This document shows positions 1-64,000 of a stretch of 64,000 nt of DNA, in pieces (the first letter of the stretch is position 1; each line of letters starts with the position of its first letter). The notes below the pieces were generated by a model. It did not search any database and had not been told where the DNA came from. It saw nothing but the letters and a program-made list of their open reading frames with translations. The position numbers were made by a program, and so were the translations under genes. The DNA is from Octopus vulgaris. Lineage: Eukaryota. Where the stretch lies: assembly GCA_951406725.2 (NCBI GenBank), contig OX597820.1, positions 55,986,001 through 56,050,000 on the forward strand. Direction: 5' to 3'.

Positions 1-146
1 TGGTATTGAGCAGAATATTTGCTGTAGCCCATCTTTTATACCAAGACAAAACATGTACACGATAACACTTCCAATCATTTAAGATGAGAAGCCATGGGAG
101 CCACTGCCTGGTACTGCATCAGAATCATTATTATTGTTATTATTAT

Positions 147-375
147 AGGTGGTGAGCTGGCAGAATGTCAGCACACCAAACAAAATGCTTAGTGGCATTT
201 CTCCAGATTCTAGATTCGGAGCTTAAATCCTGTTGCGATCAACTTTACCATTCATCCTTTTGTGGTTGACAAATGAAAGTACCAATCAAGTACTCAGGGT
301 CAATATAATTTACCTATCTACTTCCCTCAAAATGGCTGAACTTGTACTAAAATTAGAAAGAATTATTATTATTAT
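147..375 (+). mobile_element. tRNA-derived SINE, family B (GGYGGCGAGCTGGCAGAA head); a second decayed copy follows at ~385-600
   Basis: Head ggtggtgagctggcagaa, central CTTTRCCWTTCATCCTTT...AAGTACCA motif, (ATT)n tail. Same family at 760-980(-), 2036-2250(-), 32047-32545(+), 43280-43505(-), 44118-44315(+), 54090-54560(+), 56788-57021(-). Confidence 0.75.
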
Positions 376-661
376 TATTATTGAGCTGGGAGAGTAGTTA
401 GTGCATTGGACAAAATGCCATGTAGTATTTCTTCCAGCTCTTTAAGTTCTTCCTTTAAATCTCACCAAAGTCATCTTTGCCTTCCATACTTTTGTGGAGG
501 TCAATAAAATCGAGTACCAATCAAATACTGAGGTTGATGACACAAACAACCACTCCCTTAAAACTGCTGGCTTTGTGCCTAAATCACAAAATAATAACAA
601 CAATAATAATCCTACATTATTTACATTCGACAGATATTTGTCCTCATCTTGTTTGTTGTTA

Positions 662-712
662 ACACAATGTTGCAGCTGATATAACCCCCCCGCCACTGTC
701 TTCTTCAGGTGT
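662..712 (-). ncRNA. degenerate minimal hammerhead ribozyme motif in a repeat 3' end
   Basis: Minus strand reads ACAC-CTGAAGA-(disrupted stem II)-GCAA-CATT-GTGT. Stem I ACAC/GTGT is intact; GAAA is mutated to GCAA. Confidence 0.35.
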
Positions 713-976
713 CTTGGGGAAATTTCGAACCTGGGTTCTTAAATATAGAACTGGAATAATAATCATTTCTATTAAAGGCACAAGGCCTGAAATTTGGGTG
801 AAGGGACTAGTTGATTACAATGACTCCAGTATTTCATTGGTACTTAATTTATCGACCCCCAAAAAGGATGGAAGGCAAAGTTGACCTCAGCAGAATTTGA
901 ACTCAGAACATAATGGCAGACAAAATACTGCTAAGTGTTTTGCCCGGCATGCTAATGATTCTACTAGCTTGCTGCC

Positions 977-979
<3 letters not shown>

Positions 980-1016
<37 letters not shown>

Positions 1017-1357
1017 TGATAATGATAATAATAATGATGATAATAATAATGATGATATGATGATAATAATAATGATAATAATAATGATAATAATAATAAT
1101 AATGATGATGATAATGATAATAATAATAATGATAATAATAATAATGATAATGATAATAATGATAATGATGATGATAATGATTATAATAATAATGATAATA
1201 ATAATGATGATGATAATAATAATGATAATAATAATAATAATGATGATAATAATAATGATAATAATAATAATAATGATGATAATAATAATGATAATAATAA
1301 TGATGATAATAACAATGATAATAAATATAATAATAATGATGATGATGATAATAATAA
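980..1357. repeat. (AAT)n/(GAT)n compound trinucleotide microsatellite
   Basis: About 380 bp of AAT/GAT triplets forming the tail of a minus-strand SINE. It explains the poly-I/N/Y ORFs at 903-1446. Confidence 0.97.
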
Positions 1358-2726
1358 CAGCAGGAAGCAAGCTTGCTAAGCATGTAAGACTTGAGGAGTT
1401 ACAAAAAAACCTGAGATACAAAGAAATGATAATAATAATAATTTAATAATTGATTTCTAACATGGGCACATAATAAAGTAAAAAAAGAAAGCAAAAATGT
1501 AACGTACCCACTGTGGTGGCTAAGTGTCTTAAAGAACCAGTGTATGACCTTCTCTGTAATACTGGAAAATCTTCATCTTTTTTTACCATGTGAAAATTTA
1601 AACATACTTCCAGTTCTCCCTGGTCCTTGACAATACCATTTTTCTTTGCTTTACTTTTCAAAGTGACCCAACTGAAAGAATATAGTGTAGCGTAAACATT
1701 AAATCAAAGACTGACTAATTTTAACACAATAATGTAGTAGTGTCTTTCTAAAGTAGCTCCAGTAAACTCTGGCTGAGTATACCAAAAGCAAAGAATAAAT
1801 AAATATATAAGAACACATAACCATATGAATTCAGTCTCTTTCTGTGAAATTATGACCCATGAGAGATTTATCAATAGCTTGAGTTGAAGATCAAACCAAA
1901 TGGTTTTATAATTATATTTTGTTGTTACAATACTTGCTGACCTCACAAGTGCTGGTGTCATATAAAAAAAAAATGCACCCAGTACACTCTGTGATGTGGT
2001 TGGCATTAGCAAAGATATCCTGGTGTAAAAACCATATCCTTTTCTACTCTAGGCACAAGGCCCGAAATGTTTTGGGCGGAGGCCAGTTGATTAGAGCGAC
2101 CCCAGTATGCAACTGGTACTTAATTTATCGACCCCGAAAGGATGAAAGGCAAAGTCGACCTTGGCGGAATTTGAACTCAGAACATAAAGACAGATGAAAT
2201 ATCGCTAAGCATTTTGCCCGGCGTGCTAACGTTTCTGCCAGCTCACCACCTTAGCAGATAAGAGAGCATGATGCAAACCTTGGACTCATTGGATCCTGTC
2301 AAGCCAGCCAACCGATGCCAGCATGGTACATGCATATTTGTGGAGGCATGTGGCTTAGTGGGTAGGGTGTTGGACTCATAATCGTAAGATTGTGGCTTTG
2401 ATTCCTGGACTGGGCAATGCATTACATTCTTGAGCAAAACACTTCATTTCACGTTGCTCCAGTCCACTCAGCTGGTAAAAATAAATAATCCTGTAACAGA
2501 TTGGCGTTCCCTTCTGGTAAGGAATTTATGTCATAGAAACCAGGAAACCAGCCCCTATGAATTGGTATGACACGAGAAGGTAACTTTTACCTTTGCATGC
2601 TTAAATGGTGATGATACAATGCAGTGTAATAATCAAGTATATGTTGGTTGCATAGTCACTCTATATAACTAACAATTACTGTAACAGATGATGTTTAGTA
2701 AGTAGGTAAAATCAGATATATTTTAA

Positions 2727-2948
2727 CCCTTTTCTATTCAGGTTATTTTATCAAATGTAATGTTTGTTTATTTATATTGCTTTGAATTAATCATTCATTA
2801 TCTTGTAGCTTTGAGATTTCAATGATGTGTTTATTTTTAGTGTTAGAATGACATTGTAGGGTTGAGGTGAGAAACCAGATCTGGTCAGGTTCAACATAAA
2901 ACAAGTTTAATATTTTGGCATGATATGGCCAGTTTGAATGCTAAAGGG
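2727..2948. mobile_element. piggyBac-type MITE, family 1
   Basis: TTAA(2723-2726)|CCCTTT...CTAAAGGG|TTAA(2949-2952). Related copies at 4187-4337, ~11846-11907 (fragment), 19061-19277 and 34496-~34700. Confidence 0.8.
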
Positions 2949-3583
2949 TTAATTAATTAACAAATGAAAATTATTTTTAAATAACTGTAAACCTATAAAC
3001 TGTATATATTTTCAGACACTGCTTTGAGTAGTTGTATTTAGCAAAATATATTACCATTACTAGCATCTAACATTGGAATGATTTGATTGGGCATGGCTGT
3101 TTGGGTCTTGGTGATTTGGCATGGCTAAGTGGACATTGAACCTGTTTTGGTGACATTGCATTTTGGAGACAAATATACACACATGTACATATGCACAGAA
3201 ATATATACATACAGAGAGAGAGAGAGAGAGGGATTACAATTTATTAATTGAACATGATTGACATAAACACAGAAATATGTTCACACAGATAAACAGGAAG
3301 AGAGAGAGAGAGAGAGTGGGGAGGAAAGGAGAAAACGAGGGAGAGAGAAACATTAAAGCATCTGATGTCAAACAAGTTAGCATTGAATCACTGAAGCCAA
3401 ATAGGAACTTCAAAACAGCTGAACCAAAACATTTTATACCCACATCTAACATTCAAATAAACTTGTCCACCAAACTGAAAATAGGTTTTAGTTGTTTAGA
3501 CACAAGTATGTCCTGGCAGGGCAGACTTATGATGAAAAGAGTTCCAACCACAGCCATTCAGTACTTTTGTATATCTAAAACTA

Positions 3584-4150
3584 TTGGGTTGTTCGGAAAG
3601 TTCATGCCGATTTATAGTATCTTACCTTTCAACTTATTTTAGAACATGGTTGAGTCCATAAAATAGGATTTGACTACACCTCCATTTAGAGTACAGTTTA
3701 AGCTATCTTTTCGTGGAAGAAGGTTTACGTTCCTATAACCTGTGTTAATTCTGTAACCCTTTAAAATGGAAGATAAGAAAGTTCATTTTCAGCACTTGAT
3801 GTTTTGAGAACTAGACAAAAATTGCTGCAGCTTGGCTGGGGTGTGTTACCCCACCCTCCATATTCACCAGATATTGCTCCTTCGTCTTTCCACTTATTCA
3901 GGTCTCTGCAGAATAGTCTTAATGGTAAAAATTTCAATTCCTTGGATGACATAAAAAGATACCTTGATGAATTCTTTGCCATGAAACCACCTCAATCCTG
4001 GGAAGTGGGTATTTTCAAGTTAAAGGAAAGCTGGAGATGCATTGTGCAACAAAATGGTTCATATTTGGTTGATTAAAAAATGTAATGGCAAGTATTTATT
4101 GACCTTTTTCTTTCCTTTAAAAATTGGCACAAACTTTCTGGACAACCCAA
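3584..4150 (+). mobile_element. internally deleted mariner transposon
   Basis: TA flanks and 30-bp TIRs TTGGGTTGTTCGGAAAGTTCATGCCGATTT / AAATTGGCACAAACTTTCTGGACAACCCAA (25/30 match). N-terminal stub MEDKKVHFQHLMF* at 3766 is joined out of frame to the C-terminal part with LPHPPYSPDIAPSSFHLF (ORF 3804-4076). Confidence 0.93.
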
Positions 4151-4351
4151 TACATTGTCCAAATCAATAAGTTATGTGTAATTTAACTCTTTAGCATTTC
4201 AACTGGCTATATCCAGCCAAAATATTCTAGCTGTTTTATATTCATAACAGCCTTACATGCCTACCCTAGAATGCCATTCTAAAAAATAAATACCCAATTA
4301 GCATTACATTTGACAGAATAATCTGAATGCTAAAAGGCTAAGGGGGACTTA

Positions 4352-4504
4352 GTTGCTATTTCTTGCAGGTTAAACAACTGCATTCAAATCCTCTTATCTT
4401 TGCTAAAAACAGGTACTGTTTTGAGATTTGGCTGCTATTTCTTGCAGGTTGAACAACTACATTCAAGTCCCTTTATCTTTGCTAAAAACAGGCACTGTAT
4501 TGAG
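4352..4504. repeat. two-copy ~79-bp tandem duplication
   Basis: gctatttcttgcaggtt...ctttgctaaaaacagg.actgt.ttgag occurs twice in tandem. Confidence 0.8.
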
Positions 4505-4760
4505 GTATAGTTCACTGGTGTAAGCTATGGTAGGGATAGACATTATTGTAAATGAGTGTTCCAATGGATTGTAACACTGAGCTCAAAATTTATTAGGGCA
4601 TTTAAAGAAGTGATAGCTATCATCTTTTCCTGATTTCAGTAGACCTGTTCACCCATTATTAGATACCTTTCATTAAGAAAGTTTAGTTAATTAGATTAAT
4701 TTATTATACTTGATGAGCTGAAACATTGATTGATTCACAATATTGACTAAGAACAATGTA

Positions 4761-4865
<105 letters not shown>

Positions 4866-6068
4866 TACTTTTATATTTTTTTATGTGAACAAGCAAGTAA
4901 AACTAGAATGTCTTATCTAGTACGTGAAGGTACACTTTCAGAAAGGTAATTAGGGTACATTCTCATAAAGCTATGCCTCTCCTCAACCTGAGAAAGAGTA
5001 TGCCCCACCAACTCCATTAATTTGAGCATAGGAAGAATAGTCTAAAAGGGAGGAATGAGGGAAAGATCTTATAGAAAACTAATTAAATAAACTTACATTC
5101 AAATAAAATAATGTAAAGTTCACTAAAAATTACAGATTTAATTTATAATTCGAGCAGAAAAATTCTGTCTGGATCTGACCCTAATTCTAATTGGATGTGT
5201 TGAACACGAGTGGATAGACGACATTTTGTATTTGAGGTGTGGGTGTGAGTACTTGAATGTTTACTGTTACTTCAAAGCAAATGGCATAGTGTGTGCAGAA
5301 CAAAATGAAGATGAGAAATCAATGGATGGCAATGTTTATTTCAATAAAAATATTGAGAATTAAGACTAATGATTAAACCTTTTTACAAGTATTTAATTTA
5401 GTAATGGCTTAATGTACCAGGGTTGTTGTTTAGAATCAGGTCAATCTGATGAATAAAAGAGTAGACCTAAAAGACAATCCATATGTGACAATCCCATCTT
5501 TTATTTAGGCATAATTACTATTGTTGTTGATTTGAAACTATAGTTGAGTCTTGACTGAACAGGCCTACACTCTAAGAGTTTCCAACCATGGCCACTTCAT
5601 TGCATATAATATTTATGACTACATTTTACCAATGTGTCTTTCCTTTTATAAAACAGTAAGGTATATTTTAAGGGAGATTTAGCTGCTATTTCTACCATAT
5701 TGAGAAACCATATGACAGCTTCCTTGGAGAGAGATTTTGATGCAATTTTTAGCAGGTCAAGCAACCAAATTGAAGAAACCTCATTGGCTGATAATGTACC
5801 AAGGTTAAATTGCTTGACAGAAAGTGATTCCATGTGGTTAACTCCATAGTAACAAGGATAGAATGGCTACAGCAATTAAGATAAACTAAATGATAAGGTT
5901 CCACTGAATTTAATGTTAGTTCTCCCTACAAAAATGGTGAGTTATGTTTCTGTACCTACATTCCTGGGATCAGATCAGATCAATGTAAACTGATTCTCAG
6001 TGGTCATTTACCTCAGTTTTTAAAGAAGATAGAATTAAATGTTTGGAGACGATTGTATATAATCTTTC

Positions 6069-6275
6069 CTAAAGTATCAAGCTTTGGAATAGAAAGTGTC
6101 ACCAAAAGTTCAACTGCTACATTCCCGTTTGCCATTTTTTGTGAAAGTCTTGGTGATGTTATCTAACAAGCATGCTGAAAGATTTCTTCAAAATATTTCT
6201 GTTGTTGAAAAAAGATATCAAGACAAATGATCAGAAGGAATGCTTGCTAACTACTGCTGGAAAATGAAACTTGAC
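6069..6275 (+). mobile_element. decayed DDE transposase C-terminal fragment, probably CMC/Chapaev3-like
   Basis: Translates with stops and frameshifts to KVSPKVQLLHSRLPFF..ESLGDV.SNKHAERFLQNISVVEKRYQDK*SEGMLANYCWK. This matches the KxHFLHSHLDFFPENLGAVSDEHGERFHQDI..RYQG....MLADYCW motif. The superfamily name is from memory and tentative. Confidence 0.7.
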
Positions 6276-7699
6276 ACTCTTAGTCAGAACTGCATTGTAA
6301 ATGTAAACATATGCAAAAAAACATAAACCAAAAACCAAAACAACAACAAAAAAAGACTCCAAAAAACAAACATTTTTTTTTCTACATCAATATAGTGACC
6401 TGAATGTTTTGGAATATCATGTGTCAGAAAAACTTTCAGATTGAAATATAAAATAATATTTCCATTAAATTTTGCTTTATAAGTAAAAAAAAACAAACTT
6501 CATGTTGTATTTGCTCAAAATGTTTCCCAAGAAATATGGATTATGTCGTAAGCCTGTTAAGATACAATGAATTAAATCTAGATTGTTCAAATGTCAATAC
6601 AAGATATTGTCAAAAGCTTCAAATGTCAAAATATTTCACTGTATTAAATTAAATCAAAGTATTAAAACTGAATTTTCATTAAACCTGGGGTGGATGTGAA
6701 CAACTGATTTTAAATCTGTGGTTTGTGTTTTAAAATTAAGCAGAGTTACTTGACTTATAAAACAAACATTTGTCACAGCAGTATGATTCTTTCCCGCATG
6801 CAAGTTTTAACAAAAGAAAATAAAGAATAAATAATAATAACACTTTCTGTTCAGCTTCAAACAGTTCAGCTGAATATTTCTAAACAGGTAAAAGTTATTT
6901 CCTCATACTTACATATGTTTTTTTTTACATTGATACAGAAGAATGTGGACAGCTATATATAGGTGGCACTGGAGACATTTCTGATGCAAAGTGGTTTTTT
7001 TTTTACCTCATCAATGCATCTGCTGCCAACAGGTTGTGGAATGCAGCCTGCAGATTTATCTGTTCTCTAGTTTAAACTGCAACTCAATGTAAGTTACAAG
7101 CCTCCTGAAGGAAATTAGTATAGTGATTGTGTCATGTTAAGAAGCTCCAATCAGACCTGAGTTATCCAATCAAATTTATATTCAAAATTCATAGGCTCAA
7201 TTCTTTGAATATGCAAAAAATAAAAGGTCGTTGCCAGAGCAGCTAACAGGCCTCTGTTTACCAGTTACCTTACTGGCACGTGAAAAAATATTTGAGTGAG
7301 GTCGTTGCCAATGCCGCTGGACTGGCTCCTGTGCAGGTGGCACATAAAATGCCAGATTGGAGCCTAGTGCAGCCTCAGTCAAATCGTCCAACCCATGCTA
7401 GCATGGAAAGCAGACATTAAACGATGATGATGATATATATGTCTCTACCCCCATACTTTCGTGAGTTGAATTGAGCAAACACTATATGAGAGAGGTTTTC
7501 TTTAAGTATTGGAGATAGTTTTAAAAAAGTTTTTTTAGCTGCTATTTCTAATGAGTTCAGTATGCGGCAAAGTAATTTATTTTACTAAGCCCTTTTATAT
7601 AATGTAATAATTTGAATTCGCCTTAAATGGTCCCTTTGTATACTGAATACTTGGTGAAATTGATTAATTAATTAATTTTACCCTCAATTGTTGAAATTA

Positions 7700-7761
7700 T
7701 ATATATATATATATATATATATTTATTCACACATGTATATATATATATATATATATATAAC

Positions 7762-7854
<93 letters not shown>

Positions 7855-7881
7855 TACACACACACACACATATATATATAT

Positions 7882-7915
<34 letters not shown>

Positions 7916-8021
7916 TCACATATATATATATATGTATTTATATATATATATATATATATACATACATACACACATATATATATACATACATACACACACA
8001 TACATACATACATACATACAT
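7700..8021. repeat. (TA)n/(CA)n/(CATA)n compound microsatellite
   Basis: Direct inspection. Similar tracts at 30580-30895, 42390-42960, 51030-51300 and 55390-55610. Confidence 0.97.
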
Positions 8022-10103
8022 GCTATTATTTACATCTATATCTGTTTCAAGACCCACCCATATAATGATTCATTTCACATCTTCTAGAAGCATCTACATT
8101 TCAAGGATTTATAAATCATCATAGTCTCACATCATCATAATCCAACATCTATCTGTTTGCAGAAGATGAGTGGTTGAACAAGATCTAATGAGTTGCAGGA
8201 CTTTATCAAGCTCTGATGTCAGCTTTGGCATGGTTTCTGTGGTAGGATGTCCTTCTTACACCAACTACTTAACAGAATGTACTGTGTATTTTTTTGATGA
8301 AAGTAGCACTAGTGAAGCCACCAAATAACTTGTAAGACAAAGAAAAAAACTCATCAGTGCTCCAGCATGGCCACAGTCAAATGATTGAAACAAGTAAGAG
8401 TAAAAATATAAATGAAGCAACTTACTGGCTTTTTTGTTGGTCATAGTCCTGATAATCTTGTAGTGGTATAATACAATATCCAATAAGCTCATCAGCTATT
8501 TTGCCTCGATGAAAGAGATTGACTTTGATTTCAAAATCTTTATTACTAATTGTACTACAAAATAAAAAAAACATAAATAAAATTTTTTTAAAAATTCATT
8601 TAATATTTTGACTATCTACAAAATAATCTTTGTCACTGCTTAACTATTTCTAATTAGATTTTGCATCTATTTACATTATACTGCATTTAAATGTTAAGAA
8701 TTTTCTTTCTTTTCTCTTGATTGTTAAACTACTAATAATACTCTATGAAAAAGGAAAAATAAATGACAAAAGAAAACACACACACACACAGGCCACTGAA
8801 TTTCCTCCAGACTGTAATTATTTCCATTTTTAATGACATGTTCATTTCATAAAATGTGTAATTAATAAGTCACAGGTTATATCATGCTGATGATATCTAA
8901 AAAGAATGAAATCATGTCCAATACATGATTGTCACTCACTAGAAATTTTAAAGAAGTTTGAATTATCTTCTTTATTACAATTCTCTTCTTTAAAGTATGT
9001 CACCAAATCAAACAATCTATGATTTTCCTTTGGCTTTATCATAAATTTCAGGCACTTCTTGAGTGACTTCCAACCTCATACTTACATTTATCAGGGTTTG
9101 TCTTTTAATCCTTTCTTTTCCCTTTTTACTATTCCCTAAATTTTTCTATCTTTCTCTAATTTTGTGGAGAGAAACTACTTAGCTACAAGTTGGAAGGAGA
9201 TTGTTCATGTTTTTGTATAAGACTTAATTACTTGTTTGATTTACAGCAACTACCATCTGACCAGGTGTACTTATAACAGAGAAAGCATTCAGACCAGGAC
9301 TCTAGTCTAATCATAACTTCTTTACTTCTTCCTACCAGCCTCAAACATCCTAGCAAAGGTCATAGGGACTTCTCTGATTTATCCACAGACACAGACACAT
9401 TCTCACACACACACACACACAACACACAAAAAATATTGAAAGCTCTTACACAAAAACTCTCTTCCATCAGGCCTTAGTTAATCTACCATTTTTTTCGCAC
9501 AGTTAATTTTCGATAAAAAATAAAATGTTTAAAAAAATTATTATTATTACTACTATAACTACAGCTGTTGCTGTTGTTGCCACCACCTCTGCTGCTACTA
9601 CGGCTGTTTCTAGGTGGAGTAATATTCTAATATACCAGTAAGAAAAATAAAATATTTCCAGTACTTACAGATCACATTCTTCAAACCATTCTGGGTTGCG
9701 GGCTTTCTTTATGGTGGTTGTCTGGTATTTCTCTTTACCCAGTTGTATTGTAGCATAGACATCATTGTTACCTAGCAACAAGAAAGGTTATAAGCATAAA
9801 CAAAACTGCTGTGTGCACGTGTTTGCATGCGTGTGTGTGTGTGTGTGTGTGTGTGATGGAATTTATAGTGAGAAGGGTAACTTGTTAAATATTCAGAGAT
9901 TTTTCCTATCACATTCTATCAACATGAAAGACTATTTCTTGATTCCATCTACACCAGAGAAATAATTACCCACACCTCCAAGACTGAGTGAATTGGGACT
10001 AACATTCTAATAAAATGAGATGACCTGTAGATTATATACAATCTGTTGAATTGCAGCTTTTTAAAAAAAATTTATTTAATAAGGTTTAAAATTTTATTTA
10101 ACA

Positions 10104-10490
10104 GGCGCAGGAGTGGCTGTGTGGTAAGTAGCTTGCTTACCAATCACATGGTTCCCGGTTCAGTCCCACTGCATGTCACCTTGGGCAAGTGTCTTCTACT
10201 ATAGCCTCGGGCCAACCAAAGCCTTGTGAGTGGATTTGGTAGACGGAAATTGAAAGAAGCTCGTCGTATATATGTATATATGTGTGTGTATGTGTTTGTC
10301 TTTGTCATCCCAACATCGCTTGACAACCGATGCTGGTGTGTTTGTGTCCCTGTAACTTAGCGGTTCGGCAAACAAGACCGATAGAATAAGTACTAGGCTT
10401 ACAAAGAATAAGTCCTGGGGTCGATTTGCTTGATTAAAGGCAGTGCTCCAGCATGACCACAGTCAAATGACTGAAACAAGTAAAAGAGTA
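10104..10490 (+). mobile_element. full-length tRNA-derived SINE, family A, with internal (TA)n(TG)n tract
   Basis: A-box-like GTGGCTGTGTGGT, B-box-like GGTTCAGTCCC, CCTTGGGCAAGTGTCTT motif, internal microsatellite, 3' CAAATGACTGAAACAAGTAAAAGAGTA. At least 14 further copies in the window. Confidence 0.9.
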
Positions 10491-12589
10491 AGGTTATTGA
10501 TTGTAATGAATTAAATTGAATAATGAAAATGTATGTTCCTTTTTTCTGTTTGTAGAATTGTTCCATTTACGCTTATCTGACTTTTATTTGGTCTCTTTCA
10601 CAGAATTTAAAATCTGTCTTAAATACCTAGAAGGCATAGACATGGCTCTGTGGTTAAGAAGCTTTCCTGCCAGCCCTGAGGTCTTGGGCTCAGTTCCACT
10701 GAGTGGCACCTTGGGCAAATGTCTTTTCCTATATCCCTGGTCTAATCAAAGCCTTGTGATTGGATTTGGTAGACAGATACTGTCAAGCCTCCCTAGCAGA
10801 TTCATCCATATTGGGCAAGTCAAAGAGTAGAAGACAGATTAAAAGGTAGTTATTTGTCTTACACGTAGAAAGTTTGATGTGACTGGGAAGAAAAATTCCT
10901 ACACCCACAACAGAAACATCAAGGAAAAAACTAAAGTAAATCTAGGGATTAGGAGGTCTCTACAAAAAAGTGAGTAAAGAATTGCAGCTGAACTGAAAGA
11001 AATTCCTGGCAATATCATCTGCATGTGTGTGTGTCTGGTATGGAGGTAGGGACAATTGAAGAAGATGACCCAGGTTAGGGAAGAGTGGATGAAGATCATT
11101 GATGACTTAATTTTTAAGAGGGGCTGAGGACCTGAATGACTGATTCGAGCTTTTTCTGATTCTCAATGAAAAGAGGGAATAATTTCAAGAGATTAAAAAA
11201 TCAAATTTTCAAAATTACTATATTCATTCATGTATAAGTTGCACTTGAGCAAAAGTTGAACTTGAGTATAAGTTGCACTTGTATATAAGTTGCACTTGTG
11301 TATAAGTTACATCCAAAATTTAGTGTTAAATCTTGGTACAAATTTTGTTATCTTCATAGTTATAGCTTTGCCTCATGTGTAAGTCACATCTCTGTTTTTC
11401 ATTTAGCCTCTTAACATATTATCCTGAATATTTTCATTCAGAGATGCCTAGTAAAATATTTGAATAGAAATATACGTTCACAGTGCTCTGAGGTATCTGT
11501 CACTTATTTCTAACCCAAAATACTTTGTTCATGATGTTATTCTATCATTTTCTATCAGTAATTTCATAATAAATCATAACTGATCCAAAATATTCAGTGT
11601 GCTAATTCTTCCTTATATACAGATTCAAAATAAATAATAAAAAGCTATATTTTTGGGATGGAAATTGAAAAAAATGTGTATGTTAAGAGATTAAAATCAA
11701 GTATAAAATAGTACACAAGTAAATACAGTAATTTACATGCTCAGGAGAAAATTTGATATTTGCTTGCAAGCAAAGGAGACAACTATAGATACATTTTGGC
11801 CTTATTACACCTCATCAGCATAGTATAGTCTACTCAAGATTGGTTTAACCCTTTAGCATTCAAGATTACTCTATCAAATGTAATGCTTATTTAATCACAT
11901 TGTTTAATAGTTCTAAGTCATAATATACATAATTTATAGTAATAATATGAATTTTTGTAATTAGATAAGTACAATAAACAATAATTAAATAGCAGAGAGA
12001 GACTTGAGAGATGTCTTATAAAACTGGGCCAAATAGCATATAGCCTCTGGATGCAAATAAGAACATCACACAAAGTGAGCTGAAATCCAGGTTTTTCATA
12101 AGCTTAAAATATTCTGGAAGATTCTTTTTTGCATATAGGTATGAACATTAAAAGTTACTTTAATGCCAGTCGACACCTATCAAAACTGACACCAAACATA
12201 ATTGACTGCAAAATGTGTCAGTAGGGTGCATTGATTAATGTTAATTGAAAGTGGATATAAGTTTAAACAGATGTGTTGTAAGTTCAAATTAGGGGATATA
12301 TAAAAGAAAAAAAAGAATTATGAATAATTTTTAGCTAGTATAATTTGCAAGTCACATAGCCTTTACAAAGTTATAAATAACTTAGTATATAAATGAGTCA
12401 GGATGAATATATCAAAACAAATGTTCTGTATCATAATTAAATGTTTACACGCACACACGCACAATTATGGTTTTACACACATGACCAACAATGTATGAAA
12501 TACACACATACACACAAAAAACAATAGTTTTGGCAAAAATTTTGTAAGCTACTTACCATCAAAATTAATTTCTTCATGTAATTTAACAA

Positions 12590-12745
12590 ATACCAACCTA
12601 CCTACCAGCCTACCCACTTATCTACCTAACTACCTACCAGCCTACCAACCTACCTACCTACCTACCTACCTACTTACCTACCTACCTACTTACCTACCTA
12701 CTTACCTACTAATCTACCTACCTACTTACTTACTTATCAACCTGT
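12590..12745. repeat. (CCTA)n imperfect tetranucleotide repeat
   Basis: Direct inspection. Confidence 0.9.
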
Positions 12746-13791
12746 CTGCCTACTGTCAGCATCATTGTTTTAGTACAAGCTTTTTTCGATGCTAGTATGG
12801 GTTGGATGAGACTTATTGAAGCAGATTTTTTCTAACTAGAAGGCTTTCCTGTTGCCAAGCCTTACTTGTTTGCAAGTAAAATAATGGTTATTTTTTTTTT
12901 AAATCATGAACCACTCAACACCAGACATATTTTTTGCAGCCAACATAAACAGTGACACCTTTCAATGCAGTGACACCTGTTTTACTCTGTGTGCAAATGA
13001 TGCCAACACACAAAGCTAGCTACACACGCACACACACACCACTATGTGATTTAGAAGCCGTTTTAGCATTAAAATTATATATAAAATTTTTATTTTGTTA
13101 TAATTTTGTCATGCATATTTTCAACACTATCTTTATTTTGTTGTTGCTGTTGTGTGTTGAGTGTGTGTACGTGAATGTGTGTCTATGCATCATCATCATC
13201 ACCACCACCACCACCACCACCACCACCATCATCATCTAATGTCCATTTTCTGGTATGGATAGGACAGTTTGATAAGAGCTGGCAAGCAAGTTGAAGAGCT
13301 GCACCAGGCTACAATCGTCTGTTTCGACAAGGTGTCTATGGCTGGGTAACCTTCCTAATGCCAACCACTTTATAGAGTGTACTGGGTGCTTTTTACATAG
13401 TACCAGCACAGGTTCCTTTTATGCGGTACCAGCACAGGTGCCTTTTATATGATACTAACATATAATTTTATACATTTTTTAAAAAATGCCATTACCAAAG
13501 ATGAGAGGTTATTCATCATCTAGAAATGTCTCAATGCAATGTGAATGCTGTTAACTATACAGGCATACCTGGTTCAATTGCCTGAGATGGTCCACATGGT
13601 TGGCAATATTCCAGCCCACCTAAGTTCTCTGAACCTTGGCCCAGGGATTCCAGGGTAAGGATTCTAGTCAATGGGGGTCAGAGGGAGGCAATGAATAGTG
13701 GGGTGGCAGGAGGTATGCATGAAGGAAAGAGAGATGGGGAAATGAGCTGTTAGCTGATTTATATTGAACTAAAGGGACTTTTGAATCTCCA

Positions 13792-13842
<51 letters not shown>

Positions 13843-14470
13843 ATGTATGTATGCATGTATGTATGTATGCATGCATGTATTGATGTATGTATGTATGTCT
13901 ATATATGCAATGAACTCCTGCACACTTCTGCACACTTCTCTACCTTCCCATCACTTTCAAGTTCTATGTGTATACAGCCAACTGATTATAAGGCATGTTT
14001 CACATTTTATTTTTGAATATTTTCTTTTCCTATGTGTTAAAGTTTCATTTTGATTTATGATAGTTTTAATTTATGATGGGTCCTTAACTTCATCAAAAGT
14101 CAAAGAGTACCTGTATATATACATATCATGTACATGATATGATAATACATAACATATATACATTAACACATACACATCTATACAGTAATCTTACAACAAA
14201 TATGTTTAACAACCATTTTATTGCCCCACCCCAATTCAATCTTAGCAGAATTAGAATGTGTACTCAAGTACTCAAAGGTATGAAGCTCATATATTACATC
14301 TACCAATTCATTTTCTATTTTTTATTTCCAATACTGGGACATAATAATAAATTTGTAGGAGTGAAGGTTAGGTGCTTGAGTAGTCCCCAGTATGTCCCGG
14401 TTCCTTATTTTATTGACCCTAGAAGGACGAAAGATATTTATAATGTGGAGGAGGAAGAAAAAATACTGTA

Positions 14471-14888
14471 TTCTTTTATTCTTTTACTTGTTTCAGTCAT
14501 TTGGCTGTGGCCATGCTGGAGCACTGCCTTTAGTCGAGCAAATCGACCCCAGGACTTATTCATTGTAATCCTAGTACTTATTCTATCAGTCTCTTTTGCC
14601 GAACCGCTAAGTTACGGGGACGTAAACACACCAGCATCGGTTGTCAAGCGATGTTGGGGGACAAACAGAGACACATTAACGTATACTCACACAAATCATC
14701 ATCATCATCATCATCATCGTTTAACGTCTGTTCTCCATGCTAGCATGGGTTGGACGGTTTGACCGGGGATCTGGGAAGCCAGAAGGCTGCACCAGGCTCC
14801 AGTCTTATCTGGCAATGTTTCTACAGCTGGATGCCCTTCCTAATGCCAACCACTCCGTGAGTGTAGTGGGTGCTTTTTACGTGCCACC

Positions 14889-14934
<46 letters not shown>

Positions 14935-15100
14935 TACGATGGGCTTCTTTCAGTTTCGGTCTACCAAATCTACTCACAAGGCTTTGGTCGGCCCGAGGCT
15001 ATAGTAGAAGACACTTGCCCAAGGTGCCATGCAGTGGGACTGAACCCGGAACCATGTGGTTTGTAAGCAAGCCACTTACCACACAGCCCCTCCTATGCCT
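14471..15100 (-). mobile_element. SINE family A with an RTE-tail fragment (14697-14891) nested in its internal microsatellite
   Basis: 3' half at 14471-14690 and 5' half at 14935-15100. A (CAT)n-led RTE 3' fragment and (TA)n lie between them. Confidence 0.85.
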
Positions 15101-16311
15101 ATACTGTATAGGACTTTACAGTTTCATTGCTCACAATTTAATAAAAAATCCTCAATATAAAACCAGAATTTAATCAAATAGACAAATTATATTTTGCACT
15201 ACTCAAAAAAAAAAAAAAATGAAAAATCTAAAAAAAAAATCTAGTGGTGAGATTAGTTAGTATTCTAGTCAGAAGAAATCATTAAATAAAACATTGCAAA
15301 TACAGTGAAAATATAAATAAAATGGGCCATGTTGTATTGGTAAAGTAGTAGAATTATACATAAAAAACATTAGTAAAATATAGGATAAAAAAATTCTGGT
15401 AGTGAAGATCTGATTCATTACTTAGTATGTGACATCAGGTTGTGAGTGAGTGAGTTTTGTAGGTGCTTCTGTCATGTATTTATTTGTATATCTGGTTAGC
15501 TAGCCAGCTAGCTAGCTAGTTAACTCCCCACCACTCACTCTTTCTCTTTCAACCTTATGTAAATGTGTATTTTTTTTGTTGATATATGCTTCCAATTGGT
15601 ATAAAGGCTGATTGGTCGACAAGTGTCAATTAATTAGAATAGTTTTTGTTGCTACTAACTTTTCCTCAGCGTCTCAAATGTGTTTTTATGTTGGTCAATA
15701 TTTATTTCATGAATTTAAGTGGGTACTTCTTCCTGAGAGGGAGCATGTGATTATATCACACACACACACAGAGTCATATGTACACTTATCCTCACACAGA
15801 AGTAGAAGCACACATTCAAACATACATATAAACAACCTCAAACATACACTCCTCATATAACAATAAAGTCCAGAAAAAATTAGGTTGACGAATATGAAGA
15901 GAGATTATTCTGTTGGTTTAAAGAAGAGAAGTTTGTGTCTATAAACTTTCACATCCTCATTGAATGGTCAGATAGATAAATATAGCTTATCACGAGGGAT
16001 TCAGTTGATGTTTAGCTGAAATTTCTGTATGGTGGTATTTCAAATGGAAATATAAGCAGAAATGAGAATCCCAGAGAGAAGCAATTCAGGGAATGAAGAA
16101 TTAGAAGAGTTGGGGAGAATAAAGCAATGGTCTATGAAGAAAGAAAAAATCTATGCATTTCATTACTTCATAAAATGTTAAATTAATTGATATACCTCAG
16201 GTTATGTTATGCTGTTGGTTTTTAAAAAGAATGAAATAGTGGTATATAATTACCACTAGCAAGAAATTAATTTTAAAAACTCCATAAGTAAGCAATAATA
16301 ACAACAATATA

Positions 16312-16341
<30 letters not shown>

Positions 16342-16343
<2 letters not shown>

Positions 16344-16538
16344 CTCTCTTACTTGTTTCAGTCATTTGACTGCAGCCATGCTGGAGCACTGCCTTTAGTC
16401 AAGTAAATCGACCCCAGGACTTATTCTTTGTAAGCCTAGTATTTATTCTATCGGTTTCTTTTGTCGAACCACTAGGTTACGGAGATGTAAGCACACCAGC
16501 ATCGGTTGTCAAGCGATATTGGGGGGACAAACACAAAC

Positions 16539-16574
<36 letters not shown>

Positions 16575-17532
16575 CTATATATAAACGGCAGTTTGTCTGT
16601 GTGTCTGTCAGGTTGTACCCTCACCCTGACCACGGCTTTCAACCAATTCTGATGAAACTTGACACACACATAGCCCAATGTCATAATTCAAAACTAACGC
16701 AGCGAAAATTTTGAAAAGTCCCCCCAGTTCTGAAAAAAAATCGATAAATTTGACATGGGTTGAGAATCTAAGCTTTTTATATGCAACACATTTTCTACAG
16801 ACTGTCTAGGGGACGCAACTCGACCTTTTTAACTCTCGGAATACGTGGGGTAAGTATCCCAAAATGTATAACAATGTACAAAAATGGCAAAAAAGCGGGC
16901 AGCAATGTGAGTGACAACAACGAAAAAGTCAAAAGTGACCAAACTGAACAAACAAATGGAAAAGGTTTTTTGGTGCACACGACAAAAGTGGTTTATAATA
17001 AACCAAGAGTTTGCAAGTAGCGTCCGAGGACCCTTAGGGTACGTTAAAAATTTAAGGTAAAACGTTTGGAGTGGTAGTTACAAAGAAAGTGTAAACAAAA
17101 AAAGTATTCGAATAACTTGCGGCTGCAGCAGCTATTAGCAGAAGTAAAGTCTCGAATGTAATTTCTTCCTGGTAGGAATTGGTTCGGTTGAATTATCGAT
17201 AGCTGTTTGATAGTTATTTGGGAGTGAAGAAAAAACATTGCAACCTACACATGCGCCTTCGTTCCCTAGAGGGAAAGGACTAGATTGGGATTAGTCGTTG
17301 CCTACTAGGGGCTCTTACATACCCGGGCAACGCCGGGCTATGCTGCTAGTATATATATATATACACATATATATGACAGGCTTCTTTCAGATTCCGTCTA
17401 CCAAATCCACTCACAAGGCTTTGGTCGGCCCGAGGCTACAGTAGAAGATACTTGCCCAAGGTGCCACACAGTGGGACTGAACCCAGAACCATGTGGTTCG
17501 TAAGCAAGCTACTTACCACACAGCCACTCCTA
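16342..17532 (-). mobile_element. SINE family A split by a Helitron-like insertion
   Basis: 3' half at 16342-16550 and 5' half at 17372-17532 flank the insertion at 16574-17349. Confidence 0.85.
16574..17349 (+). mobile_element. non-autonomous Helitron-like element
   Basis: A|TC 5' end, 3' hairpin CCCGGGCAACGCCGGG (17322-17337), then CTAG|T. No TSD; inserted in (TA)n. Confidence 0.85.
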
Positions 17533-17540
17533 CATACATT

Positions 17541-17614
<74 letters not shown>

Positions 17615-18119
17615 CGTATATATATGTATTCTATGCACCTTTTCCCTTATTCCTTCATTTCAAATTCAAACTCCTAATCCCACTTCATATTATGAAGAAG
17701 TTATTATCTCCTATGTATTAACTGCCTACTGGGGACACAAATTTAGACTTAGTATTTCACTGGAGCAGAGCCTGTAGCAGCAGTACAAGTAGTAGTTGAA
17801 GTGGTGGTGGTGGTGGTGGTGGTAGAAGAGGTCATGGATGACACAAAAAATGGGTGAGCTGAAGGTTGATTAGTAATACTATATTTAGCTTTTTTTTTCA
17901 TTCAATTGATAGTTATCATCATTATCAACATTGTTTTAGTATTCACTTATTCATTACTTGCATGGGGGCAGCAGAAGGATTTTTGTTGAAGTACAATTTC
18001 TACAGTCAAATGTCTTTCCTGTTGCCAACCTTCACCTGTTTCCGAGAAAGGTGATATCACAAAAAACTGGAAACAGATCAAATCACTGATATGGTGACAC
18101 TTGTTTATGACTATTATGT

Positions 18120-18215
18120 GTGGCATCTTGGGCAAGTGTTGTCTACTATAGCCTCGGACCGACCAAAGCCTTGTGAGTGGATTTGGTAGACAGAAACTGA
18201 AAGAAGCCCATCGTA

Positions 18216-18261
<46 letters not shown>

Positions 18262-18509
18262 TATATATGTATGTATGTGTGTGTATATGTTTGTGTATCT
18301 GTGTTTGTCCCCCTACTATCAATTGGCAACCGGTGTTGGTGTGTTTACGTCCCCGTAACTTAGCGGTTTGGCAAAAGAGACTGATAGAATAAGTACTAGG
18401 CTTACAAAGAATAAGTCCTGGGGTTGATTTGCTCGACTAAAGGCGGTGCTCCAGCATGGTCACAGTCAAATGACTGAAACAAGTAAAAGAGTAAAGAGAG
18501 TAAAGAGTA
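18120..18509 (+). mobile_element. SINE family A, 5'-truncated
   Basis: Matches 10104-10490 from the CTTGGGCAAGTG motif onward. Confidence 0.85.
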
Positions 18510-18595
18510 ATAGCAAGATAAATACACAGACACACACATACACATACTTCCATACACACACACACACTTTCATACACACACACGCACACACACAT

Positions 18596-18923
18596 GAAGG
18601 TGCATGGCTCAGTGGTTAGAGTGTTGGGCTCACAATTATGAGGTTGTGAGTTCGATTCCTGGATCGGGCTGTGTTGTGTTCTTGAGCAAGACACTTTATT
18701 TCATATTGCTCAGGTTAACTCAGTCGTAGAAATGAGTTGCGACAGCACTGATGCCAAGCTGTGATGGCCTTTACCTTTCTCTTGGATAACATCGGTGGCC
18801 TGGAGAGAGGAGGCCTGTATGCATGGGTGACTGCTGGTCTTCCATAAACAACCTTGCCCAGACTTGTGTCTTGGAGGGTAACTTTCTAGGTGCAATCTCA
18901 TGGTCATTCATGACCAAAGGGGA
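18596..18923 (+). mobile_element. tRNA-derived SINE, family C
   Basis: Head TGGCTCAGTGGTTAGAG...GAGTTCGATTCC, central GTTCTTGAGCAAGACACTTTATTTC, 3' GGTCATTCATGACCRAAGGGG. Copies at 45517-45840(+), 57560-57892(+), 59530-59878(-); variants at 2342-2595 and 46185-46510. Confidence 0.85.
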
Positions 18924-19513
18924 TATACACACACACACACACATCTACATAACCTATTACAGACACTTACTCTTTCTCACTCTCACATATACATATATAC
19001 GATAAGCTTCTTTCAGTTTTTGTATACCAAATACACTCTCAAAGCTTTGGATGGGTTTAATTCTTTAGCATTCAAATTCTTCTGTCAAATGTAATGCTTA
19101 TTCATTCACATTGTTTTAAATTAATTTTGCATTATCTGGTAGCTTTGAGATTTTGATGTGATTGTTTATTTTTGGAAAAAGCATTGTAGAATATGTGTGA
19201 GAGGCCAGATCTGGTTGGTTTGAGTATAAAACAAAAGAATATTTGGGCTGGATATGGCCAGTTTAAATGCTAAAGGATTAAGGCTTTGTAGACAACACAT
19301 GCCCAAGGTACCACACTGTGGGTTTGAACATGAAACTATCTGGTTGGGTGGCAAACATTTTAACCTTGCATCTATATCTGCATCTATATTATGTTTAATT
19401 TTGGATGCAACCCAAAAATGTGTCTCAGCCAGAAGGAGGTAGTTATTTATTTATTTTTTTACCACCTTATGCTCATTATTTCATGGTGATAATGGTGGTG
19501 GTGGTGGTAGTAA

Positions 19514-19551
<38 letters not shown>

Positions 19552-19673
19552 ATGGTAATGATAGTTGTAATTGTAGCAATGAGAATTTCAGTCTTGATAG
19601 TGAGGAAGTGAAATATCCAAGATGTGACAGCTGCAAAGAGGAAGAGAGAAAGAGAGAGGGAGAGGGAAAGAGA

Positions 19674-19705
<32 letters not shown>

Positions 19706-20180
19706 AAGAGAGAGGCAGAGGGAAAGAGAGAGAGAGAAAGAGACACACACACAAACACAGAGTGAGAAGGAGAGAGAGGAGGGTTTCACCAGTTGGTATC
19801 CATAATAGCAAAGTAGACTGAAGCATGTGAAATGAAGGACATAATGCATTTCCTGGTCCAGGAATTGAACTCATTAACCTTATGATCATGTTCCAAGTAC
19901 CCTAAGCACTAGAGCATGTGCATTCGCTAAAAGAAATGCAAACTATTGGAATTTAGGTTAATCATTCTGAGTCTAAAAGTAAGTAAAGACCCCCTTCGGT
20001 GATGAATGGCCATAGGATTGCACCTAGAAAGTTCCCATCCAAGGCACAATTCTGGACAAGATTGTTCGTGGAAGACCGGCAGTCGTTCAAGGGAAAAGCA
20101 AAGGCCAATACAGCTTGGCACCAGTGATGTCACAATTCATTTCTACAGCTGAGTGAAGTGGAACAATATGAAATAAAGTG

Positions 20181-20456
20181 GGCATTCTTTTGACATAACT
20201 TGACAAAATCAAAATATTTCACTTTGGGTATTTCCGTGGAAGTAAATGACAGTTCGATTCTGTTTTCTGCTTGGAAATTTGTGGATTTTACATACACACA
20301 TGAAACAGGTAAGAACAAATATGCAAGGCTTTTTTTTTCTTCAAGTTTAAAATGAGACATTGCTGGCATAATTTCGTTATATCTATTACTGTACAACCCA
20401 AGGAAATACCCGAAGTGAAATGATTTGATTTTGTCGAGTTATATTGAAAGACAGCT
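20181..20456. mobile_element. MITE with ~55-bp TIRs and 8-bp TSD (MULE/Merlin-like), inside a minus-strand family C SINE
   Basis: TIR cores 20186-20235 and 20402-20451 match about 43/50. ATAAAGTG is duplicated at 20173-20180 and 20457-20464. The SINE sequence resumes after it (ccttgctcaagaaca). Confidence 0.82.
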
Positions 20457-21391
20457 ATAAAGTGCCTTGCTCAAGAACAGTACCAGTATTTATTCATCTT
20501 CTTTTCAATTGTTTGAATAATTAGCATTGTGAAAATAAAAGTGGCATTAAAAAAAAATGCACTCAACACATTCTGTAAAGTGGTTGGTGTTAGGGAGGGC
20601 ATCCAGCCATAAAAACCATGCCAAAGCAGACACTGGAGCATGATAAAATCCTTGGGCTCATAGTATCATGTCAAACCATCAAACCCATGTTAGCATGGAA
20701 CATGTAAGTTAAATGAAGATGATGGCTAAATAACTATGGTGGTGGTGATGATGGTGATGATGATTCAGGAAGCCTCAACTTGTAGTAAAATATTACCTCT
20801 ACATATTATGTATGAGTGTACTTACATATATTTGTCTTTAATGTGTACTCAAATTCCACAGATATTTGGTATACCATATGTTTTATAGTTCACTGATATA
20901 CATTTGCATGAATATATATATGTATATGAATATGTATTCATTGGTGCACAAGCGTAGGTGTATGTTTGAGAGAGAGAAAGAGAGAGTGTGGCATTCACAT
21001 AAATGTGTATGATGTCAACTCCAACAAACATATGTATAATATTGTTATTGCTGTTAACCTGTTGTTAGCTCTAAGCAAAGAGAGCTATGATCATAATATA
21101 CCATTCCTGACAATATCATCCAAGCCCATCTTAGTTTTAGATGATATGACCAGTACCTTCGAAACACGCAATGAGTCGAAACAGGGGCAGCTGAAGAAGG
21201 GGAATGTTCCCTCTGTTGTTTGTCTTGTACTCTGTTTTTTTGTTGTTAAAAAAAGTCTGTTTCCTTGTTTTGTTTTTAAGTTTTCATTTCTCGTGTTCTA
21301 CGTTTATTTGTGGTGTCCTGTACCCATATATGCATGTATATATATATATAGATGTAGGTATGTACATATATGTATGTATGTATGCATATGT

Positions 21392-21438
<47 letters not shown>

Positions 21439-21877
21439 CATCATCATCGTTTAACATCTGTTTTCCATGTTAGCATGGGTTGGATGGTTCGACTGGGGTC
21501 TGGGAAGCTAGGAGGCTGCTCCAGTCTGATCTGGAAGAGTTTCTACAGCTGGATGCCCTTCCTAACACCAACCACTCTGTGAGTGTAGTGGACGCTTTTT
21601 ACATGCCACTGGCGCAGGGGCCAGAGGAGGCTGGCAACAGCCATGATTGGTTGGTGATTTTTATGTGCCACTGGCATGGAAGCCAGCCAAGGCGGCGCTG
21701 GCATCGGCCACGTTTGGAGGGTGCTTTTTACATGCCTCCAGCACGGGTATCACAACTGTATATATGTGCGTGTGTATTTATATGCATATATATGTATATA
21801 ATGTATACATATATATATATATTATTATTGGTGAATTGAAGAAATGGAGCTGAATGAAGATTGAACAGAAATCGTTT

Positions 21878-21970
21878 TATTTCATTCTACACGTGTTTTG
21901 AAAGGCACAATTTACCAAAATCTGATTGAATAATGAGACCATATTGTGTCTTTCTCTTCAGGAAGAAATA
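21878..21970 (-). ncRNA. hammerhead ribozyme copy with a core mutation (GAAA to AAAA, G12A)
   Basis: Mirror of 22879-22971. T at 21899 instead of C removes the conserved G12. Confidence 0.7.
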
Positions 21971-22878
21971 GGAAATCCGTTGGAAAAAACAAAAACAGAA
22001 CAGAGGCGGAGCAAAACAAATCGAACTAGGCTCCTAAGAGCCCATGGCAAAACTGTTTATCAGTGTATGCTGAGAACCGGTGGTTGAAGATTTTAACGGG
22101 TCAGGCAGCGGTCATTCCTGTGGGTGAGGGTGTGTAGATGTTCTTTGTGACCGAGAATAAAGTTCTGACTATTTAAGGAATATTGGATGTTTTATAAGGG
22201 GCGAGAAAAAATCTACTTAGAGACATGTGTGTGTTTACTGTTCTATATATGTGTGCTGGCGCAGGTTGGCAAGACCTCCGTCAAGGGGTAGAAAACATTT
22301 TTTGTGTTCTGAAATAGCCTTTAAGATAATTACGATTAACCACTGCAAGGGGAATTACTCCTGTAAGATAAACGGGGCTTTGTTTTTTGACGAAGGGGGG
22401 TTTCCTTGACAAGGCAGGTTCAGACGAACACACGCACACATAAAACATAATTTTTTTCTGCCACCCAACGGTTCTTACTGCAGTAGCCATTGTGTAGAGC
22501 GGCTTAACCACTGACAGCCGAACGATCAAACGCACACACGTACACAAAAAATGTTTTCTACCCCTTGACGGAGGTCTTGCCAACCTGCGCCAGCACACAT
22601 ATATAGAACAGTAAACACACACATGTCTCTAAGTAGATTTTTTCTCGCCCCTTATAAAACATCCAATATTCCTTAAATAGTCAGAACTTTATTCTCGGTC
22701 ACAAAGAACATCTACACACCCTCACCCACAGGAATGACCGCTGCCTGACCCGTTAAAATCGTCAACCACCGGTTCTCAGCATACACTGATAAACAGTTTT
22801 GCCATGGGCTCTTAGGAGCCTAGTTCGATTTGTTTTGCTCCGCCTCTGTTCTGTTTTTGTTTTTTCCAACGGATTTCC

Positions 22879-22971
22879 TATTTCTTCCTGAAGAGAAAGA
22901 CACAATATGGTCTCATTATTCAATCGGATTTTGGTAAATTGTGCCTTTCGAAACACGTGTAGAATGAAATA
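22879..22971 (+). ncRNA. minimal type-I hammerhead ribozyme with intact core
   Basis: TATTTCTTC (stem I), CTGAAGA (22888-22894), GAAAGACACAAT/ATTGTGCCTTTC (stem II, 11/12 bp), GAAA (22950-22953), palindromic CACGTG stem III, TA, GAATGAAATA (stem I'). Predicted cut after A22961 (GUA). AATAAA overlaps at 22968-22973. Confidence 0.82.
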
Positions 22972-23180
22972 AAACGATTTCTGTTCACTCTTCATTCAGC
23001 TCCATTTCTTCAATTCACCAATAATATTTTAATTTCAATTATCCGCACCAACGCGCGGTTGCAACACCATATGGTTGTACCTCCAACCGTGCTGTCTTTT
23101 GCTGTGATTTTTGCTACCAAGGTATCGGTTAAACTTTTGAATAATCTGCTACAAGATTATTCATCTTTCTATTTCACATA

Positions 23181-23215
<35 letters not shown>

Positions 23216-24036
23216 TGCACATACTTACATATAAGTACATACACATATATATATTCATATATACAAATGTGTGTGTGTATGTTCACACACACACACATGC
23301 ATACATACACACACACACACACACACACCTTATTTTGTAAATGGTTAACAGCCTTTGTTTCACAGAATAAATTTTTAATAAACTTTATCTCATTAAAACC
23401 CTAGAATTTTTTGCATGAAACCCTGGAATTTTGATCAATTAAAAGACCTTCAAGACATTGTCCCAGCATGGCCACATTGCAATGGCTGAAACAAGTAAAA
23501 GATGTATCCAAACTATCCAATATAGTTTATAGGTGCAGGAGTGGTTGTGTGGTAAGTAGCTTGCTTACGAACCACATGGTTCTAGGTCCAGTCCCACTGC
23601 ATGGCACCTTGGGCAAGTGTCTTCTACTATGGCCTCAGGCTGACCAAAGCCTTGTGAGTGGATTTGGTAGACAGAAACTGAAAGAAGCCCGTCGTATATG
23701 TATATATATATATACATATATATATGACTAAAGGCGATGCCCCAGCATGGCCACAGTCAAATGACTGAAACAAGTAAAAGATTAAAGAGAGAATATAGAG
23801 ATGCTATGTTACCAGTATGGCTGAGTAATTAGTTTGGTTCACAACCATAAGACTTCAGTTTGATCCTGCTGTGTAATATTTTGAGCAAGTGTATTTGCTA
23901 TAGCATCAGACCAACCCAAATGAATTTGAGTATACAGAAAGAAACTAGATAGAAGCCCATCAGATGGACAGCACTTGCAATTCAAAGGTCTAGCTTTGTC
24001 ATGCTTGCGTCAAGATGGTTTTGTTTGAGAATTATA

Positions 24037-24600
24037 ATAATAATAATAATAATAATAATATTGAAATTATTGTATACAGTGCTCAGGTGCACTACAATTT
24101 GTCAAAAATGCGTATAAAGCATATGCAGTAATGTACAAATGTCTGGAAAGTGAAGAGTGTATGAGTCAGATACATGCTTGTGTGTGTATGGAGGGGAGAA
24201 AATCAGGTGTAGTGTTGGCGAACCTCAGGAAGCATGGAAGTTTTGAAGGATGCAGTGCTCCGACAACTAACAACTGATACTGGCAGTTTGTTCCATCATT
24301 CAACAACTCTTAGCGTGAAAAAATGTTTCCGAAAGTCATGGGAGCTGTGCTGTTTTCTGACTTTGTAAACATGTCTACAAGTGTTAAACAGGTGGAGTTT
24401 GAAAAGGTGCTCAGAGTTATTGTTAGTAAGCCGGTTAATAATTTTATGGGTGTCTGCCAAGTCAGCTGCCAGCCATTTAAGGGTAAACATGTCTATGAAA
24501 TTCTCATCACATGCTAATTCAATGAGTAGGGTGTGCTGTTGATTGAATAACTGATTGCTCATATGTCAAAACTGATGTGAGAGGTCATCATTATCATATA
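24037..24600 (-). mobile_element. CR1/L2-clade LINE 3' end
   Basis: RKHFFTLRVVE followed by a WNxLP-like terminus, 3' UTR and (ATT)n tail. A second copy is at 45205-45490(+). Confidence 0.75.
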
Positions 24601-24950
24601 CATAATGATGATGATGATTAAAAAGGAATCATTTGTCAATAGTAGAGAAAGGAACTTTTTAACACTTACCTCCTTTTCCCTTTGCCACCAGATTTCGAGC
24701 TCTCAGAACTAAAATAAAAGAATAGAAAAGAATATTTTGTAGACATAAATTAATAAAAACAAAAACAGCATTTTTATTTAAAGGCAAAAATAATAAACAG
24801 CATGCTCACTTGACCTGGTACAGATAACAACCAAACCCACTTGAACCACATTTTAAGGTTTGCTATTAGTCTAGGAGCTCAACCTGATTTCCATGGTGTA
24901 TAATCTGAGATTACAACTCTCACACTTGAATGAGACATCAATCTGTTGCA

Positions 24951-26700
24951 ATGAGTGGCAGATCTGCAATATTGAGGCCCTGAAGCTTAAAATGTCATGG
25001 GGGCCCCCTTTACAACCAGCAACAGTAGGGTAACACCAACAAGAGTCAAATAATTTTTGTGCCCTTGCAAGGAACTCTAGCTTCAGGCCTTGATAGCCCA
25101 AAGGATGGAGTTGTGATGTGGAGTCCTTAAAAATGAGCCTGAAAGTGAGCCTTCTTTCCACCAGAAACGAGGTGTGGGTAATCACCGATATCTTTGTCAA
25201 TCTGGTTGTTTAATGGCAGATCACTACAAATATTTTTCAGGCTATGCCTTATATTTTTAGAGTTATGAGGGTTGAACATTAGGAGAGCATTATATACATG
25301 CATGATGCATCATTAAGATACATATGAAAATTACAAAATACTCCTTTTCCTGTTTTTTTTGTAGCAACAATTTTGTCATATGACAGCTTCCTTGTAATGT
25401 CATTTTCCAGAGACAATATGCACAAGGAATTTAAGTGCTCTTCAGTCATGGTAGACCGAAATTTATTCTTTACGGAGGAAAGTTTTGAGGAACTCCTTTC
25501 TGCTTCACAACTCATGATAGGCATTGTCAAGTACAGCTTATGTGCAGTGGTAATATTAGGGGACACTTCAATTAATTGTTGCTCATAAATAAGCTGAACA
25601 ACTGTGCAATGCATTTTAGATGGTGTGTTTCCTTCTGTGTTCTGGGATTTTGTAAGGTGTAAATACTCTTTGAATTGATAACACTCATTTATTAATTTGT
25701 GGTCAATATTGTCTTTGTAATGCGATATTATAAGTTTGATACGATTCTCACCAAATTCTGATTTGTTCATCAATTCTGAGAGAAGCTTGAATCATTTCGC
25801 AATCTGCTCATATGGGTCCATCTTGCTTAACTGGGTTATCAAGCAGTCATAGACTTGATTTAGAACTTCTATCCTAAGTTTTTCGGCCCCTTTCAAAGAA
25901 GCCCGATCATTTGTCCCATCTGCAAATTTCTTTGTAACAATGCGTTTGGAAACATCAGAATAATTTGAGAAGATATATTCACATAAACCTTTTGCTACTG
26001 ATTCATAGTGTGCATCCCTGTTGGATGGATTTTCTTGTAGTTCTTTAACAAATGAAAGCAAAGATGCTAGCAGAAGGTAACCTACAAATACATCAGAACC
26101 AAGGGTTTGGAGTTTCTTACATGTTTTATTAAAACACTCCATAACTTCTTCACAAACAACTGTTAAAACAGCATATTCTAATTTTACCAACTTGTGGTAT
26201 AAGTTCTTTGCATCTCGCTCACATTCAGGCTTCTCTTCTGAGTCTTCAAACATATGTTTGAGAATTTGTAAAATATTCCTATATCCATTTTTAATTGCCT
26301 GGACAGCTTCAAAGTGTGCAGACCATCTAGTTACACTTAAGCTCTTTAGAGAAAAGGCTAGATTGCCCTGTGTGTTCAAAAGACCCTTCTTCGAGGAGAT
26401 TCAGAGGTTAACAATAGGAACTCTGTAAAAGTTCCTATTGTTAACTTCTGTAACAATAGGAACCTTGAAAATAAAGATTCAAGGAGCTGCCCTTCCTCAC
26501 TTTGACTAATCTGTTAAATAACAACAGTTACTCAATAAGTCAAAGGAGAGGAAGCAGTGCTCATAACCTTTGCAGGATCTTCCATTTTACATCTGAACTA
26601 TTCAGTCAATTGTTTCTAAGTCACTGCTATTTGACAACTTCTTTCAACTATTAAGCCAGTAGGGGTCCAGGGGTTTGCTCTGCTCTTTCTACCTTCATCT
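24951..26700 (-). mobile_element. decayed hAT-superfamily transposon (ZMYM1-like transposase pseudogene)
   Basis: ORFs 25792-26379 (SLSVTRWS) and 25279-25773 (LTMPIMSCEAERSSSKL..KNKFRSTMTEEHLNSLCILSLE, hAT dimerisation domain) are broken by a stop or frameshift. Outer boundaries are approximate. Confidence 0.85.
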
Positions 26701-27317
26701 ATAATAGTCCTTTGTATTCCCTGGATTTTCTGTTTTCATGTCAAACCCAGAAAAAGTCCATTATTTTGTTGTTGCTGTTGTTTAAGCCCTTATCAGACCT
26801 GTTTAAGCAGACCAATGATCAAATGGGTCCCACCTATGACCAATTCGTTTTTGCATCCAATCAGCATGCATATATTATAATTAAGACTTAGATATCAACT
26901 TTTTAAGGTGATAAATTGTGATTTAAAGGAAGTTTGTCTATTATTTCTGGCTTTTCAAGCAACCACATAAATGTTCCCACGCCAGTTAGTTTATAATGTT
27001 ATGGTGTTGCTATATCGTTTCAATTCACAGCAGTTATCAGTATCTTTTACATATGCATCATCATTTTAATGAGAAAAGTATTCTGAGAAAAACTATAATT
27101 GTATATTCACAAATTTATCAATGTGTTTTCATCTATCACTTCATATTCATGACATATAATAATTTCCTACATACAATTCCAAGATATCTACTTGATTTTA
27201 AACAAACCTATGAAACTATAGTGATTTTCTTATCTCTACTTTGGCAAATATGTTTTGGTGTTGTCTATGCTTTGGTGCTCTCTACATTACAGAAACACTA
27301 TCAAAACTATTAACATA

Positions 27318-27714
27318 CGCAGGAGTGGCTGTGTAGTAAGTAGCTTGCTTACCAACCCCATGGTTCTGGGTTCAGTCCCACTGCATGGCACCTTCTACTA
27401 TAGCTTCGGGCTGACCAAAGCATTGTGAGTGGATTTGGTTAGACAGAAACTGAAAGAAGCCCATCATATATATGAATATATATATGTATGTGTGTGTATG
27501 TGTTTGTGTGTCTGTGTTTGTCCCCCCAACATCGCTTGATAATCGATGCTGGTGTGTTTATGTCCCCGTAACTTAGCGGTTTGGGAAAAGAGACTGATAG
27601 AATAAGTATTAGGCTTACAAAGAATAAGTCCTGGGGTCGATTTGCTCGGCTAAAGGCAGTGCTTCAGCATGGCTGCAGTCAAATGACTGAAACAAGTAAA
27701 AGAGAGTAAAGAGT
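27318..27714 (+). mobile_element. SINE family A
   Basis: Near full-length match to 10104-10490. Confidence 0.88.
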
Positions 27715-28257
27715 ATACATATATACATATATGAAAAACTATTGTTTTTTCATCTAGATGGCATCTCTGAGCCATTAATTTCAGTGATTTTTTTTTCTTA
27801 AGTATTAAGGCCCCTTTAAGTCCTGCTTTGTCAATAACTATTCAGTTTCTCCTGCATTGGTGCCATGAGAAAAATACACTGAGTACACTCTGTGAAGTGG
27901 CCAACAATAGGAAGGAACATCCAGAATTGGAGCTGAATGACATGTAAAAACAGCACTATACAGGAGCAGTGGCTCTTAATAAGAAAGGACTTGGATAGTA
28001 ATAATCTGTTCAATCTATGCCAATTTGGAAAACAGATGTAAAATGACGATGACAATGATAATGACATGATGATGGTGAAAATACATAGAAAATAAAATTA
28101 GAGGCTTTATAAGCTAGCACAAATGCAAGATAGAAAAGATGTGAATGGAACAACGCACAAGAATCAACCCACATATCTGTTGTTATTCGAATGACTATAC
28201 CAACCCTTACTCCAAAGTGACCAGGTGTACTTTGTCCAATGAAATTAATGTTCTTAA

Positions 28258-28476
28258 CCCTTTTGATACCAACCTGGCTGAAACCGGCTCTGGCTCAGTA
28301 CAAATGTGTTGTTTTCATAAGTTTTGAATTAAAATCTTCCACCAAACCTTATTCACAATTTATGTTCCTAACATTAGCTTAATGATAACTAAGTTATTTT
28401 ACTAAATTCTTTGCTATATTTAAAATTAATTGAAAGAAACAGAGAGTATCTCAAAATAAATACAGTAAGGAAAGGG
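28258..28476. mobile_element. piggyBac-type MITE, family 2
   Basis: TTAA(28254-28257)|CCCTTT...AAAGGG|TTAA(28477-28480). An inverted copy is at 56214-56419. Confidence 0.85.
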
Positions 28477-29171
28477 TTAAAGTATCAGTACACCAGCTAC
28501 TTGAGTATATCTTGCTTGCCACATGACAACCTCTGATATTTTGTAGAACATTGTATCTTTTCTATGGCAAAACACCTGCGCTTGGACCTCTATCATACTT
28601 TAGCATCTTGACATCTTGCATAAAGTCACATTTTCCATCTGAAATACACTAGCACACAGTTATCCAAGGGGGTATTTTCTTTTCCCTTTTCCTACTCTTT
28701 TCCTTTCTTGCAAGTTACTTGGTGATCTTGCAAGTGCGGGCAGCAAGAGGAAAAGCACCAGGTACACACTGTAAAGGGGTTGGTGTTTGGAAGGGCCTCT
28801 GTCCACAGAAACCATGCCAACATTGATGATGGAGCTCAACACAGCCAATGTGGCTTGTTGGATCCTGTCAAACCGTTTAAGCCAGCAGGGAAAAGGATGT
28901 TTAATGATGATTGATGATGATGATGACAATGATGATATGTATCACCCTAGGCTCTATAAAAACAATCTAATCTTTTATCTTTTACTTGTTTCAGTCATTT
29001 GACTGTGGCCATGCTGGAGCAGTGCCTTGAAGGCTTTTTAGTTGAACAAATTGACTTCAAGACTTATTTTCTTTTAAGCCTGGCACTTATTTTTGCTGAA
29101 TCACTAAGTTACAGGGATGTAACCATAACAACACCAGTTGTCAAGTGGTGATGGTGGGACAAACAGAGACA

Positions 29172-29211
<40 letters not shown>

Positions 29212-29214
<3 letters not shown>

Positions 29215-29517
29215 GGTGTGGTGAATATACTGTCATCTAAATTATGCAAAAATGAAAATAACACTGACATCTCATTTTAACAGATATATTTATGAAAATT
29301 ACATAAAAATATCTCGAACTACTAAAGAGAAAATTTATTCAATAAAATCGCCATTGGCTTCAACCACAGCCTCCAGATGACTTGAATTGCATCATGATGC
29401 TGTTTTCCCCAAGGACGGTGTCCAACTGACCCTACTATACTGTGTAGTTAACAAAATCAAAAACAAACACAGTGTGAAATAAAAAATATAAAATAGCAAC
29501 AATTTACACATCACACC

Positions 29518-29520
<3 letters not shown>
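29212..29520 (-). mobile_element. Tc1/mariner-superfamily deletion derivative (MITE)
   Basis: TIRs AGGGTGTGGTG.. / ..CATCACACCCTG|TA. Minus strand keeps the transposase C-terminus SHLEAVVEANGDFIE*. Confidence 0.75.
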
Positions 29521-29560
<40 letters not shown>

Positions 29561-29764
29561 CACACACATAAAAGAGGTGAGGACCGAAATCCTTCAAAGG
29601 GGTGTCAAACATCCAAGTCTGCCAGTACAGTCCAAGTAGAGAATATATATAAAAATATATATTCAGTATTTGCAAAACAGTAAATGAAGTATAAAGAAAG
29701 GGAAAATTGTAAGTGTAGACAATCGTTAATTCAGTTCATAATCCAAGTTCTGACAGAACCAATA

Positions 29765-29862
29765 TACATTCTACAAATTGCTTCAGAGTCTAATTAATTA
29801 CAAAGACAAAAACGAAAAACTCTTTATGAAATAAAAAATTAGATTCCTTGTCAGGAATTACA
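29765..29862 (-). ncRNA. degenerate hammerhead motif with long stem II
   Basis: Minus strand: ATTC-CTGACAA-GGAATCTAATT...AATTAGACTCT-GAAG-CAATTTG-TA-GAAT. Same layout as 22879-22971 with two core substitutions. Confidence 0.5.
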
Positions 29863-29973
29863 TACTGGTATGAATAATTATGAACAACAAATATATTCAA
29901 AGACCTTTCATAGCCCAGATGTAAATGAACAAATAAATGAAAGGTAACAAGAACGCGAGATATTCAAAGCTAG

Positions 29974-30020
<47 letters not shown>

Positions 30021-30242
30021 TAATAAAAGGCTCCCAAATAAGGAAGCTTAGTGCTAGAGACACATATACATATATATATATGTATATCAACCACTCCAGC
30101 ATTTTATTAACATTACTATTCACGATATGTAAATATCTACAAAAGACAGATAGATTTGATGAAACAAAAAGTAACGACCGCGTGAGTACCGTTGGCGATT
30201 TTTTCCTCCATCTTGCCTTCTTTGGATCTTTCGTTTTCCTAT

Positions 30243-30279
30243 GTTTCTGACAAAGAGCTCTGCTCAAAACATTAAAACC
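30243..30279 (+). ncRNA. decayed hammerhead motif (GAGC/GCTC stem II family)
   Basis: GTTT-CTGACAA-A-GAGC-TCT-GCTC-AAAA-CATTA-AAAC. All three departures from CTGACGA and GAAACGTTA are CpG-type G to A changes. Confidence 0.5.
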
Positions 30280-30862
30280 TTCTTTTTTCCTTAGCGTCCA
30301 ATAATACTATACTTGTTCCACATCCTCGCGTTGTTGTGTTTTCTCTTTGTGTTTTCATGTTTGGATTAACTTTATATATATATATATATCTATAATACAT
30401 ACATATATATATATATATACACACACACTAGCAGAGATACCCAGGGTTGCCAGTGTTACATGCAATTGAATGTAACATATATATATAGAAATATTATATG
30501 TATGTATTTGTGTGTACAGTATATTGGATAATTGATATCCCATAGTGGGTTACATTCATAACCCCTATCTTACTTTGTATATGTATATATATATATATAT
30601 ATATATGTATATGTGTATATATATATATATACACATATATATATATACACACACATTTATATATATACATATGCATATATGTACATATACATATATACAT
30701 ATGCATATATGTACATATACATATATACACATGCATACATATATATATACATATATATGCATATATAGATATACATACACATATATATAAATATATATAT
30801 ACACTTGTACGTATATATATACATATATATATACATACATATATATATACACGCACATATAC

Positions 30863-30901
<39 letters not shown>

Positions 30902-30962
30902 CAACGCGAGGATGTGGTACATATAAATTATTAGCAGATGCTCAAGGAAGGAAAGAAAGATA

Positions 30963-30998
30963 GTTTAACATTTCAAGCAGATACTCTTCTTCAGAAAC
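30963..30998 (-). ncRNA. hammerhead motif (GAGC/GCTC stem II family)
   Basis: Minus strand: GTTT-CTGAAGA-A-GAGT-ATCT-GCTT-GAAA-TGTTA-AAC. It lies in a repeat (30895-31050) that is an inverted relative of 30190-30372. Confidence 0.6.
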
Positions 30999-31206
30999 AG
31001 AGGAAACTCCAATAGAAGGGAAGACGGAGGAAGAAAATTGCCAACATAATGCATATATTTACACATATATAGAAATATATATACATACATATATATATAC
31101 ATACACACATATATACATATATATCTAATATAGAATGAAATTTTCAAAAAAAATTTTATCAGTGGCCAGCATATTTAAAAAATACCTTTTAGGGTGAAAA
31201 TTATAA

Positions 31207-31389
31207 ACAACTTATAAATAAGGGCTGAAGAAAAAATTTCTTATGCCAAATATGCCGAGAAATAGACTTTAAATCGTCATATAGCCACATATAATTCATG
31301 AATTATATGTGGTTATATGCTGATTTAAAGTCTATTTCTCAGCATATTTGGCATAAGTATCTTTTTCTTTTGCCTTTATTTATAAGTTG

Positions 31390-31390
<1 letters not shown>
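31207..31390. repeat. 184-bp spacer-less palindrome
   Basis: 92-bp arms centred on AATTCA|TGAATT (31298/31299). Confidence 0.9.
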
Positions 31391-31438
<48 letters not shown>

Positions 31439-31462
31439 GTATATACATCTTAATATATATCC

Positions 31463-31493
<31 letters not shown>

Positions 31494-31494
31494 T

Positions 31495-31525
<31 letters not shown>

Positions 31526-32046
31526 CATGGCAGGCGTCTTTCAGTTTCCTTCTGCCAAATGCACTCATAAGGCTTTGGCTGTCTTGAGTTTATAGGAGAA
31601 GACACTTGCCCAAGGTGCCACACAGTGAGATTGAACCTGGAACCATGTGATTGGGAAGTAAGCTTCTTACCACACAGCCACACCTGCTTCTAATGTTAGA
31701 TGTTTTTTAAAGTTATCATTTAATATAGTTCTTACTCTGAAATTCTAAATGTTAATATGATTTTGAGAAGCTCTACAACATAACAACATTAGTAGCAGAA
31801 GATAAAGTAAGCATCTAATTAACCATTAATTTTCATATAAGCCTACTCGCTCAAGAACACACAATCAGTGGCAGGATATGAAATTTTGGGCTCAAGGTCA
31901 GCAAAGTCCAACAACCTGTTCACCCACACCCAAATACCATGCTCATTTCCATTACTACCACCACTATCAAAATCACAACCATCACCACTGCTACATACAT
32001 TATCATCATCATCATTATTATTATTACTATTATTATTATTATTATT

Positions 32047-32545
32047 AAGGTGGCAAGCTGGCAGAATCGTTAGTGTGCTGGACAAAATGCTTAGTGGTAT
32101 TACGCCTGCCAAGAAGTAGTCGCGGAGAGCTGGCAGAAACGTTAGCACACCGGGCGAAATGCGTAGCCGTTTTTCGTCTGCCATTATGTTCTGAGTTCAA
32201 ATTCCGCCAAGGTTGACTTTGCCTTTCATCCTTTCGGGGTCAATAAATTAAGTACCAGTTATGCATTGGGGTCGATGTAATCGACTTAATCCATTTGTCT
32301 GTCCTTGTGTGTCCCCCTCTGTGTTTAGCCCCCTCTGTGTTTAGCCCCTTGTGGGTAGTAAAGAAATAGGTATTTTGCCTGTCGCTACATTCTGAATTCA
32401 AATTCTGCTGAGGCTGATTTTGCCTTTCATTCTTTCAGGATCAATAAATTAAGTACCAGTGAAACACTGGAGTCAATATAATTGTCTAGGCTCTGCCCAA
32501 CAAATTTGAGCCATTGTGCCTTGAGTAGAAAGGATTATTATTATT
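32047..32545 (+). mobile_element. SINE family B with a second family B SINE nested inside
   Basis: Imperfect TSD GGTATTACGCCTGCC (32096-32110) / GGTATTTTGCCTGTC (32369-32383). Confidence 0.8.
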
Positions 32546-33408
32546 ATCATTATTATTATTATTATTATTATCAACGCCTCATCTTTCACACCATCACACC
32601 ACAGCTACCATTTTGACTGCTGTCATCTTGTTGTCACCAGCTGGGTTGGTTGGTTGCTTGGTGCTGTTATTATTGTTGTTGCTGCTGCTGCTACCACCAC
32701 CACCACCACCACCACCTCCTCCTCCTCATTTACTGTTACCTCCTACCACCTGTCTCAGTTTGCAGCTATGTCTCCCACTTTCCTTCTAATCCTCTTTGTT
32801 CTTCACTGTCAACGTCATCATCACTCATAACCTACCACCAGCACCTCTCCTTCCAAAAACTCAGGTCATTGTTTTTGCTCCTGTCCCTCTTTCTCCTCCT
32901 CATTTCCATCATCACCGACATCACCATCATCAGCTCCATGGAACAAGAGGTCAAAAAGTAAACCCCATACTTTTGACATGTTAGAGTTTGTGTGTCATCA
33001 GGAAATGCTTAATTGGCTGAAGAGAAAAACACTTACAAGCACAGTAGAAGAGAAAACACTATGGCCATACAGAGAGAGACGATGCACTACTGTGAAGCTA
33101 TGTGCACTGTCCAAACAGTAGATCAGAAGATAAAACCCAATGAGTACTTAACTGTCACAAAAGAACAGACATCCTGAGATACAGAGCTAGAAATAGATAG
33201 ATGGATAGATAGATAGGAAGAGACTGATAGATAGATAGATACATATGAAAATGGCCAGTAATGCATTTGTGTGAATAAATTTGTTCAGCCAGGTCACTGC
33301 TGTTATCTCCCTTTCATTCAGCCTCTTTCTTCTGGCTATTTCATCATGTTGAACCGTTAATCCCTACGAAAACTACTTTTTCTTTCTCGTTTTTCTTTTC
33401 CTCTCAAT

Positions 33409-33446
33409 TCTTTCTCCCAAAGAGCATAGGCTCGAAATGTAAAAGA
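33409..33446 (+). ncRNA. decayed hammerhead motif, related to 41320-41357
   Basis: TCTTT-CTCCCAA-A-GAGC-ATAG-GCTC-GAAA-TGTA-AAAGA. Stems are preserved; the 5' core is eroded. Confidence 0.45.
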
Positions 33447-35039
33447 CTTTCCCATTCTTCCCGAGCATTAAATTAATACACCTGCTAGTTGTTCCTACAC
33501 TTGTCTTCATCTTTTGTTTTCAGTGAATTTGAACTAGATAGATAGATAGATAGAGAAATAGAAAGAAAAGGAGATAAATATAAATGGATAACAAGGGAGA
33601 TAAATATAGAGGTAGATAGATAGATGGATAGATTGATAGATAGATGTTAATAATGCTGGAGCACCACTTTTAGTCGAACAAATCGACCTCAGGACTAATT
33701 CTTTGTAAACCTAGAACTTATTCTATTGATCTCTCTTGCCAAACTGCTAAGTTACAGGGACATAAACACACCAGCATCAGTTGTCAAGCAAGGGTGGGGG
33801 ACAAACACAGACACACAAACACATACACATTTATATTTATGGTGGGCTTCTTTCAGTTTCCTTCTACCAAACCCAATCACAAGGCTTTGGTTGGCCTAAG
33901 GCTACAGTAGAAGACACTTGCCCAAGATGCCACGCAGTGGGACTGAACCCAGAACCATGTGGTTGGTAAGCAAGCTACTTACCACACAGCCACTCCTGAT
34001 ATATATATATATATATTTATACATACACATCATTATCATCGTCATCATCTTTTAGCATCCATTTTCCATGTTGGTATGGATAGGACATTTTAGCCAGAGA
34101 TAGCAAGCCGGAGAGCTGCACCAGCTTCCAGTTTGATTTGGCTTGGTTTCTACAGCTGGATGCCCTTCATAACACCAACCACTTTACCGTGTGCCAGGTG
34201 CTTTTAATGTGGCACCAGTATGAATGAGCACTTTCATGTGGTGCTGGCACAAGTGCTTTTTGCATGGCACTAGCATGACAGACTTCTTTCAGTTTCTGTC
34301 AACCAAAGCCACTCATAAGTCTCTGATATACCTAGGGCTATAAAAGAGGCTTGCCCAAGTTTCCACACAGCAGGACTGAACTTGAAATCATGTGGGTGGG
34401 AAGCAAGTTTCTTAACCACACCTGCACCTGGTCACCAATACTTCATACATAAATGAAATAAAATTTGTTGTATGCTAGCTAGTCTTATTGCTTAACCCTT
34501 TCAAATTTAAACCAGCCCAAATATTGCGCCAGTGTACCAGTTCACACCATCCAAATCTTGCTCTCTCACCTATCCTACAATGTCATTCTAAAAATAGACA
34601 ATCACATCATTGAGATCTCCAAGCTGTGAAATAATGCATGATTAATTCAAAATGATGTAAATAAAAATTAGATTTGACACAGAAATCTGAATGCTAAGGG
34701 ATTGAAAATTGTATTTTAAATTTCCTGTTTGTTGGTTGTTTAATTAAATGATGATGATGGTGATGTGTAAACTCTAATTACTGAAAAAACAGAATGCAGG
34801 CAATTAATTCACTTGCACAAAATTGCCAGGTGGTAAATGCAATGAAACGAGTTGGGAACCCTTGTTCTAAACAGTCACTTAATTTGGTAGAAACAGCAGT
34901 CAAATCTCCCTCAAATGACACCCTACTGAATTAAGAAAGGAAGGCAATGTAATAACTGTAATTAGGCATAAAGACTAGATGATTTTTTTGATAAGTCTAC
35001 TCTGTCAGGCCTGACCTGGAGTTAAGCAACAAATACATA

Positions 35040-35871
35040 TAGATGACTGCACTGGTATGGTTACATGTTGCGTATGAATGAGGACAGTTGTGTGAAAAAG
35101 TGTCACAGCAGTAGAGGAAACCTGTGGAAGAGGTAGAACTAGGAAGACCTGGGATGAGGTGTTGAAGCATGACCTTTGAACGTTGGGCCTCATGGAGGTG
35201 ATGACAAGTGACCGAAACCTTTGGAGTTATGCTATGCTTGAGAAGACCTAGGAAGCCAAGTGAGACCATAACCATGGCTTATGCCAGTGCAGAATAACCG
35301 GCCCATTTAAGAGTACCCGTCAATCATTGGGCCATGAACTGCACTTGCGAAGACCTGTTGAGTCAAGTGAAGTCATTGTTGTGGCTGATGCCAGTACTGC
35401 CTGATTGGCACTCATGCCAATGGCACATAAAAAGCACTATTTGAGCATGGTCGATACCAGTGCCACCTGATTGGCACCCATGCCAATGGCACATAAAAAG
35501 CACCATTCGTGCATGGTCGATACCAGTGTCGCCTGACTGGTCCTGTGCTGGTGGCATGTAAAAAGCACCATTCGAGAATGGTCAATGCCAGTGCCACCTG
35601 ATTGGCTCCTGTGCTGGTGGCATGTAAAAAACTCCATTCAAGTGTGATTGATGCCAGTACTGTCTGACTGGCCCTCATGCCGGTGGCATGTAAAAAGCAC
35701 CCACTGCACTCTCGGAGTGGCTAGTATTAGGAAGGGCATCAAGCTGTAGAAACTTTGTCAGATCAGATTGGAGCTTAGTGCAGCCTTCTGGCTTGCCAGC
35801 CCTCAGTCATTCATCCAACCCGTGCTAGCATGGAAAGCAGACTTTAGACGACGATGATGATGAAGATGATG
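35040..35871 (+). mobile_element. RTE-clade LINE 3' end with 66-bp tandem repeats in the 3' UTR
   Basis: RLHWYGYMLRMNEDSCVKKC..GRGRTRKTWDEVLKHDL, about 4.7 x 66-bp units (35391-35702), (GAT)n tail. Related pieces at 36178-36722(+), 21437-21757(-), 43704-43930(-), 7240-7433(+). Confidence 0.8.
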
Positions 35872-36145
35872 AAATATATATTAAAAGATGACTCCATCAG
35901 TCATGAATGACCATGTGTGCACCTAAGAGGTTCTCCCTCCAGGCTGGTTTATGGAAAACCAGCCTCCTCTCTCCATGCCACCGATGTTATCCAAGGGAAA
36001 GGCAAAGGTCGATACAGCTAGGCAACAGTGATGTTGCAACTCATTTCTACAGCTGAGTGAACTGGAGCAATGTGAAATTGTTTATGTCCTCCTTCTTCCA
36101 GTGATTGAATTGATGATATATATATTGATGATATATATATATTGA

Positions 36146-36180
<35 letters not shown>

Positions 36181-38218
36181 GTGGTCAAGCATGACCTTCA
36201 AATGTTGGGCCTCACAGAGGCAATGACAAAAGACTGAGACCTCTGGAGATATGCTTTGACTGTGAAGACCCGACAATAAAGTGAGTTCATGGCTGTATCC
36301 TACACCAGCTTCACACAACCAGCCCCAGCCCATTCAAAGTACCTTGGATTGCAGGACGGCCTGCTATGCTTACCTTGGATTGTGGGGCGACCTACTGTGC
36401 TTGAGGAGACCTATTGAATCAAGTACATCAACATCAAGATAAAAATCAAATGGAAATTGTAGTTGTGATACCTGTGCCAGTGGCATGTAAAAAGCACCAA
36501 CTGATCATGGCCATTGCTAGCCTCCTCTGGCCCTTGTGCCGGTGGCACATAAAAAGCACCTACTACATTCATGGAGTGGTTGGCGTTAGGAAGGGCACCC
36601 AGCTGTAGAAACACTGCCTGATCAGACTGCAGCCTGGTGCAGTCTCCTGGCTTCCAGGACCCCGGTTGAACCATCCAACCCATGCTAGCATGGAAAACAG
36701 ACATTAAACGATGATGATGATATATATCATCAAATTTTTGCTGAACAGCCTGCACAGATGATTTGTTTATAGTAATAAAATGCTTGTCCTGAACATTACC
36801 TCATTCCTTCCATCAAATTGACATTGACATGTGGCATGTAGCAGGGTATGCCACATTCCACATGTCAAAGTGATTGCAGAGTAATGTGAAACGAAGTGCC
36901 TTGCCCCAGAACACAATGCACCACTAGTCCAGTAACTGAAACCACATCACACTAAGCACTAGGCCACATGTCTTTACACATACACATCAACAACAACAAC
37001 AACATCCACATCAATAACTTCAATTTTAATTCTTCCAGGGTCAATAAATTAATTACAAGTCAATTACCAATCATAAGGACATAATAAATTTAATTATATC
37101 TTGCCCCTTGCTACATCTATAAATTTGAGGTTGTGGGCAGAAATGGTAGAGTACTAGATGACATACCTTATAGTATTTAATTACATACCTCAATATTCTC
37201 AATGCTAGGTGGGGATTCTGCCTTTCAGTTCTCTTGGGAGATTTAATAAACTACAAACCAGTTGTTGTTTAGCCACTGTCAAGTGCAGATTCAATAGCCC
37301 TATGGTCAAAGGTATTCCATAGCTGGAATCAATCATGACTTTTCAGATATCATCATCATCAGTCAACATCTGTTTTCCATGCTGGCATGGGCTGGACGAT
37401 CTGACCAGAGCTAGTAAACTGGAGAGCTATACCAAGTTCCAGCCTAACTTAGCTTGGTTTCTATGACTGGATGTCCTTCCTAATGCCAACCACTTTACAG
37501 CATATGCTGGGTGCTTTTCATGTAGACTGGCATGGGTGCTTTTTATGTGAACCAGTACATTAGTATATTTGGGTTACATTATCTTATGTTGTCCTTCCCT
37601 TTTTATATATGTAGGGTGTTATTTTAAAGATATTTGGATTATTTCTAGCTGAATGACCTTGCAGAGGCTCACTTGTTATTTTCTATCAGTAATCCAATGA
37701 ACTGTGTTTACCAATAAAACTTGTTGTTTTATTGCCAGAGTTAGAAAGGAGCCACTCCTTCAGTTATAGGGGCCACTTCAGGACCTATAAAGTAATGAGG
37801 CAATCATCACTGGTGTTGATGCCATTAAAAAGCAATCCAGTTCACTCTGTAAAGTGGTGGACATTAGAATGGGTATACAGCAGTAAAAATACAAGACCAT
37901 GATGCAGTCCTCCAACTCATCAGATCCCATCAAATCTTCCAAACGATGCCAGCATGAAAGGCAGGCATTAAAAGATGATGACAATGATGATAACGATGAT
38001 GATGATGATGTTGTTGCTTACATATCTAACGTTAATTATATTTAGACAACAGATCATACAAAGGCACTTTTCAACCCATACTAATTTTCATGGACAGCAC
38101 TACCATCTTTTACACATGCACACTCACACACATGCATACATTTACACACACACACACATGCATGCATTTACACACACACACACACACTCATACACACACA
38201 CACATACACACACACACA

Positions 38219-38827
38219 ACAGTGGTTCCAGAAATTCTGAGCCAGAAACTACAGCCTAGAAGACGAGCCTTGTCATGAAAGATGTGTAGAGTTCAATGAG
38301 GACGTCCTGCAAACCCTGGCGGAATGAAATCCCATCATAACTGTTGAAGAACTAGCAGAGAAGCTTGGATTTAGTCATTTAACCATTCATCAACACTTGC
38401 ATGCCATTGAAAAAGTCAGCAAATTGGGTCAATGGGTTTCTCAAAAAAATTTCCGAGTCTAATGTTAGGCCACATACAGCAAGGATGACATTCCAAAGGC
38501 TGGAGCAGTTTCAATGGGAAACGATGCCCCACCCACCATATTTGCCAGACATTGCCCCATCTCATTATCATTTATTCTGTGGTCTTCAAAATCATTTGGA
38601 TGGAAAAAATATGAATTCTGTAGATGAGGTCAGAACAGTACTGGAGGAGTAGTTTTCCTCATGGACAAGTAAATTTTGGAAGAGGGGGTCTTGCAAGACT
38701 ACCAAATAGAAGAGCATTGTAGAAATTGAAGGAGAGTATATTTTTGATTAAAATAGAACTTTGCTTATCTTGATTTTGTAAAATAAAAGACGTATAAAAA
38801 ATCTGCATTATTTATTGGATGACCCAA
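38219..38827 (+). mobile_element. decayed mariner transposon, second family
   Basis: WFQKF...LEDEP HTH remnant, RPHTA..MPHPPYLPDIAPSHYHLF (ORF 38401-38652), right TIR ...TTATTTATTGGATGACCCAA. Confidence 0.85.
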
Positions 38828-39354
38828 AACTTATATAATATACACCCATAAATAGACATGGGTAACTTTCTGAGATATATGTAAATATACTTGGCTGAAT
38901 CATCATTAATTGTACAGTTATCAAAACACAAAGAAAGATTTGACCTGAGAACCACGATTATTCACAAACATTTTATTCTAATAAACACACACAAACACAG
39001 ACCTGTATGTGCCAACACGTATACAGACACAACTCAGACCCATACAAACAAGATACTGGAATTGCATTTGTCAAAGCAACAAATTGCTGGAATATTACTG
39101 ACACACATACTAAAATATACATTAAAAGTGATAGAATGTGTTACTTCAACAGAAACAGTTTATAATGTCAACACATAACAAAACACAATTGCTAGTTAGT
39201 TAGTTTCCCTACTTTATTCAATTGAATTCATGAGGGTTTCTAAGTAATGAATGTGTTTATGGAGATGTGATTTGCTGTACTTCATAAAACAAGCCAAGGC
39301 CAAGCTAAGCAAAAATCACTGTCAACCACATACAAGCTTGTCCTTTCAGGTGCT

Positions 39355-40510
39355 TGTACCACACAAAAAGCACCAGTATTGCATACATGTACCACACAAA
39401 AAGCACCAGTGTTGCACACATGTACCACACAAAAAGCACCAGTGTTGCACACATGTACCACACAAAGAGCACCAGTGTTGCATACATGTACCACACAAAA
39501 AGCACCAGTGTTGCATACATGTACCACACAAAAAGCACCAGTGTTGCATACATGTACCACACAAAAAGCACCAGTGTTGCATATATGTACCACACAAAAA
39601 GCGCCAGTGTTGCATACATGTACCACACAAAAAGCACCAGTGTTGCATACATGTACCAGATAAAAAGCGCCAGTGTTGCATACATGTACCACACAAAAAG
39701 TGCCAGTGTTGCATACATGTACTACACAAAAAGCACCAGAATTGCATACATGTACCACACAAAAAGCACCAGTGTTGCATACATGTACCACACAAAAAGC
39801 ACCAGTGTTGCACACATGTACCACACAAAGAGCACCAGTGTTGCATACATGTACCACACAAAAAGTACCAGTGTTGCATACATGTACCACACAAAAAGCG
39901 CCAGTGTTGCATACATGTACCACACAAAAAGCACCAGTGTTGCATACATGTACCACACAAAAAGCACCAGTGTTGCATACACGTACCACACAAAAAGCAC
40001 GAGTATTGCATACATGTACCAGATAAAAAGCGCCAGTGTTGCATACATGTACCACACAAAAAGCGCCAGTGTTGCATACATGTACTACACAAAAAGCACC
40101 AGAATTGCATACATGTACCACACAAAAAGCACCAGTGTTGCATACATGTACCACACAAAAAGCACCAGTGTTGCATACATGTACCACACAAAAAGTGCCA
40201 GTGTTGCATACATGTACCACACAAAAAGCGCCAGTGCTGCATACATGTACCACACAAAAAGCGCCAGAATTGCATACATGTACCACACAAAAAGCAGCAG
40301 TGTTGCATACATGTACCACACAAAAAGTGCCAGTGTTGCATACATGTACCACAAATAAAGTGCCAGTGTTGCATACATGTACCACACAAAAATCACCAGT
40401 GTTGCATACATGTAACACACAAAAAGCACCAGTGTTGCATACATGTACCACACAAAAAGCGCCAGTGTTGCATACATGTACCACACAAAAAGCACCAGTG
40501 TTGCATACTT
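39355..40510. repeat. 33-bp minisatellite, about 35 units
   Basis: Unit CATGTACCACACAAAAAGCACCAGTGTTGCATA. It runs into an RTE-type 3' tail at 40530-40690. Confidence 0.97.
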
Positions 40511-41104
40511 GCACCTATACCAGTGCTGCATGTAAAACACATCCAGGACACTCTTAAGTGGTCGGCATCAAGAAGGGCATCCAGCTGTAGAAACCATGCT
40601 ACAACAGAATATTGGAGTCTGGACATCTCCCAGCTATCCAGTTCCATGTCAAACTATCTAACCCATACCAGCATGGAAAGTGGATAGTAAACAAAGCAGC
40701 TATGAGCCCACAAAATTAGGGATGCTCAGTTGGAGACAGTTGCAGGAGATGAGCCTGTGTTTCTTCGTTATATGTATAAAGAAGGAATAACACTATATGA
40801 TGGCCAATGTTATTTCTTCTTTAAGTTTAAGTTACAAAGCTGAATAAATGGAGAGGAGTCAGAACAAGATGCAATCTCCAAGTGGTTTAAATCACAAGTC
40901 TCCCATATCCAGGTGGCTAGACCGTGTCAGCAGAAGGGACCTGGATACAGCCTGTCCCCCTTAGAATATAAGGAGATAAGGGCTGAAACACTTGCCTAAG
41001 GGAGTTTCTTCTCAAAAAGACCTTCAGCTGTTTAGCCCTCTGGAGTTTCTTACCACTATATGTGTGTATATATAGCAACCAATTATGCTCACACACACAT
41101 ATAG

Positions 41105-41152
<48 letters not shown>

Positions 41153-41319
41153 CGGACTAAGAAACTCAGAGTAACAGGTTTTGTTGAATTTTCTGCTGCT
41201 TTAAATAAAGTATATATATATGTATATATAAAGGGTAAGTTTATGAATAAACAAAAGACGAAGACAGGTGGTGTACAAACAAACAGATGTATTAGTATAG
41301 CGCTCAGGAACAGAAAAAG

Positions 41320-41357
41320 TCTTTAACGTTTCGAGCCTACGCTCTTCTACAGAAAGA
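41320..41357 (-). ncRNA. minimal hammerhead motif with variant core CUGUAGA
   Basis: Minus strand: TCTTT-CTGTAGA-A-GAGC-GTAG-GCTC-GAAACGTTA-AAGA, with palindromic AACGTT stem III. Lies in a ~185-bp element (41225-41410) between (TA)n tracts. Confidence 0.65.
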
Positions 41358-41425
41358 TACACAGAAAAAACAAGGAGAGAAAAAAAAATGTGTGTAGTAG
41401 CTAACGATCTATATATATATATATA

Positions 41426-41807
41426 CTAGCAGTATCGCCCGGCGTTGCTCGGGTTTGTAAGGGAAATAACTATAAAGCATCTTTAGAGAGTTATAGCCAA
41501 AAAATAGCAAAAAAATGGAAAAAAAATGATGGTAAATTTTTTTTGGAGAGTAAAAAAAGGTTGAGTTGCGTCCCCTAGACAGTCTGTGGTTTGTTTTTTT
41601 TTATTCTCGACCCCATGTCGAATTTATCGATTTTTTTCAGAACTGGGGGAACTTTTCAAAATTTTCGCTGCGTTAGTTTTGAATTATGACATTGGGCTAT
41701 GCGTGTGTCAAGTTTCATCAGAATCGGTTGAAAGCCGTGGTCAGGGTGAGGGTACGAGAAAACAGACACACAGAAACACGCACAGACAAACTGCCGTTTA
41801 TATATAG

Positions 41808-41812
<5 letters not shown>
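41426..41812 (-). mobile_element. non-autonomous Helitron-like element, short variant
   Basis: Minus strand: TC start, about 260 bp shared with the 5' part of 16574-17349, hairpin CCCGAGCAACGCCGGG, CTAG|T end. Inserted in (TA)n. Confidence 0.85.
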
Positions 41813-41850
<38 letters not shown>

Positions 41851-41857
41851 CATATAT

Positions 41858-42067
41858 ACCAGAGTAAGCACATAAATGTGAAACACGGTAGAGAAAATAG
41901 GACTTGAATATCAGAGGTAGAGCAATAAGCTTTGTTAATAAAAATATCACAAAAACTGTTACTCAGAGTCTCACATTCCCATTCATTGGACAATTTAGGT
42001 CCGACGAACGGGAACATGAAACACTGAGTAACAGTTTTTGTAATGTTTTTGCAGCTTTATTAATAAA
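41858..42067. mobile_element. head-to-head pair of hammerhead-bearing short elements (CCGAYGA family)
   Basis: Plus: CCGACGA(42001)-ACGGGAACAT-GAAA-CACTGAG-TA-ACAGTTTT. Minus (41951-41995): CCAATGA-ATGGGAATGT-GAGA-CTCTGAG-TA-ACAGTTTT. Confidence 0.7.
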
Positions 42068-42718
42068 ATACACACACACACAAACACACACACACATACA
42101 CACTCATGTATTATTTACCCGTGTGCCGGTGTGCATGTGTAAAATGGTGAACGAGACTTCTAGAATTTTCTGTTTAGTTTGTGACTTTTGGAAATTCCTT
42201 TATTGGTTTGTATACAAGTACTAAATTATCTCATGGGTGCCTGTTTCCCTTTCCACTTATGCTAGCAAAGCACGTGTCAGATTGCTACCAGTAATACACA
42301 TCCATATGGGAAGTAGATATATAATATATGTACATATTTTAAAATATATAACAATGTCTCTATTTTCAAGTGTCCATTCATTATATTTCATTATATATAT
42401 ATATATATGTGTGTGTGTATATACACACACATATATATGCACATATATATATGTATAATACATATTTATAAATATGTATACATATACATATATATTCTCA
42501 CATATACATATTTTTAGGTCAGCTGCCTAATGATGATATATATATATAACATACACACACACACACACACGCATATATATATACATACACACATATATAT
42601 ATATATACATATATATATACATATACACATATATATATATACATATATACATACATATATATATACATATGTATATACATATATATATACACATACATAT
42701 ATATACATACATACATAC

Positions 42719-42749
<31 letters not shown>

Positions 42750-42851
42750 CATACATATGTACATATGTGCATATACACACAAACATATAAATACATATAA
42801 ATATACATATATATATATATATATGCACCTATACACATATATATCCATCTG

Positions 42852-42925
<74 letters not shown>

Positions 42926-45849
42926 CACACATACATACAACTGCACACACGCACACACATACATGCATGCTAATGAGGAAATACACAAGTCATATTATAC
43001 ACATTTTACAGCCAAATTTTACAGACGACTATTATAAATTAACAAGTTTAACTGGTTTCTTTTTATTTAGAGAATAGCACTGTAAAATGATTAAAGGGAA
43101 CTCAGATATATGTAATACGGAAAAAAAAAATTATCATCAGATCTTGAAGCAGGTTTTTAAAAAATTACTACAAAGAACACACACAAAAAAAAACTAAACA
43201 AAAGCAGACCCACACGCACACGTATATATATATAATTACTGACGAATATGGTTCATTATTCAATATACACATGAAATAATCCTTTCTTATTTTGGCACAA
43301 GGCCAGCAATTTTGAGGGGTGGTGAAGTTAATTACATCGGCCCCCAATGCTCAACTGCTGCTTATTTTGTTGATATTGATTGCAAAAGGGTGACAGGTGA
43401 AGTTGACTTTGGTGGAATTTGAACTCAGAATGTAAAGACGGATGAAAGACTGCTATGCATTTTGTTTGTTCGGCATGCTAACGATTCTACCATTTCGTTG
43501 CCTTATAAATATGAAAAAACCAAAATAATAATTATTTCAAATTTAGACACAAGGCAGGAAGTTTGGGGAGAAGTGGGGAGAGGGGTTTTATCTTTTATCC
43601 TTGTTTTTTTACTTGTTTCAGTCATTGGACAGTTAGTGGTCATGCTGGGGCACTGACTTGAAAGCTTTAATTGAACAAATGAACCCCAGAACTTATTTTT
43701 TAAATCATCATCATCATCATCGTTTAACATCCGTTCTCCATACTAGCATGGATTGGACGGTTCGACTGGGGATCTGGGAAGCCAGAAGGCTCCACCAGGC
43801 TCCTGTCTGATCTGGCAGTGTTTCTACAGCTGGATGCCCTTCCTAACGCCAACCACTCCGTGAGTGTAGTGGGTGCTTTTTACGTGCCACCGACACAGGT
43901 GCCAGGCGAGGATGGCAACAGCCATGATCTGGTACATATTCTAGCAGTGTCTTTTGCTGAACCACTAAGTTATGGAGATATAAACAAACCAACACTGGTT
44001 GTCAAATGGGGTGGTGGTGGTAGTGGAGAAAGACAAACAAAAGCACAGACATACACACACATACAGCAGGCTTTGCCTACCAAATTCATTCACAAGGTAT
44101 TATTGATCAACCCAAGAAGGCAGTGAGCAGGCAGAAACGTTAGCATACTTAGCGGTATTTTGTCTGTCTTTACGTTTTGAGTTCAAATTCTGCCAAGGTC
44201 GACTTTGCCTTTCATCCTTTCAAGGTCGATAAATTATCAGTTGCATACTGGGGTCGATCTAATTGACTGGCCACCTCCCCCAAAATTTCAGGCCTTGTGC
44301 CTAGAGTAGAAAAGATTAATGGTCAACAACCCAGGGCCATGGTAGAAGACACTTGCCCAAGATACCATACATTGGGAATGAACCCCAAACTATATAATTG
44401 TAAAGTAAATACACGCAACAATACATTACACAAACACATTCACACATAGACATACACCAGCATGTATACACACAGAAACTAGCATGTGTACGCACACACA
44501 CAACTTATTTAATTATATAATACACAAATACATACATTTATACACACTCATATGGATGCAAATGTGCATACACACACATACAGACACACAAATTTGATGA
44601 ACTCTCTCATTGATTTGGCTAAACATGTGCTCCAGTTGTTCAATCAATGGAACTACTATTGTAGTCTTTCGGTTCATTATTGGTGTAGGAGTGGGCCATG
44701 ATGTGCTATTTCTCAGTCAGACATAATTTTGGAGCTCTCAGTGTACGCGGCAGCTGTGTCCTACATAGAAATGTGTCATGCCAATAGATTTACTTCCCGC
44801 CTTTCAGAGAGGCCAACTCTTTTCTATTCTTAAAAATGTCAATGAGCATTCCTACGATAAGCAGATTATGATTTGCTATGAAAACTTGGGTCAAATCTGA
44901 GGCTGGAAACATTTGTTTATTCCTTCTTGAGCCATGCCTGGCTCATAAGGGTCAGTTTCCTGATTTCTTTGGCATATAGGTTCCCCACTTGGACTGGATG
45001 CCAGTCCGTCACAGGTGAGCTGCAAGATGCAGGAGGAAAGAGTGAAACCTTCTGCAAGAGCCGCATAGAGCTTAGGTGTTTCGCTCATAAACACACACAT
45101 CGCCCGGTCTGAGATTTGAACCTGCTATCCCTCAACCGCGAGTCCACTGCTCTAACCACTAGGCCATGTACCTCCACACTGGAAATATTAGCCTAAAGTG
45201 GTGCATATTTTTTCACGCTAAGAGTTGTTGAAGTATGGAACAAACTGCTGGCATCATTTGTGAGTTGTCAGAGCTCTGCATCCTTCAAAACTTCCATGCT
45301 TCCTGAGATTCACCAACACTACACCTGATTTTCTCCCCTCCATACACACACAAGCATGTATCTGACTCATACACTGTTCATTTCTCAGACATTTGTACAT
45401 TACTGTATATGCTTTATATGCACTTTTAACAAGTTGTGGTGCACCTGAGCACTGTATACAATAATTTCATTATTATTATTATTATCATTTTTATAATGAT
45501 TGTTATCACCGTCCATGAAGGCACATGGCTCAGTGGTTAGTATGTTAGGCTCACAATCATGAGGTAGTGAGTTCGATTCCTGGACAGGGCTGTGTGTTGT
45601 GTCCTTAAGCAAGACACTTTATTTCGCATTGCTCCAGTTCACTCAGCTGTAGAAATAAGTTTGCGATATCATTGGTGCCAAGCTGTGTTGGCCTTTGTTC
45701 TTACTTTGGATAATATTGGTGGCTGGGATGCATGGGCGATTGCTGGTCTTCCATAAACAACCTTGCTTGGACTTGTGCTGTGAAAGGGAACCTTTTAGGT
45801 GCAATCCTATGGTCATTCATGACTGAAGAGGGTCTTTACCTTTTACCCT

Positions 45850-45985
45850 ATCACCACCACAACCACTACGACCACCACCACGACCATGACGACCAACCAT
45901 GATGACCACCACGACAACTACCCCGACCACAACGACCACCACCACGACCACGATGACCACCACGACCACGATGACCACCACCACA
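45850..45985. repeat. (ACC/ACG)n imperfect trinucleotide repeat
   Basis: Direct inspection. It explains the poly-V ORF. Confidence 0.9.
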
Positions 45986-46540
45986 TAGAAAAGTGATATC
46001 AGAAGATCCAGGATGAGAGGGAGAAAGAAGTAAGAGTATGAGGTTAGAAACATAGTAATTGGGATGAGAGGGTGGTAGAAAGAGTGATGGTGATGTATAA
46101 TAATAGATGTGGGTAAATTATATGAGTGAATGAGGAATGACAATATCAAGAGATCCAAAAGTTGGATGAGTATAAAAGGGTTGTGAAGGTGTGTGGCTTA
46201 ATGGTTAGGGTATTCAGCTCACAATCATGAGGTCGTGAGTTCAGTTCCCAGTGACGCGTTGTGTCCTTGAGCAAGACACTTTATTTCGCATTGCTCCAGT
46301 TCACTCAGCTGGCAAAAATGAGTGGTACCTGTATTTCAAAGGGCCAGCCTTATCACACTCAGTGTCTTATTGAATCTCCCTCAAAACTACGTTAAGGGTA
46401 TACGTGTCTGTGGAGTATTCAACCACATGCACATTACTGTCATGAGCAGCCTGTTCTGTTGATTGGATCAACAGAAACCATCACTGTCGTAACTGACAGA
46501 GTACCAGAAAGAAACAGAAAGGATTATATATATATACAGT

Positions 46541-46840
46541 AGAAGCGCAATGGCCCAGTGGTTAGGGCAGCAGACTCGCAGTCGTAGGATTGTGGTTTCG
46601 ATTCCCAGATCAAGCATTGTGAGTGTTTATTGAGCGAAAACAGCTAAATGATTCACGAGGCTCAAGCAGGGGGTGGGGGCGATCCCTACTGTACTCTTTT
46701 GCAACAACTTTCTCTCACTCTTTCTTCTCTTGACCTGCTTGCTTAGCCAGTGGGGTGGCGTCACTGAAGGCTAAAACAATGTGAAGTGCATTGTGACCAG
46801 CGATGTGCAGCAACATCTGATAGCCTGGTTGGTCACGGTG
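46541..46840 (+). mobile_element. tRNA-derived SINE, additional family
   Basis: Head TGGCCCAGTGGTTAGGGCA...GGTTTCGATTCCC followed by a non-tRNA body; ends in (TA)n. Confidence 0.65.
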
Positions 46841-47588
46841 ATATATATATTCATACACACACACACACACACATATACAAATACAAGTATGTAAAATACC
46901 ATACAATATTAATTGTTGGTTTATTACAGCTATCTCCACTTCTAAAGGACTTACCAAATGGCAATTAAGACCAGCTCCACTCGACAAGGGGAGATAATCT
47001 CAAGAATCAAGGATTCTCCAAAGCTGACATACTATCAAGGAAAAGGACAGGCTTATTGTTATTCCTGTATTCTATTCCATTTCTTTTCCTATTCTCTTAA
47101 TCACTCCCTCCATTTGCTTTGACTTCAGGAAAATTTGAACATTCTCCTGGAGCGTAGTAAACAGAGATCAAAGTTATAATAACTAATATTTTCTTACCAA
47201 TATATAATCATAGGTGCAAGCATGGCTGTGTGGTAAGAAGTTTGTTTCCCAAGCAAATGGTTCAGGGTTCAGTCCCACTGTGTGGCACCTTGGACAAGTG
47301 TCTTCTACTATAGCTTTGGTCAACCAAAACCTTGTTAGTGAATATGGTAGACAGAAACTGAAACAAGCCCATTATATATATAACAGAAATATGTTACAAA
47401 AAGAAAATAGAAATTACACATGGAAATGTAAGGGGAAAGTAAGAAGAAAAATAAACGAAAATGCACAATGCAAATCAAAAAAAGTAAAGGCTTTTTATGA
47501 AAAGTAACGATAGATATATACAATTAGATGAACTGAGGTAGGAATAAAAGTAATAAAAGGCATTATTGTGAATTGTTAAAGAGATTTA

Positions 47589-47627
47589 AAAGCATATCGG
47601 TTTCGTAAATTTACTAATCATTGCTTT
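47589..47627 (-). ncRNA. hammerhead-like motif with A3-U8 covariant core
   Basis: Minus strand: AAAGCA-ATGATTA-GTAAATTTAC-GAAA-CCGA-TA-TGCTTT. Perfect 6-bp stem I and GTA/TAC stem II. Lies in an insertion (47380-47645) splitting SINE A 47213-47822. Confidence 0.55.
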
Positions 47628-49495
47628 GAATGCACACCAATTAATAATTGGTGTTGGTTTGTTTACTTCCCCATAGCTTGGTAGTTCAGCAAAAGGAGAC
47701 TGATAAAATAAGTAGCAAGCTTAGAAAATACAAAATAAGTACTGGGTCAATCTCTTCGCCTAAACCTTTGAAGGTAGTGCCCCAGCCTGGCCGCAGTCCA
47801 ATGATTGAAACAAGTAAAAGAAAGACAAAAGAAAAATGAATGCATACTTATATTTATCTTTTATCTGTTGTAGTCATTAAGCTGCGGCCATGCTGGGGTA
47901 CTTTTTAGTTGGATTAATTGACTCCAATACTTATATTTTTCTTTAAAACTGGTAATTATTTTATCAGTCTCTTTTTGCCGAATTGCTAAATTATGAGAAC
48001 ATAAACACACCAACACTGGTTGTCAAGCGGTGGTGGGAAACAGGCACAGACACACAAACATCCACACACACAAGCACACACACATGCGTACACACAAAAG
48101 CACACACACACACACATGCGTACACAAACACAGACACAAAGATACACACACACACACATACACACATAAGCACAGTTTCTGCCTACCAAATTCACTCACA
48201 AAGCTTTGGTCAGCACAAGACTTATAACAGTAGACACTTGCCCAAGGTGCTACATAGTGGGACTGAACCTGGAACCATGTGGTTGAGAAGTAAGCTTCTC
48301 ACCACACAGCCAGCGATGCCTGAACCTATATGCATATAAAAATGCATTTAAAGTCAATAGAAGGAGTGAATACATGGCTCAAAAGACTCTTAATCATTAT
48401 CTGAACAGCAACTCTATGAGAGAGTAATTTCAAGTTAACACTGAAAGTAAACAATCAGTGTCTCATGCTGTGACTTGCCTTGCAGAAGATAAGAAGCAAG
48501 ACACGAGAATTTAAAGACTGCACCATCTTTTATTTTGGGCATACATTTTTCTTATTGTAAGATTAGTATTCGAGTGAGAAATTGAAATATGATCTGCATA
48601 TGTAGGTGCAGGCATGGCTGTGTGGATAAGAAGCATGCTTTGCAATCACATGGTTTTCAGTTCAGTACCACTGTGCAGCACCTTGGGTGAATATCTTCTA
48701 CTGAGGCTCTAGGCCAACAAATACCTTGTGAGTGGATTTGGTTGATGGAAACTGAGTAGAAGCCTGTTGCATGTGTGTGTGCATGTGTCATTGTTTCTGT
48801 TTGTGACTCCGCATCCCAACCGTTTGACAACTGGTGTTGGTTTGTTTATGCCACTATAACTAAGTACTGGGGTTGATTTGCATGGCTAAAATCCTTCAAG
48901 GCAGTGCTCCAGCATGGCCACAGTCCAATAACTGAAACAAGTAAATGATAAACATCATCAACTACCACCACCACACTGTATATAATAAATATCATTATGA
49001 TATATACTATATACAGTTATATATATATCTTGTATGCATAACTCAAACCTTCTCCCTGGCCAAAAGGGATAAACAACCTTCAGTTAAACATCCATTAACG
49101 TCATATCGCCTGAAGAAATGAATCCATGAAGAAGATCTACCCGATGCCCACAGATATTATGGACTACACTGTAATCATCCCACGAATATGATCTTAAGAG
49201 ACATGTGATTTGTGGAAATGTGCCTAGCTATGCATTAGAATATATATAAATTCCATCCAAGGAATATTGTTATTATTACTACATTTACAATACGTAATTT
49301 GAATCCACTCTTCGATTTAAGGTTTTCCTCAATTTTTATAATTGAATGAATTTATATTGAATTCATTTATTTTGTTTATTTTGTTCATTGCATGCTTAAG
49401 ACCATTAATTGAAAGGACCAATGAAACAAATGCATTTTGAAAGGTGTATCCTTTAACTAGTCTTGATCATATTGTTATTTCTATTCTATTTTAAC

Positions 49496-49542
49496 AAAAC
49501 TGTCCGACGAATAGGAACGTGAAACTCTGAGTAACAACTTTT
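49496..49542 (+). ncRNA. hammerhead motif (CCGAYGA family)
   Basis: AAAACTGT-CCGACGA-ATAGGAACGT-GAAA-CTCTGAG-TA-ACAACTTTT at the 3' end of a ~540-bp segment bounded by TA runs. Confidence 0.65.
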
Positions 49543-49936
49543 GTTATATTTCTGCTGCTTTCAAATAAAGTGTATATATATCAATGCATATATATAATGG
49601 GCTTCTTTCAGTTTCCATCTCCCAAATCCACTCACAAAGCTTTGGTCAGCCTAGAGCTATAATAGAAGACACTTGCCCAGAGTGCCATGCAATGGTATTG
49701 AACCTGAAATCATGTGGTTGGGAAGCAAACTTCTTACAACAGAGCCACATTAGTACTGATCAATATAGTATATAGTATATATTATACTATCCTCTCTGAT
49801 TTCTGAATGTTTTCTACATCCTTTGACTATTCAACTTTGAATACTATTTGAAATATTTCTTGCCAAGTAGTGATAACATGTGTATGAAATGGAAGTTGTT
49901 TTTGCTTGTTTTTTTTAGTGAAATTAATAAATTTTT

Positions 49937-50168
49937 ACGTATATTTGCCATTTAAATATGGCTAACCCCTAAGGGTGGATGCTACTGTAGTTTGTAGCTC
50001 CAGGAGGACACCTCCTCCAGCTGGCTTTAGACACACTTTCTGTGCCCTATCAGTATTGTGTGTTTAAAGTGTGTCTATAGCCAGCTGGAGGAGGTGTCCT
50101 CCTGGGGCTATAAACTACAGTAGCATCCACCCTTAGGGGTTAGCCATATTTAAATGGCAAATGTACGT
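49937..50168. mobile_element. fold-back MITE with ~103-bp arms and 26-bp spacer, probable TA TSD
   Basis: Arms 49937-50039 and 50066-50168 are near-perfect reverse complements: TA|YATTTGCC...GGCAAATG|TA. Confidence 0.82.
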
Positions 50169-51266
50169 CACGATGTGTTGTAGCTACTGTTTATAACTCG
50201 CTCTGAGATTTATTATTGCTTAATAAATTTTGAGAAAAATGGAAATGAGTATTTTGTATGTATATACTAGTAATACGATGACCAACTGCTACTGTAGTAT
50301 ATAACAAATATGTTTCTATCTGTATCAGTGAAAATAATAACAATATCGTTCAAAATTTCACTAAACTACTACTGACATATTGTGTAAGATAAACTAAACA
50401 GCTTGCCTTTGTGAGACCACAGGATGAAAAGCAGGCAGCCTCTGCAGTATTTCACTAGGAACTGTTGAATAGAATTTCCATTGAACTGAGACAGCTTGCA
50501 CATTCTATATTGAATATTCAATGAAGCCTGTTAAACATTTTTGCATGGTTTGTATTGAAAGAGAGAGAGAGGGAGAGAGAGAGAGAGAAAGAGGGGGGAG
50601 AGAAAAAGAGAAGGAGAGAGAGAAAGATGGAGGGAGGGTGAGAAACAGAGAGGTTGTGGAAAAGTGTGTGTCTGTGTGTGTGTAATTGTCTGTGTCTGCC
50701 TGTCTCTGAATGTTTCAGACTGCTATTTCAGTTCCAGTGTATTAAAAAAACAAAAGAAAAAGAAAGAAAGAAAAAAAAAAACAAATCAAGAAGGAAAAAC
50801 AATACAAAAACAAAAAAGAACCACAAGCTGTCACCAAATTTTGTATGTTGTTTTGTTTAACAGCTGGATGTTCTTTTTAATTTTAACCATTCAACTGCAG
50901 AACATAAATGGGACATGTCAGCCAGAAAAACCGAAGAAATTAGAGTTATGAGCCTTGAGTAAAACCACAGTTCAATGCTTGTGTTTATATATGAACATGT
51001 GTTATACACAAGACACACATACTTATATACTAGTATATATATATATATATGTATGTATGTATGTATATATATGTATGTATGTATGTATGTATATATTTAT
51101 GTATGTATATATATGTATGTATGTATATATGTATGTATGTATGTGTATGTATGTATGTATGTATGTATGTATGTATGTATGTATGTATGTATGTATGTAT
51201 GTATGTATGTATATATATATAGACATATACACATATATGCATGAATACATATATACATGTATACAT

Positions 51267-51298
<32 letters not shown>

Positions 51299-52440
51299 CT
51301 CATCATCATTTAACATCTGTTGTCCATGCTGGTATGAGCTGGAAGGCTGCACCAGACTCCAGTCTGATTTGGTACAGTTTCTATAGCTGGATACCCTTCC
51401 TAACGCCGACCACTCTAAGAGTGTAATGGGTGCTTTTATGTGCCATTTGCATGGCACCTGTATCTGCTACAACTGCAATTTTACTTGGCTTGATGGGTCT
51501 TCTTGTCAAGCATGACATAATGCTAAAGGTCTCAGTTATTTGTCATTGCCTCTGTGTGTCCCAATACTTGAAAGGAGTTTACATGTGCCACTGACATCAG
51601 CCACTTTGCCTCCGTGAGGCCCAATGCTCAAAAGGCACTTTTTATGTGCCACTGGCACAGGTACCAGTTACGTGACGCCAGCATCGGCCACAACTATGAT
51701 TTCACTTGGCTCAGCATATCACCAAATGTCTCGGTCACTAGTCATTGCTTCTGTGAGGTCCAAAGTTCAGAGATCATGCTTCCCCATCAATCCCATGTCT
51801 TCATGGGTCTATCTCTTCCACAGTTAGAAATCAGCACTTCTTTACACAGCTGTCCTCGTCCATATGCTTCACATGACGACACCAGCGCAGTCATCTCTCT
51901 TTTATACCACATCTGATGCCGCTTATGCCCAACTTTTCTCTCAAGATGCTTATGCTCTGTCATACACACACTAACATTGCATATCCAGCGAAACATACTC
52001 TCAAACTTACGCATGTCCTCAGCTGTCACAGCTCATGTTTCACTGCCGTGTAGCATAGCTGTTTGTACATAGGCATCATACAATCTGCCTTTCACTCTGA
52101 TGGAGTTGCCAGCAAAGGTAGGAGCTCCATGAACTTTGCCCAGCCTATTTTTATTCTCACAGCTACACTGTCAGAGCATCCATTTCTGCTATTAACTTGG
52201 TCACCTAGATAACGGAAGCTATCAATTATCTCTAGCTTACTCCCCTTGCAGTTGATGGAATCTATTTTCTGTACATTTTCAGTGTTTATTGTGCCTGTGC
52301 ATATTCCACACACAAAAGCTATTTTCCATATTAACCTTCCTTTGATATTGCTGCACCATAGCTTACAATGGGTACATCTTATAGATTTTTAACCCACCTT
52401 TTCTACAGGCCATCTACCTGAAGAGATTTGTGATTTGCCT
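51299..52440 (-). mobile_element. RTE-clade LINE fragment (RT C-terminal region and 3' UTR)
   Basis: LEIIDSFRYLGDQVNS..VRIKIGWAKFMELLPLL (ORF 52092-52313), further decayed ORF2, (GAT)n tail on the minus strand. Confidence 0.82.
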
Positions 52441-52698
52441 TCCTTCCAACTTATATATATATATATATTCTTTTACTTGTTTCAGTCATTTGACTGCAGC
52501 CATGCTGGAGCACTGCATTGAAGGGTTTTAAGTCAAACAAATCGATCCTTGGACTTTTATTTTAAGCCTAGTACTTATTCTATTGGTCTCTTTTGCTCTA
52601 AGTTATGGGGATGTAAACACACAAGCACCAATTGTCCAGTGGGAATGGGGTGGGGGGAACGACAAACACAGACATATATATATATATATATATATATA

Positions 52699-52920
52699 CT
52701 TTATTTAAAGCAGCAGAAAATTCAACAAAACCTGTTACTCTGAGTTTCCCGTTGCTGTTCATTGGACAGTTTTTGCTAGCAAAAACTGTCTGATGAACGG
52801 GAAACTCAGAGTAACAGGTTTTGTTGAATTTTCTGCTGCTTTAAATAAAGCATATTACTCTACCACTGGTATTTGAGTACTCTTTTTTCCACCTTGTTTC
52901 ACATTTATGTGTTTACTCCG

Positions 52921-52921
<1 letters not shown>
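52699..52921. mobile_element. spacer-less palindromic pair of CCGAYGA-family hammerhead elements
   Basis: Arms 52699-52777 and 52778-52850 centred on GCT|AGC. Plus: AAAACTGT-CTGATGA(52790)-ACGG-GAAA-CTCAGAG-TA-ACAGGTTTT. Minus: CCAATGA-ACAGCAACGG-GAAA-CTCAGAG-TA. Unique tail to 52921. Confidence 0.78.
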
Positions 52922-52975
<54 letters not shown>

Positions 52976-52978
<3 letters not shown>

Positions 52979-53352
52979 AAACAATAACAATAGTAAATAA
53001 TGATAATGTGTTTTGAATGGTGCAACAATGCACTGTATTAACAACAATGAACTATAATAACTGGTGTAATTTAATCATCCATAGCCAGATAAAATATTTC
53101 GGAATATAAAAATTCCTTCTTCAGATATCCCTAGGGATTGATCTAATCACTGCTGCAATTAGTTTTCTGACTGTAGGAGTGACTTGATCAATCCCTAAGG
53201 ATATCTGAAAAATGAATTTATATTCTGAAATATTATATCAGACTATGGATGATTAAATTATAACAGCTATTAATAGTCCATTGTTGTTAATATAGTGCAT
53301 TGCTGCACAATTCAAAACACATTTTTACTATTTACTATTATTATCGTTTACA
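52976..53352. mobile_element. head-to-head inverted pair of hammerhead elements (AATATT stem III family)
   Basis: Minus 53088-53130: GGATAT-CTGAAGA-A-GGAAT/ATTCC-GAAA-TATT-TTATC. Plus 53199-53239: GGATAT-CTGAAAA-ATGAATTTATATTCT-GAAA-TATTA-TATC. Confidence 0.72.
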
Positions 53353-53388
53353 AATAATACACAATGCTTCAAGTAACTACAATACTCT

Positions 53389-53430
<42 letters not shown>

Positions 53431-53450
53431 CATACATACATACATATATT

Positions 53451-53658
53451 TATATTTATCAAAAGAAAAAACAGGATGCAAAGGATTTTGCAGTACATAT
53501 GTTTCTGGCTTTATTGAGCAATTTATATCAATGCATAATTGATAGGCTGTTGACCTACATGTTATATCAATTATGCATTGATATAAATTGCTCAATAAAG
53601 CCAGAAACAAATGTACCGCAAAATCCTTTGCATCCTGTTTTTTCTTTCGATAAATATA
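53451..53658. repeat. inverted repeat with 94-bp arms and 20-bp spacer, carrying a half-hammerhead GAAACAWATGTA
   Basis: Arms 53451-53544 and 53565-53658, inside (TA)n. Confidence 0.85.
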
Positions 53659-54089
53659 TCCTATCACCTACACCATTAGCTGGCATATACAGGTGCTTAC
53701 AGTTATCAAGTATTCACCCTGAATTTTTTGTACTTACATATATTTATATATATATAATGACAGGCTTCTTTAAATTTCCATCTACCAAATCCTCTAACAA
53801 GGCTTTGGTTGGCCTGAAGCTGTAGTAGAAGGTACTTGTCCAAGGTGCCACACAATGGAACTGAAACCAGAACCATGTGGCTGGAAAGAAAGCTTATGTT
53901 TATTCTTAGATAAGAATGTTGTTGACAGTGACTTCAAAGCATCGGACAGTCCAACAATGGAATTACAAGCTGAAACTGTGATGTCACTGTCGAAAAAACA
54001 TTCTTGTTTAAGAATAAACCTGTACTCTACAAAAGTTTGGAGTAATTTCTCAAATTAACATAAAATTGCTTTTATTATAGCTAAATATT

Positions 54090-54560
54090 AAGGTGGCAAA
54101 CTGGCAGAATTGTTAGCACACTGGATGAAATGCTTAGTGGTATTTTACCGGCTGCTATGTTCTGAGTTCAGAAAAGGTGACGAGCTGGCAGAAACGTGAG
54201 CACGCCGAGCGAAATGCGTAGCCGTATTTCATCTGCCGTTACATTCTGGGTTCAAATTCCGCTGAGGTCGACTTTGCCTTTCATCCTTTCGGGGTTGATA
54301 AATTAAGTACCAGTTATGCACTGGGGTCGATATAATCGACTTAATCCGTTTGTCTGTCCTTGTTTGTCCCCTCTGTGTTTAGCCCCTTGAGGGTAGTAAA
54401 GAAATATATGTTCTGAGTTCAGATTCTGCTGAGGTCGACTTTGCCTTTAATCCTTTCGGCGTCGATAAATTGAGTACTAGTGAAACACTGGGGTCGATGT
54501 AATCGGCTAGGCCCCTCCAAACAAATTTCAGGCCTTGTGCCTTTAGCAGAAAGGATTACA
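54090..54560 (+). mobile_element. SINE family B with nested family B SINE (54173-54406)
   Basis: Perfect 17-bp TSD TATGTTCTGAGTTCAGA at 54156-54172 and 54407-54423. Confidence 0.9.
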
Positions 54561-54585
54561 ACTAAATGTAAAAACAAATATTACC

Positions 54586-54627
<42 letters not shown>

Positions 54628-55052
54628 TGGTAGAAGCATCTGTATGGCCCATTAAAGAATGAGATAGTGGAGAAAATTTCAAGACACAAAACATGTATAA
54701 AGTACTGTTGAATACCAGCTGTTGTCCACACACTAAATTCAACACTGCTGCTCTGTAATCCTGGGTGTAGTGCTTTTGTATGTGCAATATGCATATGAAT
54801 GTGCATGCACTTGAGTGTGGTGGGAGTAAGAAAGGTGGGGGTGGAAGTAGGTGTAAAATAATGATTTTCAGGTTTAGTAAATATTTAAATATTTTATGTA
54901 TCAAACATAAAACAGAGCTAAGTTCAAGAGTGAAGTGCACTTTTATGGTACTGGCAGCGTTTTGCTTTGCAATACATTTTGATATATAAAGCAATGTAAT
55001 GAACATTATTCTTCAAGAAAGAGAATATGATATAGCTATATCTATATATAGC

Positions 55053-55173
<121 letters not shown>

Positions 55174-55401
55174 TACACACACACAACACATCCATACAAA
55201 CACACAAGCACGTGCATATATATATTTTGCCACTTCAAGTTTTTGTAAAGTTATAGAGGCGCCATTCTGACATATGGTGTCTTGGGCATTACTCAGACAT
55301 TGTGAATTTGAACTTAGAGTGCAAATACCTGGAACAATTACCGCACAGCATTTAATTCAATGCTCTACTGACTACCAACTTTTCAATATAAACACACACA
55401 C

Positions 55402-55442
<41 letters not shown>

Positions 55443-56213
55443 CATACATATATATATTTATTTAAATATATGCGTGAGTATATATGTATATATACACATA
55501 CACATATATTTATATATATATAGGCACACACACATACATACACACACAAACATACATATATGTACATATATATATATGCATATATACACATACACACACA
55601 TACACACAAGCTAACAGTTATATGTCAAGTGTAAAAAGTATAGATAATATAAGTGCATATTTTATTAATTTTCTTTTTAATGTATGCCTGGACTAGTTTC
55701 AGTTAATGACTGTGATCATGCTATGTGTATATATGTATGTATACACACACAAACATATTTCTTTTATTTCTTTTATTTCTTTTAGTCATATGACTGTGAC
55801 CACGCTGGAGCACCACCTTTAGTCAGACAAATTGACCCAAGAACTTATTCTTTATAAGCCTAGTACGTTTTTGCTGAAACGCTAAGCAATGGAGACGTAA
55901 ACCCACAAATATTGGTTGGCAAGCGATGGTGGCAGGACAAACACAGACACACAAATACATACATAGATACACACACACACTCCTGTGCATTCACACATAC
56001 ACACACAACATCATATTTTTCTTCAGGATTCACCAAATCCCAGGTTTTTCTCAATTCTAAAATGTAATCATCTCCTATTTCTGGTTCAATGTCTTTTTCC
56101 AATTTCTTCTTTTGTCCATCAGTTTCTAGTTTTTGCCTTTTCTGAGGAACAGTTTCAGGGATATGATCTGGTCTTTCCTTATCATCTCTCTTGTTTGGCA
56201 CTGCAGCTCTTAA

Positions 56214-56419
56214 CCCTGTCGTTATTGTATTTATTTTGAGATGCTCTGTGTTTCTTTCAATTACTTTAAATATAACAAAGAATTTAAATAAAGTGACTTA
56301 GTTATCATTAAGCTAGTGTTAGGAACATAAATTGTGACCAAGATTTGGTGGAAGATTTTAATTGAAAACTTATGAAAACAAGACATTTGTATTCAGAACC
56401 AGAGCCGGTTTCAGCCGGG
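56214..56419. mobile_element. piggyBac-type MITE family 2 inserted in the NOG1 pseudogene
   Basis: TTAA at 56210-56213 and 56420-56423. Reverse complement of 28258-28476 with one end shortened. Confidence 0.85.
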
Positions 56420-56787
56420 TTAATCATGTTAATATGTTATCTTTCTTCTGACGAATCTTTGTTTCCACTTGATTGGCTGACAGATGATCACAAGCATAAT
56501 TTTTGACATTCATGATTCTTTCTTCAGTGAGTGTACTGATACACATAATTAGAATATTTCCCTCTTTTCTTGATGGATGCTTGTGTAGTTTTTGGTAGAT
56601 TTTCAAATTTCAGAACATCTATTTTGTTGATGCAAACTAAGATAGGTATATATAAAAGTTTAATGCTTTCAAATAAGGCAATCTGTTCATCAGTTGTTTG
56701 GTTACATTGTTCAGAGATACCCATAATATACAGTACTGCATCTTTTAAATGAGCCAATGCTGTAATGGCCTGCATTTCAATACTGTT

Positions 56788-57021
56788 TCTTATTTCTTTA
56801 CTACCCACAAGGGGCTATAAACAGAGGGGACAAACAAGGACAAACAAACGGATTAAGTCGATTACATTGACCCCAGTACATAACTGGTACTTATTTAATC
56901 AACTCCGAAAGGATGAAAGGCAAAGTTGACCTCGGTGGAATTTGAACTCAGAACGTAGCAGCAGAAGAAATACCGCCAAGCATTTCACCTGGCGTGCTCG
57001 CATTTCTGCCAGCTCGCCGCC
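56788..57021 (-). mobile_element. SINE family B inserted in the NOG1 pseudogene
   Basis: TSD TCAATA(C/G)TGTT at 56777-56787 and 57022-57032. Confidence 0.88.
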
Positions 57022-57559
57022 TCAATAGTGTTGCTATTTTCTAAAGGATAATCCCAAAATACCTAGAATGTCAACAGCCTGCCAACATAGATACTAATGA
57101 TCAGTGTGTCCAACAAACAACGATTTAGTTGTGAAAGCATAAGGCTGCACTTCAACATCGGCTCATGTAATCTTATTAATAAAACTTGATTTTCCAACAC
57201 TAGGGAATCCACAGACAAGAAGAGTTCAGGTATTAGGATCAATGGATGGCAAACAAAATAAATGTTGTCTAATTTACTCCAGATATTCCAAGCTCTGTTT
57301 CTGACATCTCAAAATGGTCACCATTCTTCCTAGTGCTACTTTTTTCAACTGTTTGCTTCGATAAAATGAATCAGCATATTTCAGAAGTCAAACATAATCC
57401 TTTCAAACATTGTCAATTAGAAGTCGAGCTGTGTTTATTTGTCCCAGAGCAAGTCTGTAATGGTCCCAGTCATACAGAACATTCATCAAAACTGCATAAA
57501 ATGAGTGAACATAACCAACTTCGGAAAGTCATTTATCATTTGTGTTAACTTACAATGAA

Positions 57560-57892
57560 GGCACATGGTTCAGTGGTTAGAGCACTGATCTTACGACTGT
57601 GAGGTTGTGAGTTCGAATCCAGGATCGGGCTGTGTTGTGTTCTTGAGCAAGACACTTTATTTCACATTGCTCCAGTTCACTCAGCTGTAGAAATGAGTTG
57701 CGACGTCACAGGTGCCAAGCTGTATAGGCCCCTTTGCCTTTCCTTTGGATAACTTGTGGAGAGGGGAGGCCAGTATGCATGGGCAACTGCTGGTCTTCCA
57801 TAAACAACCTTGCCTGAACTTGTGCCTTGGAGGGTAACTTTCAAGGTGCAATCCCATGGTCATTCATGACCGAAGGGGGTCTCTGCTCCGCG
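57560..57892 (+). mobile_element. SINE family C inserted in the NOG1 pseudogene
   Basis: Perfect 12-bp TSD ACTTACAATGAA at 57548-57559 and 57893-57904. Confidence 0.9.
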
Positions 57893-58084
57893 ACTTACAA
57901 TGAATATTCTATTGTGTGAATTTCACTTTGTGTATATAAAACTGCCAGATCCTTGAAATCTTATAATATTTGTGAATAACTGTCGGGGTCTTATGCTGTA
58001 TCTTTGACAATAAAATCTTGTGAAGGTGGCACAACAGTGATCTTTTTGAAGTTATAATGCAGTGTTACTGTAATCTGAACTCCA

Positions 58085-58770
58085 GATCACATGGACTACA
58101 AGCTTCAATGAGATCGAAACTGGAAGTAGGCCTCATGGACACCAAAAACTTAATTTTCATGATCATCTCAAGCAGTCTCTTAATCGGTTGGAGCCAATGG
58201 CTGTTAAATGAAAGACAAGGAGGACCATGTCTGACACTAGAGCAGGGTGGTTTGAAACTAAACGCAAGTGACTGCATAAAGACAGAAGGAGAGATCATCA
58301 TCAATCCACTGCAGCTGTTGTTTAGTGTCCCTTTCGGTGCCCCTAGTGCCACAGGACGATCTGCCTATCTCGTATTGGTCTTGTCAGCCATGTCTGCTCC
58401 CATGAAAAACAATGTGCTGGATCAGGAGGAGGATGAGGATGAATGTCCTGGATCATTGCTGTCATCACCTTTGATTGCTGTCATAAGCAAAAATAGTAGA
58501 ATAAGCAGTGTATGTTGTCACTGGAGATCCAACCACCCTTTGTCCCACTACCCTCTCACCTGTTCTTTATTTTTGTAGGTTTTTAGGTATTCAACGATAT
58601 GTGGTAAGATGTCGGGTTATTGGAACACCACTGGAAACTAGGAGGGTACTAATTCTAAACAAGAAACCGACTTGGATTGTGACAACCCATCCAAGGACCA
58701 GCATAAAATAGCTAATGCAAAATGAAGCAGATGATGATGATGAAACAGATGATGATGATTATGATGATGT
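58085..58770 (+). mobile_element. RTE-clade LINE 3' end with C-terminal zinc-finger remnant
   Basis: EIETGSRPHGHQKLNFHDHLKQSL and FRCP*CHRTICLSRIGLVSHVCSH (58332-58403, CxxC..SRIGLxSH motif), then a (GAT)n tail. Confidence 0.72.
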
Positions 58771-59991
58771 ATGTTCCCATTTACACTGATTTCAAAACTG
58801 GTGTTGTTTATGTTTTATTCTTTTATATCTTGTAACCTAAGTAGCGCAAGATACACTTGAAAGTGATTCCAGTTTGAGGACCTTCAACATGGAAAATACA
58901 GAAGCTTGGTGCCAGTCTTTCCAAGACCACCTAGATATAAATTGTGACATAGCTTTCTCTTCATTACTTAAGGGTGTATACTCTTGAAGTGTTTAATTTC
59001 TTTGAATAGTTGTAGCTACTGCATGGTGTCAGTTTTCTTTGTGTAAGGCTGTTGGAAAGCTATCAGTTAAGTTGTGAGCTTGGACCTATGAGAGAGTCAG
59101 TGTGGGAAATAATAATCCAGATGATTAAGAACAAGTATCTTTACTTACAAAGCTTAATATGAGTTCTTGTTTTCCAGTCTTAAGTCATCTCAAAATCTAT
59201 GGGTGTGTGGTTCAGATGTTTATTCAAATCGTATGGTTCTGAGCTCTGTCTGACCCATGCAAACATGAAAAAGTGGACATTAAAATGATGATGATGATGA
59301 CAATGATAATGATGTTCAACTGGTTGAACATAAGCCAATAGGGGAGACTTTCAATCTGAACAGATTGAAAAAGCAGCTAAATTTTATTCAAGTTAGATGC
59401 TGCCATTCTGGAGAAGGATACATTATACAATGTGGCTCTGGGAAAAGATGGAATGTTCATACTTGGAATACTTTTGACAATTCTTGATCACAGCTGATCC
59501 GGTGGTAAACAACAACAAATGTTTGTGCAGAAGCTTTAGTAAAGGGTAAAACCTCCTTCATTCATGAATAACCATGGGATTGAACCTAGAAAGTTCCCCT
59601 CTGTGGTACAAGTCTGTGCATGATTGTTTATGGAAGACCAGCAGTCGCCCATGCATATCAGCCTCTAATCTCCACAACACCGGTGTTATCCAAAGGAAAG
59701 GCAAAGGCTGATACAGCTTGGTACCAGTGACATTGCAACTTATTTATACAGCTGAGTGAACTGGAGCAATGTGAAATAAAGTGTCTTGCTCAAGAACATA
59801 ACACACAGCCTGGTCTGGGAATTGAACTCACTACCTCATGATTGTGAGCTCAATGCTTTTACCACTGAGCCATGCACTATGGAACTTTAGTAACCAGTAA
59901 AAAATGGAATAGAAATTGTTTGAGGCATGTATGTGTGAGTGCATATACATGCCTCAAAGGGTCATGTATGTGTGAGTGCATGTGTTTGTGT

Positions 59992-60037
<46 letters not shown>

Positions 60038-61060
60038 TAGGTCAGGTGACAAGGAAGTAAACTCAATCATAGTTTTAAGTTTAAACCTGTCAGTTCATCA
60101 GCCTAAATGAGCTGACTCAACATATAGAAAGAAAGAAGCATTTTAGTCATGACAAATCTTACTCCACCTTAAATATTTCAATGTTTAAAAGGAACATCTG
60201 GGGTTCACTGCACATCAACTGACATCTTAATTGTCCTCCTGTATGACTGATAAATGTGGTAGTATTGGTAGAAGTGGATAGTGGTTGCAGAGAAAGTAGT
60301 GGCAGTGGTTGAGAGAAGAGTAATCTGATGAAAAATTTCAATTATATGTCACAGCTATGGTTTATGAGAATGAGAAAATTTCATATAAAGAAATATTACA
60401 AGTCACACGTAAGTGTACACACATGCACACACACACATGCATACATACATATATACATACATATATACATACACACATACATACATACATATTCTTTTAC
60501 GCTTTTCCACGTTTCTGGTGCAGCCTTCCAGCTTACCAGCCCTGGTCAAACCATCCAACCCATGCCAGAATAGACAACAGATGTTAAATGATGATGATGA
60601 TATACATACATACATACATATATATACATAATGGTTGTGTGGTTAAAAAGCTTACTTTGGAACATACACGGTACATGGTCTCTCAGTGTGACACTTTGGG
60701 CAAGTATGTCCTATTATAGCCCAGGGCAACGAATGCTTGTTAGTGGATTTGGTATTTAGAAACTATGTGGAATCTGTCTTGTATGTGTGTATGTGTGTAC
60801 ACGTGACTTTGTGTTTGTCCCCATCCTCAAGCCAACTGGTATGGATTTGTGTATATCCCTGTAAATTAGCAGTTCAGCAAAAGAAACTGATAACCTAAGT
60901 ATTAGATTTAAAATAGGACAGGGGCCAATTTGTTCAACTAAATACAAGTTGGTACCCAAACATGACCACAGTTCTATGACAGAAATAAGTAAAGGATGAA
61001 AGATACAATGATACATACAATGTATATCATATACATGTGTACAGAATATGTATATATATA

Positions 61061-61097
<37 letters not shown>

Positions 61098-61126
61098 GTA
61101 TACGTATGTATGTATATATATATTCT

Positions 61127-61331
61127 ATTTTACTCTTTTACTTGTTTCAGTCATTTGACTGTGGCCATGCTGGAGCACCGCATTTAGTTGAGCAAATTGA
61201 CCCCAGGACTTATTCTTTGGAAGCCTAGTATTTATTCTGTCACTTCTGCCAAACTGCTAAGTTACAGGGTTGTAAATACACAGGGTTGTAAACACACCAG
61301 CATCGGTTGTCATGCGATGTTGGGGGAACAA

Positions 61332-61366
<35 letters not shown>

Positions 61367-61543
61367 CATATACACATATACAACGAGCTTCTTTTAGTTT
61401 CCGTCTACCAAATTCACTCACAAGGCTTTGGTTGGCTCAAGGCTATAGTAGAAGACACTTGCCCAAGGAGCCATGGAGTGGGACTGAACCCGGAACCATG
61501 TGGTTGGTAAGCAATCTACTTACCACACAGCCACTCCTGCGCC
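61127..61543 (-). mobile_element. SINE family A, full length
   Basis: Reverse complement of 10104-10490. Other copies at 23531-23790(+), 33654-33998(-), 47855-48320(-), 48604-48950(+). Confidence 0.88.
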
Positions 61544-62182
61544 TCTACAAATATTCTATAATTATAAACATAATTATAATTAGGGGTCAGCTAATTGCTT
61601 AACCATGCACCGAATTTAGAAATAGGAGTTAAAATACCTTTTCTGCTACCATATATATATATATATTTTTATATATATATAGGTGTAGGCATGCATGTGT
61701 ACTAAAAAGTTTGCTTCCCAACCACATGGTTCTGGTTTCAGTCCCACTGTGTGGTACCTTGGGCAGGTGTCTTCTACTATAACATCAGGGTGACCAAAGT
61801 CTTGTGAGTGGATTTGGTAAATGGAAACTGAAAGAAGCCCGTTGTGTATATATTACAAAAGGATGTTTTATAATACTATTCCACATATACAAAAACAACT
61901 ATACCAACAATCCAACACACCTCTATCATCAGCTGGCCCATGGATATCATTTTGGTTTCGACACCTGGGTAGTACCATTCAATCTGATGGTGTTGACAGT
62001 ACTAAAATAAGTGTTGTTTTGGAACAAACATACCAAAGAATTAACAACTTTCAAACACATTTACAAACACATTGAACTACTTTAGAACGGTATTTAAATC
62101 ATTAAAAGTCATTGTGTTGGCAACTGACCAAGCAGGTTCAGTTGTTTACAGTACTTGCAGCTCTAGTGCCATCCTTGTGTGC

Positions 62183-62217
<35 letters not shown>

Positions 62218-62218
62218 A

Positions 62219-62378
62219 GGTGCAGGAGTGGCTGTGTGGTAAGTAGCTTGCTTACCAACTACATGGTTCTGGGTTCAGTATCACTGCATGACCCTTGGAC
62301 AAGTGTCTTCTACTATAGCCTTGGGCCAATCAAAGCCTTGTGAGTGGATTTGGAAGACGGAAATTGAAAGAAGCCTGT

Positions 62379-62429
<51 letters not shown>

Positions 62430-62634
62430 GTGAGTGTAAGTTTGTGTGTTGGTGTTTGTTCCCCCAATATTGCTTGACAACCGATATTGGTGTGTTTACA
62501 TCCCAATAACTTAGCAGTTTGGCAAAGAGACTGATAGCATAAGTACTAGACTTACAAAGAATAATCCCTGGGGTCAATTTACTTGACTAAAGGCGGTGCT
62601 CCATCAGTAAAATGACTGACACAAGTATAAGAGT
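62219..62634 (+). mobile_element. SINE family A, full length
   Basis: Matches 10104-10490 including the internal (TA)n tract. Confidence 0.88.
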
Positions 62635-62636
62635 AA

Positions 62637-62673
<37 letters not shown>

Positions 62674-63122
62674 TACATATATGTGTGTGTGTGTCTTTGT
62701 GTCTATGTTTGTCCCCCCATCATTGCTTGACAACAACTGATGTTAGTGAGTTTACGTCGCCTGTAACTTAGCAGTTTGGAAAAAGAAACTGATAGAATAA
62801 GTATTAGGCTTACAGAGAACAAGTCCTAAGGTTGAATTCTTTGACTTAAAACCCTTTTAAGGCGGTCAAACGACAAACATGTAAAAGAATAAAAGAATAT
62901 GTCTATGTATGTATGTATTCATATGTGTATACACATACATATATTTATGAAATATGCATGTAATATCTGATATATATGTATGAGATATAATTTTATATAC
63001 ACATAATGTACCAGATACTAAAAACTGACAAACACTATATGTTAAAGGAAGCATATCTTTACTCCTACCATCAATATCATCCCTGTCTGGTGGTGGTACT
63101 ACTTCCACTGCTGTTACTGTTG

Positions 63123-63162
<40 letters not shown>

Positions 63163-63840
63163 ACTTACTGAGAAAACACCCATTAACTGTTAATTTAACA
63201 CTGAGCTGTGAACAAACAGCATGGCTTCCGTTTCTCTGAATATCTCTCACAGGGTGACAAGAAGCTCACTTAAACTAACTGAATGCACTTGTCTCTGCAT
63301 ATTTATTGTGTCTTGTCTCTATTGAACTACTTTAGAGCTGTATTTAAATCATTAAAAGTCATTGTGTTTGCAACTGACCAAGCAGGTTCATTTGTTTTCA
63401 TACATACATACATGCATACATACATATATATTGAGGTCTTTGTCATATGTTTGCTTTATATGTTAACTGATAAATCAATGAATTAACTAAGACTATTTTA
63501 CTTTGACTTGTATAATTCTTTCTTTATGATTGATCCAAGATGTAAGAAAGTAGTGCAACAAAATATTCTCTTAAAAGTTTCTGAGAAAATGTTTTAAATT
63601 CCTGAGAATTTTTCTTTTCTGTTTTGGAAAGCAATTAAATAGTTTTAGGTGGAGTGTTATTGAAAAGCAAACTTTTGTATTAAAGAAACTGTATGTGTTT
63701 GAAAAAGTTAGTCATAGAGCATTGTATATGTATATCAGGGTATATGATGGAATTTGGACCTAAGAAGTCCTCTCATTTTTGAAATAATCAGTGCTACTTT
63801 AGCGTATAGTCTACCTAGCCATTTGCATTTTGTACTCTAT

Positions 63841-63979
63841 TCACTAGTGTAGCTGAAGGATGGGGGCAGTGGGAGCAGTGCTTTTGGATCTGCTGTAGAA
63901 AATATGCTTTTTGTGGGGTCTGAGGGTGGCAAACGGAAGGGCTGCCCCCAGGTGGCACACACTCTAGCTACACTAGTGA
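63841..63979. mobile_element. small MITE with 14-bp perfect TIRs
   Basis: TCACTAGTGTAGCT (63841-63854) / AGCTACACTAGTGA (63966-63979). TSD not clear. Confidence 0.65.
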
Positions 63980-64000
63980 CTATCCCTAAATCTTTACCAT

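What the first reader, a model, noticed from the sequence alone, without database searches (positions are those of the whole stretch)
21823..23180. Young 1.2-kb fold-back (485-bp arms, ~99% identical) with one intact and one broken hammerhead
Seen: arms 21823-22307 and 22542-23026 differ at about 4 positions. One difference (21899) changes catalytic G12 to A in the minus-strand HHR, while the plus-strand HHR (22879-22971) is intact and overlaps an AATAAA. A 154-bp unique extension follows, with (TA)n on both sides and many CpGs retained. The spacer translates weakly like a GIY-YIG C-terminus (FKIITINHCKGNYSCKINGALFF), which is tentative. Inference: a recent 5'-truncated PLE insertion with an inverted pseudo-LTR. 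If transcribed it would form ~485 bp of dsRNA, a likely ADAR or Dicer substrate, competing with ribozyme folding.
Basis: partly seen in the sequence, partly recalled or inferred. Interest (0 to 1): 0.75.

Follow-up and report, generated by a model that had tools for sequence, protein, structure and literature searches.

The report
Twin-primed Penelope insertion with long tail
This mirror-image insert is one non-coding copy of an abundant Penelope-like jumping gene whose copies nearly always carry one long and one short end, which likely means the element copies its RNA from both cut DNA strands at two fixed spots; the broken ribozyme is likely just a chance mutation.

Summary
In detail: 485-bp arms, 4 mismatches, intact plus-strand hammerhead, G12A on the minus strand, (TA)n on both sides. 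It is a truncated, head-to-head copy of a Penelope-like element (PLE) with about 800 insertions in this genome. Full-length copies (3.66-kb unit) encode an 895-aa telomerase-like RT plus C-terminal GIY-YIG, closest to the Hydra clade but lacking its CxCX5C linker. Corrections: the spacer is 3' UTR, not endonuclease coding; G12A is a private CpG change (1 of 277 hammerheads); the copy is older than most of its peers; the '154-bp extension' is the PLE tail, four to five times the usual length. Family rule: two-ended insertions pair one tail end (A) with one tail-less end (B): 149 A+B, 0 A+A, 0 B+B. Inner junctions show microhomology, an excess of near-symmetric stops, and a hot spot with an extra G that may mark the RNA cap site. 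Best mechanism: priming from both target strands at two fixed RNA sites, probably on one RNA. The layout is published; this scan's notes already proposed twin priming for PLEs in other genomes. No read-level test of editing, cleavage or assembly was possible.

The parts
21808..21822 (.). left (TA)n target flank
   Evidence: sequence
21823..22307 (-). B arm: inverted copy of unit positions 3504 to 3018, ending outward at the family's tail-less end B
21878..21970 (-). hammerhead copy with G12A (21899), a CpG transition private to this locus
22054..22054 (-). inferred RNA start site (unit A3273) in the B arm, pointing outwards
   Evidence: hot spot of inner ends with extra G in other copies; inferred
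22307..22307 (.). inversion junction with 1-nt microhomology
   Evidence: L001/L033; WIN
22307..23179 (+). A arm: unit positions 2779 to 3657, ending at the family's tail end A
22308..22541 (+). spacer = family 3' UTR, starting 43 nt after the ORF stop codon; non-coding
22542..23026 (+). part of the A arm that mirrors the B arm
22795..22795 (+). inferred RNA start site (unit A3273) in the A arm, pointing outwards
   Evidence: inferred
22879..22971 (+). intact type I hammerhead with 2-bp stem III inside the palindrome ACACGUGU (dimer-type), predicted cut after A22961
   Evidence: dimer type by comparison with PMC4209133
23027..23179 (+). tail (about 150 nt between ends B and A); in tandem copies it runs on into the ORF leader
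23180..23201 (.). right (TA)n target flank
   Evidence: sequence

Best explanation
The locus is a non-coding, head-to-head insertion of a Hydra-like Penelope retroelement into a (TA)n run, likely made when both nicked target strands primed reverse transcription on the element's RNA, one at site A and one about 150 nt upstream at site B, after which the two cDNA ends were likely joined by microhomology. Shown: family identity, ORF, two fixed ends, strict A+B pairing, junction microhomology, TA flanks. Inferred: endonuclease cut in (TA)n; priming helped by the TA-like sequence at A and B; one RNA as template for both cDNAs, the A-primed polymerase displacing the B cDNA (A lies 3' of B and stays single-stranded); the inner hot spot as the capped 5' end of the RNA. 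The G12A change and the other three mismatches are later point mutations; the copy has no evident function.
For: Full-length copy L021: direct pLTR, 895-aa ORF from the first Met, unit 3657 bp; model matches telomerase RT best. Genome counts: 785 A ends by a strict pattern, 411 forward-strand B ends (reverse count inflated by overlapping matches). Pairing: 149 A+B, 0 A+A, 0 B+B among 209 clusters in 199 loci; in subsets not chosen as pairs: C1 0-128.5 Mb census 38 A+B of 53 clusters, B-anchored 32 of 41, 3' UTR query 23 of 40, none A+A or B+B. Ends are sharp: A at 3657 in 176 of 185, B at 3505 or 3509 in 145 of 170. Neither arm is a copy of the other: in 122 simple insertions B reaches further 5' in 52, A in 31, and 19 A arms do not reach B. 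Junction overlap mean 3.5 nt (88 of 122) against 0.7 by chance. Both arms stop within 30 nt of each other in 39 of 122 (10 expected, maximum 22 in 20,000 shuffles), 24 of 91 without the hot spot (4.8 expected), with both signs. 36 of 359 inner ends lie at 3268-3281; 9 of 11 arms that start exactly at A3273 carry a G where the family has C, 7 of these 9 being B arms. Arms agree at subfamily sites 1193 to 10. In vitro a Poseidon PLE cuts and extends both strands and starts at two internal sites that bound the tail (PMC11167929).
Against: All evidence is genomic anatomy; no reaction was run. 44 of the 149 A+B cases were fetched because coordinate lists already showed them paired. BLAST extension can inflate overlaps, and 34 of 122 junctions carry inserted bases instead. 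20 private variants are shared by both arms against 68 unshared (3 are alignment artefacts), which snap-back copying or arm-to-arm conversion would also give. A B arm is closest to its own A arm in only 11 of 61 cases (20 ties, 30 closer to another locus), so sequence does not prove one template. In about four of the nine cases the extra G could belong to the partner arm, and a stable hairpin (z -2.2) lies at the same hot spot. PAc starts at sites without homology to the cut DNA and shows no strand difference in start site, whereas A and B here are TA-like.
Confidence: 0.6

Rival explanations
1. Self-priming (snap-back): one cDNA folds back and is copied, the second strand stops or is cut at B, and asymmetric deletions at the palindrome centre give the unequal arms.
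For: Proposed for PLE inverted junctions in PMC3846280 and 'EN-mediated resolution' of the tail in PMC8557442. Excess of near-symmetric junctions; 20 private variants shared by both arms; snap-back-like templated inserts at some junctions (L013, L053).
Against: B reaches further 5' than A in 52 of 122, by kilobases in some; 19 A arms never reach B; 17 B-only insertions; B arms run off at the hot spot with the extra G more often than A arms; near-symmetric offsets have both signs, 14 against 20; two B arms read through the unit junction (L199, L211).
Confidence: 0.18
2. Twin priming on two separate RNA molecules held by an asymmetric protein dimer, one started at A and one at B.
For: PAc is predicted to dimerise and extends both strands; subfamily concordance of arms is also expected if one subfamily is active at a time.
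Against: Needs an extra rule to forbid A+A and B+B (0 of 149); does not predict that both arms stop at the same place outside hot spots (24 of 91 against 4.8).
Confidence: 0.15
3. The locus has been kept as a regulatory fold-back RNA (ADAR or Dicer substrate competing with ribozyme folding).
For: A read-through RNA would fold strongly (-956 kcal/mol); family sequence is present in contigs of four runs guessed to be RNA.
Against: The layout is the family's default product; the four mismatches look neutral, two per arm; no host exon evident in the window; no contig was seen to bridge this locus's junction.
Confidence: 0.03
4. Assembly artefact (fold-back read).
For: Long palindromes can arise from chimeric long reads (own knowledge); no long read could be checked.
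Against: The inverted arm ends exactly at the family's B site, the arms differ at four sites including two CpG transitions, and the 234-nt spacer is the family's own 3' UTR.
Confidence: 0.02

Closest known systems
Hydra clade of C-terminal EN+ PLEs (Craig et al. 2021, PMC8557442; section 11, passages, supplement files S1, S2 and protein rows seen)
   Same: DKT motif, no CCHH, CxxC and CxH around the conserved E and N, C-terminal GIY-YIG, hammerhead in the pLTR, (TA)n insertion; Penelope-13_HM has the same 5'-truncated inverted copy; motifs of Hydra-1_Obim and Hydra-2_Amil match by eye.
   Different: CxCX5C linker lost (GCSSRNKYS or GCRSRNEYS; none of the 25 variants printed, covering 78 of 85 copies, has it); RWL for RWK; about 190 extra, predicted disordered linker residues (895 aa against about 700); unit 3.66 kb against under 3 kb; hammerhead stem II loop much longer; sequence differs from Hydra-1_Obim.
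Inverted pLTR with one-sided tail: Pen2a_Av of Adineta vaga (PMC3846280, passages) and Fig. 2 legend of PMC8557442
   Same: Head-to-head inverted copy at the 5' end, tail on one end only, low-complexity N/S-rich linker insert.
   Different: Tail about 150 nt rather than 30-40; described there as optional, here counted as a strict one-A-one-B rule; no target duplication can be read in (TA)n.
Poseidon_Ac in vitro (PMC11167929, parts 1-2 of 4 read)
   Same: Two internal RT start sites bounding the tail; both target strands cut and extended; hammerhead not needed for insertion.
   Different: Other clade; start sites there are non-homologous to the target and lie inside the ORF; here they are TA-like and lie 5' of the ORF.
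LINE-1 twin priming (recalled, Ostertag and Kazazian 2001; not read here)
   Same: Second target strand primes internally; inverted 5' segment; microhomology at the inversion point.
   Different: Here both priming sites are fixed and the arms usually overlap (103 of 122), giving a palindrome rather than a plain inversion.

Membership tests
EN+ Penelope-like elements | Single ORF with telomerase-like RT | tested here: met
   895-aa ORF, FDIASFYPSI and YRDD motifs; seven best fold matches are TERT. Pfam and PDB sequence searches gave no RT hit.
EN+ Penelope-like elements | GIY-YIG endonuclease in the same ORF | tested here: met
   VYQC...YVGAS, R, E, N aligned with 15 relatives; well-folded domain 780-896. 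By motif and alignment; the fold search's listed hits were to the RT part only.
EN+ Penelope-like elements | pLTR from partial tandems; inverted 5'-truncated copy; tail | tested here: met
   26 read-through junctions; L021, L191; 149 head-to-head insertions
EN+ Penelope-like elements | Hammerhead motif in the pLTR | tested here: met
   core intact in 263 of 277 copies; no Rfam hit
EN+ Penelope-like elements | Hammerhead self-cleavage | not testable with these tools
   8 inner ends at the cut site against 2.8 expected, but a neighbouring 5-nt window has 9
Hydra clade | DKT in place of DKG | tested here: met
   SDKT at aa 121
Hydra clade | RWK motif | tested here: inconclusive
   RIRWL; relatives have RWK or RWR
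Hydra clade | No CCHH; CxxC and CxH around E and N | tested here: met
   CNLC..SE...NG...CPH
Hydra clade | CxCX5C linker motif | tested here: not met
   one Cys left; 15 relatives keep CNC..CP. Hence filed as Hydra-like, not as a member.
Hydra clade | Length under 3 kb (general, not strict) | tested here: not met
   unit 3657 bp
Hydra clade | Insertion into (TA)n | tested here: met
   183 of 185 A ends and 169 of 170 B ends; many were found by TA-containing patterns, their opposite ends were not
Hydra clade | RT phylogeny inside the clade | not tested
   published reference proteins were only compared by eye
DNA transposon / MITE | Fixed terminal inverted repeats with transposase | tested here: not met
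   arm lengths vary from under 30 nt to over 3 kb and the ORF is an RT

The most novel reading that the evidence does not exclude
PLE insertion is an ordered, single-RNA twin-priming reaction: the polymerase starts at B on one target strand, a second start at A displaces that cDNA, and both run to the same RNA end. This one rule would explain the one-sided tail, the inverted pLTR and the palindromes of the whole class; this family, with its 150-nt tail, recorded cap site and TA targeting without the linker zinc finger thought to confer it, is an unusually clear natural record of it.
Probability: 0.45. Interest if true: 0.7.

Novelty: new variant of a known kind. Interest (0 to 1): 0.42.

Why it matters
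How PLEs, the sister group of telomerase, build inverted pLTRs and tails is open: self-priming and endonuclease resolution were proposed in print. A 149:0:0 end pairing, shared stop points and a likely cap site give sharp predictions for an in vitro test. The family also questions the idea that the linker Cys motif directs (TA)n insertion, and with 15 of 23 full-length copies keeping an open ORF it seeds hundreds of palindromes in its host genome. The single locus itself is ordinary.

Tried and rejected
Spacer as GIY-YIG coding: rejected. Rfam scan: no hit. Pfam on the family protein and six relatives, and PDB by sequence profile: no relevant hit. Public runs were contigs only; no listed contig bridged junction 22307 or showed an empty site, which proves nothing either way; editing, start sites and small RNAs untestable. 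Inner ends at the hammerhead cut site as a sign of in vivo cleavage: inconclusive. A-to-I marks shared by both arms as a sign of one RNA: no enrichment, 4 A>G of 20. Closest-arm test for one template: not discriminating. Paired hairpins behind ends A and B (lead from note e1-8673755): both have CCGC...UGC but fold no better than shuffles, z 0.07 to 0.68. Target-site duplication: unreadable in (TA)n. Segments under 84% identity or 22 nt were dropped before the counts (two older relatives at 81-83% among them), as were duplicate loci.

Full report
Observation. The arms, the four mismatches, both hammerhead copies, the AATAAA, the TA flanks and the CpG richness are as described. Rfam reports nothing in the window; the ribozyme call rests on the complete core, a 13-column stem II with one mismatch, a 2-bp stem III and a bulged stem I. 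That fold (-9.1 kcal/mol) is not the minimum-energy fold (-14.9), and stem III lies in the palindrome ACACGUGU, the dimer-dependent type that PMC4209133 (passages) describes as weakly active alone.

Family. The window lies at G000:C7:55,986,001-56,050,000 in a 2.8-Gb genome. Spacer and pLTR queries gave 748 and 2,504 first-look candidates. Locus L021 is full length: 331-bp direct pLTR, an ORF of 895 aa from the first Met, 3' UTR and pLTR; the repeating unit is 3,657 bp with ATG at 49, stop at 2736 and hammerhead at 3366-3439. The window holds unit 2779-3657 forward and 3018-3504 inverted, so it is wholly non-coding and the spacer is 3' UTR. The protein has 398 relatives at E <= 1e-10 among 7,993 scored; its model (pLDDT 74) matches telomerase RT best. 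It carries DKT, CxxC and CxH and lacks CCHH, as the Hydra clade does (PMC8557442 section 11; supplement rows), but it has lost the CxCX5C linker and gained about 190 disordered residues. I therefore call it Hydra-like. It differs in sequence from Hydra-1_Obim. 15 of 23 full-length copies keep an ORF of 895-904 aa.

Two fixed ends. Copies end outward at A (3657; window 23179) or B (3505/3509; window 23027-23031), both TA-like and followed by (TA)n. The genome holds 785 strict A ends and 411 forward-strand B ends. On C1 0-128.5 Mb the lists gave 38 A and 38 B ends, 24 outward A+B pairs and no A+A or B+B within 8 kb; fetching all 52 places raised this to 38 A+B of 53 clusters, the rest one-ended or broken. 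Over 199 loci: 149 A+B, 32 A only, 17 B only, 11 other, no A+A, no B+B; 44 of the 149 were fetched as known pairs.

Junctions. In 122 two-segment insertions B reaches further 5' in 52, A in 31, and 39 stop within 30 nt of each other (10 expected); 19 A arms do not reach B. The excess persists without the hot spot (24 of 91, 4.8 expected). Overlap averages 3.5 nt in 88 junctions against 0.7 by chance; 34 have inserted bases. The window's junction has 1 nt. Inner ends pile up at 3268-3281 (36 of 359). Of 17 rows examined, 5 kept the family C and one was an internal variant; 9 of the other 11 have G before A3273. A copied cap leaves such a G (recalled from LINE-1 work), and Penelope has an internal promoter (PMC2377424, abstract), so I read A3273 (window 22795 and 22054) as the likely RNA start; a hairpin there is an alternative cause. 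Contigs of two runs guessed to be RNA hold another copy that begins at 22795.

Mechanism. Because neither arm can be copied from the other in most cases, both are best read as RNA-templated cDNAs primed from the two target strands, in line with the in vitro behaviour of Poseidon_Ac (PMC11167929, parts 1-2 of 4). One RNA explains the strict pairing and the shared stop points: after a start at B only the downstream A site stays free. Read-through of the unit junction (26 places; mostly A arms, two B arms) shows that templates can be longer than one unit. Against: 20 private variants shared by both arms and a non-discriminating closest-arm test leave snap-back with deletion (self-priming proposed in PMC3846280, passages) and a two-RNA dimer alive.

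This copy. Each arm carries two derived changes; both in the B arm are CpG G>A, one being G12A, seen in 1 of 277 hammerheads. Arm divergence ranks 46th of 61; 19 have identical arms; 19 of 122 have arms of 485 nt or more. If the octopus calibration quoted in PMC13282606 (passages; distance 0.09 = 25 My) applies, the age is about 1 My; the host is not given and that it is an octopus is my guess from genome size and repeats. No host exon was evident. A fold-back RNA would need read-through from outside; contigs could not test it.

Novelty. The layout is published, including for a Hydra element (Penelope-13_HM). [quoted passage not shown] PMC8969392 (passages) repeats the known layout. This scan's own notes on other genomes already propose twin priming; my reading preceded that look-up, and a sequence look-up found no note on this family. 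New here: the family, its 150-nt tail, the loss of the linker motif with TA targeting kept, the counts and the candidate cap site. Verdict: real, ordinary as a locus, a moderately useful family-level record of PLE insertion; interest 0.42.

Noticed in passing
window 56524-56814, minus strand: Fragment similar to nucleolar GTP-binding protein 1 (NOG1/GTPBP4), E 5e-16 against PDB chains; exon or pseudogene piece not determined.
   Followed up: partly
window 25279-26400, minus strand: Two open frames that read like a decayed hAT-type transposase (by eye; label recalled).
   Followed up: no
window 3777-4076, plus strand: Frame with HPPYSPDIAPS, like a mariner transposase remnant (label recalled).
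   Followed up: no
window 39355-40515: 35 copies of a 33-bp tandem unit, 93% alike, open in several frames.
   Followed up: no
window, e.g. 14891-15104, 17328-17541, 23521-23725, 61335-61548: Many copies of a SINE-like repeat of 200-250 nt in both orientations, next to TA runs.
   Followed up: no
L191-L192 (G000:C1:119,515,000-119,526,700): At least three full units of the family in head-to-tail tandem, suggesting a multimeric or circular template.
   Followed up: partly
L141:708-996 and L152:1172-1412: Older relatives of the pLTR at 81-83% identity that end at the same A or B positions.
   Followed up: no
L013, L053, L156, L175, L196 junctions: Short templated repeats at the inversion point, as from repeated priming attempts.
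   Followed up: no
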